Of a stretch of DNA of 64,000 nucleotides, positions 1 to 64,000 are shown in pieces. Location: the IMG/VR virus record IMGVR_UViG_3300043137_000281; one strand, given 5' to 3'. The translations under genes and the position numbers were made by a program. The first letter of the stretch is position 1; every line of letters begins with the position of its first letter. The notes beneath the pieces were generated by a model. It made no database searches. It was not told the origin of the DNA and was given only the letters and a program-made list of their open reading frames with translations. This stretch comes from a virus.

Positions 1-477
1 ATTGAGGAAGAAATTCAGTTGCTTCTCCATCGCCGATTACGGCAACGCCTGTCCTCCGAATTGTCGCACTTGCCCGTGAACAAGAGTCGCTTACAGTCTG
101 ACTCAGAACAACTGGATACTGATTTAGGGAATTCGCAAGAACTCTATCAGTCCCCATCCGATCAGGCTCAGGATAAAGTATAGTGCCACCAACAAGAGCA
201 GCCCCTCTGCCATAAATGTCCCCAATAATTTTAGCATGGACTTCCCGCGGGAAAGGCCACTGGCCATATTTCTCAATTGCTTTCTCCCCAATATTGACTG
301 TTACAATTTGCTCGGATTGCGTTGGCGAACCGAGCATCAAATAATCATAAAACTTCAATCTTGTGGATTCTACCATGTATGGGTCAGATAGTTTTACCCA
401 AAGAAGAATACTAAAAGTAAGTAGCGCCAACCAAGGCGAGAGTAAAACTTTTTTAGTTCTTTGTGTAAGAGTATCCA
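1..477 (-). CDS. CHASE2 sensor-domain protein, N-terminal part. The ORF starts at 477 and runs off the window start
   Basis: Hand translation of the minus strand from the ATG at 477 gives MDTLTQRTKKVLLSPWLALLTFSILLWV (TM helix) then DPYMVESTRLKFYDYLM...VNIGEKAIEKYGQWPFPREVHAKII, which looks CHASE2-like. There is no stop before position 1. It overlaps the upstream gene by 24 nt. Confidence 0.45.
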
Positions 478-1907
478 TTACATGGTCCAGTCGTGCATGT
501 TATTTCCATTTTCGCAGAGTCGGCGGCAGTCAAGTTATTTTGTGTAACCGTTACACCAATTCCAGGACTATTTAGTAAAAGTTGAAATTGTTTTGCAGAC
601 GAACCTAGTTGAGTAACAGATGCAGTAACTCCGCCGAATGGAGCATTTATTTCTAAGAAGTGATTGCCAGCACCTTCTTGTAACGCACTGATAACATTAG
701 TATTTCCTAAAGCATTGATAAACAACGATTTTTCATTGACATCTTTTTGCTGGGCAGTTATTTGATTGCCCAGACCATTGGTTACAATCTCAGCATATTT
801 ACCAGCATATTGTTGTGTCAGTGATACAATGTTGTTGTTACCAGTAACAGAAACTTCTGCCAAGTTCTTACCGATTGGCGTGGTAGCTGTACCTTGATTG
901 ATAGTGATGTTGTTACCACTACCATTGATTGTCATAGCTTGTGCGCCATTGACACCCCGTATCTGGTTCTGCTTAGAAAACTGTTCAATATAAACTGAGT
1001 TGTTAGAGCCAGTTGCATTGATGTAGATAGAGTTTTGAGTAATAGAATTTTTTTGATTAATCTTTAGTGTTTGGTTAGCACTAATTGATGCAAGAGGATA
1101 AGTGGGTGCAGGTGGTTCAGGAGCAGGCGGTGGCGGTGCAGAAGAACCAGCATTCGGAGCAACTGGTGTAAAGGTTGTTCCGTTGAGTGAAGTTGTTCCT
1201 TGCATTTGGTCGATGAATAGAATTGGTGACAATGCTGTATCGCCTAGATTGAACGAGGCAAACCCTAGTAGATAGTTGCCATCTGTAGGTACAGTGAACA
1301 CCGCGACTTGCCAACCAGTAGCACCGTAAGAACCTACAGAATAGTTACCAGTTCCTTGATTGGTGAATCCCAGAAGCGCGAAGTCTTGTGTTTGACCGTT
1401 GATGGTGGCAGTTCCTGGACCACCCGTAACTGTGATCATCGAACCATCATTATATGGAACATAGTCGGTCGATAGATACTGCCAAGCATAAGTGTATGTC
1501 ACTCCCGCTTGAAGAAATACCGTTCTACTAATAGAAGTTGCGTTTGTAGGATACATGTTACCGTTGGAGTAAATAGTATTCTTGATTGACGTAATCGTAG
1601 AACTTTGTAATCCCAAGGTAGACATAGCACCATCAAATCCAGGAGAACCACCCCCTGCTTGTAGAGATACCATGTATGAACCATATGGTGTAACAGTCCA
1701 ACACTTGCCACCACCCGGACAATAGTTAGTCATACCAGTTGTTACTTGAACACCCGAACCATCTGGACCCCACGAGGTTCTTGCTGTGGTCGAACCATTA
1801 CTTACTGTCCAACCAGTATAGTTTCCATTTTCGAAACCATAGTTAGTAACTTGTGCAAATACTGGCATCGCAAAAAATAATAGAAAGAGAGCGGCTAGTC
1901 TTTTCAT
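453..1907 (-). CDS. Secreted protein: N-terminal carbohydrate-binding-module-like domain, Pro-rich linker, C-terminal curlin-like (Q-x-G-x-x-N) imperfect repeats
   Basis: Signal peptide MKRLAALFLLFFAMPVFAQ. The N-terminus has a GFENGNYTGWT motif. Then comes a PPPPAPEPPAP linker. The C-terminal about 200 aa has repeated N/Q/G-rich units (SVYIEQFSKQNQIRGVNGAQAMTINGSGNNITINQG...) resembling CsgA/CsgB repeats. Confidence 0.55.
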   Translation of the reverse strand: MKRLAALFLLFFAMPVFAQVTNYGFENGNYTGWTVSNGSTTARTSWGPDGSGVQVTTGMTNYCPGGGKCWTVTPYGSYMVSLQAGGGSPGFDGAMSTLGLQSSTITSIKNTIYSNGNMYPTNATSISRTVFLQAGVTYTYAWQYLSTDYVPYNDGSMITVTGGPGTATINGQTQDFALLGFTNQGTGNYSVGSYGATGWQVAVFTVPTDGNYLLGFASFNLGDTALSPILFIDQMQGTTSLNGTTFTPVAPNAGSSAPPPPAPEPPAPTYPLASISANQTLKINQKNSITQNSIYINATGSNNSVYIEQFSKQNQIRGVNGAQAMTINGSGNNITINQGTATTPIGKNLAEVSVTGNNNIVSLTQQYAGKYAEIVTNGLGNQITAQQKDVNEKSLFINALGNTNVISALQEGAGNHFLEINAPFGGVTASVTQLGSSAKQFQLLLNSPGIGVTVTQNNLTAADSAKMEITCTTGPCNGYSYTKN

Positions 1908-3049
1908 CTTACACCGGTTTCCTGCATCACCGTAATATTACCTTGTGGTCTACCTGTTCCCGATGATGTCCATTTATCGTCCATGAAGTTATACGCATCA
2001 ACTAGTCCGTTTTGAACTGAAACTACTTGCGCCTCAGTTCCCTTTTCTAACCAGATAGTAACTGCTTGCTGTTTATCCTCTGACAAGCGAGTATACACCC
2101 ACCCTACCTGAACGTTCTTCTTGAATATCGGGGAGACATTAGTATAGACTGTTTCTGCTGGCGTATTACCTTCATTATATTCAGCAAAAACTTCTAGTAG
2201 CTCTTGCGGTGTTGCTGGTCGACGCATCGCCGCGGCGACTTGTTCGACGTTATCGGTTGTGCCCGCATCAGGATCTTTATTGTCGTCCGATGCTGCTTTT
2301 GCCGGATTGGTAAATTTCTTCAAACTGTCTCTAGCAAGTTGTAAGAGACTTTGCCCATCATCTGTTTCCAAAGGAACAATTTGAACGTTGTTATCTAGCG
2401 TCTTCAATAGAGGATTGATAATCACGGGTGGTGCAGGTGGTGCAAAGTTGTTTTCGACAACAGTTGCTTGGAATGGTTGGTTTAGTGTGACCACACCTGA
2501 CGCAGTGATAACATCAATCATTCCATTAGGACATTCGGCAGTTTGCTTTGTAATATCTAATTCGTTATAGCATTCGGGAACCAGCACGACCGTAGAACGG
2601 CCTGCTTCATCAACCGACATAACGAAGTCTGTGCCACGAACTGCGATAGTAGCAGTTGGTGTGCGAATGTTTACGCCTTTTCCATTACTGTGGGCGATTT
2701 TACCTGAAGTGTATCTGACAGTTCCAAGCGCGACCCGAAGTCCAAGTTTACCCTTCGTCTTCCCTCCCCCATCATACACAAAGTCATCCACAAGAAGTCG
2801 AGAGTTTTCTGTAATATTAACTGTGGTCGAGTCATTGAATGTAATCCTAAATCTACCCTGAGAGTTGGTAGACACTGTGTCCATCTTTTGAACTCTCGCG
2901 CCTTTGGTAGCGAGAGTTGTTTTAGCACCACGCTTAATAGCACCACCACCTCTGAAATCTGTTATCGACCCTATGTCAGCAAAAGCTGGAGTCGATAACA
3001 GAAAAATCAGTAGAAGATTAGTGACCAGTTTTGATATTAAAGATACCAT
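1904..3049 (-). CDS. Secreted FecR-domain-like protein
   Basis: Signal peptide MVSLISKLVTNLLLIFLLSTPAFA. The motif NIRTPTATIAVRGTDFVMSV matches the FecR-domain core. Start and stop overlap the neighbouring genes (translational coupling). Confidence 0.45.
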   Translation of the reverse strand: MVSLISKLVTNLLLIFLLSTPAFADIGSITDFRGGGAIKRGAKTTLATKGARVQKMDTVSTNSQGRFRITFNDSTTVNITENSRLLVDDFVYDGGGKTKGKLGLRVALGTVRYTSGKIAHSNGKGVNIRTPTATIAVRGTDFVMSVDEAGRSTVVLVPECYNELDITKQTAECPNGMIDVITASGVVTLNQPFQATVVENNFAPPAPPVIINPLLKTLDNNVQIVPLETDDGQSLLQLARDSLKKFTNPAKAASDDNKDPDAGTTDNVEQVAAAMRRPATPQELLEVFAEYNEGNTPAETVYTNVSPIFKKNVQVGWVYTRLSEDKQQAVTIWLEKGTEAQVVSVQNGLVDAYNFMDDKWTSSGTGRPQGNITVMQETGVR

Positions 3050-3791
3050 TTGATCCCACGCTGTTGATGTTGATCACAGTTTCCGATGCACCATATTGTT
3101 GCGTTGTTATGGTGTTTAGAGAACCTGTTAGATTTACATACAGAGAGTGACCGAATGTCCCACCGAGGTCAGTTTGTGTAACATCAAAATCATTGTAGTT
3201 ACCTGTTACTAGGATTGTCTGTGATGCATTCGGTGATAGTGCATCCATATTGATTGTGTTATTGTTACCATTGAACTCCATTGAGTTGCGGATATTAGCG
3301 CCGGAACCACGGAAAACAAAGGCATTATTATTGCCAGTGAACTTAGCATTCATGTCAAGTTGGTTACACGAAGAATCTGATTGTAATACTCCGCAACGGA
3401 TATCTGCGGTATTCAGGTCACCGATTTGACGAATTGTTACATCGGCGATTCCTTGGGCACCTGTGTCAGATACGACGCCCATATAGAGCGAGTTTCCATT
3501 GCCTGTTTGTATTGCGATGACGCTTTGGTTGTCACCACGTAGGTAAATAGGATCAATAGCAGAACCGATGACATTAGCAGTCCCAGTTTGAACAACGTTA
3601 ACATCTACGTTATCTCCTTGCTGATCGATATACACCTTATTGGTTGTGGCAACAGAATTGGCTTCTGTTTCATTTGGCGAAGTTGTTACGATTGCTGGTG
3701 GAGTTGGTGCTGTTGGTAGCACAGTTTGTGCAATCGCAGATGTTCCATAACAAAGAGCAGCGCCAACGAATAAAAACTTACTTAGTTTCAT
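3018..3791 (-). CDS. Curlin-repeat secreted protein (CsgA/CsgB-like candidate amyloid subunit)
   Basis: Likely start at MKLSKFLFVGAALCYGTSAIAQ (RBS AAGGAAA 7 nt upstream). The ORF track start at 3839 is probably too long. Repeats include VYIDQQGDNVDVNVVQTGTANV, IAIQTGNGNSLYMG, FVFRGSGANIRNSMEFNGNNNTINMD. Confidence 0.5.
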   Translation of the reverse strand: MKLSKFLFVGAALCYGTSAIAQTVLPTAPTPPAIVTTSPNETEANSVATTNKVYIDQQGDNVDVNVVQTGTANVIGSAIDPIYLRGDNQSVIAIQTGNGNSLYMGVVSDTGAQGIADVTIRQIGDLNTADIRCGVLQSDSSCNQLDMNAKFTGNNNAFVFRGSGANIRNSMEFNGNNNTINMDALSPNASQTILVTGNYNDFDVTQTDLGGTFGHSLYVNLTGSLNTITTQQYGASETVININSVGSNGIFNIKTGH

Positions 3792-4608
3792 TTGTCGTTT
3801 CCTTTTGTTTGAATCTCCATAGATTTTTCTTTTCACCATCCTTGATCAACTCAACAACGGCCGTTTCTATGGCAGAACGGATCGCATAACTACCTGCTTC
3901 ATTACTTGTTTGTTGCCCATCAAATTCAAATGCTTTTGTTGCCATGTCGAAGAATGTAAAAGCAGTAACTCCCTCAGATGTGGAGAGAACTGTTTTCTCT
4001 ACAGTAACCGAATTGAGAACTTCGCCGGTTTGGACAGAAACTAGACGAAGACTAACTGTAACTTGGTCTTGTGTATATTGCTGATATGGACCGACGCCAA
4101 GGAAGCGAGCACCAGTACCACCGGTCTTAATGTTTGAGTTATAGTCGATAATACCACCTTCAATGATGATACCCGCAACTTTCAATGGAGGCAGAGGTTC
4201 AGCACCTTCACCTGAAATCTGTTCACGCATTTGACGAACAAGTTGACGTTCTTTGATTAGCGAATCAATACCAACACGTTCAACAGGAACAAACCACTTA
4301 CCATCACCGGTATCTTGTAATGTCTTAATCAAATATGCATCTGCACCCTGAGTAACCGCAGTAGAGAAACTTGCAAGAGTAGAAGATGGTTTACGTTGAC
4401 CAGTTCTATCTGTAAATGAATACAGTGCAATAGGAATTGGTTGACCATCTAACTCTGGTAGATTCTTGAACAGTTTTGGATTAGCAAAACGCTTGACTTC
4501 GGCATCGTCTCTGAATAGATATGATTGGTTAGCAGTAGGATGAAGCGCACCAACACAACCAGAAGTTGCAAGAAGAAGTGGAAGGAGAATTAACTTTTTC
4601 ATCGTCAT
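3778..4608 (-). CDS. csgG: CsgG-family curli secretion lipoprotein
   Basis: Lipoprotein signal MTMKKLILLPLLLATSGC. Long collinear similarity to E. coli CsgG: SFTDRTGQRKPSSTLASFSTAVTQGADAYLIKTLQDTG.WFVPVER and IIEGGIIDYNSNIKTGGTGARFLGVG...QYTQDQVTVSLRLVSVQTGEVLNSV. RBS GGAG before ATGACGATG. Confidence 0.8.
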   Translation of the reverse strand: MTMKKLILLPLLLATSGCVGALHPTANQSYLFRDDAEVKRFANPKLFKNLPELDGQPIPIALYSFTDRTGQRKPSSTLASFSTAVTQGADAYLIKTLQDTGDGKWFVPVERVGIDSLIKERQLVRQMREQISGEGAEPLPPLKVAGIIIEGGIIDYNSNIKTGGTGARFLGVGPYQQYTQDQVTVSLRLVSVQTGEVLNSVTVEKTVLSTSEGVTAFTFFDMATKAFEFDGQQTSNEAGSYAIRSAIETAVVELIKDGEKKNLWRFKQKETTNETK

Positions 4609-4612
4609 CTCC

Positions 4613-5062
4613 TTAGAACGCAAACGTGGCAATAGGAACAGTAACAACCGTAGTATTACCATTCTTATCGACAACTGTTAGGGTGACTTCTGTTCCAGTC
4701 TTGACGTAACTCACGGAGTTGCCATCAAGATTGAACGTGCCGGTGCTGGCATTCCCACCTTCTGCGAACAGATTGTTAGAAAGTTGTGTAGCAAGTTGCG
4801 CATAAACCTGAGATGTAAACAGCGCCATAAACTTTGCAAGAGGAGTGTTTGATGCTTCCGCCCTCGCTAGTGCCGCTTTTGCTGCCTCAGCATCTTTGAT
4901 TGCTTGTTCCCGAGAACGCTCTTGTGCATCGATTGATTGCACATGTGAAGACCACCCATAACCAGTAAAGGAAGGTGATTTAAACTGTTGAACAATGGGG
5001 TCGGCGTATGCAGGACTACTTAGACTTAGTAGTAGCAGGAGCATCGTCGCTCGTTTTAGCAT
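4613..5062 (-). CDS. csgF: CsgF-like curli assembly/secretion protein
   Basis: Signal peptide, then PIVQQFKSPSFTGYGW (compare CsgF MTFQFRNPNFGGNPNNG). The C-terminus GNTTVVTVPIATFAF resembles CsgF ...TSTIQVSGLQNNSTDF. Good RBS AAGGAAGAG. Confidence 0.6.
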   Translation of the reverse strand: MLKRATMLLLLLSLSSPAYADPIVQQFKSPSFTGYGWSSHVQSIDAQERSREQAIKDAEAAKAALARAEASNTPLAKFMALFTSQVYAQLATQLSNNLFAEGGNASTGTFNLDGNSVSYVKTGTEVTLTVVDKNGNTTVVTVPIATFAF

Positions 5063-5127
5063 GTTTCTCTTCCTTTATAGTTTTATTTGAAGAAAAATCT
5101 AACTCAAGCGTAAATACTTTAAGGATC

Positions 5128-5394
5128 TCAATTTTTATTTTTAACATCATTACTGTGATCCTCTTTTATTTGCAATACAACACTCACCTTCTGATTTAAT
5201 CTGATAAGATCGTTATCTAACATACGAATTCGGTCAATCAACGCGATCAAAATTACATTTGTCTCGCCAATCAACGGCATTAATTTATCTGTTACGAATT
5301 TATAAATGAACCACACGAAATATCCCATACCGACTGATGCCACAATGGGAAATCCATACTGCTTCACAAGGTCTGCAATCAGTTGCGGATCCAT
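5128..5394 (-). CDS. Small membrane protein, BhlA/UviB holin-like; paralog of the next gene
   Basis: N-terminal TM segment (GFPIVASVGMGYFVWFIY) followed by a coiled-coil tail. Shares the pattern GFPI.A...G..FV.F.......L.NR....L..D.IR with ORF 5394..5681. Confidence 0.4.
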   Translation of the reverse strand: MDPQLIADLVKQYGFPIVASVGMGYFVWFIYKFVTDKLMPLIGETNVILIALIDRIRMLDNDLIRLNQKVSVVLQIKEDHSNDVKNKN

Positions 5395-5681
5395 TAGTCC
5401 CGCCTTGCGTCATTCTTCCCGTCGGCTCGTGCAATTCTATCAAGGTCTGGTTTCAAACCCAAAGCGGAACTAACAACAGCATCAACGCGAATAATATCAT
5501 GGTTCATGGTCTTCACTCGGTTATCTAACCCCATGATAATACCCTGCATTCCCTTGATTGCCTTTACAACGCTCTCAAGAATGTAGTTGATGACAAAATA
5601 CACAAAGACACCACCGAGCAAGGCCGCTGCGATGGGGAATCCTACATCTCCAATAAGTTTAAATATAGTATCGTATGACAT
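5394..5681 (-). CDS. Small membrane protein, BhlA/UviB holin-like paralog
   Basis: Probable true start is MSYDTIFKLIGDVGFPIAAALLGGVFVYFV. The ORF track extends to 5792, but the homologous region starts at the internal Met. Confidence 0.4.
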   Translation of the reverse strand: MSYDTIFKLIGDVGFPIAAALLGGVFVYFVINYILESVVKAIKGMQGIIMGLDNRVKTMNHDIIRVDAVVSSALGLKPDLDRIARADGKNDARRD

Positions 5682-6642
5682 ATCACTTCTATTTATAAAT
5701 AAAAGTAAAAAAGGAACAGATTTAGTGACAGCAAATACAATTTTATCTGACATTAACGAAATCTGGACCGGGTATGTTATCAACGGTAACAAATGGTTTG
5801 ACCCTGTGGCCCAAGTGCAGTTTAATCAGCGCACAAAACAAGCAACAAAAGAAGAAGTTGATGATGCCAAGGGTAAGGCCGAAGCGATGGCAAAAGAATT
5901 CATCGCATGGGCTAAGACTAAGAAGTATTCTGGTACGGTGTCGGGTGTATATTGGACTGCTAGACCGGGATCTATGACTTCCGCAGTCGGAGTTGAAGTC
6001 GATCAGAAGAAAAACCCAACTGATATTCTAGTTAAATTCACTTTTGGACCAGCAAATGGGTTTTTGGGTCTATCCGCAAAAGCAACAAAGGGCAGCGGCG
6101 ATATTGGCTTCAAAAATCCGGGAATCGGCACTGTTGATAAGTCGCTGGGACTAGATTTGGCAGACACGAACAAGAAATTAGAAGACGAAGTAGTAAAAGA
6201 ACTCAAACTACCAGAGTCCAAGACGTTAAGAAAGTCTTATATTAGACAGAGACCCGCTTTAAAAAAGATAACTGAGAAAAAAGGCTCAGAAATTATGTCT
6301 AAGTTGCGTGATGCGCTCTTAGTCAAGCTAAAATCGATGCAAACTAAGAATTTGCGCGCCTATATTATCAGTGATTGGATGGATGCAGAAGAAGTTTACC
6401 CTCCATACATCAAAGTAACAGGAAAAGGGAGCAAAGCTCCCTATACTGCCGACACAACTGACCCATTGAACAATACAAAACTGTCAAAACTGATAGCCGC
6501 GACAACAATTACCTTGACAAAAGAGGGAAATGAGTCAATTGGTGTTGCTGTCAACGGCTCTCATATAATGAAAATGCGTTTTAAGTATGAATCAGAGAAA
6601 GTTGCTTCTTCTATGAAGCTATCTGGCGACCCCTGGCCTTAA
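5587..6642 (+). CDS. Hypothetical protein; the only plus-strand gene in the first 35 kb. True start may be the GTG near 5725 after AAGGAA.
   Basis: Long ORF with lysine-rich composition. Divergent from the minus-strand genes on both sides. Confidence 0.4.
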   Translation: MMTKYTKTPPSKAAAMGNPTSPISLNIVSYDISLLFINKSKKGTDLVTANTILSDINEIWTGYVINGNKWFDPVAQVQFNQRTKQATKEEVDDAKGKAEAMAKEFIAWAKTKKYSGTVSGVYWTARPGSMTSAVGVEVDQKKNPTDILVKFTFGPANGFLGLSAKATKGSGDIGFKNPGIGTVDKSLGLDLADTNKKLEDEVVKELKLPESKTLRKSYIRQRPALKKITEKKGSEIMSKLRDALLVKLKSMQTKNLRAYIISDWMDAEEVYPPYIKVTGKGSKAPYTADTTDPLNNTKLSKLIAATTITLTKEGNESIGVAVNGSHIMKMRFKYESEKVASSMKLSGDPWP

Positions 6643-7580
6643 ACGAATTCGTCTACGTCTAGTGCCATTGAATATTTTGTGTCTGGCGGCAGAGTAATCA
6701 GCTTCATACCATAATTGTTGACGCCTTCGGGAAGAACAACGCCGTCTTTTAGCTTCAATGTATTCTTCTTGAACGGCGTATAGTCAACATAGTGATGCCA
6801 GCGACCATAACGCCATACAACACGAGCAACATCTGGGTGCATATCAGCCAACATCTGTGACTTGTTGATGGTACCCTTCTCGTGGTAACGCTTGCCTTCT
6901 ACTTCTTCACCCTCTTCCAAGAATTCTTTGTGATAGAACTCTGCGGTGTTACCACCCTTGATGGTCTGTGTAGCAACTTTACCCTGCAAGAACGCATTGA
7001 ACTGCACCGTGCAGTCACCATCTTTGAGAACGCGAAGACAGATATCGGTATCTTCATTGTAACGACCGCGCCAACGATGCTTACAATCGTTGCGGATTAG
7101 CAATGTCGAGTAGATACGAGTGTTTGCGACATACGGAGGATACTTCTGGTTCGGTGCAATGAAGAAACGATACTGCGGACCAGCAATGTAAAGGTTCTCA
7201 TAGCGGTCAAAGAAGTCTTCCATGACAGTGAAGAACACACCAGACTCTACGCGAATACGTTCGTTGCGATGAAGACGATAGAAATCTGAAATGTTATCGT
7301 CTAGAACCCAGTGAGCGGTAGCACCAATACTGATAGAGTGGTCCCATGCCCAGTTTCTAGCACGACCAGGACCATCTCCGTGATTGGAGAACGGAGCAAC
7401 AAGCAGAGTTACATAATCAGTTAGACCAAAATTGATTTTAGCCTGTTCATAGTCTGCTTCATCTTGAGGTTCGATGATGATATAATGCGGTATCTTCATG
7501 CGAGTCAGCGACCGCGAAGTAATCATAGTGTCAGCGCGTCCCTTAGAAACAATGTAAACGGGATACTTAGGGTTAGTCAT
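6639..7580 (-). CDS. Hypothetical protein, paralog of 7580..8443 (possible transferase)
   Basis: The N-terminus PVYIVSKGRADTMITSRSL aligns with RIFIPTVKRADNQITYNNL of the adjacent gene. Confidence 0.5.
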   Translation of the reverse strand: MTNPKYPVYIVSKGRADTMITSRSLTRMKIPHYIIIEPQDEADYEQAKINFGLTDYVTLLVAPFSNHGDGPGRARNWAWDHSISIGATAHWVLDDNISDFYRLHRNERIRVESGVFFTVMEDFFDRYENLYIAGPQYRFFIAPNQKYPPYVANTRIYSTLLIRNDCKHRWRGRYNEDTDICLRVLKDGDCTVQFNAFLQGKVATQTIKGGNTAEFYHKEFLEEGEEVEGKRYHEKGTINKSQMLADMHPDVARVVWRYGRWHHYVDYTPFKKNTLKLKDGVVLPEGVNNYGMKLITLPPDTKYSMALDVDEFV

Positions 7581-8443
7581 TAAAATAAATCCTCCAAATT
7601 ACCTCTTTGGGCCGAACCAAGGGCTTCACTCCAGCGTATTTTACTCTTACCAAAATCACGAAATCCACCTTTGATACGCTCACCAGTCTTATCGTCATAT
7701 AAAATTGTGAAAATACCAGGGAACATCGATTCAACTATCTTATGATCCCGCTGTGTATTCTCATACGTCTGTTCATCCCACACAGTAGAAGTCATATCAG
7801 CTTTGTGGACACTGTTATTAAAGAATACAAACTCTTGACTGACACGATTGCCATAACCATGAGCCAATAAACTCAAAAGAAAAACAACATCTTCTGCGAC
7901 TTTCACGCGAGTTAGTTCAAGTTCGGGTAGTAAGTCTTTGAAATCATTACCATTTACAAAGATTGCACTACTAAGAGAAGAGTTGTTGCTATACGCACTG
8001 TCTTGTGGTGGGTTCTCGGCATGACCAGGACCACATACTGTCACAGTCGCATCGTCTAACCACTTACTATATAGGTCAAACATTTCTAGGACATCTTCGT
8101 CTGTAGCTTTACGCTTAGACATTTCCATGTTAGACACGCCAGTCCAGTATTTGGCGTTGCGTCTACCGAATGTAAGGTCATCATCAATAACTGCATACTT
8201 CATATTCTGTCCAGCCTCGTAGATTATCTTACGAGTCTTGGGTAAGCAATAGTAGTCAGTCAGATTGATTTCTTCTGGCAACACCAGATACTCGCATGGG
8301 TAATGATATTGGTCACGCTCCCACGCCTGCACAACCATCGTTACTCTACTCTTCAACTCTTCGGGAAGATTATTGTATGTAATCTGGTTGTCAGCCCGCT
8401 TGACTGTGGGAATGAAGATACGTTCAATCATTCTTCCACCCAC
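7580..8443 (-). CDS. Hypothetical protein, paralog of 6639..7580
   Basis: Shared N-terminal KxRADxxIT motif. Tandem paralog pair with a start/stop overlap. Confidence 0.5.
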   Translation of the reverse strand: MGGRMIERIFIPTVKRADNQITYNNLPEELKSRVTMVVQAWERDQYHYPCEYLVLPEEINLTDYYCLPKTRKIIYEAGQNMKYAVIDDDLTFGRRNAKYWTGVSNMEMSKRKATDEDVLEMFDLYSKWLDDATVTVCGPGHAENPPQDSAYSNNSSLSSAIFVNGNDFKDLLPELELTRVKVAEDVVFLLSLLAHGYGNRVSQEFVFFNNSVHKADMTSTVWDEQTYENTQRDHKIVESMFPGIFTILYDDKTGERIKGGFRDFGKSKIRWSEALGSAQRGNLEDLF

Positions 8444-9039
8444 CGCAGAAGATAGTTTGGTGTTCGCTCTAGCTTGGGGTGCCAGATAGCCTTAGACTTA
8501 TCCGTTAGCACCTGGTCAATACGCCGCGAGAACTCTTCATAGTCCTCAAGCCGACGGAACTTCACAATCACCGACCGAATGGGACCACTATCTTCTAGAT
8601 ACTCAAACTCTGGCATCCCCACCCAATGCTCTTTCCAAGCACTCTCTTCCGTTTCGTTCACTTCCACTTCAAGCGAAGCTAGATTCTTATCCTTTCGCGG
8701 AGCGCACAAACGCATATCCACATCCACCAATGGCACTTGGCCATCGTCAAACAGCGAAGCGCGAGGGTCTGCCAAAGGGTACCAGAAGTCTTTCAGGTTA
8801 TTCGCTACGATATACCCGATACGTTTCGAGAAGTCTACGATATCCTCAACGCTGCGGAAGTGGACGTAGATAGCCTTCCATAAATCAGGGTCGACCTTAC
8901 GCTTACCAGAATTATCCGCAAGGGGCGTATCTATCACCCCTACCAAATGCTCCAGGGACATGCGATACTCGTCTTGCATACGCGCATCTTGGTCCAGATA
9001 GTTTTCGTATTCGCCAGATTCTTTTACATCTACCGTCAT
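8428..9039 (-). CDS. Hypothetical protein with internal tandem duplication
   Basis: The modules HFRSVEDIVDFSKRIGYIV and KFRRLEDYEEFSRRIDQVL repeat within one protein. Confidence 0.45.
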   Translation of the reverse strand: MTVDVKESGEYENYLDQDARMQDEYRMSLEHLVGVIDTPLADNSGKRKVDPDLWKAIYVHFRSVEDIVDFSKRIGYIVANNLKDFWYPLADPRASLFDDGQVPLVDVDMRLCAPRKDKNLASLEVEVNETEESAWKEHWVGMPEFEYLEDSGPIRSVIVKFRRLEDYEEFSRRIDQVLTDKSKAIWHPKLERTPNYLLRWVEE

Positions 9040-9048
9040 AACATCTCC

Positions 9049-9588
9049 TTATTCCACCAATATACCACTATCGTCACCATTTGTCAAGAGTTTCCACTCT
9101 TCTGGACTAATTTCTTTACAGTTTTTAAGAAAATATAGGTAACACGAATACTCTGCTTTCAACTCTGGTGTAATCTCAATAGTAGAGTGGTGTGTTGCTA
9201 CAGTATCCGTAGAGACAGTAAGAGAAGACTTAGAGATATACTCAGATAATCTATCGAACCTTATTATCTCAAATGGGATAGAAGCATCTATTAGAGATAG
9301 ATACGGAGAATTGTGGGAGTTTATCCATTCCTCTCGTGTAATCTTTTTCCGAGACTTTTTAGAGTATGTTTTTCTACTAGCATCATTCGCATCAAATCTT
9401 CGTGTAGATACCCACCTATCAAAAGGATGTCTTATTACAAGAATTCGTCTAGAAGTAGAGTGTAACCAGCGAGAAAGATCCGCATCATTTTGAGAATAGG
9501 GAACAATGCCGAAGTATTCATACATTGAAGTATGACCGCATCGTGCAGCGGTAAACACACATACTTTACCATTGTCATGTATGAACAC
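9049..9588 (-). CDS. Sulfotransferase-like protein
   Basis: A 5'-PSB-like motif VCVFTAARCGHTSM and a 3'-PB-like motif VIRHPFDRWVS. This is the pattern of PAPS-dependent sulfotransferases. Confidence 0.45.
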   Translation of the reverse strand: MFIHDNGKVCVFTAARCGHTSMYEYFGIVPYSQNDADLSRWLHSTSRRILVIRHPFDRWVSTRRFDANDASRKTYSKKSRKKITREEWINSHNSPYLSLIDASIPFEIIRFDRLSEYISKSSLTVSTDTVATHHSTIEITPELKAEYSCYLYFLKNCKEISPEEWKLLTNGDDSGILVE

Positions 9589-9595
9589 TTAGAAT

Positions 9596-9820
9596 TTACT
9601 TTCTGTATTGTTTAACGATAGAAGCATCAACTAACTTCCACAGAATTTGCTCAATCATATTGGCTTCTTCATCCATATCCATAGCAAAGAGGGCATTCTG
9701 TAGCATACCTACTGAACCATCTACGAGCGCGTCGAAGTAGGGCGTATCAGCCTGCAACGCTTCTTCAAGTGTAGTCACGGGTGCAAACGGAGTGCCATCA
9801 ATCTTAGTAACGTTATTCAT
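9596..9820 (-). CDS. Hypothetical small protein
   Basis: ORF 74 aa, tightly packed. Confidence 0.35.
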   Translation of the reverse strand: MNNVTKIDGTPFAPVTTLEEALQADTPYFDALVDGSVGMLQNALFAMDMDEEANMIEQILWKLVDASIVKQYRK

Positions 9821-10062
9821 TATATTACCTCATCTATTTAGGTGCCAAATCTGGCCGGAAAAATTTTTTGGGTGCCAGGAAATAAAAATTGCGGTGCGTG
9901 GCGGTGCGTGGCAGCTTTTTTTGGTCCACAGGAAGACCTTTCAAAGCTCTAGTGTGTGCTAAACCCCCGGTCCACCACCAACCGTGTGGAGATTTTCTAT
10001 ATGGCTTTCCTGGCTCTAAGTCTGTGCAACCACTACGGACTACAACCTATACCAACTACAAC
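9821..10062. promoter_or_regulatory. About 240-bp repeat-containing intergenic region (candidate regulatory region or origin)
   Basis: Tandem GCGGTGCGTG x2. Direct repeats GGTGCCA(AATCTGG)/(GGAAATA). A/T runs (AAAAATTTTTT, AAAAATT, TTTTTTT). No convincing ORF. Confidence 0.3.
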
Positions 10063-10287
10063 TCACTTCATGGCCCTACGGAGCCGTGCCATATCTTTGT
10101 CCATAAAGTCACCATCGGCTGCCCACTGACGGAACGCTACACATTCTAGTCCCTTAGCGCCACACTCTTCCATCATAGGACATCCATCACAGGGTACATC
10201 CCGTGCGGACTCTGGTGTTCCAGTATCCAATAGAGCATTCCGTGAAGGTTCATGTTGATAATACTGATCAAAACCTATCATATCCAT
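10063..10287 (-). CDS. Cys-rich small protein
   Basis: CDGCPMMEECGAKGLEC motif. Confidence 0.35.
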   Translation of the reverse strand: MDMIGFDQYYQHEPSRNALLDTGTPESARDVPCDGCPMMEECGAKGLECVAFRQWAADGDFMDKDMARLRRAMK

Positions 10288-10299
10288 AATATAATTCCT

Positions 10300-10509
10300 T
10301 TAAACACCAAAGTCATCGATGATTTGCTCTACAGCGATCTCAATAATCTTCTCGAAATCATCATCTGGATGAAGCGAGTGATCGATGGAGACATCATTGT
10401 AGATTTCACTACAGGCTTGTTCAGCCAGCTTACCATGATTACCACTAATGCATTCATAAAAATACTCATAGGGGTCTTCATGAGCGGCGATTTGTTCAAA
10501 TAAATTCAT
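10300..10509 (-). CDS. Small acidic protein
   Basis: 69 aa, D/E-rich. Confidence 0.35.
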   Translation of the reverse strand: MNLFEQIAAHEDPYEYFYECISGNHGKLAEQACSEIYNDVSIDHSLHPDDDFEKIIEIAVEQIIDDFGV

Positions 10510-10521
10510 AATGTAATTCCT

Positions 10522-10854
10522 TTAGAGATAACGTGGGCCAGTCCACTGGATGCTATACCCACCGTCTACGATGTTACCACGTGCTTTGTTCTTCGTAGGT
10601 GCATTCCAACCGGCGGCTTTGAGGATATCACCCTTACGGAAACCCTTAGCGCAATCTTCTTTCTGAATGAAACCCCACACGCTGTTCTGTGTCACGATGC
10701 GGATATACTTACGGCCTTCTTCGACCCGGATACCCTCTACGAACTCGTCATACATACGGTCGTTGATCTCGCTGCGTGGCTTACCACTGCATGTCTGCCA
10801 TGCGCGGTAATCGGCGTTGATGTCTTGGATTAGCTGTTCAATCTGGTTCTGCAT
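10522..10854 (-). CDS. Hypothetical protein
   Basis: Preceded by a conserved promoter-leader cassette (10855-10920). Confidence 0.5.
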   Translation of the reverse strand: MQNQIEQLIQDINADYRAWQTCSGKPRSEINDRMYDEFVEGIRVEEGRKYIRIVTQNSVWGFIQKEDCAKGFRKGDILKAAGWNAPTKNKARGNIVDGGYSIQWTGPRYL

Positions 10855-10920
10855 GATTCGTTCTCTTTCTTCTGACTACTATTTCACTATACACGATTCG
10901 CAGGGAATGTCAAGCGGTAA
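10855..10920 (-). promoter_or_regulatory. Conserved promoter (TTGACA-17-TATAWT) plus 30-nt leader cassette, copy 1
   Basis: rc: CCGCTTGACATTCCCTGCGAATCGTGTATAGTGAAATAGTAGTCAGAAGAAAGAGAACGAATCATG. Confidence 0.55.
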
Positions 10921-11074
10921 TTCGCATTGGATTACCATGTGGTGTAATTAGTTCGGTATACCGTATGCCCGTTTGGACACGCATGTAATTCCAGAACTTA
11001 CGAGCATCTTCGAAAGATTCGAACATCTTTGTCTTGAGGGCGTAGTTATAATAGCGATACTGGACTTTATACAT
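10912..11074 (-). CDS. Hypothetical small protein (54 aa, MYKVQYRYYNYALKTKMFE...)
   Basis: Hand-translated. The start ATG overlaps the stop of the upstream micro-ORF (ATAATG). Its stop codon lies inside the -35 TTGACA of the next promoter cassette. Confidence 0.3.
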
Positions 11075-11175
11075 TATACAATCTCCGCAGGGACGAGTTC
11101 ATAACCAGCAACAAGGTCTTCACGAACAATCTGGAACATCACGAAGGCGACAACGGCAAGAGCAAACAACCACAT
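11074..11175 (-). CDS. Micro-ORF, 33 aa membrane peptide (MWLFALAVVAFVMFQIVRED...)
   Basis: Starts exactly at the conserved leader ...GTGATTCGAAAATG. Confidence 0.3.
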   Translation of the reverse strand: MWLFALAVVAFVMFQIVREDLVAGYELVPAEIV

Positions 11176-11236
11176 TTTCGAATCACTTTCTTCTCACTGA
11201 CTACTTACTCAATATAGCAGATTCGTCAGTAATGTC
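11176..11236 (-). promoter_or_regulatory. Promoter-leader cassette, copy 2
   Basis: rc: GGTTGACATTACTGACGAATCTGCTATATTGAGTAAGTAGTCAGTGAGAAGAAAGTGATTCGAAAATG. Confidence 0.55.
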
Positions 11237-11404
11237 AACCATTCATTTCGCTGTGCCTTAGTGATTGATTCAATAGAGTTATTCTTTAGTCGCTACACTC
11301 CTTTATAACATGGTCCAGCTGATTCGTCAAGAGTTTTATACAAAAAAGGTCCCCGAGTCGAAACCCGAGGACCTAAGTGTGACCTAGCGAAAGGAAAGTA
11401 AAAC

Positions 11405-11581
11405 TAGGTCATAATGAAACGCGGTGGCATAGCCCGTGGCATACGCCTGTTGATATAGGTAGTGGCATATTGCTCTACGGCCTGCTTGGTACCACGTCGG
11501 TCCGCTACCCAGGAACCGTCAACGTATAGGTCCAGCAGGTAGGTGCCGGGCTTTATCTTCGTAATGGTATAGTCTCGCATG
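11405..11581 (-). CDS. Hypothetical small protein (58 aa)
   Basis: Hand-translated. RBS GGAG 7 nt upstream. Clean sigma70-type promoter TTGACA-17-TATATT at about 11610-11645 (minus strand). Confidence 0.3.
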
Positions 11582-11609
11582 GTAGTTCTCCAGTGTGATT
11601 CGTATTATC

Positions 11610-11645
11610 TATAATATAACACAGACGGACCATGGTGTCAAGATA
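11610..11645 (-). promoter_or_regulatory. Sigma70-type promoter (different class) for the small ORF at 11405..11581
   Basis: rc: TTGACA-CCATGGTCCGTCTGTGT-TATATT. Confidence 0.4.
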
Positions 11646-11826
11646 AAAAACACCGTGGGTGGTCCAAGGAAAACTTTTTTGCCAAAGCATTTATCTCAGC
11701 CTATGGACGTAAGGTTTCTCTCTTTATCCGTGGTCTAGTTCATGGACACTGGATTGCGAATAATATACTAATAGTTAGAGGTTATTGCTAACCTTTATGT
11801 GGGATTTACTAGGGGTTCACCCAGGT

Positions 11827-12024
11827 TCACCAACTTATCCAAGTCAACGTGGTTAGAATAGCCCCTACCGCTGCTGCATTGAGGAGTGTTACCTTTGTTA
11901 TTGCGTTCTTCTTGATATCATTCACTACAATAGCGACATTTAATACCAATAGGATTATACCAATTGCTGTCATAATCATACTAGGATAACCAATACAACG
12001 ATGATTGCTACTACTAATGACCAT
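11827..12024 (-). CDS. Small membrane protein
   Basis: 65 aa, two hydrophobic helices. Confidence 0.3.
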   Translation of the reverse strand: MVISSSNHRCIGYPSMIMTAIGIILLVLNVAIVVNDIKKNAITKVTLLNAAAVGAILTTLTWISW

Positions 12025-12301
12025 TCTATTGGTCCATAGCTACTGATATTCTCTCTTATATACTGTATCATACTGGTATCTCTTTATACAAAAATAATGA
12101 AAATTTGTTCATTTCGGAGCCTGAGTGTTTGAAAACTTTATCGGCGGTTGAGCCACGCGGCTGCGCAACGGTTGAGCGTCTCGGTGCTGTCGTCCAGTCT
12201 TAGTAGCCGTTTTATCCTACGTGGGTTCATCGGTACTGGGTTGGTATAGTCTGTTGCTCGGTATACCTCTCCTAGGAGGATATTGACCATGGACTCTCTA
12301 C

Positions 12302-12535
12302 TCATAGTATCTTCTCGGCTTCTACATACCATTGGTATCGTTCGGGATAGGTGGCTAGATAGTAGGCTTCGGCCTTTGCGAAAGTCTCGAATACACCTAC
12401 CATATTGTCCATACCAGACGAATCATCTGACCCGTAGTTTACATATAACAGATATACCATCATTGTGCTATTCCTAATGCGTTGCGCATTTTCTTCTGAG
12501 CATCTTCCACACCTTGCTGGTATGCTGCTTCCCAT
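12302..12535 (-). CDS. Hypothetical protein
   Basis: ORF 77 aa. Confidence 0.35.
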   Translation of the reverse strand: MGSSIPARCGRCSEENAQRIRNSTMMVYLLYVNYGSDDSSGMDNMVGVFETFAKAEAYYLATYPERYQWYVEAEKIL

Positions 12536-12678
12536 ATCTTCTGTGTGTAAATATGAAGGGTTGTGGCTACATGCTCGGGATTATCTAATGGATATAGGAC
12601 CAGACCACCGCCTAATACTACAGACTTATCATGTGGTGTGGGACAATACCCTGCGAAATATTTTATTGGTTTGTTCAT
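12460..12678 (-). CDS. Hypothetical protein
   Basis: ORF 72 aa. Confidence 0.35.
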   Translation of the reverse strand: MNKPIKYFAGYCPTPHDKSVVLGGGLVLYPLDNPEHVATTLHIYTQKIWEAAYQQGVEDAQKKMRNALGIAQ

Positions 12679-12696
12679 AGTTCATCTCGGCCGGGG

Positions 12697-12879
12697 TTAG
12701 TAGTTTATGACTTGCTTACAAGCATCTTCATATGACAGGTCAACATCGATTACTGTTCCATCTACTAGATTTACATATACCTTCTCTGGCCATGGGCCTG
12801 TAGTGTATGTTACACTGATAACATGATTAACATTGATGTAATGCTTCTGTCCAGATCTTGCTGTAAACTCAACGAACAT
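12697..12879 (-). CDS. Hypothetical protein
   Basis: ORF 60 aa. Confidence 0.3.
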   Translation of the reverse strand: MFVEFTARSGQKHYINVNHVISVTYTTGPWPEKVYVNLVDGTVIDVDLSYEDACKQVINY

Positions 12880-13267
12880 TTAGATAACCCTTCCAGTTCT
12901 CTGGGAATGAACAGTTGATTGCACCTTTGAACATGGGTGCGACATCCTCGTCTTTATTGCCTGCTAGACCACAACCTACACGGGTCACGAAGAACTCCAT
13001 GTCTGGGTTCTCTAGCGTGAATAGGACAAATGTCTCCACATGGCTTCGGACTTCTTCTAGTGATAGACATTCGAAATTTGCAGTCTTGGTCGGGATTGCA
13101 TATGAATTACCTACCAGACCTTCGCCTTGGCCGAGCAATGCGCCGTACCGAAGTCTTGCTTCCAATGCAGCACCAGCACCATGCTTACCGCCTAAGTTAG
13201 AGCCGAATACGAATATGCGGCCGTCTTTGGGTGTGGTCTTGTCAACGTGGAATATCATTGTTTCCAC
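12869..13267 (-). CDS. Hypothetical protein with motif VFGSNLGGKHGAGAALEARLRYG
   Basis: ORF 132 aa, Gly-rich motif. Family not recognised. Confidence 0.45.
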   Translation of the reverse strand: METMIFHVDKTTPKDGRIFVFGSNLGGKHGAGAALEARLRYGALLGQGEGLVGNSYAIPTKTANFECLSLEEVRSHVETFVLFTLENPDMEFFVTRVGCGLAGNKDEDVAPMFKGAINCSFPENWKGYLNVR

Positions 13268-13461
13268 CTATCCTTATATTCAAGATAGTTCAATATGCCG
13301 CTATACAAGCAATATAATGCTCCGCCCACCAGCACCAACAATATTACCAGCGGAAACCTTGCGATGAGAACCGTCAAGATAGCCACGGAGATTGGTATTG
13401 CTAAGGTGATTAGCCAGGCTTTAAGTTTGATATTCATTTGCTTTCCTCTTTGGTGTTCCAC
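13255..13461 (-). CDS. Small membrane protein
   Basis: 68 aa, two TM helices. Confidence 0.35.
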   Translation of the reverse strand: MEHQRGKQMNIKLKAWLITLAIPISVAILTVLIARFPLVILLVLVGGALYCLYSGILNYLEYKDRWKQ

Positions 13462-13664
13462 TTGAAATGGTTGCGAGTATAGACGATGGCGAGTGCAATA
13501 CTCATAGGGATTAGACCCCAGGCTTGGCTAGCGATTATCCATGTTACCCATAGGACTTGATTGACAAGCCCGACTGCCCATGCGGACTGATTGTTGTTAC
13601 CAGCTAGGAGCGTCATCCAGATGGTCATGCAAGACATCAGCCACGGGAGGTATGTTACTATCAT
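13434..13664 (-). CDS. Small membrane protein
   Basis: 76 aa, Trp-rich TM helices. Confidence 0.35.
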   Translation of the reverse strand: MIVTYLPWLMSCMTIWMTLLAGNNNQSAWAVGLVNQVLWVTWIIASQAWGLIPMSIALAIVYTRNHFKWNTKEESK

Positions 13665-14119
13665 GCGGTTTCATCCAGTCTCTGCCGAATTTCAAGGTAA
13701 AACTGATTGTATTTGGCCAACCGAGCGATATCCTTTTCAGTGATGCCCTTGAGGCGACGGATATCGGTGTTGTGGCGCAAGTCTGCCATCTTAACACGCA
13801 TAGCATCAAGATTGGCAAATACCTCTAGCTTATACTCATCGTAGGACTGACCGGGCATCTTGGTCAACACTCGAACGGCACTGATAACACGACTGGTGCA
13901 ACCAATCTCACGCAGGTCTTCCCATGTGGTGTTGGTGTCTTCGATAACGTCATGAAGCAATGCGATGCACTGGAGTTCTTCGTCTGTTGTCTTGAGGTAA
14001 TGCATCACCTTCAATGGGTGAAGAATGTATGGGTTACCGCCGCGGTCAAACTGACCTGCATGGGCATTCGTGGCTAGGACGAGGACTTTACCGAGTAGTT
14101 CACCTTTTTTCATAATCAA
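13661..14119 (-). CDS. HD-domain (p)ppGpp hydrolase (small alarmone hydrolase, RelA/SpoT HD family)
   Basis: HAGQFDRGGNPYILHPLKV...LHDVIEDT is the diagnostic HD motif of the SpoT/Mesh1 hydrolase domain. Confidence 0.65.
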   Translation of the reverse strand: MIMKKGELLGKVLVLATNAHAGQFDRGGNPYILHPLKVMHYLKTTDEELQCIALLHDVIEDTNTTWEDLREIGCTSRVISAVRVLTKMPGQSYDEYKLEVFANLDAMRVKMADLRHNTDIRRLKGITEKDIARLAKYNQFYLEIRQRLDETA

Positions 14120-14182
14120 TCTCTTTCTCTATATTCTTATAGTAGACGATTCGAGACCAAATGTCAAGTGATTCTTACGCCG
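14120..14182 (-). promoter_or_regulatory. Promoter-leader cassette (variant leader), copy 3
   Basis: rc: CACTTGACATTTGGTCTCGAATCGTCTACTATAAGAATATAGAGAAAGAGATTGATTATG. Confidence 0.5.
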
Positions 14183-14282
14183 AACCACCATAAATCTACA
14201 CGGAAGAACCAGCGCCCGTTGTGCTTACCAAAGCCTATACGGAGCATACGGTTGTCGGTGTCAAGCGATATCTGGGTCAAGG

Positions 14283-15713
14283 TCATCCAAACATCACATA
14301 TAAGTTGTTGACGAATAAAAACTGCGTCGATTGTTGAGCATTGACTTGTGAGTATATAATGTCCAAATGCCCGTCGGAGTTCAAATCAAGCATACCCAAC
14401 GCTCTATCGGCAGAATCAAACGGAAACTTATATTCCGCCACAAATAGTTTACCCTTATCATTAAGTATAATTTTGCTGTCTGTGCCGAGGCTTATCAGGT
14501 CAGCAAAGCCATCATTGTTTACATCGTCAACATACAAATCTCTATTCCAGACAGTTCCGCTTACAACAACAGTCTGGTCCAACTGATAGCTACCAGAAGC
14601 ATTCTGCTTTAGAACATCGATTTGGTCTTGCTTATAGTAATTTGTTGATGCGACGGTGGTAGAATGGAGAATAATCTCGTTCTTGCCGTCATTGTCCAAG
14701 TCCGCAATATCTACAGAAGTTACCGAGCGGTTTGCATCATCGTTCAGGTATAGGTTCTGTTTGACAACAAATTTACTGCCGTCCCATGATAGTAACTCAC
14801 TGCCGTTACCAAATCCGGTTAGTATAAGATCAATCTTACCGTCTTTGTTCACATCACTCAGGTGTGACCCAGTATAGTTGAGGCCCTTGGCATTGACTTG
14901 GCTACTCGGAAATTTGCCAGGTAGACCAGATAGCAGATTAAAATTCTGAGTGAAATTGCCCTTACCATCATTGATTAGAAAATACGGGTCAATCGGATTC
15001 GGTTTACCAATATTGCCGACAAAAATATCAATATCGCCATCACTATCAATATCAGCCACAGTGGCGGAATGAGTGAAGTCTAATACAGCAGGCAATTTAC
15101 CGGCTACGAAACCACCGCCTGCTGTGCCGAATAAAAGACTGTTTTGACCACCGGGAAATGGGGAGGCATCATAGCCATGGTCGGCAATGAAAACGTCTTG
15201 AATGCCATCCCCGTTGAAGTCTGCCACAACAGCGCCGTCTGTACCTGCACCAGGATATGATACTTTGGCTGCGGAAGGCACAGGTGTTGCGCTCAATCCA
15301 TTCAGCCGATACGAAAATTCAGATAGGTATACGTCTGTATTCTTTCCGACCAATGTGGGGTCAGCATTCACCGCATGTGATGGATAAAATATAGGAAGAA
15401 CTGACAATATGCCGTTTGCAAAATAGAAACCACCATTCAGACTGAAATTCAAGGTCGCTAGGTCGAAAGTCGGCGTCATTTTCTGATTGATAGAAATGCC
15501 AGCAATCTGTTGAGGTGCCGAGAATGCCGAGGTGGCATTCGGTATAGCCACTGTTGTAGGAGGAGGTGTGGTAGGAGCAGGCGCAAAGGCTGGTACCGTT
15601 ATGATGGGAGGCGCTGAGGTACTACCTTCACCACCACAACCAGACAGCAATAGAGCACCCGCAATTACGCCGCCATACCCGAAGGTGCGAAAATCAGTAT
15701 CAAAAATCATCAC
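14283..15713 (-). CDS. FG-GAP/VCBS-repeat lipoprotein (beta-propeller, integrin-alpha-like)
   Basis: Lipoprotein signal ...LLSGC. At least 6 repeats of DxNxDGxxD: DFNGDGIQDVFIAD, DIDSDGDIDIFVGN, DVNKDGKIDLIL, DLDNDGKNEIILHS, DVNNDGFADLISL, DLNSDGHLDIIY. Confidence 0.65.
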   Translation of the reverse strand: MMIFDTDFRTFGYGGVIAGALLLSGCGGEGSTSAPPIITVPAFAPAPTTPPPTTVAIPNATSAFSAPQQIAGISINQKMTPTFDLATLNFSLNGGFYFANGILSVLPIFYPSHAVNADPTLVGKNTDVYLSEFSYRLNGLSATPVPSAAKVSYPGAGTDGAVVADFNGDGIQDVFIADHGYDASPFPGGQNSLLFGTAGGGFVAGKLPAVLDFTHSATVADIDSDGDIDIFVGNIGKPNPIDPYFLINDGKGNFTQNFNLLSGLPGKFPSSQVNAKGLNYTGSHLSDVNKDGKIDLILTGFGNGSELLSWDGSKFVVKQNLYLNDDANRSVTSVDIADLDNDGKNEIILHSTTVASTNYYKQDQIDVLKQNASGSYQLDQTVVVSGTVWNRDLYVDDVNNDGFADLISLGTDSKIILNDKGKLFVAEYKFPFDSADRALGMLDLNSDGHLDIIYSQVNAQQSTQFLFVNNLYVMFG

Positions 15714-15964
15714 AAATCCATATCAATTCTTACACGTTCTACCTGTTCCCATTCGGTGGGATTGGATACCACCTGACCATACTGGTCATAGTGCCACATG
15801 CGGTATTGGAGTTCTGTCTTGACAAGACGGAGACCCTTGGTGTATTCTACCACTCTAATCTCCATCTTCTCAGGCAGAGGGACGTTGATAGGCGGCAGGG
15901 GAGGAATGGTCGGCTGTGTGACCGCCACTGACCGTGGATTCATCATCATAGTTGCGTTACTCAT
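15710..15964 (-). CDS. Hypothetical protein
   Basis: ORF 84 aa. Confidence 0.4.
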   Translation of the reverse strand: MSNATMMMNPRSVAVTQPTIPPLPPINVPLPEKMEIRVVEYTKGLRLVKTELQYRMWHYDQYGQVVSNPTEWEQVERVRIDMDL

Positions 15965-16122
15965 CGGTCAGCCTTTCTATCTCATTGATGGCCCGTTGCA
16001 ATGACTGCAACTCGGCACCCATATCCATTACACCATGGGCATCACGGTTCTGGAGGAATACCTCTGCCATGTCCCAGCACTTGGCTTCACGCCAGCGGAG
16101 GTTGTCGATGGCTTCCTGTTCT

Positions 16123-16512
16123 CTAGTCAGCATCCCAGTCCTCATACATCTCGGTGATACCCCACATCTCGTTCATATCTTCTGGGATATTGGACAGGTC
16201 GTCCGGGTCAACATCATAGGATTCTTCTTCGCCGTTTATATATTGGCCGACGAAGGACGACTCAAAATAGTGTGCGTTGACGGTGAATCCTAGCTGCATG
16301 AGGTCGTCATAGAATGCGATGGGTGGCGACCACGCGGTCTCAAAGGCTACGCAAAGCACCTCGGGCATATAGCGGTCGATTACCTCACCATTGGAGATAT
16401 CCCACTTGGTACCCCAAGATTCAACGGCATCATCATATTTCCATTCAGTGAGAGGAACAAACGTCTGGAACAGATTGCTCTCCCGGACAGCTTGTTCAAA
16501 CTTGTCAATCAT
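16123..16512 (-). CDS. Acidic hypothetical protein
   Basis: ORF 129 aa, D/E-rich. Confidence 0.4.
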   Translation of the reverse strand: MIDKFEQAVRESNLFQTFVPLTEWKYDDAVESWGTKWDISNGEVIDRYMPEVLCVAFETAWSPPIAFYDDLMQLGFTVNAHYFESSFVGQYINGEEESYDVDPDDLSNIPEDMNEMWGITEMYEDWDAD

Positions 16513-16657
16513 TGCGGGGTCCGCATGTTCGACGGTAACAGTATTTGAACACCAATTTGGAATGACACTTCTCCTTCAAAAATAATAGATTTTAGACTAA
16601 CTATTTCAGTATAACAGAATAAACGTTATGTAAATACCTGAAGGCCTTTAGCCATAA

Positions 16658-16876
16658 TCAAACTCCTTCTTTCATCCACTTGGCCATCCGGGCCCGTTCA
16701 CCAATCTCTTTCCGCACTTCTGGAAAACGTGCCATCATAGCGAGAAGGGTGGACTCGTAGTATCCTGCTTTATAGGACATAAAAGACTCGGAGGGAACAT
16801 TGGCGCCCTCGATAAGAGCCGAAAGCATTTCGGCATCGGTCATTTCAGTAACATCAATCATAACAAAACTCCTCAA
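16658..16876 (-). CDS. Hypothetical protein
   Basis: ORF 72 aa. Confidence 0.35.
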   Translation of the reverse strand: MRSFVMIDVTEMTDAEMLSALIEGANVPSESFMSYKAGYYESTLLAMMARFPEVRKEIGERARMAKWMKEGV

Positions 16877-17048
16877 TCAAAAAAATTGCCAGCGGCCCAG
16901 TAGAAATCACAATCGGAGGAAACCTTGGGCATCCAGGCACCTTGGGGCAGGCTTCCGAACTGCTTGTTGGCTTCTGTCATGGCGGCTAGCACCTTTGGTG
17001 CCTCGACCACAATCTTCTTACCGTTTGCTTCGAACCGGAACTTCTTCA
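16872..17048 (-). CDS. Hypothetical small protein (58 aa, MKKFRFEANGKKIVVEAPK...)
   Basis: Hand-translated. Starts at the conserved leader ...GATTCGTTATG. Confidence 0.3.
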
Positions 17049-17117
17049 TAACGAATCACTTTCTTCTCACTGACTACTATCTAACAGTAGCAGGTTTTAC
17101 CAGAATGTCAACCCCTA
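17049..17117 (-). promoter_or_regulatory. Promoter-leader cassette, copy 4
   Basis: rc: GGGTTGACATTCTGGTAAAACCTGCTACTGTTAGATAGTAGTCAGTGAGAAGAAAGTGATTCGTTATG. Confidence 0.55.
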
Positions 17118-17119
17118 AA

Positions 17120-17356
17120 TTAATAGAGGTTGCGAATATCTTCCATGTTGAAGAGGGCCTGACGAACGGCAATCTTAGCAATAGAAAACTGGTGAGCAGG
17201 AGCATCGCTGGCTTTGGGGTAATATTCCATCAGGATGTTGTTCACGCAGGCGTTGATATCGCTGCTTCCAATCTCTTCGGCGTCATCAAACATCCACAGG
17301 ACATGCTCGGCTACAACGCGGTCAAACTTCGCTACGTTTTCTAGGATATCAATCAT
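17120..17356 (-). CDS. Hypothetical protein
   Basis: ORF 78 aa downstream of a promoter-leader cassette. Confidence 0.4.
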   Translation of the reverse strand: MIDILENVAKFDRVVAEHVLWMFDDAEEIGSSDINACVNNILMEYYPKASDAPAHQFSIAKIAVRQALFNMEDIRNLY

Positions 17357-17427
17357 TTCGAATCACTCTCTTTCTTCTCACTACTATCTAACAATAGCAG
17401 ATTCGCAGGAGAAGTCAAGCGATTCGT
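17357..17427 (-). promoter_or_regulatory. Promoter-leader cassette, copy 5
   Basis: Contains aatgtcaagcg (-35 on the minus strand) ... tagcagattcg ... gaatcactctctttcttctcactact. Confidence 0.55.
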
Positions 17428-17607
17428 TTGGTCAAATGGCGATTTCTGCTAAGATTTCTTGATACATTCCGTTCACATCGGATTCGGGTAGGAGTTCCAA
17501 TGATGCTTCGATTTGACGAATGACAAACGCATCCACTTCGGTCTGGGTCATGCCTTGGTAGATATCACCCGCGATTGCGGTAATCTTCATTTCTTGTGTA
17601 ATTTCGG

Positions 17608-18090
17608 TCATCGCTTGTTCTTTCGTTGTTGTTCAATAAAGTCTTTGTTGCCTACCCAGGTATAGGCTTTGAAGCGCATGGAGTTGTCTGCCAGGTCATG
17701 CTGTTTCGTAAACACGATATGTCCGTCGTCCATCATCTGTTGTGCCAACTTGGCGGCAAGTTCCCGCTTGACATGTAAATTCAGTTCTACCTCTGGCATA
17801 CCAGATGCCTTTATCCAATGCATGTCATACTTCATGGTATAATCTAGCAATTCTCCTGGACTTTGAGTATAGGTATTCGTGGCCGCGGTGATAGAACCAC
17901 TAGAGAGGCTATCGACTGGAATTGCAACACTATTCCAATCAAGAGGATTCCAAGGGGAAGCACCGCCGGCGTCACTTGGAAGTGACGCACTATCCCAATC
18001 ATTAGGCTTCCAAGTATTGCTTGCGGCCTTGTATACCGTTCCAATAAGAGTTTTATTTAAAATCGATGCATAATCGTCATCATCACCCAT
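17608..18090 (-). CDS. Hypothetical protein
   Basis: ORF 160 aa with N-terminal acidic run. Confidence 0.4.
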   Translation of the reverse strand: MGDDDDYASILNKTLIGTVYKAASNTWKPNDWDSASLPSDAGGASPWNPLDWNSVAIPVDSLSSGSITAATNTYTQSPGELLDYTMKYDMHWIKASGMPEVELNLHVKRELAAKLAQQMMDDGHIVFTKQHDLADNSMRFKAYTWVGNKDFIEQQRKNKR

Positions 18091-19391
18091 TATTTGTCCT
18101 CTCTAAACCTAACGAACCGTGGGAACCGCAGCGAATAGCTGCCGTCTTGGTTCTGAGTTATTACATCGCACAGGATTTCCACTGTGCGACCTACCACATC
18201 ACTCTTCTGATTCCAGAATAGGTCACGCTCGGTGTCACTAAAGCCACTACCAACGTTGACTGTGATATCTTTACCGTGGTCAATGCCACTGCACACCAGA
18301 GCGCCTAGGCGACCCTTGTTGCGACCAGTGCCTTCTTCTAGACCAATGACAGGTAGGTCTACGGTGATAACCGGTTTCCACTTCATCCAGAAGGTGTTGC
18401 GCTTACACTCATACGGTGCTTCCATGTCCTTAATCATGATGCCTTCGAACCCAGCCGTTACCATCTCTGTGGCATACTCATGGAGCTTGGTGCGGCCATC
18501 TTCGGTGCTGAGGTCTACCACAATCTGGCTATCTACCCGCGTAACGTTAGGCATGGCATCAAATACAGGCTGCATTTCAGTCAGGATTGCAAGCCGCTTG
18601 CGTAGCTGTGCATTCCAGAAGCCACGCTTGAAGTCCTCAAGAGGTAGAATGTCAAACACGTTGAACACGGTGTCCTGTGTCTGGACGTTCTCCTTACGCT
18701 GTGCTTGGCGCATCAGGTCTTGAAAGGACTTGCCCATAATCTCGCCATCAAGCACGAAGCCACCCTTGGTTTTAAGGTAAGCGCGGATAGCATACACATT
18801 GCTCAGGACCTGTTGTTCCACATGTGGGAAGTTATCAAATACCTTACCGTTGCGACTGTAGCACGTAGCGGTATTGTCCTCTGTAACCATCAGCAACACA
18901 CGGGCGCCATCCAGCTTAGGCTCAAGCCACTTGGTACCTACCATCTCTGGACGACCTTCGCTGTTAGCAGCAAGCTGGCAACCAAAGGTGGGTATCACGT
19001 AGTCGGTACCCTTGCATACCTTATTGATGGTCTTCTCACTAATACCGCACCGCATATCACGGCGCAGGATAGGGGCAAGAAACAGGTTCCACTCATCACT
19101 GTCAAACTTGAGGGACATGCCAAGAATGGCGTCACGCGCCGCATGACCAGTCAACTGCCTGATAGACAGGTTGGTGAGAAGCATATCAAACTCCTCATAC
19201 GGATTCGGTGCACCAGTGATGCCCTCCGTTGACGGTATCTGCTTCACACCAAATGTGATATACGGATTATAGCAGGTCCGCAGGCCGTTAAGGAAGATAT
19301 GGTCACCTGCAGCCAATGCCCGCGCAAGGACATCTTCCTTGTGCAGGCGGGAATCGGACTGATTCAGTTCTTTTATCCACTTATACTTCAT
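18090..19391 (-). CDS. ATP-dependent DNA ligase
   Basis: Motif I KLDGARV and the C-terminal motif ...RFPRFVRFREDK are typical of ATP-dependent ligases. Confidence 0.8.
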   Translation of the reverse strand: MKYKWIKELNQSDSRLHKEDVLARALAAGDHIFLNGLRTCYNPYITFGVKQIPSTEGITGAPNPYEEFDMLLTNLSIRQLTGHAARDAILGMSLKFDSDEWNLFLAPILRRDMRCGISEKTINKVCKGTDYVIPTFGCQLAANSEGRPEMVGTKWLEPKLDGARVLLMVTEDNTATCYSRNGKVFDNFPHVEQQVLSNVYAIRAYLKTKGGFVLDGEIMGKSFQDLMRQAQRKENVQTQDTVFNVFDILPLEDFKRGFWNAQLRKRLAILTEMQPVFDAMPNVTRVDSQIVVDLSTEDGRTKLHEYATEMVTAGFEGIMIKDMEAPYECKRNTFWMKWKPVITVDLPVIGLEEGTGRNKGRLGALVCSGIDHGKDITVNVGSGFSDTERDLFWNQKSDVVGRTVEILCDVITQNQDGSYSLRFPRFVRFREDK

Positions 19392-19656
19392 TAGGAAACC
19401 TCAACCCAAAAAATTCAATCATAACATCACGGACACCTTCGCGGTCGACCGAGTCAAGCGCAAGGTTCTCGTAGCCAACTCGCTTGGCGTAAATGTCGAA
19501 GGCGTCAAGGATCTGGCGCGAGGACGCACCCATATCATATAGACCACCCTCGGCGTAAAAGTCACCGACATAGGCTAGGAAGTTGCAAATCTGGCTCACA
19601 ACACCTTGAATATTCATACCAACAGGTTCGACTCGCATAACAATCTCCTTTTTCAC
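19381..19656 (-). CDS. Hypothetical protein
   Basis: ORF 91 aa downstream of a promoter cassette. Confidence 0.4.
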   Translation of the reverse strand: MKKEIVMRVEPVGMNIQGVVSQICNFLAYVGDFYAEGGLYDMGASSRQILDAFDIYAKRVGYENLALDSVDREGVRDVMIEFFGLRFPNEV

Positions 19657-19716
19657 TCTATATTCTCATAATAGCAGATTCGTAGGAAATGTCAAGCGGT
19701 TTTTGCTGGTTCTGTC
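19657..19716 (-). promoter_or_regulatory. Promoter cassette with divergent leader, copy 6
   Basis: rc: CCGCTTGACATTTCCTACGAATCTGCTATTATGAGAATATAGAGTGAAAAAGGAGATTGTTATG. Confidence 0.5.
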
Positions 19717-20450
19717 CATCTACCACTGGCGAATACCTCAACTCGCCCGGCTTTGGTCACCCGCATTGCCCCCTCATGTGGCCACGATGGCACTTTCCTC
19801 AGTGCATGATGACTCATCGTGCCCTGTGTATCGGTAGTCAATAGAGACCAACCGCGGTCAAGATATTTCTCCACACGGAATGGCTTCGGTGTGCCCTTGA
19901 AGTTAGGGTTCAGTATAATCTGCTTGCGCTTGATGGCGTCCAGTTGTTGTGGACTGATATACAATTCATCCTTGCTGTAGTCATAGTATGGCATACAGTG
20001 GATGAAATCAAAATACTTGCGGTGAGTGGCCGTTGCCATCGTAATCATTTGGAGACCGCACTTGAGCGTCACGGCATTAGCGGTAACCAGCTTACCATCA
20101 ACCTGGACTTGCGTGAAGTATGGTCCAGTGTCCTTAACGCATTGTAACAAGAGGCCTGCAGGGTCACCGTTCACCACCCGAGCCTGAAAATTGGACATGG
20201 TATTACCATCGTTGAAATAGAAGTCCCAGTCCTTAGGCTCTTCATGGTGCCACAGAGATGCAAAAGCACCGCCGGTAATGATGCCGTCCTTGAAATACTG
20301 GGTATACGACTGAGGAAGTTCTTCCTCAAAGTCTCCCATCTTAGCACGGAAGATATCCTTGATAGTATTAATCTTCCTTACATCTGCACTAGAGAACGCC
20401 ATACCAAAATCATCCATCACTATTAGAGTTGCTTTTTTGCCATGTAACAC
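19692..20450 (-). CDS. Hypothetical protein
   Basis: ORF 252 aa. Confidence 0.45.
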   Translation of the reverse strand: MLHGKKATLIVMDDFGMAFSSADVRKINTIKDIFRAKMGDFEEELPQSYTQYFKDGIITGGAFASLWHHEEPKDWDFYFNDGNTMSNFQARVVNGDPAGLLLQCVKDTGPYFTQVQVDGKLVTANAVTLKCGLQMITMATATHRKYFDFIHCMPYYDYSKDELYISPQQLDAIKRKQIILNPNFKGTPKPFRVEKYLDRGWSLLTTDTQGTMSHHALRKVPSWPHEGAMRVTKAGRVEVFASGRWTEPAKTA

Positions 20451-20728
20451 TAGTCGGTAGGGTACGGCAGGCGGTGGGGACTGTTTACAAAATCGCGGGC
20501 AAAGTCAAGCGCCGCGTCTGCGGTATAGTATGAACGGGTATCAACCCACTCGTTGTTCTCCCAGTAGCGGACCATGTATGCGGTGCGCCAAGGAGCCGTA
20601 GTCGAGTCGTTGTCAACTTCCTCATTCCATACGAGGGCTGTGCGGTGTTCTACCGACCACTCATCAATCAAATCACCCCATCCATCGAGGTTCTTGATAT
20701 ATTCCAATGTCTCTTCAATGGTATACAT
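20450..20728 (-). CDS. Hypothetical protein
   Basis: ORF 92 aa, Trp-rich. Confidence 0.4.
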   Translation of the reverse strand: MYTIEETLEYIKNLDGWGDLIDEWSVEHRTALVWNEEVDNDSTTAPWRTAYMVRYWENNEWVDTRSYYTADAALDFARDFVNSPHRLPYPTD

Positions 20729-20790
20729 AACTTCTCACTTTCTATAATCACTTATAGACGATTCGCAGGCAAATGTCAAGAAAATAAATG
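20729..20790 (-). promoter_or_regulatory. Promoter-leader cassette, copy 7
   Basis: rc: TTTTCTTGACATTTGCCTGCGAATCGTCTATAAGTGATTATAGAAAGTGAGAAGTTATG. Confidence 0.5.
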
Positions 20791-21858
20791 GTCCAATGTG
20801 ATAGGCACAGGCTTCTCAGGCTTTTTTGAGAATACCATAATGCTCTCATCGGTATTGATATCTACCTTGGCACTGGGTCTGGTTATATTCTTTAGCGTGA
20901 GGGACTCCACGTAATAAAATCCCAGACTTTCTGCAATCTCTCTTGTGTCTGCGCACAACTTATAATCGAGGAAATCTTTGATGTTGACTAGCATCTTTCC
21001 ATCATCAACCAAATACTTCTTGATGTTTTCCAGAGTGGGTCTTAGATATGTATCAAGCCATTCTTGATATGTGGTACCTGGCTTATATGACTGGTCACCA
21101 ATTCTATAATCTTCTAGGCTGAAATATGGAGGACTACTAAATGCTACACCGATGGTGTTCTCCCACTCTGGAACAAACGTTTGAGAACCATGGCATCGGA
21201 TGTCATACTTCGCCGATGTGCCATTCACGGCATTATAATCAGTAGCCATTTGGTTGAGACGTTCTACTAACAGATTATTCGGGTCAGTACCATAATATTC
21301 CACTCGGTTCCTCAGTGATGACAGCATTCTAACGCCCCAACCACAAGAGAAGTCATAGTATTTACCGTTGATATTATACCTAGATAGAATGGAGTCAACA
21401 GACTTGATTGGGTAGTTAGACGGCTTCATTGCAACGCCACCACCACTAAGCCGCAAGGCAGCCTCAAAGTTCTTGATATCTGAATCCGTCTTCGGATATA
21501 CCTTGTCACTAGAAAGCACCCTGCTCCAAAAGTATCGAATCAAATCCGTAGATTCAAATACCTCTTCAATTGACCACCGTGGAGACTCCAGTTTCACCTT
21601 GGCCATAAGGTCTTTTACATAGTAACTGGTAATGGTGCTTATGATAGTGCCGCCATTGAATACTGATTCAAGATTTTTCTTGACCAGTTCAAAATCAGGC
21701 TTTTCGTAATACGCAGCCTTCAATTGTAAGCACTTATCCTCTGGCAAGTCCACCCAGTGGTCGGTATGAAGTGTCTTGCCTAGATGGGTAATTTGATATT
21801 TTTTGGCCATACTACAATCAAGCAACCTTCTGGTATGGCTTGTTCCAGTCACCAGCAT
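20776..21858 (-). CDS. DNA methyltransferase (SPPY motif IV; N4-C or N6-A class)
   Basis: DFSCGWG (motif I-like) ... AFSSPPYF (motif IV). Confidence 0.55.
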   Translation of the reverse strand: MLVTGTSHTRRLLDCSMAKKYQITHLGKTLHTDHWVDLPEDKCLQLKAAYYEKPDFELVKKNLESVFNGGTIISTITSYYVKDLMAKVKLESPRWSIEEVFESTDLIRYFWSRVLSSDKVYPKTDSDIKNFEAALRLSGGGVAMKPSNYPIKSVDSILSRYNINGKYYDFSCGWGVRMLSSLRNRVEYYGTDPNNLLVERLNQMATDYNAVNGTSAKYDIRCHGSQTFVPEWENTIGVAFSSPPYFSLEDYRIGDQSYKPGTTYQEWLDTYLRPTLENIKKYLVDDGKMLVNIKDFLDYKLCADTREIAESLGFYYVESLTLKNITRPSAKVDINTDESIMVFSKKPEKPVPITLDHLFS

Positions 21859-22174
21859 TTACGTTGACGTACCAACCCACATCGAAGTAATCTATCTGTG
21901 AATTGCTGTTATCGTGGTTGCCATCGTGCATGGCGGCTTTGACTTCTTCGAGGAAGGCCAATTCCTTACCCTGATAATTGTCTGCTAACCAATACAAATT
22001 AACTTGGCTATAGCCACGGTCATTGTTGACCAGGTCAAGAGGACCAGACTTAAGGTTGAGAACAAGGGTGCTGTAGTTGCGAACCGCAAGACTACCCTTC
22101 ATATTATACTTCTTGAGGACTGCCTTAATCTTAGGGGCAAGACGAGCCTTCTCACTTTGGTTCATATAAGCCAT
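21818..22174 (-). CDS. Hypothetical protein
   Basis: ORF 118 aa. Confidence 0.4.
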   Translation of the reverse strand: MAYMNQSEKARLAPKIKAVLKKYNMKGSLAVRNYSTLVLNLKSGPLDLVNNDRGYSQVNLYWLADNYQGKELAFLEEVKAAMHDGNHDNSNSQIDYFDVGWYVNVNAGDWNKPYQKVA

Positions 22175-22245
22175 AACGAATCACCTTTCTCACTGACTAC
22201 TTTTATAATATACTCGATTCGCAATCAAATGTCAAGCGGTCATTT
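22175..22245 (-). promoter_or_regulatory. Promoter-leader cassette, copy 8
   Basis: rc: CCGCTTGACATTTGATTGCGAATCGAGTATATTATAAAAGTAGTCAGTGAGAAAGGTGATTCGTTATG. Confidence 0.55.
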
Positions 22246-22449
22246 CACGACGGGCGCAAAGGCTTCGGCCGCAAGAGCGGCAGGAGCAACAGGCATCGCC
22301 AAGACTTCTTCGTTGGCGAAGAGCCGCATCACACCGTTGGGCTTGATGAGCCAGACGGCTTTCTGAGGGGCAGGGTTGTTGTACCAGACCCGAACGGGGA
22401 GTTCTTCGTGGATCACAACTAGGTCGAGGGCAGGCTGGGCAACAATCAT
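22240..22449 (-). CDS. Hypothetical small protein
   Basis: 69 aa ORF directly after a promoter-leader cassette. Confidence 0.35.
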   Translation of the reverse strand: MIVAQPALDLVVIHEELPVRVWYNNPAPQKAVWLIKPNGVMRLFANEEVLAMPVAPAALAAEAFAPVVK

Positions 22450-22520
22450 TTCGAATCACTTTCTCTCACTGACTACATTATTGAATATAGCAGATTCGTG
22501 AGGAAAGTCAAGCGAATAAT
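22450..22520 (-). promoter_or_regulatory. Promoter-leader cassette, copy 9
   Basis: rc: TCGCTTGACTTTCCTCACGAATCTGCTATATTCAATAATGTAGTCAGTGAGAGAAAGTGATTCGAAATG. Confidence 0.55.
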
Positions 22521-23569
22521 TTTTCCAAAGAGGGTGTGGGAATAATATTCAAATCCATCATCACGGTCTCCAATAGAGAATGGACATAGTGCCTACTCAA
22601 TATTTTTTGTGTTGGTCCCATATAGTTTGCCAGAAACAAATCACGATAAAGATGCCTGTATTCAGCCATTCTTTTCTGAAATTCATCTACAATTCTTTTT
22701 TGGTCAGATTCCGTGATAGTATGGTCAGGTAGAGTAATTTGGTATGTGGTAAAACTTTTAGGAGAGCAATAGATTGCATCACCTGAATTGTATTTCACAC
22801 CATTACTCCACTTACCATTATCCAGTAGACCCACAACAAGATTTGTATTGGGAGGTGGCATACCAACATCCGTCTTTACGATGTTGATACCCCTGGCTCG
22901 ATTTATGTCCAGAAAGAATTTTTCGCCATATAGAAAATTATTTTCCGCTTTCAAAACTATATCGACGGTTTCACCTGAAGATAGAGACATTGGAAACTGT
23001 TGAGTATCACGGCGACCACGTTTCAGATGAATAACGCATATACCAGTGGTAGCATCATCAAAAACAGGAGTATTCCAATACTTCGCACTGACAATATGGT
23101 GAGTTTCGAATAGTTTCTTTCTTATACCTGCTCGACTCTCACAAAAAAAATTACTAGGAAGAACTTCTAAGGCTTCCTCACAATCAATTGCCAAACTTGC
23201 TAAATGGCATTTATAGTAATCGTTTTGTCCCCATTTATCATACACACTCTTGTCACCCTTACACTTGTTCTTTGCCAGATAAGGAGGATTAGTTACCACC
23301 AACATATCTTTGTATGATGGTGGATTATTCAAACTATCATTCTGTATGGTATTTGGATAATTAGGCTGTAAATCATATGTAACTACTGACTTCGCGCCAT
23401 TTCTAATTGACCATTCCAACAAGTCACCGCCACCGGCAAATGGATCAACTACAATTTTATCTTTCACCAACTCCTCATAGCCAGCGAGAATATAGTCGCT
23501 GTTCGTGGTGTAAAATTGGCCAAGGGCCTGCTTTTGTGATTGTGAAACGTGACGTTTAGCCAACTTCAA
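22508..23569 (-). CDS. N6-adenine DNA methyltransferase
   Basis: LGQFYTT (motif X), VVDPFAGGGDL (motif I), LVVTNPPYL (motif IV NPPY). Confidence 0.7.
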   Translation of the reverse strand: MKLAKRHVSQSQKQALGQFYTTNSDYILAGYEELVKDKIVVDPFAGGGDLLEWSIRNGAKSVVTYDLQPNYPNTIQNDSLNNPPSYKDMLVVTNPPYLAKNKCKGDKSVYDKWGQNDYYKCHLASLAIDCEEALEVLPSNFFCESRAGIRKKLFETHHIVSAKYWNTPVFDDATTGICVIHLKRGRRDTQQFPMSLSSGETVDIVLKAENNFLYGEKFFLDINRARGINIVKTDVGMPPPNTNLVVGLLDNGKWSNGVKYNSGDAIYCSPKSFTTYQITLPDHTITESDQKRIVDEFQKRMAEYRHLYRDLFLANYMGPTQKILSRHYVHSLLETVMMDLNIIPTPSLEKLFA

Positions 23570-24047
23570 CTGCTCCGATCAATCCCAGAGTGTTTTCGTT
23601 GCCGTAATACATGTATGTACCACTGTCGCCGTTTTTGCCACCATGCTGCGGCGAAAATATGCCATTTGCCACATTTTCTAATACTTTTTCTTTTGTCATG
23701 GACATGATAATGATTTTATCAGGATAAAACATGCTGAAAATCATTTGTGCATAGTCTTGCTTGGGTCGAATTTGTAGAAAAGTGAACAAATCGGTGTTCT
23801 TCATCAAGCAACTACCCTTGATTTCCGATTTCACACCGTCAATGATTCGGTCGTGATCGCTGTTCACCGGTTTATTTACCACTGACCCTCGACCACACAA
23901 AACGTTCTCAGTAATGAGTTCGTAGTATTTGCCTTTTTGCTTGGCACCCATGGCTTTTACAAATTTCATTGGGGTATTGTCGTACCGCGTATCGCGGTCT
24001 TCGGGCAATAAGAGTTCGGGAGAAACTTCTTCATAAATATAAGACAT
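23556..24047 (-). CDS. Hypothetical protein
   Basis: ORF 163 aa. Confidence 0.4.
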   Translation of the reverse strand: MSYIYEEVSPELLLPEDRDTRYDNTPMKFVKAMGAKQKGKYYELITENVLCGRGSVVNKPVNSDHDRIIDGVKSEIKGSCLMKNTDLFTFLQIRPKQDYAQMIFSMFYPDKIIIMSMTKEKVLENVANGIFSPQHGGKNGDSGTYMYYGNENTLGLIGAVEVG

Positions 24048-24106
24048 AAAACCTCACTGATTACTTTCTAAATATAGCAGATTCGCAATCAAATGTCAAG
24101 CACTAT
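24048..24106 (-). promoter_or_regulatory. Promoter-leader cassette, copy 10
   Basis: Contains aaatgtcaagcac ... atagcagattcgcaatc ... cactgattactttc. Confidence 0.5.
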
Positions 24107-24780
24107 TTTTTGTTGGCAGCGTCTTCCTTCTTGCCGATAGGATTACGAACTTCGGCAGAGGCTATCTTGCGGATGTGCTTATGGACCTGTGTCAGGCCAT
24201 GTTCGTCTGCGTGGTCATTATCCACAATGTGCATGTTCTCACGACCGAAATGCTTCTGGAAGTGGCCGATGTTGCCTTGCACTTGCTTGTGCATTCTTTC
24301 GACTTCGTGATGGGGAAGGCTGCGTTCACGTTGGTCGTTGCGCTTCTTGGCTGTTTCCAGTGAGGTGTTGACGAACACCATATGAGTATCGTAGCCCATC
24401 TTACGGAGATGCTCGGAGTGCTTTCTAATCTTCTCTGGGTCTTTACCTGTGCCGTCAATAACCAAGCCAAGGCGACCCTTGTGGTAATGATGTTCACGCT
24501 TCTTGGTTAGTTCCTTGGCATGGGCACGGATTTCTTGGCCCTTCTTGGAGTAGATATTTTCTGGTGTCGCAGCCAAACCATGCTTCTTCATACCCTTCTC
24601 GAATAGGTCATCCGAGTTGACATGCTTGAAGCCAAGACCATGTGTGGTCTTCTTAGATACATATGACTTGCCTGACCCTGGACCGCCTGCTAGGAAGATA
24701 GCCTTACGTCTAGCTGGGTCGTGGATACCCTCATCTAGAACTTCTTCTACGAGGTTGATAAAATCGGCAAATGATAACAT
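24103..24780 (-). CDS. P-loop kinase, polynucleotide-kinase (AAA_33)-like
   Basis: Walker A IFLAGGPGSGKSY (compare T4 Pnk GCPGSGKST). Walker B LVIDGTG. His/Lys-rich C-terminus. Confidence 0.5.
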   Translation of the reverse strand: MLSFADFINLVEEVLDEGIHDPARRKAIFLAGGPGSGKSYVSKKTTHGLGFKHVNSDDLFEKGMKKHGLAATPENIYSKKGQEIRAHAKELTKKREHHYHKGRLGLVIDGTGKDPEKIRKHSEHLRKMGYDTHMVFVNTSLETAKKRNDQRERSLPHHEVERMHKQVQGNIGHFQKHFGRENMHIVDNDHADEHGLTQVHKHIRKIASAEVRNPIGKKEDAANKK

Positions 24781-24816
24781 AATAGACTCCGTAAATATAT
24801 TCTGTCTATTTATATC

Positions 24817-25401
24817 TTACCGACCCTTTACCAAATCGTAAATGTCAGCCCACGTTTCAGCACGATACGCCAGCTTACCACCAACATTCACCATGCTGTT
24901 GGCATTGTGTTCGTGGTCAATCAGAATGCCACGCAGGCCGACTTTTAGACCGGCTTCGACGTTCTCTGGCTTATCTTCAATCCAGAACAGGCCACTGTCT
25001 TTGTAGGGTGCAAGCGCATCGTCTTTGTCTGCACCACAGTCGAGGCAAATCACGCTTTCGATGGCGTCACCGAAGAACTGCTTAAGGTTTGCTTCACGCG
25101 CTTTGACAGCCCATGGGTCCTTGCTCAGGCTGGTAATGACACGGAACTGATAACCCTGCTCTTCATACATACGCCGAACATAGTATAGGGCATCGCGGAA
25201 GGGCTTTAGGAAGCCGATGGCTGCGCTCTCGTTGAACTCACGCACCAGTTCCTTACTCTTCTTCTTGTCAATACCATAGCGGTCGTTGATGCCATAGACA
25301 TCTGTGCGAACTTCTTGATAGCCCTGGAGAGCCATCCACTCAATAAACGTTTGGTTCCAGTCTAGTAGAACACCATCACAGTCGGTCAGTATTAGCTTCA
25401 T
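24817..25401 (-). CDS. HAD-superfamily phosphatase
   Basis: N-terminal LILTDCDGVLLDW (DxDG HAD motif I). Confidence 0.6.
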   Translation of the reverse strand: MKLILTDCDGVLLDWNQTFIEWMALQGYQEVRTDVYGINDRYGIDKKKSKELVREFNESAAIGFLKPFRDALYYVRRMYEEQGYQFRVITSLSKDPWAVKAREANLKQFFGDAIESVICLDCGADKDDALAPYKDSGLFWIEDKPENVEAGLKVGLRGILIDHEHNANSMVNVGGKLAYRAETWADIYDLVKGR

Positions 25402-25458
25402 TATTATCTTTCTCTAAATTACTTGTTGACTATAGCAGATTTTACTGCCATGTCAAGT
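25402..25458 (-). promoter_or_regulatory. Promoter cassette (variant), copy 11
   Basis: rc: AATGACTTGACATGGCAGTAAAATCTGCTATAGTCAACAAGTAATTTAGAGAAAGATAATAATG. Confidence 0.45.
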
Positions 25459-26016
25459 CATTTTCATCACATCGTCAAAAGAAATCGGAGTGAAATTAAT
25501 CTGCTCCACACATACACACAGATAGCGAGGATCGGGATGTAAGTAACTACCAGGCTGTGTGTGACTAGAACTTATTAGCGTTTCATCAATCATAATCCGA
25601 TTGCCATGCAGGTGACCATGAACGTTACGCTTGAACCTCTCACCTACACAGTCTGGATGCAGGGGAATATGAGACAGGATGAACTGATCCACAAACACGC
25701 GAACGCCATGAATCTGTTCGAATCCTGCCTCATAATAGTCCTTATCCTTGAAAATGTCATGGTTTCCACGGATAAGGATTTTCCGCCCATTCAGACGCTT
25801 CACTGTTTCCAGGTGGCGTCGGGCGATTACTACGTCACCCAGATGATACACTGTATCCTGAGGTCTGACGACTCTGTTCCAGTTATCTACCATCGTCTCG
25901 TCCATCTCTTCTGTAGAGGTGAACGGACGCAACGGACTACCATCCGACAACGTGAACTTCTCCCACGTATTGGTGTGCCCGAAATGAGTATCACTGATTA
26001 GAAATCTATTTGCCAT
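25453..26016 (-). CDS. Metallophosphoesterase (calcineurin-like Ser/Thr phosphatase family)
   Basis: ISDTHFGH, RGNHD and HGHLHG motifs. Probable start at MANRFLISD. The ORF track gives 26088. Confidence 0.6.
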   Translation of the reverse strand: MANRFLISDTHFGHTNTWEKFTLSDGSPLRPFTSTEEMDETMVDNWNRVVRPQDTVYHLGDVVIARRHLETVKRLNGRKILIRGNHDIFKDKDYYEAGFEQIHGVRVFVDQFILSHIPLHPDCVGERFKRNVHGHLHGNRIMIDETLISSSHTQPGSYLHPDPRYLCVCVEQINFTPISFDDVMKMT

Positions 26017-26483
26017 TATGCTACCTTCTGCGCGGCCTGCCACTTGGCGAACAGGCCGACTTCCATTCCGTATGCTTCGATTTCCCATGGGCTATCGTAG
26101 TAGGCGTCTTGGCGGCGACCTGGCTTCCATACTTCACCCATCCACTTGCTGTGCATCTTCAAGCCACCACGTGCGGCGACCATGATGCCGCTCTGCAACT
26201 CGTTCTTGGCATGTTGCTTGACATGGACCATTTCATGTGCGAGGGTCTTGATCATCTCATCAATCTTTTGGTTTTTGAGACTGATGGTGAAGAACCGAGG
26301 GTTCCGAGCGCCATCTTCATCGATACATTCACCCTCAACGTCCAGGTTCTTGCTAATCTCAAGGTCGATCATCAGGTTGCGGACCATTCGTGGGTCCATC
26401 AACTTGGCGGCGAAAAATTCAGCAGCCTCGATCAGCGCAATCGCATCGCGCTTTCCGATCATTCCCGTGACATTGATTTGCAT
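26016..26483 (-). CDS. HExxH-motif protein (putative zinc metallopeptidase-like)
   Basis: LAHEMVHVKQH motif. Confidence 0.4.
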   Translation of the reverse strand: MQINVTGMIGKRDAIALIEAAEFFAAKLMDPRMVRNLMIDLEISKNLDVEGECIDEDGARNPRFFTISLKNQKIDEMIKTLAHEMVHVKQHAKNELQSGIMVAARGGLKMHSKWMGEVWKPGRRQDAYYDSPWEIEAYGMEVGLFAKWQAAQKVA

Positions 26484-26546
26484 GATTCGTTCTCTCTACT
26501 AACTACTCTCTTACAATAGCAGATTCGTAGGAAAAGTCAAGTGTTA
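26484..26546 (-). promoter_or_regulatory. Promoter-leader cassette, copy 12
   Basis: Contains aaagtcaagtg ... atagcagattcgtagg ... gattcgttctctctactaactact. Confidence 0.5.
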
Positions 26547-26722
26547 TCTTCAATCCATTCGATTTGATGATTGGCTACCGTAATGGTAATGATGTTACCT
26601 GCATCGTCCTCAAGGGTCATCTCCACCGCAGTGGAGTTTTCTCTCCGCTTGGCTTGATGGACAAAATAAGTCTTGCCCACATGCTGCCACTCGTCGTTGT
26701 GGATTCTACAGTTGCTTGTCAT
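26537..26722 (-). CDS. Hypothetical small protein
   Basis: ORF 61 aa. Confidence 0.3.
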   Translation of the reverse strand: MTSNCRIHNDEWQHVGKTYFVHQAKRRENSTAVEMTLEDDAGNIITITVANHQIEWIEDNT

Positions 26723-26900
26723 ATAGGGCTGACCTGATATCCTTGTATGCTTGGTCTAGAATGGTCTTGATATGAGCCTTTTCTGATGGCATGGCACCCT
26801 TGGCTTCAATGTAAATGTTACAATTGAGAGTGCTTTCACCAGCTTCTGTTTCCATGTCGCTGGTCATATCGCTGTAAAATAGTTGTGTGTTGATATTCAT
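26706..26900 (-). CDS. Hypothetical small protein
   Basis: ORF 64 aa. Confidence 0.3.
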   Translation of the reverse strand: MNINTQLFYSDMTSDMETEAGESTLNCNIYIEAKGAMPSEKAHIKTILDQAYKDIRSALYDKQL

Positions 26901-27100
26901 TACAAATCTCCTATACCATGTAGTTGTTTCAAATGTTCAATTTCTGTTTTGATTTTTAGCTTGCGGCGCTTGATTGTATTCACCAGCCAGTTTTGCGGCT
27001 GAGGGCGCTGCATTAGAATATCAAGACTTTCGTCTTGTTCGTGGTGTTTCTGTTCAAGTGCTTTAATGTGATTTATTACGCTCTGTTTATCCATATTCAC
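26900..27100 (-). CDS. Hypothetical small protein
   Basis: ORF 66 aa, coupled stop/start. Confidence 0.3.
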   Translation of the reverse strand: MNMDKQSVINHIKALEQKHHEQDESLDILMQRPQPQNWLVNTIKRRKLKIKTEIEHLKQLHGIGDL

Positions 27101-27101
27101 C

Positions 27102-27401
27102 TCACATGTATTTGCGTATGGACTCCATAGTGGACCTTACGTCTTGCTGTTGTTCTACATCTTTTGTAAATTTGTTAATGACATGGCGCCAGTCGCCTTT
27201 GTCCATGACAGTAGTAAGAATATTTTTAGAAAGTACCTGCAGAAGGGAGCCGAGTGCGATGAGGTCTTCTTCATCATCACAATACATCACAATCTCTTGG
27301 ACATATGTATCAACATCTTCTATCAGAGAAACACGCTTTTGTTTGCGTTCTCTACCAGTAAGTCTACGAGTTGGATCATAAGAGTTATCAATCATATTCA
27401 T
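27102..27401 (-). CDS. Hypothetical protein
   Basis: ORF 99 aa. Confidence 0.35.
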   Translation of the reverse strand: MNMIDNSYDPTRRLTGRERKQKRVSLIEDVDTYVQEIVMYCDDEEDLIALGSLLQVLSKNILTTVMDKGDWRHVINKFTKDVEQQQDVRSTMESIRKYM

Positions 27402-27403
27402 AT

Positions 27404-28186
27404 TTATTCAAAATATTCCTTGAACCAATTAGCCACATGAACGTGGGCTTCTTCGCTTGGATGGTCGTCCCATGGACATAATAGGTTCTTACCTAAAGAC
27501 TCGAATGTCTTGCTCTTGTCGAACAGGAAGATATTTGAGTCTGTCTCCAGATAATCGATATATTCGTCCATGGTCTTACGAGAAGCAATACGCCGAGTTT
27601 GAAGGCCGCGCTTCAATGCGTTGTCGATACAGGCATCACGGAACCACAGCTGGACACAGGTAATATTCAGAGAATCGCATAGGTTCTTGATAGTGGCCAC
27701 ATGATATAGAGTTTTCAGTAGGTCCGAATGATACGAGGATAACTGTTCATAGTATGTGGCCAGAGCCTTCTTAGTTGCTTTCGGAATATCATCAAAATCT
27801 ACCGACGAGCCTCGAAGTTGAAGCGCATCTACATCGAAGGGATACGGCTCATCACGGTAGTCAGTAAACTCAAATCGTGAGGGATCGGACCACACGATAA
27901 TAACACGCTCTGGTTTATGTTGTAAAATATCAATGAAAGCACGGCGGGCAATTCGGGAGTTAGAAGAGCCTGGCACTGCCACGTTCATTTCTTCCATTTC
28001 CCATGCATCAGCCAGTAGCTTAGAGAAACGCCTGGCTTCACACTTAGAATAAACTTCCTTCATGTTGCCGGGTGCGTAACGCTCAATACCTATACCATAG
28101 GCAAAACTGCAACCATTTACGTATAACTTCATGTTCTTCTCCAGAAGGGGACAAAGGTTTCGCCCGCCCATTTCGATTGAGGGCAC
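27404..28186 (-). CDS. Hypothetical protein (possible hydrolase/transferase). The start may be the internal MKLYVNGCSF near 28132.
   Basis: ORF 260 aa. Confidence 0.4.
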   Translation of the reverse strand: MPSIEMGGRNLCPLLEKNMKLYVNGCSFAYGIGIERYAPGNMKEVYSKCEARRFSKLLADAWEMEEMNVAVPGSSNSRIARRAFIDILQHKPERVIIVWSDPSRFEFTDYRDEPYPFDVDALQLRGSSVDFDDIPKATKKALATYYEQLSSYHSDLLKTLYHVATIKNLCDSLNITCVQLWFRDACIDNALKRGLQTRRIASRKTMDEYIDYLETDSNIFLFDKSKTFESLGKNLLCPWDDHPSEEAHVHVANWFKEYFE

Positions 28187-28314
28187 TTAGTATATAGTAG
28201 CTTCACTTTAGCTGGCATATAGCAATGGCAAATGCTGCATGTATTACCGTTCAGATACTCACATTCATGGCAAATTGCCAAACGTCTTTCTTGTTCTTCT
28301 TCACTTGCTATCAT
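28129..28314 (-). CDS. Small zinc-ribbon protein
   Basis: CHECEYLNGNTCSICHC (CxxC...CxxC). Confidence 0.35.
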   Translation of the reverse strand: MIASEEEQERRLAICHECEYLNGNTCSICHCYMPAKVKLLYTKCPQSKWAGETFVPFWRRT

Positions 28315-28642
28315 AATCGATTGCGTTCACAAATGAAAATTTCTGTCCATCTGTCCACTCTTTTAGATACTCATTGTCCTCATCAAACTGGCGCAGATAC
28401 TCGGCATCATCAATTTCACGAGCGGAGGTTACCAATTCTTCGACATGGCGTTGAGAAAACTCCGCGAGTTCTCCCACGTTCGTAGTGACTTCATCTTTGG
28501 CATCGGATGCGTTGTTTGCTTCAACGACATACCGCATACGGAACATGGAAATTGTTTCTACAAGATACTTAGGCATCGATACGTCCCAATCGGTGAAGTA
28601 GGTTTGAGATAACAGCAACATCTGGATGAGGGTCACGTTCAC
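28301..28642 (-). CDS. Hypothetical protein
   Basis: ORF 113 aa. Confidence 0.35.
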   Translation of the reverse strand: MNVTLIQMLLLSQTYFTDWDVSMPKYLVETISMFRMRYVVEANNASDAKDEVTTNVGELAEFSQRHVEELVTSAREIDDAEYLRQFDEDNEYLKEWTDGQKFSFVNAIDYDSK

Positions 28643-28753
28643 TATATCCCTCTACTCGCATAAGGTCGAGTAGATAAGAGTGCAATGCCCGCTTGATAAC
28701 GGGAATATCCGCTGGTGCGAATACACCACCTTTTACTTGCTTTGGTTCAGTCA

Positions 28754-29308
28754 TTAGTCCCATAGTCCTCTATAATAGACACCAAACAGTCTGGTGCCGT
28801 TGTCAATACGTGCATTGTATGCTTTCCATTTTTCTACGTCAAGAATACCATCGTTGAAGTAAATGGAATCGGAATCTTCATCAACAATCTGTTCAAACGC
28901 CCAGATCATTTCATTTAGCACCCACTCCCAACGCTTATGCCAGTTGCTATCGGTTTCAAATTCATGTCCTGGATTTTCGGCCGCGGCAAAGCGAAGTTCT
29001 TCGGGTACATCTGCATCTGAAACAGATGGAGAACCGTGCTTAGTGTCCCGTAACTGTTTCAACATCGGCAGAATTATGATAGCTAGAGTGTCGTCCATAC
29101 TCCATGTGTCATAAGGATCGATTCGGACTTTGACCTTTCTCTTGCTGAAAAACCATAGTGACGATATTCTTGCAATTGGCGTATACTTATCTAACCATTC
29201 TCCGAATGCGAAAACTACAGCATCTTCCTTGTCTTTCCAGAACAGGAGTTTTTCTGCTAGTTGGTATGGACCAAACCATTTGCGATATGGTCGAATATCA
29301 ACTTTCAT
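28754..29308 (-). CDS. Hypothetical protein
   Basis: ORF 184 aa. Confidence 0.4.
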   Translation of the reverse strand: MKVDIRPYRKWFGPYQLAEKLLFWKDKEDAVVFAFGEWLDKYTPIARISSLWFFSKRKVKVRIDPYDTWSMDDTLAIIILPMLKQLRDTKHGSPSVSDADVPEELRFAAAENPGHEFETDSNWHKRWEWVLNEMIWAFEQIVDEDSDSIYFNDGILDVEKWKAYNARIDNGTRLFGVYYRGLWD

Positions 29309-29831
29309 CTTTCTTGCTCCAACTTATTAGTAACATCATTCGAGGAATCTTCCAATCTTGTAATGCTTTAGATACCCAATGTTCTTCGTCTCTCGAATAT
29401 ATGACCATTCTATTGGGTAATGATGGAACGGATTTACTGTGGACTTCGAAGTTGCCCCCAAGACTTTCGTCCCACTCATCATTTAGATATACAATAGAAC
29501 TATAGCATTTGTCAATAGATTTTTCACGAATTGAACCGTCTTTATGTGGATGAATAATATAGTCAGAGTTGGTACATTGATATCGAAAACTATATGGTAC
29601 CACATCAACACTCAGAACATCCTTGAAATAATTTTGTGTCTTTTCTGTGGTGGTTTTCCATATCACGCCCAGCCTATAATGAATATCATTCAGCTGGCCA
29701 TTCTCAATTTCATGCGAATGCACCCACATCCCAAGTTGTTTGAGTGTGGATACATTCACTTTGGCAAGCACCATAGTTCTATGGTATTCAAGTTCCATCG
29801 CAGACAGAAAATTGTCGGCGACAGATATCAT
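29298..29831 (-). CDS. 2OG-Fe(II) oxygenase family protein
   Basis: HPHKDG (HxD) ... later His (EEHWV), and the spacing of the double-stranded beta-helix fold. Confidence 0.5.
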   Translation of the reverse strand: MISVADNFLSAMELEYHRTMVLAKVNVSTLKQLGMWVHSHEIENGQLNDIHYRLGVIWKTTTEKTQNYFKDVLSVDVVPYSFRYQCTNSDYIIHPHKDGSIREKSIDKCYSSIVYLNDEWDESLGGNFEVHSKSVPSLPNRMVIYSRDEEHWVSKALQDWKIPRMMLLISWSKKDES

Positions 29832-30995
29832 TTACAGCGCACCCCAATACATGTTATTCTTAACAGCCTTCTTAGTCAGTTGGACACGTTGTCCTTGTGC
29901 GTTAGTGAAGACAAACGACCCTGCCTTTGCGTTGACGCTGGTAAGGTCGGCAGGAGTAAATTCTGCACGAGCATTAACAGACTTCTTCGTCGCACGAGTG
30001 CGATTTGGACGCCATGGGTCATTACGACTCACAACTGCTGGTACTGCTACCAGATCGTCTTCAAGATCATAGTCATCTTCATCATCGGCATAGTCGGTAC
30101 CGTAGTAAACAGTCCAAGCATCACAAGTCAGAGGATTATAGTCAATCTCCTTGGTGCCAAGATACTGTTCAGGAACAATCTGACCATCAACAATCAGTTG
30201 AACCGTATAGTCGGGTTCATTGTTATCATATTCAGGTTTCGCATTCAGAAGACGCATTGCTTCCTGTGGTGTTTCGTTGTAACGATTCATGTCCTCGACA
30301 AGTGCCTTAAGCATATCAAAATTGAATTGAGAGAACAGTGTGGCAATCTTGGTAATCTGGTCGATATACGTTTTGTTATTCAGGACATCGTTACAGTAGT
30401 CGCGGATAAACTCTTCCGATAGACCCTTGAAGTCAACCGAATAGAAGATACGTCCTGGACGATTCCGCATATGGGCATCGATACGCCACTGGTCGTTACA
30501 GGTAAGAATGAATAGTGTCTTGCTGGCATATACACCGTCGAGCAGGGTCAGCATCTTCTCTTGCTCTTCTCGGTTATATACCTTTTCAAATTCATCAAAC
30601 AAAACAATAGATGGTTGTTCGATATCCTGAATTAGTTTGTTGAACGAGTCACCATTCCAAGACGAGTTAATCACGATGGTAGGCATATTTTCTTCATAAC
30701 CCATGATAGACAGATGCTTTGCCAGAAGTGTCTTACCAGAACCCTTCTCGCCCGTGAGCAACACACCAGTGGATGCACTGCGGTCCTTGAAGGTGCGCCA
30801 GATGCGCTCTGCATTACGGAGAGTATCACCGTAATACTTGGTCAGAGGTTCGAAGCGGTCAACCGTCTCAAGGAACAGGTTACCGAACTGGTCTGCCTTG
30901 ACAAGATAGTTGTCAGCAGGAAGGTGAGAGGTGATGTCAATCGAGTTTTCGTCGGTGACACGGAAGGTATTTGCATTACGAAGATAATATGTCAC
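29832..30995 (-). CDS. AAA+ ATPase
   Basis: Walker A GVLLTGEKGSGKTLLAKHL. Walker B IVLFDEFEKV. GTG start with a weak RBS. Confidence 0.55.
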   Translation of the reverse strand: MTYYLRNANTFRVTDENSIDITSHLPADNYLVKADQFGNLFLETVDRFEPLTKYYGDTLRNAERIWRTFKDRSASTGVLLTGEKGSGKTLLAKHLSIMGYEENMPTIVINSSWNGDSFNKLIQDIEQPSIVLFDEFEKVYNREEQEKMLTLLDGVYASKTLFILTCNDQWRIDAHMRNRPGRIFYSVDFKGLSEEFIRDYCNDVLNNKTYIDQITKIATLFSQFNFDMLKALVEDMNRYNETPQEAMRLLNAKPEYDNNEPDYTVQLIVDGQIVPEQYLGTKEIDYNPLTCDAWTVYYGTDYADDEDDYDLEDDLVAVPAVVSRNDPWRPNRTRATKKSVNARAEFTPADLTSVNAKAGSFVFTNAQGQRVQLTKKAVKNNMYWGAL

Positions 30996-31166
30996 TGTTT
31001 TATGTCTTACTTATTAATGTTGTCTAGATAGGGATCATAACCGAAGTCAAGTGGAAAATCCATATCACTTACGGATTCTACAATCTTAGTGATACCATAT
31101 ACCGCCAGTGCTGCGATGCCGAACACAGCAACATATGGAATGGCATCAATTGCCTTTTCTTTTAGG

Positions 31167-31418
31167 TCATCCTTTGTCATCTGTAATTCCCATATCTGCT
31201 AGTTGTTCTGGAGTTGCATACCACGTGAGGATAAGTTCCAGTGCATCAATATGCTTCTGAATTTCGGAATCTTCTGCCTCTTGGTCGCCCCAGACAAACA
31301 CCCACTTACCAGCGCCCAAGTCGCTCTTGAGGTTCTGCCATGTGTCACGCAATTGCCCGACCACAATGCCGTCAATTGTTTCCCAATCAAGTTCTACTGT
31401 AATCTTACTCATCTTCAT
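31167..31418 (-). CDS. Hypothetical protein
   Basis: ORF 83 aa. Confidence 0.35.
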   Translation of the reverse strand: MKMSKITVELDWETIDGIVVGQLRDTWQNLKSDLGAGKWVFVWGDQEAEDSEIQKHIDALELILTWYATPEQLADMGITDDKG

Positions 31419-31426
31419 TTACCTTT

Positions 31427-31627
31427 TTAGTTGGAAAGTACCGCTGCGGTAATCACTATCAATATCACGGCAGTTGCTTGCCACTTGACTCGTGAAAACA
31501 TCATTTGCGTTTGTTTTTGTTGCGATGTGATAGTTTGCGTTTGCGAAAACGAAACGAGACCTCTAAGTAATGCAAACAGTGTAAATGCTGCCGCAATAGC
31601 TATAAGAACAATAAAAAATATCAACAT
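31427..31627 (-). CDS. Small membrane protein
   Basis: 66 aa, two TM helices. Confidence 0.3.
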   Translation of the reverse strand: MLIFFIVLIAIAAAFTLFALLRGLVSFSQTQTITSQQKQTQMMFSRVKWQATAVILIVITAAVLSN

Positions 31628-31941
31628 TATTCATGTTCGCCAGTAGGACTACGGCCCCAACCAGCCTTTTTTACAAAAAGTTCAGGCTTCACAGTGGCAG
31701 CGGTCCATGTTGCCACTGTAATGGTAGCAGCACCAATCAATGCGGCATGTGCGAGAAAGTTTACATAGAAGAACGTTGCATTACCGACAGCAATACTAAA
31801 CGCCACTACCCACATAAAAGCAAGAGCCTGCAAAACATAATGCCGTGTTGAAATGTCAGGAATATTTCGAAGAGGACTTACCTCGTGGTTGAAAATAAAG
31901 TTCCATGGATATACCACACCATATTTCAAAATCTTAGTCAT
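31627..31941 (-). CDS. Membrane protein
   Basis: 104 aa, hydrophobic helices. Confidence 0.35.
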   Translation of the reverse strand: MTKILKYGVVYPWNFIFNHEVSPLRNIPDISTRHYVLQALAFMWVVAFSIAVGNATFFYVNFLAHAALIGAATITVATWTAATVKPELFVKKAGWGRSPTGEHE

Positions 31942-32332
31942 CTACATTCACCTTCTTATAACGATAATAAACACCATCTTCCTCGACCATAATCTCATCA
32001 AGGTTGTCATTTTTTGCCATCACACGTTGTTCACCTTCGGCGACAATATGTCCACGCTCACGCAGAACCCGCATCACCGCATTAGCAATACCAAACTTAT
32101 TGCGACCAGTGTCGGCAGCATTTTGTGCTGCCTCTGCACAATCATTGTAGACTTCATCGGGTAGCGACCAAGACAAATCCATAGCATTTCCAAAATCGCC
32201 TACGCGACGAAGATAAGACTGTCCGCCATCTACCGAGATAGCACCACAAGTGCAAGTTACAAAGTCATGTCGATGCCTGGAGAAAATCTTGTCCCCACAA
32301 CTCAGACATACTGCGGTATTCTCAATAATCAT
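31934..32332 (-). CDS. Zinc-ribbon-containing hypothetical protein
   Basis: CLSCGDK...CTCG motif. Confidence 0.35.
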   Translation of the reverse strand: MIIENTAVCLSCGDKIFSRHRHDFVTCTCGAISVDGGQSYLRRVGDFGNAMDLSWSLPDEVYNDCAEAAQNAADTGRNKFGIANAVMRVLRERGHIVAEGEQRVMAKNDNLDEIMVEEDGVYYRYKKVNVDD

Positions 32333-32562
32333 TCTGCTATCACCTTTTCATGTACCGCAACAATGTGCTTACACTTGTTGTGGAAGTTATACCCCATGCA
32401 ATTACAAACCCAACCACTTGGGGTCAACGTGGTATCATACTGCTTGCCTTTGGAATTGACGTAAGGCCATGTGAAGCCATTTAGAAAATGACTTTCGCCG
32501 TAATTCATACCCGGCAATTGCACGGGTTTACGAAAAGCACTTACACCAGCAGGAAGAATCAT
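32329..32562 (-). CDS. SWIM zinc-finger small protein
   Basis: CNCMGYNFHNKCKHI (CxCx(n)CxH). Confidence 0.4.
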   Translation of the reverse strand: MILPAGVSAFRKPVQLPGMNYGESHFLNGFTWPYVNSKGKQYDTTLTPSGWVCNCMGYNFHNKCKHIVAVHEKVIAE

Positions 32563-32774
32563 TAGTTCAACTTTCCATCATAAGTTCGCAGCCAAGGCTG
32601 ACCAAAGACATACTTGGCTTCTAGGTCATCAGCCACACCGTGCCAATACGCTTGAAACCATTCACTCTTAGCTTTATACGCTGTTTCGCGGCATTTGTCA
32701 ATAGATTTAAATATCTTTGCGTAATTAGTCATTTTCTTTTTTCGCCTTATACAACATGACATTCGCTTCTGCAA
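32562..32774 (-). CDS. Hypothetical small protein
   Basis: ORF 70 aa. Confidence 0.3.
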   Translation of the reverse strand: MQKRMSCCIRRKKKMTNYAKIFKSIDKCRETAYKAKSEWFQAYWHGVADDLEAKYVFGQPWLRTYDGKLN

Positions 32775-33156
32775 ACATCAACTCGGTAATATCCCAGTTG
32801 AACGTATCTTCCCTATCTGGTTCATAACAGATAACCTTCTTGATACCACGCTGGATGATGCTCTTGGCGCATTCATTACACGGCATCATCGGTACATACA
32901 TCGTGCAACCCTCAACCGACATGGGAGAGTTATCTAGTGCATTGCGCTCGGCATGAGCCACAAACAGGTGCTTGGTGGGTCGGTCTTCGTAGCGTTTTGC
33001 TAGGTCCTTGACACCACGCGGGAAGCCATTATAGCCGATTGAGATAATGCGATTGCGGTCATCTACAATCACTGCACCAACTTTGGTGCGAGGATCATAC
33101 GACCATTCACCAATATGGTCGGCTAGGTCAAGAAACCTCTGGCACCATTTAGACAC
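32725..33156 (-). CDS. cd: dCMP deaminase
   Basis: HAERNAL ... PCNECAKSI zinc-binding motifs of the cytidine/dCMP deaminase family. GTG start preceded by GGAG. Confidence 0.8.
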   Translation of the reverse strand: MSKWCQRFLDLADHIGEWSYDPRTKVGAVIVDDRNRIISIGYNGFPRGVKDLAKRYEDRPTKHLFVAHAERNALDNSPMSVEGCTMYVPMMPCNECAKSIIQRGIKKVICYEPDREDTFNWDITELMFAEANVMLYKAKKEND

Positions 33157-33257
33157 TGGTCAAAACTCCTATAACGGCGGCTAAAACAAATAACAGGACG
33201 ATACCGAGACAGCCTGCCTCAGACAAGCCATTCCACATCTCACGTTGCCGCGGATGC

Positions 33258-33470
33258 TTAATCATAATCGACGCCTTCATCCTGCTTACGACCCATGTAG
33301 TGGTCGTCGCTCACACAATGAAACTGTGCCTGGAGTTTGCTGTTGATAATGGTGCGAGTGACATTACCCGCGAACTGTTCGCATTGCTCCTTAGAGGCAG
33401 TCTCGTAGACATCCTTGGAGATAAACTCACCCTCTTGCGTGAACAGAAAAACTAAAAGCCAATAACTCAT
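33258..33470 (-). CDS. Hypothetical small protein
   Basis: ORF 70 aa. Confidence 0.3.
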   Translation of the reverse strand: MSYWLLVFLFTQEGEFISKDVYETASKEQCEQFAGNVTRTIINSKLQAQFHCVSDDHYMGRKQDEGVDYD

Positions 33471-33488
33471 TTCATAACCCCTTGTCTA

Positions 33489-33716
33489 TCATGTGGTCTC
33501 AAAGGCCAACGCACGGTCTTCAACAGACTTATCGGCATCATAGGACTTCATCCACATTGTGACGAGCGAACGGGCCACCGCTTTATCGTGACCCAAATCG
33601 TTCTCGACATAGTTGCTTGCGCCAAACATGTTGACTAGGCCAGTTTCACGTAACCTATCGAGGTATGTAAAACCCTCTATCAATTGGTCAAAATCAAAAA
33701 CCATAGTATCGTTCAT
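33489..33716 (-). CDS. Hypothetical small protein
   Basis: ORF 75 aa. Confidence 0.3.
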   Translation of the reverse strand: MNDTMVFDFDQLIEGFTYLDRLRETGLVNMFGASNYVENDLGHDKAVARSLVTMWMKSYDADKSVEDRALAFETT

Positions 33717-33919
33717 TTCACAACTCCATACAAAAGGATGGCGGTAATGAAACCATTAACTACCATCAAAGGTTTATCATTCATCTTGAAAGCAGCATAG
33801 CCCCAAGCGGCGGCACCGATAATCGACAGGATAAGGTCCACCGTATGGAACTCAAATGCCCGACAAGTTGCTGCGACGATGACACACGCGGTGCCGAACC
33901 ATTTTATAATCTCAAGCAT
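33713..33919 (-). CDS. Small membrane protein
   Basis: 68 aa, two TM helices. Confidence 0.3.
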   Translation of the reverse strand: MLEIIKWFGTACVIVAATCRAFEFHTVDLILSIIGAAAWGYAAFKMNDKPLMVVNGFITAILLYGVVK

Positions 33920-34053
33920 ATTTTTCTTCTTCCAACATAAGAGAGATACCAGCGATGAACATCATCAAACCAAAGCCGCCCTGTAGAGCGAAACGAAGAA
34001 AACCAGCTTCTTCAGGAACACACATCACAAACAAACCGGCAAACATCAAGGCA
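33907..34053 (-). CDS. Micro-ORF, 49 aa membrane peptide (MKYALMFAGLFVMCVPEEAGF...)
   Basis: Hand-translated. Starts at the conserved leader ...GATTCGTTATG. Its stop overlaps the next start. Confidence 0.3.
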
Positions 34054-34123
34054 TACTTCATAACGAATCACTTTCTCTTCTCAGCTTATACTTTATAATA
34101 GCATATTCTGAGGAAATGTCAAG
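34054..34123 (-). promoter_or_regulatory. Promoter-leader cassette, copy 13
   Basis: rc: TACCACTTGACATTTCCTCAGAATATGCTATTATAAAGTATAAGCTGAGAAGAGAAAGTGATTCGTTATG. Confidence 0.55.
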
Positions 34124-34454
34124 TGGTAATTTTGTCAAAGCCAAATGAGGCACACCGATAGAGCGTACCGTCATGGTCGGCGACAATATCACCGACAGAC
34201 ATGGACGAGCAAGGACCGAGTTTCTCGACCCGATTGAACAACGAACTCTCTTGCCACAGGTTCATGGCTTCGAATGCTTGCTCGAACCCATCTACATCAA
34301 CGTTAGCAACGTGAGTGTAATATTGGAAGTTTTCAGCTTTGAAAGTGCGCTCGAAACTACGGTCGAAATACGCCTGAATGCGGACACTGGTTTCGCCGTT
34401 ATTGACAGCGGTAATTTCAGCATCTGTTAGCTGGATTTGGTAAACTTTAATCAT
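34119..34454 (-). CDS. Hypothetical protein
   Basis: 111 aa ORF after a promoter-leader cassette. Confidence 0.4.
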   Translation of the reverse strand: MIKVYQIQLTDAEITAVNNGETSVRIQAYFDRSFERTFKAENFQYYTHVANVDVDGFEQAFEAMNLWQESSLFNRVEKLGPCSSMSVGDIVADHDGTLYRCASFGFDKITT

Positions 34455-34524
34455 AACGAATCACTTTCTCTTTCTGACTACTCTTACATCCTAGCAGATT
34501 CGCAGAGAAAGTCAAGTGGTATTT
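34455..34524 (-). promoter_or_regulatory. Promoter-leader cassette, copy 14
   Basis: rc: TACCACTTGACTTTCTCTGCGAATCTGCTAGGATGTAAGAGTAGTCAGAAAGAGAAAGTGATTCGTTATG. Confidence 0.55.
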
Positions 34525-34841
34525 TAGCCCATCAGAGAGCCCCCGGCTTTCTTACGTGCTTTTTCCACTGCATCTCGTGTCTTGATTGCTTTATGGTCTT
34601 TCTTACCATATTGCTGCGCCAGAGGACTATTTGGATTCGCTTCTGAAATCTTAGACATCACTTCCTTGAAGTGATCCGGCACCTTGCCGCCGCCATCTGA
34701 CCCCGTGGCATGCACAAAGTTCACTTGTTTATAAACTATGCGGATGGCACCGTCCGCAGTAAGTTCTTTCATGTCTTCATAAGACATTTTTTCTTCCCAC
34801 TCTTCACCGGTTTCTACATTCATTAGATCATATACTGGCAT
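34524..34841 (-). CDS. Hypothetical protein
   Basis: 105 aa ORF. Confidence 0.35.
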   Translation of the reverse strand: MPVYDLMNVETGEEWEEKMSYEDMKELTADGAIRIVYKQVNFVHATGSDGGGKVPDHFKEVMSKISEANPNSPLAQQYGKKDHKAIKTRDAVEKARKKAGGSLMG

Positions 34842-34882
34842 GTTATTCTTTCGTTACTATTACGTTATTTTACTATACGATA

Positions 34883-35341
34883 TTATTCAGGATTAATCAA
34901 TAGTTTTTTGAGACAATATGCATTTTTGATATCATTGTCAGAAATTATCCAGTCGCTTGTTAGGGTAAATCCAGCAGCCTCATATGTTTTTCTGCTGGTA
35001 TCACGAGGAAAACTCCATATTCCATTGCAATTCAGTTGTTGCGCTTTAGTAATACCGGCAGTCAGTAATGGAACACCCAGTCCCTTTCCTCGATATTCTT
35101 TTTCTATCCATAGTCCTCTACTTCTGTAAAGATTGTCCGGAGTAGTGTGGCCGCTGTTGACGCCGACAATTTTATCATCGACCAGCAAAGCAAAATATGT
35201 GATATTAGGAATATAGTCTAAACCGAAATATCCGCCACCATACCGCATACAGCTATGAGGTTCTAATGTTTCTTTGTTACTCCACGGCCAAAGACTTCGC
35301 CAGAATGGAATGATTTGTTCAAATGAAATTTCAGTTATCAT
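34883..35341 (-). CDS. GNAT-family N-acetyltransferase
   Basis: RGKGLGVPLLTAGITKAQQ acetyl-CoA binding motif (R/Q-x-x-G-x-G/A). Confidence 0.55.
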   Translation of the reverse strand: MITEISFEQIIPFWRSLWPWSNKETLEPHSCMRYGGGYFGLDYIPNITYFALLVDDKIVGVNSGHTTPDNLYRSRGLWIEKEYRGKGLGVPLLTAGITKAQQLNCNGIWSFPRDTSRKTYEAAGFTLTSDWIISDNDIKNAYCLKKLLINPE

Positions 35342-35384
35342 AAAGTTATATATAATCTATACAAAGAATTAATATGAGTGTTTC

Positions 35385-36014
35385 ATGGCCAGTATTACGG
35401 ACCTAGTTTCAAATTTCGGTGATATCATAGAGCTTGATTACCAGTGGAATCTAGGTGACCCAGAAAAATTAATATCGCATCCTGGATGGGTGAAGTATAA
35501 TCCCCGTAAAGACGGATACAATCGATATGGACTTTCTGTTACAAGCGCGGACGGCGGTTTCTCTGGAATTCCAGATTTGGATTCCCTTCGCGAATATAAT
35601 AGAATTAACAACACAACTTTCACTGAGGCTGACTTCAATAAGAAAACCAGTATCGTATCTCGCTATCAAGAATTAGAGCAAATTCTCAATCTATTTGGAA
35701 ATGATTGTGGCCGATGTCACTTTCTTCGTTTGGACCGCGGCGGATTTTTCCCGCCGCATCGCGATAACGGCACATCTTTGCCTAGCAAGACCTTTAGAAT
35801 AATTGTCCCTCTTCATAATTTCGGCAAACATCAAGTTAAATGGATACAAGAGGATAAAGTCCTAAATTTTGAAATCGGCAGAGCCTACTTTGTTAATACA
35901 ACAAAAGAGCATTCTGTCTTTTCCTTTGTAGATAATTCTATCATGTTTGTGATGAATATTATGGCGACAGAAAATAGCATTCAACAAGTAGCAAATAATG
36001 CCAAAATTTTATGA
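35385..36014 (+). CDS. Cupin / 2OG-Fe(II) oxygenase-like (Asp/Asn beta-hydroxylase-like) protein
   Basis: FFPPHRDNG (HxD) ... TTKEHSVF (distal His). Confidence 0.45.
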   Translation: MASITDLVSNFGDIIELDYQWNLGDPEKLISHPGWVKYNPRKDGYNRYGLSVTSADGGFSGIPDLDSLREYNRINNTTFTEADFNKKTSIVSRYQELEQILNLFGNDCGRCHFLRLDRGGFFPPHRDNGTSLPSKTFRIIVPLHNFGKHQVKWIQEDKVLNFEIGRAYFVNTTKEHSVFSFVDNSIMFVMNIMATENSIQQVANNAKIL

Positions 36015-36993
36015 TGAATGGATAACATCTAGTATTGATGGTAATGCTATGGTATGGAAATTGAATCTCACGCCCGACGAAATAGATTCAATTGACCCCA
36101 GCGACATTTCGAAATACTCAATCGATGCAGTAAATACATTGTTGCCAAATTTGGGGGCAAGGCCCGCTGTTTGTTTGAGTGGAGGAATAGACAGTCAAGT
36201 CATGGTTGACTGTTTCATTAGAGCTGGTGTTTCTTTCGATGTTGTCATAATGAGATTTCCTGATAATCTAAATTGGCATGACATCAAAACTGCCATAGAA
36301 TTTTGTGATAGCAGAAAATTACCATATACGTTTATAGATATAGATGTTATCAGATTTCTTAGTAGAGATTTAATCTCGTTTGCTGACAAGTATGATGTCA
36401 GTAGTCCACAATTTGCAACACACTTTAAAATGTTTGAGAAACTTCAAGAGTTGGGATATACTTCTGCGGTGTGCGGAGGAAATACTCTTCTAAACACAGC
36501 CGATGGCTGGATTTATCCTACTACTAAAGAGCAAAATGACTGGAGAAGTTTTTCAGAGAGATCCAACTTTTATGTCATGGGAGATTTTCTATCATATCAC
36601 TGGAAGTTTTCTCTTGCGTTTAGTTGTCACCAAGAAAAATCAAATCTAATTGACAAAACAAAAATTAATTTATTATCGAATGTGGCCAATCATGATGCTC
36701 TAGTATCAGATAGGTATAAAATAAAAGTTTCCGGTTTCATGTCGGCTGGGTTCGATATAATTCCACAAGAGGCAAAATTTACTGGCTTCGAGGAAGTAAA
36801 GGAAAAAATCAAAGACCATGATACTGGTGATGGTTGGGCGTTCGAGAAAAGATTTAGATTTCCTTTGCGTCTAAAAAATCCCACTCCAAATGTCAACAAG
36901 TTTCAATTATCTAATGAACAGGAAATAGCGTTAAATGCGCTATATGATAAATGTGTTTTTTCTAGGCAATCCTCTACCTGGATTACTGATTAA
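35998..36993 (+). CDS. PP-loop ATP pyrophosphatase (asparagine-synthetase-like / TilS / QueC superfamily)
   Basis: PAVCLSGGIDSQVMVDC contains the SGGxDS PP-loop signature. Confidence 0.55.
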   Translation: MPKFYDEWITSSIDGNAMVWKLNLTPDEIDSIDPSDISKYSIDAVNTLLPNLGARPAVCLSGGIDSQVMVDCFIRAGVSFDVVIMRFPDNLNWHDIKTAIEFCDSRKLPYTFIDIDVIRFLSRDLISFADKYDVSSPQFATHFKMFEKLQELGYTSAVCGGNTLLNTADGWIYPTTKEQNDWRSFSERSNFYVMGDFLSYHWKFSLAFSCHQEKSNLIDKTKINLLSNVANHDALVSDRYKIKVSGFMSAGFDIIPQEAKFTGFEEVKEKIKDHDTGDGWAFEKRFRFPLRLKNPTPNVNKFQLSNEQEIALNALYDKCVFSRQSSTWITD

Positions 36994-37662
36994 TCTCGTG
37001 CCGTTTTCAGACTTGTCGTAAGTTTCAGTGCCGCCGTGAATCCAAATTATTTCAGATAGGTCTAAGTCTTCGTATAGCGTGTATTCTCCTGCATACGGGT
37101 CATTAGTTGGTGCGGTACCTGTAATCAAGATTTTTTGTTTGCCACTATCTTCGGCTAACCATTTTTCTAATACGCCACGCTCTTGTTCATAAAACGCATT
37201 CATCTCTTCTAACGTAACAAAATATCTAAATTTGGTATTACAACATTCACCGTCTTTTAGATAACGTGGTCGAGGAGTGCCAAAAACTCTTTCAAGTTTA
37301 GGTGAAATTTCATTCACTTTTGGCCAGCCCACCAGAGTTAAAATATCATAGTCGTCAATCACAAAAGGTTTCTTAGAATAATATAGATTCTTTAGTGGAC
37401 TATTCTCATATCTAACTCGCATACCGCTATATAGAATATCTGGCACTTCGGTATTGTAATCTATTGGTCCCGTATTCAATATGAATTTGATGTCGGGATA
37501 CTTTTCTACCAAAGTCTCACAATACAGTAAGGAACGTTTCATTCGATTTGAAAATCCACCACAAAAAATTACCAGATCTACAGCATCAGGAATGACTTCA
37601 TCTTCTTCTGGAGTAAATTCGTGGAACTTCAAATCTAAATTACTTAAAACGTGGACTAGCAT
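36940..37662 (-). CDS. Hypothetical protein (possible degenerate phosphoesterase)
   Basis: 240 aa ORF, convergent with the plus-strand block. Confidence 0.35.
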   Translation of the reverse strand: MLVHVLSNLDLKFHEFTPEEDEVIPDAVDLVIFCGGFSNRMKRSLLYCETLVEKYPDIKFILNTGPIDYNTEVPDILYSGMRVRYENSPLKNLYYSKKPFVIDDYDILTLVGWPKVNEISPKLERVFGTPRPRYLKDGECCNTKFRYFVTLEEMNAFYEQERGVLEKWLAEDSGKQKILITGTAPTNDPYAGEYTLYEDLDLSEIIWIHGGTETYDKSENGTRLISNPGRGLPRKNTFII

Positions 37663-37722
37663 AACGTGCCTTTATAAATATAATAGAATTTACCTTGTTA
37701 ATCTTAGATAGGATTATATCAA

Positions 37723-39429
37723 ATGCAATACCAATTAACCTTCTCTACCATTGAGAATAGAAACGTTTTTGCAGAAAAGTGCGGTTTAGCAACTTCTGAA
37801 TCAGAAACTATTTATATTCCCTTAGCCCTTCTTGGTGTCGCTAAAGCAGACGCCAACGTTCAAGGTATTGTTCTTGACGGCGAGGGTGAGCTAACAGTTA
37901 TCATCAATACAGATGATGCCGCAGTTTTAGAGACGGTGACAATCGAAGAAGATTTGGGCGAGGGCGTCTATGTAGTGAAGACTTCTGACCCGCTTGCATT
38001 ATATGACTTAGTTGCTGGTAAAATGGACCCAGCCGATGCACCGGTAAAATTGATGAGTGAGTTGTCGGGAGAAACTACCGACCTATCCTCACAAGATGCA
38101 CAATGGGCAAGAATCCGTATCACATCTCGTTATCGTCCTTTCCCTACCAGCTTTGAAAAAATCTCTTCCGATTATAAATCAAAGCCAGAAATCTTTGTTA
38201 TCGATTCTGGTATCAATTTCAATCATGCCGAATTTCAAGACGATGCACTAGAAGTCGTAGATTTCTTCAAGATAAACGCAATTGCCAATTACGCTGACAA
38301 TTTAGGTCACGGAACGGCCATTGCTTCTACAATCGCTGGTAAGAATGTTGGTCTACAACAACATGCAAAATTGATGAACGTCAAAACTTTTGACCTCAAT
38401 CAAAAGCCAACTCTACTCGACTTGGGTGCAGCTATCGACGCAATTCTTGCGCACCATCAAAATACACCTACTGTGCCCAAAGTAGTCAATTGCTCATGGT
38501 TAGTACCAAAGAGCTTTTACCTAGAGCAAAAAATTCAAAGCCTAATCAATTCAGGTATCACTGTTGTTGCCGCTGCAGGTAACTTCGGAGACGATGTTGC
38601 ACTTTATTCGCCAGCCGGTATGGCAAATGTTATTACGGTTGCCGCGTCAGATAGTGACGATATTGCAGCAGGTTTCAATAACTTTGCCACTTCGAGTGAT
38701 GTCACAACCAACTTTGGTCAAGTTGTAGATATCTTTGCACCAGGTGTTCAAGTTACCGTAGCAGATGTTGCTGGAGCATATGTCAAGACAGATGGTACTT
38801 CTATCTCAGCAGGTTTTGTTAGTGGTGCAGCGGCGGCACTAATGTCAGTAGCAAATTCTGTGCAGACACCAGAAACTGTATTGAATCTTCTGGTACAGGA
38901 TTCTACGAAGGGTGTTCTTCTAGTAGACAATGCAAAATTTTCAAGCAATCAGAACAGAATGATTCACTTGGTTGATGGTAATGGCGAAATCGCAAACTAT
39001 GGCGATCTAGATTTCTATATGGGCATCTTCAACGATACCACAGAAACCATGGACGGAGATATCAACAATCTGGCATTTGGTTCTGCTACGGATATTTTCG
39101 GAAATTCGGCGGCATACAGTCTGGTATGGGATAACGAAGATATCAAAACGAAGTATGAACAATATGTCGCTCTAAATTCTGAGACTGGCGAATTTAATAT
39201 CTCGAAGCCACTGGAAACTTTACCAGAGGGGCAAACACTTGAAATCGTCAAATTCAAGATTCGACAAACTTCGACAGTAGGGGAAGCATTTTCTCCAAAT
39301 CTATTCTTCTTCGCAACCGACCCTTCTCGTGATGCCAGCTATGACTATAATACAGATATTGCCTCGGCACTTGAAAATATTAACAGCCAATCATACTTTG
39401 CTGCATGGCGAGGCGCTCACATTAAGTAA
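37723..39429 (+). CDS. Subtilisin-like serine protease (peptidase S8)
   Basis: Catalytic triad motifs FVIDSGI (Asp), LGHGTAIAST (His) and GTSISAGFVSGAAA (Ser) in the canonical order. Confidence 0.75.
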   Translation: MQYQLTFSTIENRNVFAEKCGLATSESETIYIPLALLGVAKADANVQGIVLDGEGELTVIINTDDAAVLETVTIEEDLGEGVYVVKTSDPLALYDLVAGKMDPADAPVKLMSELSGETTDLSSQDAQWARIRITSRYRPFPTSFEKISSDYKSKPEIFVIDSGINFNHAEFQDDALEVVDFFKINAIANYADNLGHGTAIASTIAGKNVGLQQHAKLMNVKTFDLNQKPTLLDLGAAIDAILAHHQNTPTVPKVVNCSWLVPKSFYLEQKIQSLINSGITVVAAAGNFGDDVALYSPAGMANVITVAASDSDDIAAGFNNFATSSDVTTNFGQVVDIFAPGVQVTVADVAGAYVKTDGTSISAGFVSGAAAALMSVANSVQTPETVLNLLVQDSTKGVLLVDNAKFSSNQNRMIHLVDGNGEIANYGDLDFYMGIFNDTTETMDGDINNLAFGSATDIFGNSAAYSLVWDNEDIKTKYEQYVALNSETGEFNISKPLETLPEGQTLEIVKFKIRQTSTVGEAFSPNLFFFATDPSRDASYDYNTDIASALENINSQSYFAAWRGAHIK

Positions 39430-39431
39430 TT

Positions 39432-40172
39432 ATGTCGAAGTTGGTTTTTCAAACAGAATTGGAGGGCATGTATTTGCCCTCCAAAATATGGGTTTATAAT
39501 GACTTCTTAGACGAAGATACTAGAATATGTATCAATAACTATATTAAACATAGAACTAGTGGCAAATGGAAACAAAATTTAAATGAGCAAAGAAGTTTTG
39601 TTTTCCAGGGTCAAAATATAAAGTTATGCGGTCTTTCTGGATATAGAGCATATCAAATTTTGTGGTCGCTCTCACAAATTCCAGAGTATTTTCACCAGAC
39701 AAACGATACTATTGCCGACTGGGCAGAACAACATCTCAATAAAAACTTAGACCCTGTCTGTCGATTGATGATACAATCTGCTAGAAATGCAGCGCCGTTC
39801 AACGGTGACAAAAATTGGATTCCGTTTAGAGGCATCATCAATATTTTGCCGGTGGGAGAAAATCTAGAGGCGCATCTTGATGCGGACGACCAAGTAATCG
39901 ACACAGAAAAAAGCCAAGTTCATAGCTTTACATATTATGCTAATGGTGCTAATGGCGGAGATTTTTGGGCGCACGATAAGTATGATGAAGAGTTTAGATA
40001 TTCACCGAGTGCAAATGATGCGTTGATTATTCAAGGTACCGGGACATATCATGGCGTCTCTAAGGTCAAAGAAAATACCAGACTTTGTATGACAATTAGG
40101 TTTATCCATGCAGATGACTTGATTCTTCATGGTCATCCAGATAAGTTCTTATGGAAACCTAATCTAGAATAA
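39432..40172 (+). CDS. 2OG-Fe(II) oxygenase family protein
   Basis: AHLDADD (HxD) ... GTGTYHGVS (distal His). Tightly linked to the protease gene, with a 2-nt gap. Confidence 0.45.
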   Translation: MSKLVFQTELEGMYLPSKIWVYNDFLDEDTRICINNYIKHRTSGKWKQNLNEQRSFVFQGQNIKLCGLSGYRAYQILWSLSQIPEYFHQTNDTIADWAEQHLNKNLDPVCRLMIQSARNAAPFNGDKNWIPFRGIINILPVGENLEAHLDADDQVIDTEKSQVHSFTYYANGANGGDFWAHDKYDEEFRYSPSANDALIIQGTGTYHGVSKVKENTRLCMTIRFIHADDLILHGHPDKFLWKPNLE

Positions 40173-40701
40173 CACCCTTGCAATGAATGGTATATCTTTT
40201 TTCTCTAGCGTTAGTTGTAACGGGTGTAACTAGATGTGGCTCTACCTTTGATTGGTTAATTAGACCACATGAGTTATACTCAGGAAGAAACACTTTGTAT
40301 TCTTCATCATCTAGATATACATACAGTCCACCATCGTCTGGTCGCCAATCTTTATTCAAATAGAACGTTGCATTGAACATATATCTACTGTCATCGTGGA
40401 TTCCAGTGGCTGCACCAACATCCCAAATCTGATAAAAAGCAGTGAAATCATATCCTCTAATGTTCGAATCGATTTCAATTAGTTTCTGGCGAATAAGATT
40501 TTTGATATCACCATTGATGTATTTAAATGTAATCTCACCTTGCTCATGAGGATATTCAGTAGTATTTTTTGTACCCGATGCTTCTGCAACATTGACTTTG
40601 GCTCGTGACCATGTGTGCCATCCACCTTTAAGCAATTCATTATCAAGGTCTGTGTGGATTCTTTCCAACTCATCTTCTGAGAAAACATCGGTTATAAACA
40701 T
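40159..40701 (-). CDS. 2OG-Fe(II) oxygenase family protein
   Basis: TGIHDDSRY (HxD) ... RYTIHCKGV (distal His, basic residue). Confidence 0.45.
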   Translation of the reverse strand: MFITDVFSEDELERIHTDLDNELLKGGWHTWSRAKVNVAEASGTKNTTEYPHEQGEITFKYINGDIKNLIRQKLIEIDSNIRGYDFTAFYQIWDVGAATGIHDDSRYMFNATFYLNKDWRPDDGGLYVYLDDEEYKVFLPEYNSCGLINQSKVEPHLVTPVTTNAREKRYTIHCKGVILD

Positions 40702-40777
40702 GGCAGCTAATCTCTTGGATTTAAATACAAAAATATGGACAGTTTCACATCATGTCCAGGATGTCACACGAGTGGGA

Positions 40778-41254
40778 TTAGAAACGAAGTCCTACGCCAA
40801 CAAGACCACCATGCTTGCCAACGCTACCGTCGAAATCGGTATAGCGGTATTCTACCTTAGTATAGACAGGTCCAAGAAGATTAACTTCAAGTCCGCCGCC
40901 GAGACGGAGACCCTCGAGGTCTACACCGCGAACCTGACGCCAGTTAGAGTAACCAGCTTTACCATAGAGTAGAACGTTATCGTTGATGGTATAACCTAGA
41001 CGGCCAGCAACGCCAATATCACGGCGGTCAAAAACGTTGTCCGCAGTCGCTTCTACACCAACTACAACCTTACCGAGTTGAAGGTCATAACCAAGACCTG
41101 CACCATAAGTTACATCTGTAGGGTCAACACCCTGTGTAACATCATCGGCACCAGCAGTAACTTCTAGTCGTGGACCAGAAAAGTCGCCAGCAAATGCAGG
41201 AGTTGTAAGTGTGGCAGTGCCTAGAGCGGCTGCAATCATAAAGTTTTTCATATA
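40778..41254 (-). CDS. Outer-membrane beta-barrel protein (OmpA-like/OMP_b-brl)
   Basis: Signal peptide MKNFMIAAALGTATLTTPAFA with RBS AAAGGTAAAA. Alternating hydrophobic beta-strands. C-terminal ...GVGLRF (terminal Phe). Confidence 0.55.
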   Translation of the reverse strand, partial: YMKNFMIAAALGTATLTTPAFAGDFSGPRLEVTAGADDVTQGVDPTDVTYGAGLGYDLQLGKVVVGVEATADNVFDRRDIGVAGRLGYTINDNVLLYGKAGYSNWRQVRGVDLEGLRLGGGLEVNLLGPVYTKVEYRYTDFDGSVGKHGGLVGVGLRF

Positions 41255-41290
41255 AGTTTTACCTTTAGTTGTTAATATAATCATAATATA

Positions 41291-41366
41291 TGGTACGGAG
41301 TGACGGGCTCGAACCGCCGACATTCTGCGTGTAAAGCAGACGCTCTACCATCTGAGCTAACCCCGC
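41291..41366 (-). tRNA. tRNA-Val(TAC)
   Basis: Cloverleaf folds by hand: acceptor GCGGGGT/ACTCCGT (2 GU), D GCTC/GAGC, anticodon loop TTTACAC, T-loop TTCGAGC, encoded CCA. Confidence 0.75.
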
Positions 41367-41797
41367 ACAACATGGTCCGCTGCATGGGTAGCAGCGAAGG
41401 AATCTGGTTTGATTTTAGCATCAATACCCAGAGTTCCCTTAACGTAGCCGAGTGCTTCTTTGACGGCTACATTACTCTTATACTTTGGATTTGGGTTAAT
41501 GTCAAGATGAATTTCCAACTTTCTTTCACCCAAAACGTCAAGTATAGATGTTGCGGCTTCAATAGCAAAACCAACTTCTGAAATTAGACGTTGACGTAAG
41601 TTACCGAAGTCACGCATTTCAATGTTTTTATGAAAAATTCTAGCGCCGTGCTTAGAATCCATGTGAAGAATAATTACGGTTGAATACTTGGCGTACCAAT
41701 GACCGTCTTTACGCTTGAATCTAATCGAATCGGCACCGATATAAACAGATGACGCTTCACTAGAATTTAGAATTGCTTCTCTTGCTTCATCATACAT
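41357..41797 (-). CDS. Hypothetical protein (possibly RNase H-like fold)
   Basis: 146 aa ORF with IYIGADS...HLDINPNPKYKSN motifs. Confidence 0.3.
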   Translation of the reverse strand: MYDEAREAILNSSEASSVYIGADSIRFKRKDGHWYAKYSTVIILHMDSKHGARIFHKNIEMRDFGNLRQRLISEVGFAIEAATSILDVLGERKLEIHLDINPNPKYKSNVAVKEALGYVKGTLGIDAKIKPDSFAATHAADHVVRG

Positions 41798-41815
41798 ACG
41801 TCACCTGTTCATAAA

Positions 41816-41889
41816 TGGCGAAGGTGCCGGGATTCGAACCCGGAACGACGGTTTTGGAGACCGTAATGATACCATTTCACTACACCGAC
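41816..41889 (-). tRNA. tRNA-Trp(CCA)-like, atypical acceptor stem
   Basis: Perfect anticodon arm ACGGT-CTCCAAA-ACCGT and T-arm CCGGG-TTCGAAT-CCCGG, encoded CCA. The acceptor stem has two mismatches (U2-U71, C3-U70). Confidence 0.45.
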
Positions 41890-41895
41890 AAAAAC

Positions 41896-41973
41896 TGGTC
41901 GGGAATGTAGGATTCGAACCTACGACCCCCTGCTCCCAAAGCAGGTGCGCTACCCAGACTGCGCTAATCCCCG
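41896..41973 (-). tRNA. tRNA-Pro(TGG)
   Basis: Acceptor CGGGGAT/ATTCCCG, anticodon loop TTTGGGA, T-loop TTCGAAT, encoded CCA. Confidence 0.75.
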
Positions 41974-41983
41974 AATTCTTTAA

Positions 41984-42166
41984 TTACTTTGGCTGTTCAT
42001 TTTCACCAAGCGCAGGTTCCGCAGCTGGTTCCACTGCATTTGCTGTAGCAAGTGCTTCATCGGCTGCTGGGCCCGCTGCTTCTATAACGGATGGTGCTTC
42101 TGTGCTAGGCGCACATGCCGCAGTAAGTGCTACAACTGCCGCTGCCATAAAAGTCTTGATGTTCAT
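41984..42166 (-). CDS. Small Ala/Pro-rich lipoprotein
   Basis: MNIKTFMAAAVVALTAAC lipobox. Strong RBS AAAGGAAAA. Sits between tRNA genes. Confidence 0.45.
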   Translation of the reverse strand: MNIKTFMAAAVVALTAACAPSTEAPSVIEAAGPAADEALATANAVEPAAEPALGENEQPK

Positions 42167-42187
42167 ATTATTTTCCTTTGTTGAAAA

Positions 42188-42268
42188 TGGAGCCCCCGAC
42201 AGGACTCAAACCTGCATGTAATTCAGTTAACCTTTCCACTGGTTCGTAGCCAGAGGGTATACGGAGGC
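42188..42268 (-). tRNA. tRNA-like gene of uncertain identity (81 nt)
   Basis: Perfect 7-bp acceptor GCCTCCG/CGGGGGC, T-arm GCAGG-TTTGAGT-CCTGT and encoded CCA. The interior does not fold into standard D and anticodon arms. A clean CTGG-CTACGAA-CCAG hairpin (ACG) sits too close to the 5' end. Confidence 0.35.
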
Positions 42269-42270
42269 AT

Positions 42271-42344
42271 TGGAGCGGATAGTGAGACTCAAACTCACCT
42301 CTTTAGCTTGGAAGGCTAAGGCACAATCTCTATACCATACCCGC
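42271..42344 (-). tRNA. tRNA-Gly(TCC)
   Basis: Acceptor GCGGGTA/TATCCGC. Anticodon arm TTAGC-CTTCCAA-GCTAA, near-identical to E. coli tRNA-Gly(UCC). T-loop TTTGAGT (C56 replaced by U), encoded CCA. Confidence 0.7.
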
Positions 42345-42360
42345 ATAATATTATTTATAG

Positions 42361-42437
42361 TGGCGACTCGGACGGGACTTGAACCCGCAACTTCCAGCGT
42401 GACAGGCTGGTGCTCTAACCAGTTGAACTACCGAGCC
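42361..42437 (-). tRNA. tRNA-Asp(GTC)
   Basis: Acceptor GGCTCGG/CCGAGTC, anticodon loop CTGTCAC, T-loop TTCAAGT, encoded CCA. Confidence 0.75.
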
Positions 42438-42461
42438 AAATAGAGTATGCATATATAACAT

Positions 42462-43085
42462 ATGCATTTTGATCCTAGACAGATTAAACATCTAACTGAT
42501 TCAGTCGATGATGTTCTAATTAAGACCTTATTGAATACTGCCAAAGAAGCAAAGTCTTCTCAAGCCACAGTGGGAAGTGTGGTTGATGACAGCTATGTTG
42601 CTGTTCACAATACTGACATCTGCACAGCCAACTTTGTAGATTATAACAACTTTGCTGATAATGTTGAACTACTTGTAATGCGCTGCAAGGAGCTTGTAGA
42701 GCATCACTATAGCGTGGAATGTGTGTCACATTCCATTGACTTTCTTCACTATCCAGACGGAACTCACTATTGGCCGCATATAGATGGTCAATACATAGAC
42801 GGTACATTTGTTCGCAGAAGTGATATCAATCGTGACATAACTTGCGTAGTGTATCTAAATGATGACTATCAAGGTGGCGAAGTATATTTTCCATTCTTTG
42901 ACATTGAGAAGAAGCCTAATACGGGCGACATATTAATGTATCCTGGTAGTTGGCAATATCTTCACGGCGTCAAGAAAGTAGAAGGTGTTCGTTACGCAAT
43001 AGTAGTTTGGTTCCATACAAGTCCTGAAATGTATCAGGATGAGGAAATTAAACATCATCACATAATGAGAACACTCACTCATTAA
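42462..43085 (+). CDS. Prolyl 4-hydroxylase-like 2OG-Fe(II) oxygenase
   Basis: HYWPHIDG (HxD), ...YLHGVKKVEGVRYAIVVWF (distal His and Arg). Plus strand, inside the tRNA island. Confidence 0.6.
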   Translation: MHFDPRQIKHLTDSVDDVLIKTLLNTAKEAKSSQATVGSVVDDSYVAVHNTDICTANFVDYNNFADNVELLVMRCKELVEHHYSVECVSHSIDFLHYPDGTHYWPHIDGQYIDGTFVRRSDINRDITCVVYLNDDYQGGEVYFPFFDIEKKPNTGDILMYPGSWQYLHGVKKVEGVRYAIVVWFHTSPEMYQDEEIKHHHIMRTLTH

Positions 43086-43170
43086 TGGTGGGCCAGTGAG
43101 GTATCGATCCTCCCCCGGTAACGGACGAGATTTACAGTCTCGCTGCTAGAGCCACTAGCTTTACCGACCC
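43086..43170 (-). tRNA. tRNA-Tyr(GTA), long variable arm
   Basis: Acceptor GGGTCGG/CTGGCCC, anticodon arm CGAGA-CTGTAAA-TCTCG, type-II variable arm, encoded CCA. The T-loop is unusual (ATCGATA). Confidence 0.6.
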
Positions 43171-43175
43171 AAAAA

Positions 43176-43269
43176 TGGTAGTCCCTGGTGGATTCGAACC
43201 ACCGACGCTCTCTAATCTGGAGACGATGCTGGATATAAGCCAGGTGTTTTACCGCTAAACTAAGGGACC
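43176..43269 (-). tRNA. Atypical 94-nt tRNA-like gene (anticodon loop CUUAUAU = UAU?, extra 24-nt variable hairpin)
   Basis: Good acceptor GGTCCCT/AGGGACT, D GTTT/AAAC, T-arm GGTGG-TTCGAAT-CCACC, encoded CCA. The anticodon stem has a C27-C43 mismatch. The variable region contains a TCTC-CAGATTA-GAGA hairpin. Confidence 0.45.
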
Positions 43270-43273
43270 GAAA

Positions 43274-43349
43274 CTGGTGCTCCCGAACGGATTCGAACCG
43301 CTGACACTCGGTTCTTCAAACCGATGCTCTACCAACTGAGCTACAGGAG
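43274..43349 (-). tRNA. tRNA-Phe(GAA)
   Basis: Acceptor GCTCCTG/CGGGAGC, anticodon loop TTGAAGA, T-loop TTCGAAT, encoded CCA. Confidence 0.8.
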
Positions 43350-43356
43350 CATATAA

Positions 43357-43439
43357 TGGTGCGGGTAGAGGGACTCGAACCCCCACGGTTGCCCGTCTGG
43401 ACCTAAACCAGGTGCGTCTACCAATTTCGCCATACCCGC
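43357..43439 (-). tRNA. tRNA-Leu(TAG), type II
   Basis: Acceptor GCGGGTA/TACCCGC, anticodon loop TTTAGGT, long variable arm, T-loop TTCGAGT, encoded CCA. Confidence 0.7.
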
Positions 43440-43440
43440 A

Positions 43441-43527
43441 AACTTGAGCGACCACCTAAGTGTGCCTTGAACGAATACGTCCGGACGCTTCGTTCTTCCT
43501 TTTCAGGTTCAGCATAGGTGGTCTAAC
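43441..43527 (-). ncRNA. Strongly structured roughly 85-nt spacer element between tRNA-Leu and tRNA-Ala (candidate small RNA or processing hairpin)
   Basis: Nested inverted repeats GACCACCTA...TAGGTGGTC, AACGAA...TTCGTT and central ACGTCCGGACGT palindrome. No T-arm motif. Confidence 0.3.
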
Positions 43528-43528
43528 T

Positions 43529-43604
43529 TGGTGGAGAATAACGGGATCGAACCGTTGACATCCAGCTTGCAAAGCTGGCGCTCTACCATCTGAGCTAATT
43601 CCCC
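43529..43604 (-). tRNA. tRNA-Ala(TGC)
   Basis: Acceptor GGGGAAT/ATTCTCC, anticodon arm CCAGC-TTTGCAA-GCTGG, T-arm AACGG-TTCGATC-CCGTT, encoded CCA. Confidence 0.8.
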
Positions 43605-43608
43605 AAAA

Positions 43609-43728
43609 CTTATTAGAAGAACACACAAGATATAGAATAGTGTTGGCGCACTACCGTTCGCTACTCGCCAAAGTAACCGAACCGCCGATTGGGCTAAAAC
43701 CGTCTAATGTGTTCATCTAATAAGTCTT
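43609..43728 (-). repeat. About 120-bp structured element with roughly 17-bp terminal inverted repeats, copy 1, fused to the 5' end of tRNA-Ala (candidate small stable RNA or processing element)
   Basis: CTTATTAGAAGAACACACAAG...CTAATGTGTTCATCTAATAAGTCTT. The termini are reverse-complementary. About 85% identical to copy 2. Confidence 0.5.
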
Positions 43729-44065
43729 TGTGAAGCATGAGATTACTGCTTCTAATTGAGTGCCTTTGGTCATTACCGAGTCCCTTGCGAGGATCGTTCT
43801 ACCGTTATCCACTAAAGTCCTTTCGGATTCTCTAGTATCACTCAGTGCTGCCTTTTTTGAGGTCTGGCGTTTGACCTATCATGCTACGCTATTCGTCCCT
43901 CAATCTTCCGTTTGCCTTGCGAGCAATTCGGTTCCGCTAAGAACCTACGTCTTCAATCCGAACAATCACATCATCCTTGCGGGAATCCGTGAACCCAATT
44001 CACTTCCGTGTCAGGTATTAAGCACCTTTCACATAGCACTGGAGCAGACTTTCGCTTTTGTTATA

Positions 44066-44140
44066 CAAACCAGGAATTGAACCTAGATCGACAGTTTAAG
44101 AGACTGTTGTCTTACCATTAGACAATTTGCGAACCTACCA
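44066..44140 (-). pseudogene. tRNA-like pseudogene/fragment inside the non-coding island (intact D, anticodon CTT-loop and T arms, but no pairable acceptor stem)
   Basis: Minus-strand GTCT-AATGGTA-AGAC, ACAGT-CTCTTAA-ACTGT and CTAGG-TTCAATT-CCTGG arms. The flanking 7-mers are not complementary. Confidence 0.35.
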
Positions 44141-44751
44141 AGAAGTGCTGCTCCAGCAGATCCATATCTTGTTAGATACGGAATACTACACTCCTCATGT
44201 CTTTTACCTTGCGGGCTACTCAACGGCACTTCTAGTTTCCCCTCATCGGTTCTACTATTGTGCTACCGCTTTGCCTTTCCTTGCTAGGTCAGACTTAGCG
44301 ATTACCCATTAGTTTTCAGCATTCGCGAGTTTGGTTCGATACAGCTAGACCACCACAGTCTATTAGAACTCACCGACTGGCTCTGTTCGTATCCTTTCGG
44401 ACTTATATCACTCACTTACTGCCTACCGCCATTCTACTGACGGGAGATGCTTTCGGTAATGCCGAGACATCTCTAACTTGGGCTTGCATAGATGAACCAT
44501 TACTGGCGCAGTTACGTAGGAGTCCCTGCTTTGGCCGCATTACTGCGGTTATTCTAACGAGGCTATGCCCCCAATTCTTATTCTCTACTTATACACCACT
44601 TTATGGTGTTTGTAAATACTTTTTTGAAAAATATTTACGAGAAACTAGGCCCGGGATATTTTACAAGCATACGGGCGGCGCTTGCCGTTTTGTTTACAAC
44701 GTATAATCTGTTAGGGTATATACGTTGGTTCAGCAGACGGTACTGCTTATC

Positions 44752-44826
44752 TGGTTGCAGGAGTCGGACTTGAACCGACGACCTTCTGGTTATGAGCCAG
44801 ACGAGCTACCACTGCTCCACCCTGCG
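44752..44826 (-). tRNA. Initiator tRNA-fMet(CAT)
   Basis: About 85% identical in layout to E. coli tRNA-fMet, including the C1:A72 mismatch and CTCATAA loop: CGCAGGGTGGAGCAGTGGTAGCTCGTCTGGCTCATAACCAGAAGGTCGTCGGTTCAAGTCCGACTCCTGCAACCA. Confidence 0.8.
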
Positions 44827-44832
44827 TCAAAC

Positions 44833-44907
44833 TGGCTCCCTAAGATGGATTCGAACCACCGACCAATTGATTAACAGTCAACTGCGCTACCGCTGCGCCA
44901 TTAGGGA
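44833..44907 (-). tRNA. tRNA-Asn(GTT)
   Basis: Acceptor TCCCTAA/TTAGGGA, D GCGC/GCGC, anticodon loop CTGTTAA, T-loop TTCGAAT, encoded CCA. Confidence 0.75.
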
Positions 44908-44996
44908 ATATAAGCACCTCACGTCTTGGTGCTTACGTCAAACATTCTCGACAGACTCCATACACCATACGGTATGCGAGTAGTTTGACTATAAAA

Positions 44997-45072
<76 letters not shown>

Positions 45073-45076
45073 AAGA

Positions 45077-45201
45077 CTTATTAGAAGAACACACAAGATA
45101 TAAAAAGGTGTTGGCGCACCAATCGTTCGCTATCCGCCAAGATAACCGATCCGCCACCTCAATAGGCTAAGATCGTCTAATGTATTCATCTAATAAGTCT
45201 T
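45077..45201 (-). repeat. About 120-bp terminal-inverted-repeat element, copy 2, fused to the 5' end of tRNA-Thr
   Basis: Same termini and internal GTTGGCGCAC...CGCCAA hairpin as copy 1. Begins 4 nt from the tRNA-Thr 5' end, as copy 1 does from tRNA-Ala. Confidence 0.5.
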
Positions 45202-45240
45202 GTGTGGGGAGCCGAAGCTCCCCGACACAAACTTTTTTCT
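45202..45240 (+). terminator. Stem-loop followed by a T-run (factor-independent terminator-like) immediately beside TIR element copy 2
   Basis: TTGTGTGGGGAGC-CGAA-GCTCCCCGACACAA then ACTTTTTT on the plus strand. The orientation relative to the minus-strand tRNA operon suggests it may instead be an RNA processing hairpin. Confidence 0.3.
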
Positions 45241-45261
45241 AACGATGTCAAAGAACAGAAC

Positions 45262-45296
45262 TAATATATATACTGTTTTACCGAAAATGTCAAGAA
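45262..45296 (-). promoter_or_regulatory. Sigma70-type promoter of the tRNA-His ... tRNA-fMet operon (minus strand)
   Basis: rc reads TTGACA-TTTTCGGTAAAACAGTA-TATATA, followed by the conserved GTTCTGTTCTTTGACATCGTTAG that is shared with the promoter at 48562-48600. Confidence 0.5.
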
Positions 45297-45322
45297 CTTT
45301 TTTAATTATTTTCGAAAAACTT

Positions 45323-45398
45323 TGGGGTGAATGAAGGGGATCGAACCCTCGACATGCGGCACCACAAGCCACCGCTCTACCACTGAGCTACACTCACC
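45323..45398 (-). tRNA. tRNA-His(GTG) with encoded G-1
   Basis: Extra 5' G pairing with the C73 discriminator (bacterial His identity). Acceptor GTGAGTG/CATTCAC, anticodon loop TTGTGGT, T-loop TTCGATC, encoded CCA. Confidence 0.75.
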
Positions 45399-45561
45399 AT
45401 AATACCGATGAAGGTTCAAACGATGTATGCATCCATCTCCCTACTCGACGTATTCTCCCACTCGGTAAAACATGGGCGCTTACTTTTGGCGGAGTTGCCA
45501 ATCGCGCAAAACAGAATACCAACTGCGATCGACCATTACCGTATTCTCGACTCCATAAACT

Positions 45562-45648
45562 TGGCGGAAGGTGTGGGAGTCGAACCCACTCAACCATTTC
45601 TGGTTGACGCATTAGCAGTGCGTTGCATTACCGTCCTGCCCACCTTCC
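45562..45648 (-). tRNA. tRNA-Ser(GCT), type II
   Basis: Acceptor GGAAGGT/ACCTTCC, anticodon arm ACGCA-CTGCTAA-TGCGT, variable arm CAACCA/TGGTTG, T-arm GTGGG-TTCGACT-CCCAC, encoded CCA. Confidence 0.75.
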
Positions 45649-45655
45649 GTTTATA

Positions 45656-46453
45656 TTACTTGACGTTCACAATACCCTTGAAGTCATAAGGAACGATAAT
45701 CGTAGAAACCTTACCTTCTTTGACTGCCTCTGCAATCGTTACAAGAGCGGTTGCTTCCATGTATTTGGTAGCGCCAGCGTTAGCATTCAATGCAGCAATA
45801 CGTTCTGCTTCCAACTTCGCGGTACGAACTTCAACCAGCTTCTGCTTTTCAGCATTTTGTGCCTGCACCAGTTGGTTAGCAGACGCTACGATGTTGGCAG
45901 CTGGCTTGACCTGACGAACGAGAACCTGTGACACATCAATCTGGCCGTCAAGTTTTTCGGCAACGAGGCTGGCAATAATTTCCTGACGAATCAACACTTC
46001 CATCTCGGCGCGATTATCAGCCATCTTCAAAGATTCGTAACGACGAGCAACCTTGTATGCAGCGTTACGGCCGAGCTGGCGAATGTAGTTATACATCAAC
46101 AGCGTATCACCTTCTTCGGTATCAGCGTGGAAACCACGGTTCTTTTCTACATAGATTTCAGCCGCGCTAGTCGGATTGATTGAATAAATCACTGACATAT
46201 CGAAGTCGGCAACAGTTGAGTTGTCGCTGGCAAGAGGAGTCAAGTCAACGATATCAACCTGAACATCCTTCGTCGGGAAAGTAAGAACTTCACCAAAAAT
46301 AGTCTGATTGATAGAACCTGGCTGTAGTTCAGTGGTTTCAATGGTCTTGTCGAACGAACGACGGACACCAACTTCACCTGTTTCAATTCGGGTACAGGCA
46401 GCGGTACCAACCAGAAGAAGCGACAGGGCGGAAATCTTAGCAACACGATTCAT
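45656..46453 (-). CDS. SPFH/Band-7 (prohibitin/HflK-like) lipoprotein
   Basis: Lipobox LLLVGTAAC. Band-7 core followed by an Ala/Glu-rich coiled-coil tail (QAQNAEKQKLVEVRTAKLEAERIAALNANAG). RBS AAGGAA before MNRVAK. Confidence 0.6.
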   Translation of the reverse strand: MNRVAKISALSLLLVGTAACTRIETGEVGVRRSFDKTIETTELQPGSINQTIFGEVLTFPTKDVQVDIVDLTPLASDNSTVADFDMSVIYSINPTSAAEIYVEKNRGFHADTEEGDTLLMYNYIRQLGRNAAYKVARRYESLKMADNRAEMEVLIRQEIIASLVAEKLDGQIDVSQVLVRQVKPAANIVASANQLVQAQNAEKQKLVEVRTAKLEAERIAALNANAGATKYMEATALVTIAEAVKEGKVSTIIVPYDFKGIVNVK

Positions 46454-46467
46454 AATAATTTTATTCC

Positions 46468-46645
46468 TTAGAAAATCAAAACAATTGCCGTAACAACGAC
46501 CATCGCTGCTACAGAACACACTATACTATAGGCGAACAACTTTGTCAAGCCTAATTTTTCAGATTTAGTCATTTTTCTGAACATATCAATACCGACAATA
46601 AATCCAAACAGGATAAACATGAAGGCAACAATCATTTTACTCATA
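46468..46645 (-). CDS. Small membrane protein (58 aa)
   Basis: Two TM helices. The upper part of ORF 46468..46890 overlaps tRNAs and is discarded. Confidence 0.35.
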
Positions 46646-46652
46646 ACAAGAC

Positions 46653-46727
46653 TTTCTGTGTTGGTAGCCCGAACGGGTTTCGATCCCGCTTCTCTGCCTT
46701 GAAAGGGCAGTGTCCTAGCCACTAGAC
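46653..46727 (-). tRNA. tRNA-Glu(TTC)
   Basis: Close to E. coli tRNA-Glu: GGCCCGGTCGTCTAGTGGCTAGGACACTGCCCTTTCAAGGCAG... The T-loop is ATCGAAA (T54 replaced by A). Encoded CCA. Confidence 0.7.
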
Positions 46728-46730
46728 GAC

Positions 46731-46805
46731 CGGGCCATTTGGAGCGGGGGAGCGGATTCGAACCGCCGACCGTCTCGTTGGCAACGAGATGCTCTACCAC
46801 TGAGC
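46731..46805 (-). tRNA. tRNA-Gly(GCC)
   Basis: Acceptor GCGGGTG/CCCCCGC (one U-C mismatch), anticodon arm TCTCG-TTGCCAA-CGAGA, T-loop TTCGAAT, encoded CCA. Confidence 0.7.
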
Positions 46806-46809
46806 TACA

Positions 46810-46887
46810 CCCGCATTGTGGAGTCACGAGCCGGATTCGAACCGGCGGCTTTACGGATTTGCAATCCGTTGCATTGGACCACTCTGC
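46810..46887 (-). tRNA. tRNA-Cys(GCA)
   Basis: Acceptor GTCACGA/TCGTGAC, anticodon arm ACGGA-TTGCAAA-TCCGT, T-arm GCCGG-TTCGAAT-CCGGC, encoded CCA. Confidence 0.7.
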
Positions 46888-46888
46888 C

Positions 46889-46960
46889 ATCGTGACATGG
46901 TACCAGCAGGTGGTAACGCTCCACCCGAACCAACCTTATGAGAGTCGGTCGAACACTTGT
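46889..46960 (-). tRNA. Aberrant 72-nt tRNA-like gene with CAT anticodon loop (possible tRNA-Ile2/Met variant or pseudogene)
   Basis: Acceptor ACCAGTA/TGCTGGT pairs (A1-U72). Anticodon arm CGACT-CTCATAA-GGTTG. The D-arm is truncated (GAAC-AAGT-GTTC) and the T-loop AGCGTTA is non-canonical. Encoded CCA. Confidence 0.35.
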
Positions 46961-46961
46961 T

Positions 46962-47037
46962 CTACTGGTGTGGTGCGAGTGACAGGGTTCGAACCTGTGA
47001 CCTAACGATTATCGGTCGTTTGCTCTACCAACTGAGC
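46962..47037 (-). tRNA. tRNA-Ile(GAT)
   Basis: Acceptor GCGAGTG/CACTCGC, anticodon arm AACGA-CCGATAA-TCGTT, T-loop TTCGAAC, encoded CCA. Confidence 0.8.
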
Positions 47038-47042
47038 TACAC

Positions 47043-47118
47043 TCGCAAATATGGTGGACACTCTGGGGTTCGAACCCAGGACCTACAGGTTAAAAGCCCG
47101 TTGCTCTACCTACTGAGC
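47043..47118 (-). tRNA. tRNA-Lys(TTT)
   Basis: Acceptor GGACACT/AGTGTCC, anticodon loop CTTTTAA, T-loop TTCGAAC, encoded CCA. Confidence 0.8.
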
Positions 47119-47124
47119 TAAGTG

Positions 47125-47200
47125 TCCGTGAAATGGTAGACGATGTAGGATTCGAACCTACGACCTAAGGATTAAGAGTCCCGCGCTCTACCGACTGAGC
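47125..47200 (-). tRNA. tRNA-Lys(CTT)
   Basis: Acceptor GGACGAT/ATCGTCT, anticodon loop CTCTTAA, T-arm GTAGG-TTCGAAT-CCTAC, encoded CCA. Confidence 0.7.
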
Positions 47201-47217
47201 TAATCGTCCATTAAACT

Positions 47218-47418
47218 TTAACCGATGTAGATCCGATGACGTTCGGAATCTACAGATGCACCAACTACACGATGTTCTATGTAGTAGGCATCGATAAACT
47301 GATCACCGTCACGAGTATACACACCGTAGGCAGTCCGAGCTTCTTCCTCAGAAGCATACACACCTAACAACAGCGAACCGTGGAGATCAAACTCACCTAA
47401 CAACGCAAAAACTTCCAT
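47218..47418 (-). CDS. Hypothetical small protein
   Basis: 66 aa after a promoter-leader cassette. Confidence 0.4.
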   Translation of the reverse strand: MEVFALLGEFDLHGSLLLGVYASEEEARTAYGVYTRDGDQFIDAYYIEHRVVGASVDSERHRIYIG

Positions 47419-47483
47419 AACGAATCACTTTCTCTCTGACTATATTCTCATAATAACAGATTCGCAGAGAATGTCAAGCATTA
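47419..47483 (-). promoter_or_regulatory. Promoter-leader cassette, copy 15
   Basis: Contains aatgtcaagcatt ... aacagattcgcagag ... gaatcactttctctctgactat. Confidence 0.55.
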
Positions 47484-47487
47484 TATT

Positions 47488-47562
47488 TGGTGCGCCCGGC
47501 AGGACTCGAACCCGCAACCAAACCGTTATGAGCGGTCGGCTCTACCATTGAGCTACAGGCGC
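47488..47562 (-). tRNA. tRNA-Met(CAT), elongator-type (or tRNA-Ile2 if lysidinylated)
   Basis: Acceptor GCGCCTG/CGGGCGC with a normal G1-C72. Anticodon arm GACCG-CTCATAA-CGGTT, T-loop TTCGAGT, encoded CCA. Confidence 0.75.
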
Positions 47563-47568
47563 AAACTG

Positions 47569-47955
47569 TTATTCAGCAAGCCACTGCTTGAGGGCGCCAA
47601 ACTTTATGTCGAAGCACCACTCTAGGCGCTCGGCACCATAAAACTTGTATGCATCGGCCTCATCTTCGGCATCTGCAATGATTTCTACGGCGCGAACCTT
47701 GTCGCAATTACAAAGCAGCATGGTTTCTGCCACGCGCTCCTTGAACTTCTCAAGGTTAGCCGTCTGACGAATGGCATCTTCGTCAATCTGCACCGAAAGT
47801 TTCTCAACCAGATTTTTGAAATCTGCATCAAAATTCTCGATAGACGCAAAAGTAATGCCACGAGGGCGAAAACCATACACATCCTTGTGTAGGTCAGAAT
47901 AAATGTCGCCATCTCGACTATCGGTGGCGACATTTATTTCAGCAAGCGTAAGCAT
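47569..47955 (-). CDS. Hypothetical protein
   Basis: 128 aa after a promoter-leader cassette. Confidence 0.45.
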   Translation of the reverse strand: MLTLAEINVATDSRDGDIYSDLHKDVYGFRPRGITFASIENFDADFKNLVEKLSVQIDEDAIRQTANLEKFKERVAETMLLCNCDKVRAVEIIADAEDEADAYKFYGAERLEWCFDIKFGALKQWLAE

Positions 47956-48023
47956 TTCGAATCACCTTCTCATCAACTACTCTTTCTTTATAGCTGATTC
48001 GCAGGTAAATGTCAAGCGATAAA
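47956..48023 (-). promoter_or_regulatory. Promoter-leader cassette, copy 16
   Basis: rc: ATCGCTTGACATTTACCTGCGAATCAGCTATAAAGAAAGAGTAGTTGATGAGAAGGTGATTCGAAATG. Confidence 0.55.
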
Positions 48024-48025
48024 TT

Positions 48026-48262
48026 TTATACGCCAATCGCATTTCGATATGTGTCAAGAATCATATCTTCTTCTTGACGGATATGCGCTTCCTTTTTACG
48101 TAGGCGAATAATCTGGCGAGTTGCCTTAGCATCGTAACCCTCACCCTTCAATTCAGAATAGACTTCCTTGCGGTCAATCTTCTTTGCATCAATTTCGGCT
48201 TCGATAGTCTCAATACGTTCAATAAAAAGACGATACTTATCAATTGCAATAATGTCACTCAT
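48026..48262 (-). CDS. DUF2312/GapR-like small nucleoid-associated protein
   Basis: IDKYRLFIERIETIEAEID...KEVYSELKGEGYDAKATRQIIRLRKKEAHIRQEEDMILDTYRNAIG matches the UPF0335/GapR pattern (IERLEeE...dVYaEAKG.GfD.KalR.i.rlRK....R.E.e.iLd.Y..AlG), a family typical of alphaproteobacteria and their phages. Confidence 0.6.
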   Translation of the reverse strand: MSDIIAIDKYRLFIERIETIEAEIDAKKIDRKEVYSELKGEGYDAKATRQIIRLRKKEAHIRQEEDMILDTYRNAIGV

Positions 48263-48281
48263 TATATAACCTTTCTAGAAA

Positions 48282-48357
48282 TGGATGCCCCGTCAGGTCT
48301 CGAACCTGAACTCTTCGGAATCAAAATCCGACGTGTTGCCAATTACACCACGGGGCA
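48282..48357 (-). tRNA. tRNA-Gln(TTG)
   Basis: U1-A72 acceptor TGCCCCG/CGGGGCA, anticodon arm TCGGA-TTTTGAT-TCCGA, T-loop TTCGAGA, encoded CCA. Confidence 0.75.
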
Positions 48358-48358
48358 T

Positions 48359-48434
48359 TGGTAGGGATGATGGGACTCGAACCCACACTGGAAGGATTTT
48401 AAGTCCTCTGTCTCTGCCATTGGACTACATCCCC
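48359..48434 (-). tRNA. Class-I (short variable loop) tRNA with UAA anticodon (nominally Leu, structurally atypical)
   Basis: Acceptor GGGGATG/CATCCCT, anticodon arm GAGGA-CTTAAAA-TCCTT, 5-nt variable loop (not type II), T-loop TTCGAGT, encoded CCA. Confidence 0.5.
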
Positions 48435-48438
48435 AAAC

Positions 48439-48526
48439 TGGAGGAAGCGGTGGGATTCGAACCCACGGTACCTTGCGGTACGACAGTTTTCAAGACTGTA
48501 GGTTTCAACCACTCACCCACGCTTCC
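48439..48526 (-). tRNA. tRNA-Ser(TGA), type II
   Basis: Acceptor GGAAGCG/CGCTTCC, anticodon arm ACAGT-CTTGAAA-ACTGT, variable arm GTACC/GGTAC, T-loop TTCGAAT, encoded CCA. Confidence 0.75.
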
Positions 48527-48561
48527 TATAAAAAACTTCTAACAATGTCAAAGAACAGAAT

Positions 48562-48600
48562 ACTATATATAACAGTTTTTGACATTTATCAAGAGTTTTT
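48562..48600 (-). promoter_or_regulatory. Sigma70-type promoter of the tRNA-Ser/Leu/Gln block (minus strand), a paralog of the 45262-45296 promoter
   Basis: rc reads TTGATA-AATGTCAAAAACTGTTA-TATATA, then GTATTCTGTTCTTTGACATTGTTAG. Confidence 0.5.
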
Positions 48601-49121
48601 TAAAAATTATCTGGTTTATATGGGTCGTAAAATCTTCCCCATAACCAACCAGATGGTAGAATGAACGTGACTGGGTCTACCAGATGTGTTTTACCCGACG
48701 GCTCTACACACCACGCTCTTCTACGTTGTCTCGCTCTCATCGCTATCAGATTGCGAGTTTCCCATGTTTGGCGTCTGCCATACATAGGATTATTTTCGTT
48801 TCTCCTAGTTCCTCGCATTTTGCGACGAATTTTGGCCTTTGTTTCTTCTTTCAAACCACCCCAATTAGGGTTGTTGCTTCCACTTAACGCTAGAGCAATC
48901 TTTCGTTTATGCTCTGTTGTTAAAGCCGGTATCTTCTTTCTACTGACTTTATCACGAAATGTCAAGCCTTTTCCTAAAGAATTTACTTTATCTCTGATAT
49001 ATTCGATATTAGAGTTTTGAAGTAGAAGTTCTCTCGGCTTAGGTACCTGTTCAGGATTTTTGACTAACCAGATTTCGCTCTTGTGCTTAAAAAGGAAGTA
49101 TCTCACGTATACCCCTATCAA
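48600..49121 (-). CDS. NUMOD3-motif homing-endonuclease-like protein (possibly degenerate)
   Basis: Two NUMOD3-like DNA-binding repeats (TEHKRKIALALSGSNNPNWGG and KAKIRRKMRGTRRNENNPMYG) as in T4 Seg/I-Tev proteins. Non-ATG start (TTG/GTG). Located at the edge of the tRNA island. Confidence 0.45.
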   Translation of the reverse strand: MIGVYVRYFLFKHKSEIWLVKNPEQVPKPRELLLQNSNIEYIRDKVNSLGKGLTFRDKVSRKKIPALTTEHKRKIALALSGSNNPNWGGLKEETKAKIRRKMRGTRRNENNPMYGRRQTWETRNLIAMRARQRRRAWCVEPSGKTHLVDPVTFILPSGWLWGRFYDPYKPDNF

Positions 49122-49491
49122 GTAGCGTTAGACCATGTTCTCTATCAATATACTTGTATTGAACGTCCACTGGACCAAAATCGCTTAGTGCTAGAAATAC
49201 ATCTTCAATGTTTAATTTCGAACAGGTGTAAACATCCAGTTGCATCAATGCAGGATGCACTTCATCCCACACATGCATAGCAATATGGCTGGTTTCGATA
49301 ATTGTTACGGCTGTTAGTCCTTGATTGCCTACCATATCGGAATACACGGCATATGGACCCATAAGTATCTTCATATCAATCTTAGCGACCAAAAGTTTCA
49401 TCCAGTCCTGGATTGCTTCTACGCATTTAGGTGGATTTTTTAATTCTGCACGAATGATTAGATGCTTATGTTCCAGAATTGCGCCCATCAA
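49087..49491 (-). CDS. speD: S-adenosylmethionine decarboxylase (SpeH/SpeD class 1 proenzyme)
   Basis: TIIETSHIAMHVWDE matches the autoprocessing site (ESH|S) and surroundings of prokaryotic AdoMetDC. Confidence 0.6.
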   Translation of the reverse strand: MMGAILEHKHLIIRAELKNPPKCVEAIQDWMKLLVAKIDMKILMGPYAVYSDMVGNQGLTAVTIIETSHIAMHVWDEVHPALMQLDVYTCSKLNIEDVFLALSDFGPVDVQYKYIDREHGLTLLDRGIREILPF

Positions 49492-49601
49492 AGTATCTCC
49501 GTTTGAAAGTTCGAGAACAGCTATTTATTAGTGTTACAAACCCCAAGGTTTTTTCACACCCCATGTCACTGGAATATATTGCTCTCTTACGAATAATTTT
49601 T

Positions 49602-50120
49602 TTATTCTTCGGAGATACTCTCGGACTTTTTTGATGCCCTCTTCTTCTTAACCTCTGGCTTTTTCCAACCAACAAGAAAGGTCTCAAGAACATCTGCCAG
49701 AGAAGGATAAAGTTCAAGTAACTTTTGATCCTTTACCGAGTCAAGCAATACTGCTTCGTTCTGGTGAACTCCTTGGCAAATCTGCATCCAGATTTCTTCG
49801 CGGCGCCACTGAGGCACGTTCGATGCACTGCCACCTGGTAGCAAAGTCAAAATACGACGGAACTCTTGTGTGATATTGGTATCTCCCATATCAACAGGAA
49901 GTTCTTCGTTCTTGGTGGGAGTTCTACCTTCTGGAAGATTGACTGGACCTTGTTCATATCCTACACCCCATGCAACAAACCGCATAAAAATAGAATTGCC
50001 AGTAGAAACTGCACGAACTCTTTCACGCAACTCGTCTGCGGTTTTTGCTTCGGTTGCCCAATTCAGGGCTTGGTCCAATTGTCTAAATTTTTTAGGCTGT
50101 AATCGTGTTGCCATTTTCAA
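49602..50120 (-). CDS. Hypothetical protein
   Basis: 172 aa ORF. Confidence 0.4.
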   Translation of the reverse strand: MKMATRLQPKKFRQLDQALNWATEAKTADELRERVRAVSTGNSIFMRFVAWGVGYEQGPVNLPEGRTPTKNEELPVDMGDTNITQEFRRILTLLPGGSASNVPQWRREEIWMQICQGVHQNEAVLLDSVKDQKLLELYPSLADVLETFLVGWKKPEVKKKRASKKSESISEE

Positions 50121-50523
50121 TTCTCTTTCTCAATTCGCTTGTGCTAAAGCCATGCCTACGAGAGTTGTAGTATGTTTCAATTCCCAATTCATGACCAGTA
50201 AAAGGTTTACCGTAATACTCTTCACCGATGATGCGAACATCCCAGTCGTAGCATTGTAGTATATTTAGCAAGTCCTGCTCGGTCGTATATGGAATAATCT
50301 GATCGACATACTTACAACCCTCTACCTGAATATAACGTTCAACCAGAGATTGAACGGGCTTATTCTTCTCAGGGCGGTCAATCGTGGGGTCAGTCTGTAG
50401 AGCAACTACGAGACGGTCACACTGTTCCTTAGCTTCCTGTAGCATAAGAACATGGCCCGCGTGAAACAGGTCAAAGCAACTGGCGGTGATGCCAACTCTC
50501 TCGTCGGAATTATTAAAATTCAT
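50092..50523 (-). CDS. Cytidylyl/adenylyl-transferase (RfaE domain II / glycerol-3-phosphate cytidylyltransferase family)
   Basis: GITASCFDLFHAGHVLML contains the (H/T)xGH nucleotidyltransferase signature. Confidence 0.6.
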   Translation of the reverse strand: MNFNNSDERVGITASCFDLFHAGHVLMLQEAKEQCDRLVVALQTDPTIDRPEKNKPVQSLVERYIQVEGCKYVDQIIPYTTEQDLLNILQCYDWDVRIIGEEYYGKPFTGHELGIETYYNSRRHGFSTSELRKRIENGNTITA

Positions 50524-51394
50524 CGATTAAATCAATCATCTGTTTCATGCGGTTGGCAATGAAGTAGTTCAGGAGACCACTACGGTCGCCACCTTGCTGC
50601 TTCTCGTAGCTATCGATAATAGCTTCCTTGATATCTTCTGGAATACGTGACAAGTCTACAAGTTCACGATTACGCTGGAAGTTGCGCCACATTTCATCAC
50701 TGGTGATGAAGTCTTCGGGTTTCTGAGTCTTCCACTCTGCAACTTTGTCTTTTCTCATGGGACGCTGGCGTGAACCAGTGACAAACGTATCATCGTCTGA
50801 TAGAATGTTGGGAACACCATCACCCTTATCACCCATAATGATATGTTCCATAAGAACCGCTTCGGGTGTATCAGTCAACTTGACAAACTTCTTTTGCACA
50901 GGCGCATACTGCTTGACGTTTGACCACTTCTGCAACTGATTGAAGTCGTGGTCACCAGAGAGAACCAAAAATGGCTCTGCACTGGGCAGAAGGCCATCAG
51001 TGTTCGAAGTCTGGCTATATTCAGCCAATGCACCGATTACATCATCTGCTTCTGCGCCATCGACATCAATAACAGGATAAGGGAAGTGTTCTGACAATTC
51101 TGCACGAACCTGGTGCAGGGCTTCGAAGATAGAATTCCAATCAAAGCCGCTATCTGCACGGTTCTTCTTACGATTAGCTTTGTAGTTAGGGAAGAACTGG
51201 CGGCGCCAGTAGTGGCGATTGTCACATGCAATAACAATCTCACCAAATTCTGCACCGAACTTGCGCTTATATGAACGGATTGAATTGATAATCATGTGAC
51301 GGATTAGAGGCACATTGACTTCTACATCACGCCGACCACCAAGTTCTGCCATCATATTACTAATTGCGACCTGATTAAAATCTACTACTATCAT
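50513..51394 (-). CDS. rnh: T4-type RNase H / 5'-3' exonuclease (FEN family)
   Basis: Collinear similarity to T4 RNase H: VVDFNQVAISNMM...VPLIRHMIINSIRSY...IVIACDN.HYWRRQFFPNYKANRKKNR...DWNSIFE (T4: LIDFSQIALSTAL...NLSMVRHLILNSIKFN...IVLCIDNAKSGYWRRDFAYYYKKNRGKAREESTWDWEGYFE). Confidence 0.8.
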   Translation of the reverse strand: MIVVDFNQVAISNMMAELGGRRDVEVNVPLIRHMIINSIRSYKRKFGAEFGEIVIACDNRHYWRRQFFPNYKANRKKNRADSGFDWNSIFEALHQVRAELSEHFPYPVIDVDGAEADDVIGALAEYSQTSNTDGLLPSAEPFLVLSGDHDFNQLQKWSNVKQYAPVQKKFVKLTDTPEAVLMEHIIMGDKGDGVPNILSDDDTFVTGSRQRPMRKDKVAEWKTQKPEDFITSDEMWRNFQRNRELVDLSRIPEDIKEAIIDSYEKQQGGDRSGLLNYFIANRMKQMIDLIDEF

Positions 51395-51729
51395 TCGCTT
51401 TCATCCTTCTTGGCTCTAGTTAAGACTTCGCGAATGTCATCCAACAGATTTATTTCTGGACAATGGACGCCAGCTTGACGCATAAACATACCCTGTATCA
51501 TAACAGCAATAACCGCGGCGTCACCATTAATATTGTCATCCAGCTTACCCAGCTTTTTGTCGGCGGCTCTTAGGATACCGTTCATACAAGCGGCGGCAAA
51601 AGCCTCTGAGTCCTGATATGCAGCATATTCTGTTGCACCCTCAAGAAAATAATTAAGAGATTCCAAATCTTCTTTTGTGGGTGGTGCCACACGTGGTCGA
51701 AGATATGTTACGTTATCATTATCTGACAT
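51391..51729 (-). CDS. Hypothetical protein (112 aa, acidic C-terminus)
   Basis: ORF 112 aa immediately upstream of rnh. Confidence 0.4.
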   Translation of the reverse strand: MSDNDNVTYLRPRVAPPTKEDLESLNYFLEGATEYAAYQDSEAFAAACMNGILRAADKKLGKLDDNINGDAAVIAVMIQGMFMRQAGVHCPEINLLDDIREVLTRAKKDESE

Positions 51730-52850
51730 TAAAAGACTTTCAAAATTAGAGTTGTTGCCGTGAGTCGCGGGCGCACATTCGCATTCTTACTTCTAACAGA
51801 AGAATACCATTTTGTCAAGTCTTTTTTGGCAGTAGCAGAAAATGCAGGGACCTGTTCTTCTGGCTTTCGAAGCAACTTGCAACTGGACATAGCCTCTTCG
51901 TAGCCTACAAGTGACGCACCCTTCACAGTGATGCCGCCGCCGACGGGACTGAAATATCTGGAAATCTTACGTGTCTTGGTATCGAACGTCCAGACTTCAC
52001 TACAGTTAAGAAGGCTGATAGGGTCAACACTCTTACCGAACTTAGCGTCCTCGGCGAGGAACTTCAAGCCACGAATCAACTTGGTCTTATCTTTGGGCTT
52101 CTTCTTGCGAACCTTAGCTACCTGCTTACTGATATATGACTTCTTAAGGTCATTGATGTAGCCTTCAATAAGCTGGACAACCTTTTTAATGATTGTGATG
52201 CCAGAGAACGGAAACGAATCTACAAATTCTATCTGTTCTTCGGTAAGTGTCTTGCGGTCAGTCCGACGAAGTTCTAGGACCTCTGAGAATTCTGCCAGAA
52301 GAGGCTGCAATTTATCTACACATGCCGCGTATTGCTTGTCGGACATCTTGTATGGCATCAAAATTTGCCCCATGGTCTTAGGGTCTTCACCGATGATGAG
52401 ATTTTCGATTTCATCATTGACATCTGATACGATGAAGGTAGAAGCCAGCTTGACTGGCTTGACTACCTTTACTACAGGTGCAGCAACGGGTTCATCTTCG
52501 TCGGACTTTGTGCGCTTACCTACTACCTCTTGTACCTTTTCCCAGATGCGGTTCTGGTGAACCTCACTGACGGGGAAACCTCGCATGGCAATACGAGCGG
52601 TATTGGCATAGGTGCGCGGCAGAAACTTGTCAGGTACCTGACCAAGAGCCTTTAGCTTCTCTTTGTCACTCTTGAACCAATCTACCAAAAATGCACGGCA
52701 ATCTTTGGTTTCGGCAACATAATTATACCAGTTCAAGGCATTGCCGTATTCTCGTTGATAGTTGGCTGGTTCATAACCATCTGCCCAGACAGGCTCGGTG
52801 CCAACAAACTTCGATTCTGCAATGGGTACCTTAAGTTTATACATAATCAC
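51729..52850 (-). CDS. Hypothetical protein (373 aa)
   Basis: Long ORF. No recognisable similarity to T4 gp32 or gp59. Confidence 0.45.
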   Translation of the reverse strand: MIMYKLKVPIAESKFVGTEPVWADGYEPANYQREYGNALNWYNYVAETKDCRAFLVDWFKSDKEKLKALGQVPDKFLPRTYANTARIAMRGFPVSEVHQNRIWEKVQEVVGKRTKSDEDEPVAAPVVKVVKPVKLASTFIVSDVNDEIENLIIGEDPKTMGQILMPYKMSDKQYAACVDKLQPLLAEFSEVLELRRTDRKTLTEEQIEFVDSFPFSGITIIKKVVQLIEGYINDLKKSYISKQVAKVRKKKPKDKTKLIRGLKFLAEDAKFGKSVDPISLLNCSEVWTFDTKTRKISRYFSPVGGGITVKGASLVGYEEAMSSCKLLRKPEEQVPAFSATAKKDLTKWYSSVRSKNANVRPRLTATTLILKVF

Positions 52851-52893
52851 TCCTTGTCAATATATCTCACTATACGATATATTAAGGTATTTG

Positions 52894-53190
52894 TCAACCC
52901 TCAAATTTCACTGAAATTACAGAGTCATAACGAAAGGAACGCCAAGCATTCTTTTCTAGGTCCCATACGGCCAGCGAATCAGTAGAACCTTTTTTCTGAA
53001 TCGATTCTTCAAGGTCAGTCTGCGCGGGAAGCACTGATTCCTGAAGAGTGCACCGCATAATACGTTCATCGCCATTCTGTTTGGTAAAAGTAACAGTGCC
53101 TACCTTAGCACGGAGGCTGCTCTTAAGGTCTTCACGCATAGCTTCAACTGTGGTCATCATTTCACATTCTCCTAATATTATCTTCATCAA
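52894..53190 (-). CDS. Hypothetical protein
   Basis: 98 aa ORF. Confidence 0.35.
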   Translation of the reverse strand: MMKIILGECEMMTTVEAMREDLKSSLRAKVGTVTFTKQNGDERIMRCTLQESVLPAQTDLEESIQKKGSTDSLAVWDLEKNAWRSFRYDSVISVKFEG

Positions 53191-54142
53191 CTACAATTTG
53201 ACCTCTCGCGTTTTTACGAGGAGGGTCGGGCATTATAATATCGTGCGTAGAGCCGTGTTTCTCAAAAGCAAAGAAATCTGGAACTTCTGGTGCTATTGGC
53301 TGAGGCTTTTTCTTACGATTACTCTTAGTCTTTTTTACAACATCTTTAGTTACTTCTGCGGGTTCGTTATCTACAACCGAAGAAGCAGTTTTAACTATAT
53401 CTGGTTCTTCTCGTTTTGTCAACCCTAAAAACGTCATATTTGCTGCAATTATCAAAAGAATTGCCAGTGGGTCAAAAACAAAGATAAGAATGATAATCAT
53501 CATACGAACGGCCTTGTCGATAGTGGCATTATCGCCACTACCATAGAATAGTTCCGCTACATATTTGATTGGTCCTACTTCCGCTTCGAGTTTGAGGTTC
53601 TCTGTTTTGAGCGGTATGAGATTAGTCTCAATAGTCTGAATGTCTGTAGTCGCACCCTCAATTTCCTTATTAAGAGCCGTGCGTTCCCTCTTCTGTCTAT
53701 TTCTAATGAAATTAGCATCGAGGATGTTCTCGCCAGAAGCGAGTCGGTCCAAAGTATCCAAAGATGTTTGTGCATTCTTTAGTCTCCTTTCTGCCGCAGT
53801 CTTCTGACTTTCTAGTTGTGCTATTTGTAACTGCGCTGAACCACCTACAGTGGTGTGTTCAATATGGGCTTTACTTAGATAGCCGAATACACCCATACTG
53901 GTGATAAATGACAGAACGACCACTGCTATTGTAAAGTATGTCTTCAATAGCTTATTGGCAATCTTCCAGTTGCGATAGACCCAGCTTGCTGTTACTAATT
54001 TAGATAATTCTAAAACCCCTCCCATAGCAGCGATTGCATATGGAGAAGCGGGAAAAATTGCAATCAATCCGAGAATTGAAAAATATCCAGAAACTAATGA
54101 TATAGAAATTGCAGTGAGAAATAATAAAATTGCGTATGCCAT
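53162..54142 (-). CDS. Membrane protein with central coiled-coil region
   Basis: Three or four N-terminal TM helices, an internal TM helix, and a lysine-rich tail. Confidence 0.45.
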   Translation of the reverse strand: MAYAILLFLTAISISLVSGYFSILGLIAIFPASPYAIAAMGGVLELSKLVTASWVYRNWKIANKLLKTYFTIAVVVLSFITSMGVFGYLSKAHIEHTTVGGSAQLQIAQLESQKTAAERRLKNAQTSLDTLDRLASGENILDANFIRNRQKRERTALNKEIEGATTDIQTIETNLIPLKTENLKLEAEVGPIKYVAELFYGSGDNATIDKAVRMMIIILIFVFDPLAILLIIAANMTFLGLTKREEPDIVKTASSVVDNEPAEVTKDVVKKTKSNRKKKPQPIAPEVPDFFAFEKHGSTHDIIMPDPPRKNARGQIVVDEDNIRRM

Positions 54143-54775
54143 TTATAACCCCATTTTAAATCCTAAATTATTTGCCATCTCTATTATTTTCAATGCTCGG
54201 TTGTCATTTGATAGATCGATATCTTTGCCATCATATATTTTATTTGGAGTTGGAATAATATTCCCCCCCGAAATAGAGACAACATCTTCCATTGCAATTA
54301 CAATATTATTGGTTTTTTTGTGATGTAGTTGATAATGGCGCAATAAATTCAAGATACTCTGATACATATTTTCTTTTATTTTCTTTATCATGGAATCAAA
54401 TTCGCCAGCATCTATCTCAATAATATCCTCATCTGGCAACCATGCCCATTTATCAGTAATAGTTGCAATAATCAAAGATTTTAATTGTTTAGAAATACTA
54501 TTTCTATATAAAAAAACTTTATGGTGTTCAAATTCTTCAACTAATTCATGTAATTTATCGTAAGTGTTACTTCTTATTTTTATTGCAAACGGCTGGTTGT
54601 TGCTCAATTCTGTTCGTATAAATTTTTCAGGAGCATAACAATAAAAATCTAAATTGCTAGGATGCAATTCGGCAAATTCTACATTATAACCCTGGTTGCG
54701 CAAAACACTTCTTAGATATGTAGAGCCAACTCTCGCATCACCGTAGATGAAATAATTTTTATGTTCAAAAATCAC
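54143..54775 (-). CDS. Stf0-like sulfotransferase (putative)
   Basis: YFIYGDARVGSTYLRSVL resembles the Stf0 PAPS-binding motif (RSGST.L). A later RNSISKQLKS (3'-PB-like) is also present. Confidence 0.4.
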   Translation of the reverse strand: MIFEHKNYFIYGDARVGSTYLRSVLRNQGYNVEFAELHPSNLDFYCYAPEKFIRTELSNNQPFAIKIRSNTYDKLHELVEEFEHHKVFLYRNSISKQLKSLIIATITDKWAWLPDEDIIEIDAGEFDSMIKKIKENMYQSILNLLRHYQLHHKKTNNIVIAMEDVVSISGGNIIPTPNKIYDGKDIDLSNDNRALKIIEMANNLGFKMGL

Positions 54776-55106
54776 CTGGTCTCCAGTCTGGCAACTTTAA
54801 TTCTTTCAAGTGCGATAGTCGTAGTCGAACATTCCACATGTCATTGATGCATCGGTCATCAAAACGATATTCCCACTGTAGAATATGTTCAACTGCTTTT
54901 GCGTGAGATTTGCTGCCATATTCAGCAACAACTTCTTTACGCATTTCGCCTTCATAGTTAGTCACATATGAGGAACTACCGAAATACTTTTCGAATAGTT
55001 TATCTGTCTTACATGAATACCCAATATAATATTTGCCGTCGTCGAAGTAAGTGCAATAGACTCTATGCACCTTCTTCGGCAACGGCTTCTTTTTCTTAAT
55101 AACCAT
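54765..55106 (-). CDS. Stand-alone GIY-YIG nuclease-domain protein
   Basis: VYCTYFDDGKYYIGYS contains the GIY...YIG spacing. Located next to nrdB, a classical homing-endonuclease position. Confidence 0.45.
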   Translation of the reverse strand: MVIKKKKPLPKKVHRVYCTYFDDGKYYIGYSCKTDKLFEKYFGSSSYVTNYEGEMRKEVVAEYGSKSHAKAVEHILQWEYRFDDRCINDMWNVRLRLSHLKELKLPDWRPGDF

Positions 55107-55287
55107 AAGTTCACTCCGAAGTGTGAACTATTTATTCGTCCTCGTCCCAGTCATCCCAGTTGAGGCCGTCTTCTTCCTCAATCTTGGTGCCACAAAAAGG
55201 ACAGTATTTTATTTTATAGTATTCTGTGTCATTATCATGTGCTACCTCAAATATGGCATCACATGAAAAGCATTCTAGTTCTTCCAT

Positions 55288-56277
55288 TTACGCAGCAACT
55301 CCCCAAACATCATCCCATTTACCCGAGAGAGCGCCCTTAGCATAGTCAGTTGCACGATTTTCAAAGAAGTTTGTATGCGTTGGAGCATTGATCATTTCTT
55401 CGACCCAAGGTAGTGGATTCTTCTTGACTTTAAAAATACCCTTTAGACCTAGACTAATCAATCTACGGTCACAAATGTAGCGAATATACTTTTTAACATC
55501 TGCTTCTGTCAAATCTTGCATCTCGCCCATTGAGAATGAAAGTTCGATAAACTTATCTTCCAATTCTACCATTTTCTCTGCAATAGTATAGATTTTACCC
55601 TTGAGTTCGTCGTTCCAGAGTTCTCGGTTTTCTTCTACATATGAACGGAACAACTTAATCATTGACTCGGCATGTTGTGTTTCATCAACAATAGACCAAG
55701 TAACAATCTGTCCCATACCCTTCATCTTTCCATGACGGGGAAAGTTTAGAAGCATGATGAAGGATGAGAACAGTTGCATACCCTCAGTGAATGCACTAAA
55801 TGCGGCGATATTAGTGGCGATAGTTTCGGGCGTTGCGCCCGCATTCGACAGACCTAAGAAATAATCATGCTTTGCTTTCATGGAATCATACTCAAGAAAT
55901 TCTTGATATGTCGTTTCAGGCATACCCAGAGTTTCAATAAGATGTGAGTAGGCTGCGACATGCAACGCTTCTCTAGCAGCAAAACCCATCAGCATCATAC
56001 GGATTTCAGGCTGAGGAAAATATGGCAGGTAGTTGTTCACATAACCGCCAGCAACATCGATATCACCCTGTGTAAAGAAACGAAAAATATTAGTGAGAAA
56101 GTGCTTCTCACCATCAGTAAGTCTCTTCTTCCAGTCTTGCACATCTTCTACCATTGGCACTTCTGTGTGCAACCAATGTGACTGTTCGTGTTTTAACCAT
56201 GCATCATATGCCCACGGGTAATTGAATGGTTTAAAATAAGAACGTTCATCCATAAGAGTAATCGAGGTTTTTGTCAT
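55288..56277 (-). CDS. nrdB: Ribonucleotide reductase small (beta) subunit, class Ia
   Basis: Ferritin-like di-iron ligands ...FAAREALHVAAYSHLIE... and the overall R2 pattern. Confidence 0.8.
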   Translation of the reverse strand: MTKTSITLMDERSYFKPFNYPWAYDAWLKHEQSHWLHTEVPMVEDVQDWKKRLTDGEKHFLTNIFRFFTQGDIDVAGGYVNNYLPYFPQPEIRMMLMGFAAREALHVAAYSHLIETLGMPETTYQEFLEYDSMKAKHDYFLGLSNAGATPETIATNIAAFSAFTEGMQLFSSFIMLLNFPRHGKMKGMGQIVTWSIVDETQHAESMIKLFRSYVEENRELWNDELKGKIYTIAEKMVELEDKFIELSFSMGEMQDLTEADVKKYIRYICDRRLISLGLKGIFKVKKNPLPWVEEMINAPTHTNFFENRATDYAKGALSGKWDDVWGVAA

Positions 56278-56328
56278 TTAATAGCTTTCCTGTGTGACAT
56301 TTAGTTTAGTCGTAGACATTTGTTTAAA

Positions 56329-56565
56329 TCAATTTTCCACGGCCCATTTGACAAGATCATCATAGCCACCAATATGTTCACCGTTAATCCAGATTTGAGG
56401 AACAGTAGTGACATTGGGGAGTTGCGCCGTAATGTCTTCCCACTGGCAGTCTTTTCCAACTACCATTTCAGTATACTGGATGTCCATACCTGCCATAAAC
56501 TCTTTTGCCTTCACACAATATGGGCAATCTGGTTTCGATACTATCTGTGCAAAAAATTGTGTCAT
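56329..56565 (-). CDS. Glutaredoxin (NrdC/NrdH-like)
   Basis: CPYC active site (SKPDCPYCVKAKEF). Located between nrdA and nrdB. Confidence 0.75.
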   Translation of the reverse strand: MTQFFAQIVSKPDCPYCVKAKEFMAGMDIQYTEMVVGKDCQWEDITAQLPNVTTVPQIWINGEHIGGYDDLVKWAVEN

Positions 56566-56568
56566 TTC

Positions 56569-58368
56569 TTATCCTTCGCAGGCTACACAGGTATCGCCGT
56601 CGATCATTGCTCGGAAGTCAATCTCTTTGATGACTTCTCTTTCAATGCGCTTCGATACCTTGTCTGCCTTACCGATTTTTTCAGAGCGGCAGTAGTATAG
56701 CGTTTTTAACCCTTGTTTCCATGCAAGATAATGTACCGCATGAAGATACTTGATATTGGCATCAGGACGGAAGAAAGTATTGAGGGACTGGGCCTGGTCA
56801 ATAAACTTCTGTCGGTCAGCGGCATGTTCAATAACCCACCGCTGGTCTATTTCCATCGATGTCTTATATATCTCTTTCGTGATTTGATCCATCCAAGAAA
56901 GATGTTGAACAGAACCGTCGTTAGCGATAATAGAAGACCAAACTTCGTCATACCAGCCGTCTTTCTGATTTACGGCTTCAAACTTGATGATTCCATCCAG
57001 GTATTTATTCTTATTGAGGAATGAACCCGATAATGTATCTTGACGATATGCATTTGCTCTCCAAGGTTCAATCGATGGAGAAGTATTGCCCATGATGATT
57101 GATGAAGACGCATTCGGCGCAATAGCTTGCATGTGGCTGAAACGACGACCAGTACCAGCAGCATCGGGTGCTTCACCGCGCTCCGTACCGAGTTCTAGAT
57201 TAGCCTCATCTAGCTTCTTCTTGATGAGCTTGAATATCCGCATATTTGTTCCCTTAGCAACCGCGGATTCCCATGCAATACCCTTACGCTGGAGATATGC
57301 GTGAAAGCCCAGAGCGCCAATACCGATAGAACGTTCACGCTTGGCTGAGTAGATTGCTCTCGAAACTTGCTTTGGTGCATTGTCAATGAAATACTGTAGA
57401 ACGTTGTCTAGCATTTCTGCCATGTCCTTCAGGAACAACGGGTCTTTCGACCATGCATCATAGTATTCCAAGTTGACAGAAGACAAGCAACAAACGGCTG
57501 TGCGCTTTCTATCAGTAGGAAGAATGATTTCCGAGCAAAGATTTGACTGGTGAATTTTTAGTCCAAGGTCTTTCTGGAACTGAGGCATTGCACGGTTCGA
57601 AGTGTCGATGAAGTGAATATATGGTTCACCTGTCATCATTCGAAGTTCGAGAATCTTCTGCCAAAGTTCCTTAGCAGAAACAGTATCACGAATTTCACCA
57701 GACTTGGGATCAGTTAGATTCCAACTATCGTCGGCATCACTATCTGCCATGCAACGTTCGATAATTTCCATGAAGTCATCTGTAATGTTGATACCATGGT
57801 GCAAGTTGAGCGCCCGCATATTTGGATCGCCCGTCGGCTTGCGCATTTCTAGAAAAAGCCCAACATCAGGGTGAGAAATATCCAGATAAGCAGCATAAGA
57901 ACCACGGCGAGTGCGACCTTGACGGTAAGCCATACTAGAAGCATCATAAGTGCGAAGATGAGGCATAACGCCAGTAGACTTATCATCTGCGGCGCGAATG
58001 CCAAAACCAATACCAACGCCACCCCCAAGCATAGACAGCCAATTGGTTTCTGAAAGATTGTCAACTAGTCCCTCCGCAGTATCGTCAATGAAGTTTAGAA
58101 AGCAACTGATTGGCATTCCGCGCTTGGAACGACCAAACGAAAGAATGGGAGTTGCATACGAAAGCCAATGCTTTGACGCATACTCATACAGGCGCTGGGC
58201 GTGTTCTGGATTAGAACCGAAAGTTTTAGATACAAAAGCAAATCTATGCTGCGGAGATGTTTCATCATCCCGCATATACGATTCCTGTAGTCGCTGAATA
58301 CCTAGCTTATCAAACAGGTTGTCGCGTGATAAATCAATTTCAATTCCGAGATAGTTTTCTTTTGCCAT
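56569..58368 (-). CDS. nrdA: Ribonucleotide reductase large (alpha) subunit, class Ia
   Basis: 599 aa ORF containing ...SNLCSEI... and C-terminal Cys/Tyr motifs. Adjacent to grx-nrdB. Confidence 0.8.
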   Translation of the reverse strand: MAKENYLGIEIDLSRDNLFDKLGIQRLQESYMRDDETSPQHRFAFVSKTFGSNPEHAQRLYEYASKHWLSYATPILSFGRSKRGMPISCFLNFIDDTAEGLVDNLSETNWLSMLGGGVGIGFGIRAADDKSTGVMPHLRTYDASSMAYRQGRTRRGSYAAYLDISHPDVGLFLEMRKPTGDPNMRALNLHHGINITDDFMEIIERCMADSDADDSWNLTDPKSGEIRDTVSAKELWQKILELRMMTGEPYIHFIDTSNRAMPQFQKDLGLKIHQSNLCSEIILPTDRKRTAVCCLSSVNLEYYDAWSKDPLFLKDMAEMLDNVLQYFIDNAPKQVSRAIYSAKRERSIGIGALGFHAYLQRKGIAWESAVAKGTNMRIFKLIKKKLDEANLELGTERGEAPDAAGTGRRFSHMQAIAPNASSSIIMGNTSPSIEPWRANAYRQDTLSGSFLNKNKYLDGIIKFEAVNQKDGWYDEVWSSIIANDGSVQHLSWMDQITKEIYKTSMEIDQRWVIEHAADRQKFIDQAQSLNTFFRPDANIKYLHAVHYLAWKQGLKTLYYCRSEKIGKADKVSKRIEREVIKEIDFRAMIDGDTCVACEG

Positions 58369-58911
58369 TTATAGACCCTGATCTTTCAAAACTTTTTCGA
58401 TGTTTGGCTTAAAGTAAGTATCTGGCTTTAGAATCTTACCGTCTGCCCGCTTCTTAATCTTTCCGCCCTCGGAAACCTTACTCATATTCGACGCACGGAC
58501 TTCTTCCCATACAGCATCAAAGTTGATGCCTAGTGTGGTAAACAAACCCTTGACGACCCATACTAGGTCTGCGCCGCCGTCAGCAACATCACCGATGTGG
58601 CGACGAAGAAATCCATCACAAAGTTCACGGAATTCCTCGTCAATTAGATCAATATATAGCTTGGCTTGAGCCTCATTATTTTCATTTAGATGTGGAGTAG
58701 CACCGATATACTGGTCGGCTGCGGCCATAAACTGTTCGACATCATTTTGATAATTAGCATTCTTCTTAGTCAATGTATAACTCCCATCTTCATTTTCTTC
58801 CCAAATTATTGTGTCGCCGGGCTTCCAACCGGTCTCTTCTTCTAGTCCATCCCAAGCGATATAATGTTCGTCTGAAACTGCATCATATTGAACTGTAACT
58901 GTTTCTGGCAT
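58369..58911 (-). CDS. MazG-like nucleoside-triphosphate pyrophosphohydrolase (with N-terminal extension)
   Basis: EEFRELCDGFLRRHIGDVADGGADLVWVVKGL matches the MazG EExxE/ELGDxLW core. Confidence 0.55.
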   Translation of the reverse strand: MPETVTVQYDAVSDEHYIAWDGLEEETGWKPGDTIIWEENEDGSYTLTKKNANYQNDVEQFMAAADQYIGATPHLNENNEAQAKLYIDLIDEEFRELCDGFLRRHIGDVADGGADLVWVVKGLFTTLGINFDAVWEEVRASNMSKVSEGGKIKKRADGKILKPDTYFKPNIEKVLKDQGL

Positions 58912-59614
58912 TTTTCGCTTCCTCTAGAATGTTGAACTTTGGTTCCCAACCATAACTTTTTAGTATGGATATATCTGCATGTGTCTCTTGTCTTTCACCG
59001 AAGACTTCTTTTATTGGAACATCACGATATCCATATGCATTGGCAACATCAATTACTGATACTGGATCACCAGAACCAATATCTAACTTACACGAAATTC
59101 TCGTGTCTGTCAAGATAATTTTCATTGCCGACACAACATCTTCAACATGTGTCCAGTCTCGCTTGTGGTCTGTCAGATATTCTACTTTGTTGTTTAGCAT
59201 CATATCATAAAACATATCGGGTCTGGAATCTGGTCCATAAACAGTGTGAAATCTCATGCCCACTGAATATTTCGGGGCTAGTTCTTCCATAGCTTTTTTA
59301 CTGGTGGCATACGGATTCTTCCACCACTCATATACGGAGGAAGATGATGCATAGACGCAACGGAGATTTAGTCTATTACATTCATCGAAAACTTTCTTCG
59401 AACCAGCAACATTTACATCCCAGTATTCTTCTGGATTATCCCAACTCTTTCTAACGCCAGCAAGGGCTGCTAGATGAAGAACTGCAAAATAATATTCGGA
59501 GATTTTGAAATCTCTGATATCACCTTGATATGGAATTACTTCAAAATCTTCTGATAGAATACGCACAGCATTTCTGCCAATGAATCCTTCGTGTCCGGTA
59601 ACTAGAATGCGCAT
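58883..59614 (-). CDS. NAD-dependent epimerase/dehydratase (SDR superfamily)
   Basis: N-terminal Rossmann motif MRILVTGHEGFIGRN. Confidence 0.6.
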   Translation of the reverse strand: MRILVTGHEGFIGRNAVRILSEDFEVIPYQGDIRDFKISEYYFAVLHLAALAGVRKSWDNPEEYWDVNVAGSKKVFDECNRLNLRCVYASSSSVYEWWKNPYATSKKAMEELAPKYSVGMRFHTVYGPDSRPDMFYDMMLNNKVEYLTDHKRDWTHVEDVVSAMKIILTDTRISCKLDIGSGDPVSVIDVANAYGYRDVPIKEVFGERQETHADISILKSYGWEPKFNILEEAKNARNSYSSI

Positions 59615-59699
59615 TATTTTCCACCCGACTTTTTTGGGTCAAAATTTTGGAGCGAAAAAAATTGGGTCTCCCGGTTTTGAAAAAGTTTCCAGATTTTGG

Positions 59700-60404
59700 T
59701 CAAGGTAGTTTTCTCTCGAACTCAGCCCGTGCTGCCATACTATCAAGTGCCGCCTTTACATCAGGGAAGTGGTGACTGATAATATCCCAGCACTGTTCTG
59801 CAACGATGCGGTGTTCTTTCTGAGTTGCCTTATCCATACGGAGTTCGCAGTAGTGAACCCACGAGCGAAGAGAACCGGACATAATCATCACAGATTCAGT
59901 ATTGCCTTCCGGAAGCACTGCACGAGCCTGTTCCTTAGCGATACCATTACGAATAGCCCATTCATACGCCTCGGTAGCAGATTCAATATTATATTGCTGA
60001 ATCATATTCCATTCTTCGGCCAGTCGGTTTTCGTCGGGTCCCAACTCGACCGAGTTTTGCCTGTTCTTGGCATCCTGTAAACGTGCTTCTCGCTTGACAA
60101 ATCCAAGGTCTTTAGTCGGGTCTGCATATCTCTGCGAAAATTCTTGGAAGGAAAAAGATCGATGGCGAAGGATTTGACGAGCGATATCACGAGTCGTTTT
60201 AATTTCCATTGATACATGAATCATCTCCAAAGGTGACCAATGTTTGTTCTTGATAAGATATTGAACTAACTTTGGTGCTGTTGTGGTGTTGTTTTGATTA
60301 CTGGGATTAGATACTCTTGCTGCCCATGCAACCAGTTCATTAGCAGTATTACATTCTGTATAAGCACTCGGTTTTGTAAGACCGACTAGATTTACTTCAC
60401 TCAT
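59700..60404 (-). CDS. thyX: Flavin-dependent thymidylate synthase
   Basis: RHRSFSFQEFSQRY is the ThyX signature RHRxxSxxxxSxR. Confidence 0.8.
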   Translation of the reverse strand: MSEVNLVGLTKPSAYTECNTANELVAWAARVSNPSNQNNTTTAPKLVQYLIKNKHWSPLEMIHVSMEIKTTRDIARQILRHRSFSFQEFSQRYADPTKDLGFVKREARLQDAKNRQNSVELGPDENRLAEEWNMIQQYNIESATEAYEWAIRNGIAKEQARAVLPEGNTESVMIMSGSLRSWVHYCELRMDKATQKEHRIVAEQCWDIISHHFPDVKAALDSMAARAEFERKLP

Positions 60405-60421
60405 TAAAATAGGTCCTTCGA

Positions 60422-60961
60422 TTAATAGCCCAATATTTCGTATTCTTTTTTAAGAAATTCTAAACAGAAATTTCTTTCTTCGGGAGATATATCTATGTGA
60501 ATAGGATTTACATTCTCCCTAGGCAATTCAAAATTTTCAATTTCTAGATACTCACCTAGAGAGGATAAATCTTCTAGTTTGAATACTCTTATGTTCCCAG
60601 TAACAGAATTTTCTATCCATGATAACTGCGAATCATAAAAGTTAGACAGAAAAGGTCTAGTGTAATGCTCTCTCATTCTTTGACAGAAATTTGAGAATGT
60701 GCCAAATTTACTAGGATTATTTCCATATTTAAACACACTGATTAGTCTATTCAGAGGCTCCCTAACTATCACAAATTCTTTATAGTCTCCTGGCAAACTT
60801 ACAAATTTTTTTGCGTGTGTTTGGTTGATATTAATAGGGTCAAAATTTTGTTTTAATACCATAACAGGTTCAGAATGCTCGGCCAGAGCAAGTCTAATAG
60901 AAGTACCAGCAGTTTTAGGTATATGAAAAAACATAAACCTCTTGCTATGAGAAAGTAACAT
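60422..60961 (-). CDS. Sulfotransferase (Sulfotransfer_2-like)
   Basis: FFHIPKTAGTS (5'-PSB) and VIVREPLNRLIS (3'-PB) motifs. Confidence 0.55.
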   Translation of the reverse strand: MLLSHSKRFMFFHIPKTAGTSIRLALAEHSEPVMVLKQNFDPININQTHAKKFVSLPGDYKEFVIVREPLNRLISVFKYGNNPSKFGTFSNFCQRMREHYTRPFLSNFYDSQLSWIENSVTGNIRVFKLEDLSSLGEYLEIENFELPRENVNPIHIDISPEERNFCLEFLKKEYEILGY

Positions 60962-61239
60962 TATTCTACACTGAATTCCTTGACGGTCTGGAACTGTGCC
61001 TTGCTTACGAAACCAATACCCAATAGAGTATCTACGCGATCGGTTGCGTCGGCATAATCTGCATATCTACCATCATCGAACCACCACCAGCGGTCAAGAC
61101 CAAGAAACCAGCGAGGCTCTCGACGGTATTCAACCAACCACATATCGTCTGTTCGATGAATACGCAATTTTGTAATCTTAATATGGCGTATCTCTACACC
61201 ATATTCATTAGCGACAAGTTCGCTCATATCTTCCTCCAC
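60961..61239 (-). CDS. Hypothetical protein
   Basis: 92 aa ORF. Confidence 0.35.
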   Translation of the reverse strand: MEEDMSELVANEYGVEIRHIKITKLRIHRTDDMWLVEYRREPRWFLGLDRWWWFDDGRYADYADATDRVDTLLGIGFVSKAQFQTVKEFSVE

Positions 61240-62264
61240 ATGGCGTATCTCGCCTTTGCTGCCAGTCCTTGAAAAGTATTATCATTTATAATACTATGGA
61301 TTTCACCAGAAGTCAACCCATTTTCAATCATCTCATTAATATCTTTACCGGGAACACTGTCTGGCCAGATTACCATCTTATATCCCATCTCTATATACTT
61401 ATTCATCAACTTACCGACTTCTCGGTTTTTAGGTTGATTATCAAAAATAATTGTTATTTTTTCTTTTTGTATCGGGAGTTGGTCGATTTTTCCGAATGAT
61501 GTTCCAGCACAAGCAATAGAATTGTCCAGAAAAAGGGAGTCAAGGGGCCCTTCGACAACAAGAATTTCTTTGCTAGGATCGACCTGATCCAAACCAAAAA
61601 TAGAAGGCGCATCTTCATCTACCTTAACATTAATATAACGTAGCGACTCGCCTCTGATTCCGCGAAGGCTAACAACAAGGAGTTTACCAGAGCCATCAAA
61701 AAAAGGAATCGCGAGCCGCGGCTCGGTGGTAATGATGGAGTCTTTGTATTTAGCATTAAGTTGTATGATGTCTTTAACATTAGGTATGAAATACAACCGA
61801 CTAAAAGCATCGCGAGGGATTTTGCGGTCAGTAACATAATGAATTACCTCATGGTCGTCTGGTAGTGTGTCAAGTCGATCCATAATCTGGTCGATGAGTT
61901 TAGGGTCTGGCTTCTTAGTGAATACCGGTGGTGAAAAATCTAGAACGTCTTGAATTTTCTTGTGTGACTTTGCAGGTCCAACCTTAGCAGTGTCAGCATA
62001 TCGCTGGATTACATACTGCTTGTATTGATTGTCATCAAACTGCTTTAGAAACGCGCCGAACCCCATAGATACACCACAGTTATGGCACTTGTAGTTCAAG
62101 TCGTTCTTACCCAAGAAGAAATAACCTCGGGCCTTTCTCTTGTTGCGCGAGGAGTCACCGCAGATGGGACACCTGCAGTTCCAAAGGTCATTAGATTTTT
62201 TCTTGAAGTTCTCCAGACGATACGAAATGGCATGGAGAAACTGAATGTCAATATATGCGCTCAT
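61224..62264 (-). CDS. DNA primase (T4 gp61-like: zinc ribbon + Toprim)
   Basis: N-terminal zinc ribbon CRCPICGDS...CHNCG. Toprim-like VVEGPLDSLFL and FDNQPKNRE. Confidence 0.65.
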   Translation of the reverse strand: MSAYIDIQFLHAISYRLENFKKKSNDLWNCRCPICGDSSRNKRKARGYFFLGKNDLNYKCHNCGVSMGFGAFLKQFDDNQYKQYVIQRYADTAKVGPAKSHKKIQDVLDFSPPVFTKKPDPKLIDQIMDRLDTLPDDHEVIHYVTDRKIPRDAFSRLYFIPNVKDIIQLNAKYKDSIITTEPRLAIPFFDGSGKLLVVSLRGIRGESLRYINVKVDEDAPSIFGLDQVDPSKEILVVEGPLDSLFLDNSIACAGTSFGKIDQLPIQKEKITIIFDNQPKNREVGKLMNKYIEMGYKMVIWPDSVPGKDINEMIENGLTSGEIHSIINDNTFQGLAAKARYAMWRKI

Positions 62265-62305
62265 AGATTTAACTATACACCATTAGCTGGTGTATGTCAA
62301 CCCTT

Positions 62306-62770
62306 TTAGAAGAACTTCATCACCAGAGGTAATATTTTTGTGATAATAGCACCGACTACTATGCCGCCACCTATCATGACATACTTGGTTTTTTCCAATT
62401 TGTCAATACGTTCTTTATGTTTTTCTTCTTCTTTCTCGACCGATTTTTTAAGATCGCCGATAGCACTGAGAAGTTTATCTTCGGTGGTTTGAATTTTTGC
62501 TTCAAGTTCCCGAGTAGTAGTGGTGATACGCGAATGTAACTCGGCGTTACTTGCCTTAGTTTCTTGTCTATGCACTTCTAAACTCGTATAGATGTCTTCG
62601 TTGACATTTTCTTGTAACTCCAGTTTAGTGTCATGCACAGCCAGCATTTTGTTGATACAGTTGGAGACATCGCCGATCTTTTCAATCGCCACATCAAGGC
62701 GACCGAATACGACCTGAACTTGCTTCAAGTCATTTTCCAGAATGGCGACTTTGGTCTCCAACGTATCCAT
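62306..62770 (-). CDS. Coiled-coil protein with C-terminal transmembrane anchor (lysis-associated?)
   Basis: Heptad-rich sequence. C-terminal YVMIGGGIVVGAIITKILPLVMKFF. Confidence 0.4.
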   Translation of the reverse strand: MDTLETKVAILENDLKQVQVVFGRLDVAIEKIGDVSNCINKMLAVHDTKLELQENVNEDIYTSLEVHRQETKASNAELHSRITTTTRELEAKIQTTEDKLLSAIGDLKKSVEKEEEKHKERIDKLEKTKYVMIGGGIVVGAIITKILPLVMKFF

Positions 62771-62771
62771 T

Positions 62772-63032
62772 TTACTTCTTCTTTGGACCAGAGCGTTTCT
62801 TGCCCTTAGCCGCAGCTACAACATCTTTCGATTGCTTTACTGCTTCCTTGACAGCTACAACCACATCGGCAGCTTCTGTCTTAACCGCTTCCACTCTTGC
62901 TTTGACATCGGCTACGGCCGCATCAGCCTTTGCTTTTGCTACATCCGCATCGGCGGTGTCTAGTTTTCCATCCTTGTTTACATCTAGGAATGGAAGATAT
63001 TTTAATAGAAATACTTTAAGTTGGTCGAACAT
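62772..63032 (-). CDS. Small Ala/Lys-rich protein with EF-hand-like calcium-binding loop
   Basis: DVNKDGKLDTAD (DxNxDGxxD). Confidence 0.35.
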   Translation of the reverse strand: MFDQLKVFLLKYLPFLDVNKDGKLDTADADVAKAKADAAVADVKARVEAVKTEAADVVVAVKEAVKQSKDVVAAAKGKKRSGPKKK

Positions 63033-63035
63033 GGT

Positions 63036-64000
63036 TTATCCCCAATTTGCGAATTGTTTTGTTTTCTTGATACGATCATCTAGACCGTGTGTGCCACCAT
63101 TCACTCTACGGGTGATTTGGCCGATCACCGCATCGGTTACGCCCTTACCAGCAATTGCAAACAGACCGTTCTTATTAAAGAACCATAGTGCGGATTCAAA
63201 TGCTAATTCAGTTGCAACGATATCTGGATTTGTTAGAACGTCTGGGCGTCCAACATCGGAAGCAAACTGAGTGTAGTTCGACTTACCTGTCAACTGGATT
63301 GGTCCACGACCACGGAACTTCCAGCCATCACCCGATGACTCTGGTCCGTTACCCATACGATTTGCATATACCTTGTTCGCAATCTTTTCAGGCTTACGAG
63401 CATAACCCGCAGTCGAAGCGATTGTCGGGAAATACTTCTTGAAGATGCCGTTTAGACCCTTGTCAGAGTAGTTTAGATTCTCTGAGAACACCTTGAAGCC
63501 ACCAGATTCGTGGGCACATTGACCAAAGAAGTGGGCTGCTTGTGCAGTTGATAGTTTGAAGTAATCTCTAGCAGCCTTGAATGTACCAGGTCCCCACTTA
63601 CCATCAGCCGCAACACCACACTTCGCTTGTAGTGATTGCATTGGTCCAAGGCCAGCGATATTCGTGGCGGCTGTAGCTACCTTAGCAACCTGTGCTACTG
63701 CTTGAACTACAGGTGCACCAGCTTCTTTAGTTGTGCGAGGGTCGAAGTCAGCAACAGGTGTATACTTTGTGCCACCAGCTTTAGACTTAGAAGCAATCAA
63801 ACGTTGACGGCGATTGCCACCTTCCTTCTTGATTGATGCGTGAACCCAACCAGAGTTCTTATCACCAGCTGAATAGAATTCTAGAATGACCTGGTCAAAC
63901 TCTAGATTGTCTGCAACCCAGTCAGCAACAGTCTTGTTGTCAACACCTTTAACTTCGAAGTCAATTGCTTGGCCGTTAACGTGTTGCGAGGTCTTTGAAC
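63036..64000 (-). CDS. Multidomain endolysin (C-terminal part): GH19 lysozyme-like + peptidoglycan-binding domain, preceded by a peptidase-M15-like domain. Continues beyond the window end.
   Basis: AAHFFGQCAHESGGF (GH19 catalytic region). CGVAADGKWGPGTFKAARDYF (PG_binding_1-like). The frame stays open upstream to position 64000 (...EFYSAGDKNSGWVHASI, M15-like). Confidence 0.6.
   Translation of the reverse strand, partial: SKTSQHVNGQAIDFEVKGVDNKTVADWVADNLEFDQVILEFYSAGDKNSGWVHASIKKEGGNRRQRLIASKSKAGGTKYTPVADFDPRTTKEAGAPVVQAVAQVAKVATAATNIAGLGPMQSLQAKCGVAADGKWGPGTFKAARDYFKLSTAQAAHFFGQCAHESGGFKVFSENLNYSDKGLNGIFKKYFPTIASTAGYARKPEKIANKVYANRMGNGPESSGDGWKFRGRGPIQLTGKSNYTQFASDVGRPDVLTNPDIVATELAFESALWFFNKNGLFAIAGKGVTDAVIGQITRRVNGGTHGLDDRIKKTKQFANWG

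Follow-up and report, generated by a model that had tools for sequence, protein, structure and literature searches.

The region from position 41291 to 48526 of IMGVR_UViG_3300043137_000281 contains 28 tRNA-shaped genes and a giant GOLLD RNA, all encoded on the minus strand of the 64,000-nt stretch of DNA that was analysed (the window). We consider it probable that this island belongs to an uncultured tailed phage and that its odd genes, instead of being copies in decay, represent functional tRNAs from structural families specific to phages. Two or three of these conserved odd phage tRNA shapes escape standard tRNA finders. Islands and GOLLD RNAs of this kind are known; within the searchable literature, the aberrant tRNA architectures appear to be undescribed.

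Organization and detection of the tRNA island

The phage origin of the window was indicated by PHROG and Pfam matches, and the tRNA order is kept in 80 related IMG/VR loci (73-99% amino-acid identity). Within clusters the tRNA genes are spaced by 1-8 nt, with small ORFs in between, and small ORFs and a homing endonuclease are found near the island tRNAs. The stretch at 41.3-48.5 kb would represent a tRNA and non-coding-RNA island of a tailed phage with a Gram-negative host. Its 27 free-standing tRNA genes are probably carried on several promoter-driven minus-strand units, whose transcripts would be processed by RNase P and 3' nucleases of the host.

A sequence-only reading had proposed 27 tRNA-type genes, and all of them are present on the minus strand; CCA is encoded in 27/27 free-standing genes. 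Jointly, the island tRNAs cover all 20 amino acids. ARAGORN identified 25 tRNA genes in 41291-48526, all on the minus strand, and the Rfam tRNA model matched the identical 25 genes with 48-73 bits (Table 1). These include 21 of the 22 genes that had been folded by hand as standard cloverleaves, the remaining one, tRNA-Tyr, being itself non-canonical, as well as three of the five genes that had been set apart as odd. It had been envisaged that covariance models might assign normal scores to the odd loci. This is the case for the Trp, UAU and Leu(UAA) genes (54-59 bits), whereas the ACG and CAU genes obtained neither an ARAGORN call, relaxed settings included, nor an Rfam score at E<=1. The relaxed ARAGORN scan (-ps90) did recover tRNA-Tyr, which gave no Rfam match even at E<=1. 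The ACG gene had been placed exactly; the CAU gene is real, with its T-loop AGCGTTA, and lies 9 nt away from the position proposed for it (46898-46969, not 46889-46960). The C1:A72 of tRNA-fMet and the encoded G-1 of tRNA-His, both thought notable before, exist and are ordinary bacterial-type features; in the fMet anticodon stem only two of the three successive G:C pairs exist.

In total, at least 8 of the 27 free-standing genes do not conform to the textbook cloverleaf or to the tertiary pairs conserved in it. Folded as single sequences, the odd tRNAs have unexceptional energies (z = -0.8 to -2.2). Family alignments were gathered with exact sequence patterns, and consequently the conservation of the anticodon loop, AAGGU, AACUG, the GAU loop and AGCGUUA is partly built in.

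Table 1. Features of the tRNA island
Feature	Position	Strand	Detection and support
tRNA-Val(UAC), canonical, CCA encoded	41291-41366	-	ARAGORN; Rfam 64 bits
tRNA-Trp(CCA), U2.U71 and C3.U70 acceptor mismatches	41816-41889	-	ARAGORN; Rfam 54 bits
tRNA-Pro(UGG)	41896-41973	-	ARAGORN, Rfam
Non-canonical tRNA-Arg(ACG) (putative), 81 nt	42188-42268	-	Family of 67 distinct sequences
tRNA-Gly(UCC), T-loop UUUGAGU (U56), D-loop without GG (UAGAGAUUG)	42271-42344	-	ARAGORN, Rfam
tRNA-Asp(GUC)	42361-42437	-	ARAGORN, Rfam
tRNA-Tyr(GUA), non-canonical	43086-43170	-	ARAGORN -ps90 only
tRNA(UAU), 94 nt, 7/5 body, G1.U72, A73	43176-43269	-	ARAGORN; Rfam 58 bits
tRNA-Phe(GAA)	43275-43350	-	ARAGORN, Rfam
tRNA-Leu(UAG), class II, short 11-nt variable region	43357-43439	-	ARAGORN, Rfam
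tRNA-Ala(UGC)	43529-43604	-	ARAGORN, Rfam
Long-stem element copy 1, between GOLLD 3' end and tRNA-Ala	43605-43730	-	MFE -45.5 kcal/mol, z = -5.9
GOLLD conserved 3' domain, full-length RF02032 match	43734-44196	-	194.1 bits, gathering score 150, E 4e-53
tRNA-like domain (CUU anticodon loop) in GOLLD linker, 28th tRNA-type element	44060-44133	-	ARAGORN; Rfam tRNA 53 bits
GOLLD 5' domain, outside Rfam model, 5' end approximate	44197-44581	-	Conserved 72-99% in L001-L004 and L024
tRNA-fMet(CAU), initiator-type	44752-44826	-	ARAGORN, Rfam; C1xA72, A11:U24, G30:C40, G31:C39
tRNA-Asn(GUU)	44833-44907	-	ARAGORN, Rfam
tRNA-Thr(UGU)	44997-45072	-	ARAGORN, Rfam
Long-stem element copy 2, directly 5' of tRNA-Thr	45073-45203	-	MFE -49.7 kcal/mol, z = -6.2
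tRNA-His(GUG), encoded G-1 (45398) opposite C73	45323-45398	-	ARAGORN
tRNA-Ser(GCU), class II	45562-45648	-	ARAGORN, Rfam
tRNA-Glu(UUC), T-loop AUCGAAA (A54)	46662-46736	-	ARAGORN, Rfam
tRNA-Gly(GCC)	46740-46814	-	ARAGORN, Rfam
tRNA-Cys(GCA)	46819-46896	-	ARAGORN, Rfam
Non-canonical tRNA(CAU), 72 nt	46898-46969	-	Cloverleaf tested on 10 distinct sequences
tRNA-Ile(GAU)	46971-47046	-	ARAGORN; Rfam 73 bits
tRNA-Lys(UUU)	47052-47127	-	ARAGORN, Rfam
tRNA-Lys(CUU)	47134-47209	-	ARAGORN, Rfam
tRNA(CAU), elongator Met or Ile2; C4:G69, C5:G68	47488-47562	-	ARAGORN, Rfam
tRNA-Gln(UUG)	48282-48357	-	ARAGORN, Rfam
tRNA-Leu(UAA), 76 nt, without long variable arm	48359-48434	-	ARAGORN; Rfam 59 bits
tRNA-Ser(UGA), class II, island's first gene, promoter-like module upstream	48439-48526	-	ARAGORN, Rfam

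The ACG gene lacks a D-arm

The ACG gene starts with a 7-bp acceptor, U8 A9, a UACCC linker and an anticodon arm with the loop CUACGAA, followed by GGAAAGGUUAACUGAAUUACAU with a D-loop-like motif (G18 A19 A20), a T-arm with the loop UUUGAGU, U73 and CCA. No D-arm is present, and the D-loop motif AACUGGA, including A20, is located 3' of the anticodon arm. The family has at least 67 distinct viral members, among them a gene of Rhizobium phage RHph_I1_18, and each of the three helices shows compensatory changes. In an alignment of 67 distinct sequences, pairing reaches 100% in the acceptor, 95% in the anticodon stem and 99% in the T-stem, and both partners have changed at 7/7, 5/5 and 3/5 of the pairs, respectively. 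U8, A9 and A20 never vary. At 19:56, 63 sequences have G:C and 4 distinct sequences, all of one lineage, have A:U; this covariation indicates that the relocated D-loop motif still reaches the T-loop. Between acceptor and T-arm the secondary-structure model is not unique: for one subfamily RNAalifold predicts U-C-C paired to G-G-A, for the other A-C-C paired to G-G-U. The base that covaries with N10 is the one following G-G-A, not the U of G-G-U. In our model a short helix (N-C-C with G-G-U) would replace the D-arm and lengthen the anticodon stem to a hairpin of about ten layers, after which the motif A-A-C-U-G18-G/A19-A20 would contact the T-loop.

The majority of ACG-type copies (120/126) have a called tRNA no more than 500 nt away, and a canonical Arg(ACG) gene is also present at only 3 of the 126 loci. 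The relatives L020, L033 and L050 harbor canonical 77-nt Arg(ACG) genes with identical acceptor and T-arm. While more than 100 stretches in IMG/VR carry the ACG type, a search of 596 Gb of prokaryotic genomes yielded only 6 true copies. Arg is the sole amino acid not covered by the other 26 free-standing genes, making the ACG gene the island's only Arg decoder. As the island's tRNA-Arg it would read CGU, CGC and CGA, which account for 61% of the Arg codons in the window. The gene keeps A20, the ArgRS identity base, and most family members have U73, which is unusual in bacterial tRNA-Arg.

The CAU and Tyr genes fold into non-canonical cloverleaves

The 5' half of the 72-nt CAU gene consists of a 7-bp acceptor (A1-U72), without nucleotides 8/9, and a 4-bp D-stem with an AAGU tetraloop. 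It is followed by a 7-8 bp anticodon stem with the loop CUCAUAA, a variable region of 2-3 nt, the T-loop AGCGUUA, A73 and CCA. Across the 10 distinct sequences used to test the cloverleaf, pairing was complete (100% of cells) and 5 pairs had changed on both sides, compared to 15-49% paired in slid controls. RNAalifold reproduces the fold, and a wider family was found beyond the 10 tested sequences. The gene appears to encode a compact cloverleaf, in which the AAGU D-loop may form an alternative elbow with the AGCGUUA T-loop. The tRNA-Tyr fold comprises an 8-bp acceptor and 4-bp T-stem, a 5-bp D-stem with a 5-nt loop, a 6-bp anticodon stem, a 3-bp variable arm and the T-loop AUCGAUA. Compensatory changes were observed among 15 distinct sequences; the 8th pair, U8:A65, is invariant and hence without covariation signal.

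Genes with putative AUA and UUA decoding roles

As initially described, the UAU gene is 94 nt long, of which 24 nt form a variable arm; the 7-nt loop of this arm reads CAGAUUA. In its family (57 well-formed distinct sequences, with a cultured example in Levilactobacillus phage ENFP1) the extra arm measures 20-26 nt, the variable stem covaries, GAU is kept at loop positions 3-5 and 56 members carry A73. AUA makes up 17% of the Ile codons in ordinary phage genes. AUA decoding is the most likely role of this gene, consistent with A73 and an Ile2-type body as judged by eye, not by alignment. The arm displaying GAU may be a feature by which proteins recognize this tRNA, with IleRS and modification enzymes as possible partners.

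The Leu(UAA) gene indeed lacks the class II arm. It has a 5-nt variable loop, a Leu-type 3-bp D-stem with a 10-nt loop, and A73. The short form is kept at 76-78 nt in 10 distinct relatives, and L068 carries an 85-nt class II version with an identical acceptor. Among short Leu tRNAs of the sampled viral contigs, A73 is present in 97/97 distinct sequences. Bacterial LeuRS is not known to need the long variable arm; therefore the short tRNA, retaining A73 and the Leu-type D-arm, should still receive Leu, and UUA decoding is its most likely role. Decoding of AUA and UUA had been suggested before, together with suppressor-like activity, of which the window gave no sign.

Acceptor mismatches and unusual T-loops are recurrent

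Both acceptor mismatches noted for tRNA-Trp are real, and the pattern G1-C72 / U2.U71 / Y3.U70 recurs in Trp tRNAs of phages (16 distinct sequences), among them one whose stem is unrelated in sequence. The unusual T-loops are likewise genuine: TTTGAGT occurs in the Gly(UCC) and ACG genes and ATCGAAA in tRNA-Glu, to which ATCGATA in tRNA-Tyr can be added. In tRNA-Gly(UCC), A19:U56 is found in place of G19:C56. Positions 19 and 56 covary across 1961 distinct tRNAs (Fisher p = 4e-25), and T-loops without C56 are compensated by A19:U56. The T-loop AUCGAAA was seen in 20 distinct phage tRNAs.

A GOLLD RNA is embedded in the island

GOLLD RNAs are encoded in phages near tRNA islands, their linker sometimes holding phage tRNAs, and a role in encapsulating or exposing tRNAs has been suggested for them (PMC12286853). 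The GOLLD RNA described here is ~850 nt long (43734 to ~44580, minus strand) and located between tRNA-fMet and tRNA-Ala, with orthologous matches of 178-188 bits in L002, L004 and L024. A candidate promoter, TTTACA-17-TATAAG (44616-44588), was read by eye; the promoter scan gave no call. The linker holds a covalently embedded tRNA-like domain, an arrangement known for phage GOLLD RNAs. This domain has no CCA and two mismatched terminal acceptor pairs, and L024 has a UCU version at the equivalent position. Essentially no difference to known GOLLD RNAs (RF02032) was apparent: the tRNA-island setting, the location downstream of a Met-type tRNA and the linker tRNA between first hairpin and pseudoknotted core are the same. 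The present RNA has an embedded domain without CCA and with an open acceptor end, and its own 3' end is followed by a conserved long-stem element. The closing stem of copy 1 of this element comprises ~21 bp with one mismatch (AAGACUUAUUAGAUGAACACA / UGUGUUCUUCUAAUAAGU(U/C)UU). In L002, L004 and L024 the termini of the element are conserved and the interior is variable; copy 2 is 85% identical to copy 1. The sequence-only reading had missed the ~850-nt GOLLD RNA, the embedded CUU tRNA-like element and the non-canonical character of tRNA-Tyr.

Discussion

The deviant loci had been regarded as either pseudogenes or functional oddities. That the ACG, CAU, Trp, UAU, Leu(UAA) and Tyr loci are pseudogenes or decaying duplicates might be suggested by the failure of ARAGORN and Rfam on three of them (ACG, CAU and, with default ARAGORN, Tyr), by mismatches or unusual loops at several and by two acceptor mismatches in the ACG gene of the relative L060. 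Yet each deviant type is conserved in many distinct sequences, its helices kept by compensatory substitutions in phage contigs both related and unrelated, and the genes keep encoded CCA and canonical 7-nt anticodon loops. Moreover, the ACG type substitutes for canonical Arg(ACG), with which it rarely co-occurs, and the Trp mismatches reappear in the same arrangement on unrelated stems, so that decay is highly improbable and the description as functional oddities stands. It is also unlikely that the aberrant genes act as functional RNAs other than adaptors, such as decoys or baits for tRNA-targeting nucleases of the host or for tRNA-modifying enzymes, regulatory tRNA mimics, or cargo or partners of a GOLLD cage. 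They do adjoin a proposed tRNA encapsulator or exposer (PMC12286853), the four CAU/UAU genes look redundant for decoding, and the GOLLD-embedded domain, without CCA and with its acceptor end open, demonstrates that the island does contain a non-decoding tRNA shape. The odd free-standing genes, however, keep the 7-bp acceptor, discriminator and CCA as well as the 7-nt anticodon loop with U33 and purine 37, and the ACG gene retains A20, fills the sole amino-acid gap and replaces the canonical gene.

The class II-shaped tRNA(UAU) could instead be charged with Leu or Ser via its long arm and A73, rendering AUA recoded or ambiguous, which has been proposed for the nematode nev-tRNA-Ile(UAU) and the bacterial allo-tRNA(UAU); we regard this as very unlikely. 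A73, found in all but one family member, is the discriminator of bacterial LeuRS. A long arm combined with UAU is also known from Leu-accepting nev-tRNAs (PMC3333845) and from the predominant (8/4) allo-tRNAs (PMC5389517). However, the UAU body is 7/5, not 8/4 or 9/3, and its acceptor and D-arm resemble, by eye and unaligned, tRNA-Ile2 and not the island's Leu-type D-arm. The 7-nt arm loop is conserved in sequence (GAU), which is not known of Ser or Leu arms, and with AUA at 17% of Ile codons a reassignment would be costly.

Working tRNAs, the reading we favor, can be compared with several known systems. Phage and prophage tRNA clusters (T4-/T5-type phages, mycobacterial tRNA arrays) are similarly dense, same-strand islands in lytic-phage genomes covering most or all amino acids, but the present island has an unusually high share of non-canonical members. 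In metazoan mitochondrial tRNA-Ser(AGY) the D-arm is absent and the anticodon helix extended, as in the ACG gene, a resemblance rather than kinship. In contrast to D-arm-lacking mitochondrial tRNAs, the phage gene is bacterial in type, its T-arm is normal and CCA is encoded, and its D-loop motif (A14-A15...G18-G19-A20) has moved 3' of the anticodon arm, covarying with position 56. No description of this relocated arrangement was found in the literature searched.

The tRNA-Ile(UAU) molecules of the Mycoplasma mobile type are ordinary class I tRNAs with a co-evolved IleRS, to which the phage form adds an arm of 20-26 nt. Reading of AUA by UAU rather than by lysidine tRNA-Ile2 would be shared with those of M. 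mobile and other TilS-less bacteria (PMC3575796). The nematode nev-tRNA-Ile(UAU) also combines a UAU anticodon with a long variable arm, but nev-tRNAs are eukaryotic, nematode-specific and Leu-charged (PMC3333845, PMC4300185), whereas the UAU family has a conserved GAU arm loop and, by eye, a bacterial Ile2-type body. Allo-tRNAs (8/4 or 9/3) have a long variable arm and non-Ser/Leu anticodons, UAU being among the commonest, and some sit in phage tRNA clusters (PMC5389517). The Tyr gene likewise folds 8/4, with its invariant 8th pair, while the UAU gene differs in its 7/5 branch, A73 and sequence-conserved arm loop. The tRNAs of the island most likely allow phage translation to continue where those of the host are limiting, poorly matched or under attack.

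Inventory of the tRNA island

At default settings, ARAGORN called 25 tRNA genes in 41291-48526, every one on the minus strand, and the Rfam tRNA model (RF00005) returned the identical 25 loci with scores of 48-73 bits (family gathering score 29 bits). Among these were the Trp, UAU and Leu(UAA) genes and the tRNA-like element embedded in the GOLLD RNA. A 26th gene, tRNA-Tyr, was called by ARAGORN only at the relaxed setting -ps90. Two further genes, a non-canonical tRNA-Arg(ACG) and a non-canonical tRNA(CAU) (referred to as the ACG and CAU genes), were called by neither program at any setting tried. With introns allowed and a very low threshold (-i -ps80), ARAGORN produced spurious calls only and still missed both, and at E ≤ 1 the Rfam model matched neither of them nor tRNA-Tyr. 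Two or three of the non-canonical architectures of the island escape ARAGORN and Rfam. By sequence, the ACG, CAU and Tyr genes appear tRNA-like (acceptor, CCA, anticodon loop, T-arm) yet lie outside the standard models. No additional T-arm-bearing elements were found when the intergenic gaps were scanned for T-arm-like hairpins.

The sequence-only reading had listed 27 tRNA-type genes, and ARAGORN, Rfam and homologue comparison together bear out all of them on the minus strand. The encoded CCA that it had claimed for 22 standard cloverleaves is present at the 3' end of all 27 free-standing genes. It had also placed the ACG gene correctly, and this gene is tRNA-shaped although neither finder calls it. 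The CAU gene exists, but had been set at 46889-46960, a shift of 9 nt. Relaxed ARAGORN settings, suggested there as a check, recovered tRNA-Tyr and left the ACG and CAU genes uncalled. The same reading had considered that covariance models might reassign the deviant genes to ordinary isotypes; Trp, UAU and Leu(UAA) indeed score as ordinary tRNAs, while the ACG and CAU genes have no match.

Comparative data came from 80 related IMG/VR loci (numbered with L below), with 73-99% amino-acid identity to the SPFH protein and in many cases the same tRNA order, and from pattern scans of IMG/VR. A megablast search of the island against 50,697 phage records revealed no close cultured relative, giving tRNA-sized matches only, and protein identity to Vibrio, Ruegeria or Pseudomonas phages reaches 45% at most. 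Phage-type proteins are encoded in the window, among them ribonucleotide reductase, a protease and PHROG families; an SPFH lipoprotein, an RNase H-like PF04308 protein and an outer-membrane beta-barrel protein lie in or beside the island. The GapR-like family is typical of alphaproteobacteria and their phages, and its presence here gives a weak hint of the host.

Features in and around the tRNA island
Feature	Position	Strand	Remarks
Second 2OG-Fe(II) oxygenase ORF	40159-40701	minus	
tRNA-Trp	41816-41889	minus	
ACG gene	42188-42268	minus	
2OG-Fe(II) oxygenase gene	42462-43085	plus	opposite in strand to the tRNA island, in the middle of which it lies
tRNA-Tyr	43086-43170	minus	
UAU gene	43176-43269	minus	94 nt
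Spacer with a long inverted repeat	43440-43528	minus	89 nt, between tRNA-Ala and tRNA-Leu(UAG)
Long-stem element, copy 1	43605-43730	minus	directly 5' of tRNA-Ala
GOLLD RNA (RF02032)	43734-44196	minus	194.1 bits (gathering 150), model 1-416 of 416, E 4e-53
tRNA-like domain	44060-44133	minus	CUU anticodon loop; linker between first hairpin and conserved core of GOLLD
Putative 5' half of GOLLD	44197-~44581		upstream of the Rfam match
Possible GOLLD promoter	44616-44588		TTTACA-17-TATAAG
tRNA-fMet	44752-44826	minus	
Long-stem element, copy 2	45073-45203	minus	directly 5' of tRNA-Thr
Promoter-like module	~45300-45240	minus	
Promoter-like module	46548-46520		
CAU gene	46898-46969	minus	
Promoter-like module	47477-47450		
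Promoter-like module	~48015-47985		
GapR-like DNA-binding protein (PF10073)	48026-48262	minus	78 aa; between tRNA clusters
tRNA-Leu(UAA)	48359-48434	minus	
Promoter-like module	~48590-48530	minus	
NUMOD3-motif ORF, probably homing endonuclease	48600-49121	minus	immediately upstream of the island's first tRNA

A tRNA-Arg(ACG) that appears re-wired

Conservation of the ACG gene reaches 99% in L002 and L003, against about 75% in L004, L045, L060 and L078, with compensatory changes in the acceptor and anticodon stems. In its stead, L020, L033 and L050 have an ordinary tRNA-Arg(ACG) of 77 nt whose acceptor and T-arm are the same; hence, the ACG gene is a derived tRNA-Arg. A pattern scan of IMG/VR yielded at least 116 stretches, and the matches listed comprised 67 distinct sequences of 79-95 nt. 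Across this family, all cells of the 7-bp acceptor are paired (100%) and both-side changes occur at 7/7 positions; pairing reaches 95% in the anticodon stem (both-side changes at 5/5 positions) and 99% in the T-stem (3/5). No variation occurs at U8, A9 or the A after G-G. The search pattern itself prescribed the anticodon ACG.

The 5' half of the molecule consists of the acceptor, U8-A9, N-C-C-N-N and the anticodon arm (loop CUACGAA), and the 3' half of x-N-N-A-A-G-G-U-(U)-A-A-C-U-G-G/A-A, 3-8 nt (or an extra hairpin), the T-arm, the acceptor and N73-CCA. No D-arm can be drawn. Two subfamilies, U-A-U-C-C...G-G-U-A-A-C and U-A-U-A-C-C...G-G-U-U-A-A-C, are distinguished by a correlated insertion, which is predicted to add an A:U pair to an N-C-C/G-G-U helix enclosing the anticodon arm. 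Covariation (C:G 33 times, G:C six times) links the base of the linker that adjoins the anticodon stem to the second base past that stem. Together, the insertion and the linker covariation suggest a hairpin of about ten stacked layers, which by our own count matches the length of the normal D-stem and anticodon-stem stack.

The A-A-C-U-G-G-A motif 3' of the anticodon arm resembles D-loop positions 14-20, and an A follows its G-G/G-A in 67/67 sequences. In the lineage of the window, G19 has become A and T-loop C56 has become U; over the whole family, the 19:56 pair occurs as G:C 63 times and as A:U four times. The same rule was observed across 1961 distinct ARAGORN-called tRNAs of the fetched loci (Fisher p = 4e-25), in which U56 T-loops are paired with A19 in compensation. 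Based on this covariation, within the family and across the 1961 tRNAs, we read the motif as a relocated D-loop, which would still dock on the T-loop and keep A20. The identity elements of bacterial ArgRS are A20 in the D-loop, the main one, and C35 in the anticodon.

Other pairings were weighed for the interior. A D-stem 3' of the D-loop motif was rejected, as N10-C11-C12-C13 shows no complementarity to the bases after the motif. For one subfamily RNAalifold paired C-C with the G-G of the AACUGG motif (U-C-C with G-G-A), and in the family N10 covaries with the base after G-G-A (36/51 paired, equalled by 1 of 10,000 shuffles). Tentatively, we rank the AACUGG pairing second to that of C-C with the G-G of AAGGU, because covariation links the G concerned to position 56 of the T-loop.

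Of 126 ACG-type copies, 120 have a called tRNA no more than 500 nt away, and only three of the 126 loci also carry a canonical Arg(ACG). In the window, Arg is the sole amino acid uncovered by the other 26 free-standing genes, and 61% of Arg codons are CGU, CGC or CGA. This genomic context supports a function of the ACG gene. Almost all copies of this form lie in viral DNA: when prokaryotic genomes (596 Gb) were scanned, the pattern gave 24 matches, 18 due to chance and six true copies, one of them within a 17-tRNA array of Bradyrhizobium sp. BR13661. Rhizobium phage RHph_I1_18 carries an unannotated ACG-type gene (MN988519:15119-15199) between tRNA-Ile and tRNA-Phe.

A tRNA(UAU) with a GAU-presenting arm

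The UAU gene combines a normal 7/5 body (G1.U72, A73) with an additional 24-nt arm. It is kept in L004, L045 and L050, and comparison with these revealed that the arm stem covaries (UCUC/GAGA, CGGC/GCCG, CCC/GGG) around an unchanged loop. To count as family members, tRNA(UAU) genes from the fetched loci had to be confirmed by ARAGORN and to span 85 nt or more; the pattern scan specified 14 bases only, so that many chance matches were expected, and ARAGORN-confirmed tRNAs alone were retained. The family comprises 57 distinct well-formed sequences of at least two body types, with A73 in 56. G-A-U occupies arm-loop positions 3-5 in every member, and those independent of the GAU-containing search pattern have the loops UAGAUUG, UAGAUGA, CCGAUUA and CAGAUGG.

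GAU is the major tRNA-Ile anticodon, and in the 7-nt loop of the arm it is placed where an anticodon would sit. The gene itself has UAU, A37 and A73, and its body resembles the Ile2 type by eye. We infer that the GAU of the arm may serve IleRS or a modification enzyme, with uncertain geometry. Among cultured phages, Levilactobacillus phage ENFP1 offers an example of this type in its 91-nt 'tRNA-Ile' (OM293948:94360-94450). Of published tRNAs, the closest analogues are nematode nev-tRNA-Ile(UAU), a Leu acceptor (PMC3333845), and allo-tRNA(UAU) of the 8/4 type (PMC5389517). In contrast to the latter, the phage gene is 7/5, without an 8/4 or 9/3 branch, and its arm-loop sequence is conserved.

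A literature search that mostly missed subscription-journal papers, and is thus weak evidence, found no specific description of a D-arm-less or re-wired phage tRNA or of a phage UAU tRNA with a long arm. Provisionally, both the re-wired tRNA-Arg and the GAU-arm tRNA(UAU) are undescribed in the literature searched, the coverage of which was incomplete.

The CAU gene and other variant tRNAs

The CAU gene follows tRNA-Ile(GAU) and precedes tRNA-Cys, one base off on either side. Imposed on ten distinct homologues, the proposed cloverleaf was paired in 100% of cells, compared to 15-49% in slid controls; five pairs, over acceptor, D- and T-stems, showed both-side changes, and RNAalifold returned the same fold. 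Nucleotides 8/9 are absent and a 4-bp D-stem carries an AAGU tetraloop. The anticodon stem has 7-8 bp with the canonical loop CUCAUAA, the variable region 2-3 nt, and the T-loop AGCGUUA is followed by A73 and CCA; the copy in the window has A1-U72. A looser scan of viral contigs for CAU tRNAs with this T-loop yielded 97 distinct sequences, 68 of them well formed, with AAGU as the commonest D-loop; 38 of the 68 leave position 1:72 unpaired, initiator-like. The T-loop AGCGU(U/A)A recurs in tRNAs for Ile, Thr and Val that have no G-G in their D-loops, and hence it looks like an alternative elbow module. The CAU gene may accept Met, fMet or, after lysidine formation, Ile, and another tRNA(CAU), at 47488-47562, may be of the Met or the Ile2 type.

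The Leu(UAA) gene has 76 nt with a 5-nt variable loop rather than a class II long arm; it does have A73, and its D-arm is of the Leu type (3-bp stem, large loop). A length of 76-78 nt is kept in ten distinct relatives; L068 carries an 85-nt class II Leu(UAA) with the same acceptor as the short form. In the sampled viral loci, short Leu tRNAs with UAA, UAG, GAG or CAA anticodons comprise 97 distinct sequences, all with A73. The Trp pattern (G1-C72, U2.U71, Y3.U70) occurs in 16 distinct sequences, one with an unrelated stem. For the Tyr variant, 15 distinct sequences with compensatory changes fold into an 8-bp acceptor and 4-bp T-stem, and the gene can be drawn as an allo-tRNA-like 8/4 form, but the 8th pair is invariant. 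T-loops with A54 (AUCGAAA, AUCGAUA, AUCGUUA) are frequent among these phage tRNAs.

On re-inspection, the unusual T-loops and acceptor mismatches described from the sequence alone were correct. The deviant genes had been considered possible pseudogenes; conserved families and compensatory changes speak against this, and none of the peculiarities of Leu, Trp, Tyr and the T-loops is a pseudogene mark. A suppressor-like role, also proposed, was rejected for the window, which has no CUA, UUA or UCA anticodon. The initiator tRNA with a C1:A72 hallmark was confirmed in tRNA-fMet (C1 opposite A72, hence unpaired; A11:U24 in the D-stem GAGC/GCUC); at the bottom of its anticodon stem (29-31:39-41) two of three pairs are G:C and 29:41 is U:A. 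Likewise, tRNA-His has the encoded G-1 noted there, facing C73.

Separately, a CUA-anticodon tRNA of the amber-suppressor type, to which ARAGORN gave the label 'Pyl', was observed in the relatives L024:7462-7536, L045:14344-14421 and L068:19101-19175, and TAG may be read as sense in some relatives. Four-base anticodons (tatg; cgaa), that is 8-nt anticodon loops according to ARAGORN, were seen in phage tRNA clusters at L330:2841-2914 (Rhizobium phage RHph_I1_18), where a tmRNA lies just upstream, and in the first tRNA of L061.

GOLLD RNA and other structured elements

The description of the island made from the sequence alone held for the tRNA genes and overlooked a GOLLD RNA, which lies inside the island downstream of tRNA-fMet. 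The setting is that of a phage with adjoining tRNA genes; the 5' half of the RNA is variable, and the linker accommodates a tRNA-like domain. This agrees with published GOLLD RNAs, which are encoded in phages near tRNA islands and sometimes contain tRNAs in the linker (PMC12286853). The embedded domain lacks a CCA, and the two pairs at the end of its acceptor stem are open. Approximately 385 nt upstream of the Rfam match are 72-99% conserved in relatives and are taken to be the variable 5' half beyond the Rfam model; counted in this way, the whole RNA would span about 850 nt. As a member of the GOLLD family it may assemble into a 14-mer RNA cage. The possible promoter was read by eye, and a promoter scan made no call there. 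Orthologous RNAs occur in L002, L004 and L024, the last with a UCU instead of a CUU loop in the embedded domain. In GOLLD-less relatives, a manA RNA (61-66 bits) was found at the end of the tRNA island (L020:4416-4585, L033:10044-10212, L060:12780-12949), and L045:13829-14266 is a permuted (alpha-type) tmRNA adjoining tRNAs.

Two long-stem elements of about 130 nt are 85% identical, each closed by a stem of about 21 bp with a single mismatch. They fold far better than shuffled sequences (z about -6) and have no Rfam match. Their termini are conserved after GOLLD in L002, L004 and L024, with a variable interior, and a U-run follows in L004 and L024. Such elements may act as RNase III processing sites or as leaky terminators. 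A long inverted repeat (GACCACCUA...UAGGUGGUC) lies in the spacer that separates tRNA-Ala from tRNA-Leu(UAG). Two of the five promoter-like modules (45240-45300 and 48530-48590) are paralogous (TTGA(C/T)A, spacer, TATATA), share the leader UUCUGUUCUUUGACAUYGUUAGAA and head two tRNA transcription units.

Implications for phage tRNA arrays

A tRNA island and a GOLLD RNA are known kinds of thing. Provisionally new is the concentration, in one island, of members of several conserved, phage-specific, non-canonical tRNA architectures, whose expression, charging and three-dimensional structure we infer. Tentatively, with somewhat less than even confidence, we propose that phage tRNA arrays hold at least two undescribed translation-active architectures, the re-wired tRNA-Arg(ACG) and the GAU-arm tRNA-Ile(UAU). 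In the former, the D-arm would be dissolved and its stem strands would lengthen the anticodon helix, with the D-loop (G18, G19, A20) shifted 3' of the anticodon arm and doubling as variable loop. In the latter, the extra arm would show a second, anticodon-like GAU loop, giving IleRS or a wobble-modifying enzyme the determinant missing from the true UAU anticodon.

Finders decide what counts as a tRNA, and of the 28 genes here two or three go undetected by ARAGORN and Rfam, the sole tRNA-Arg of the island among them. If other tools share this blind spot, phage tRNA sets would be undercounted, and arguments on codon usage and host independence would be biased likewise. The window also provides a clean comparative example of GOLLD, with orthologues 72-99% identical and an embedded anticodon that switches between CUU and UCU among relatives. 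The ACG family suggests that the L-shape may be retained with a re-wired D-arm, which bears on how tRNAs are read by RNase P, ArgRS, TadA, EF-Tu and the ribosome, and would offer a natural scaffold for orthogonal tRNA design. The GAU arm of the UAU family provides a testable idea of how phages may decode AUA independently of host lysidine synthesis.
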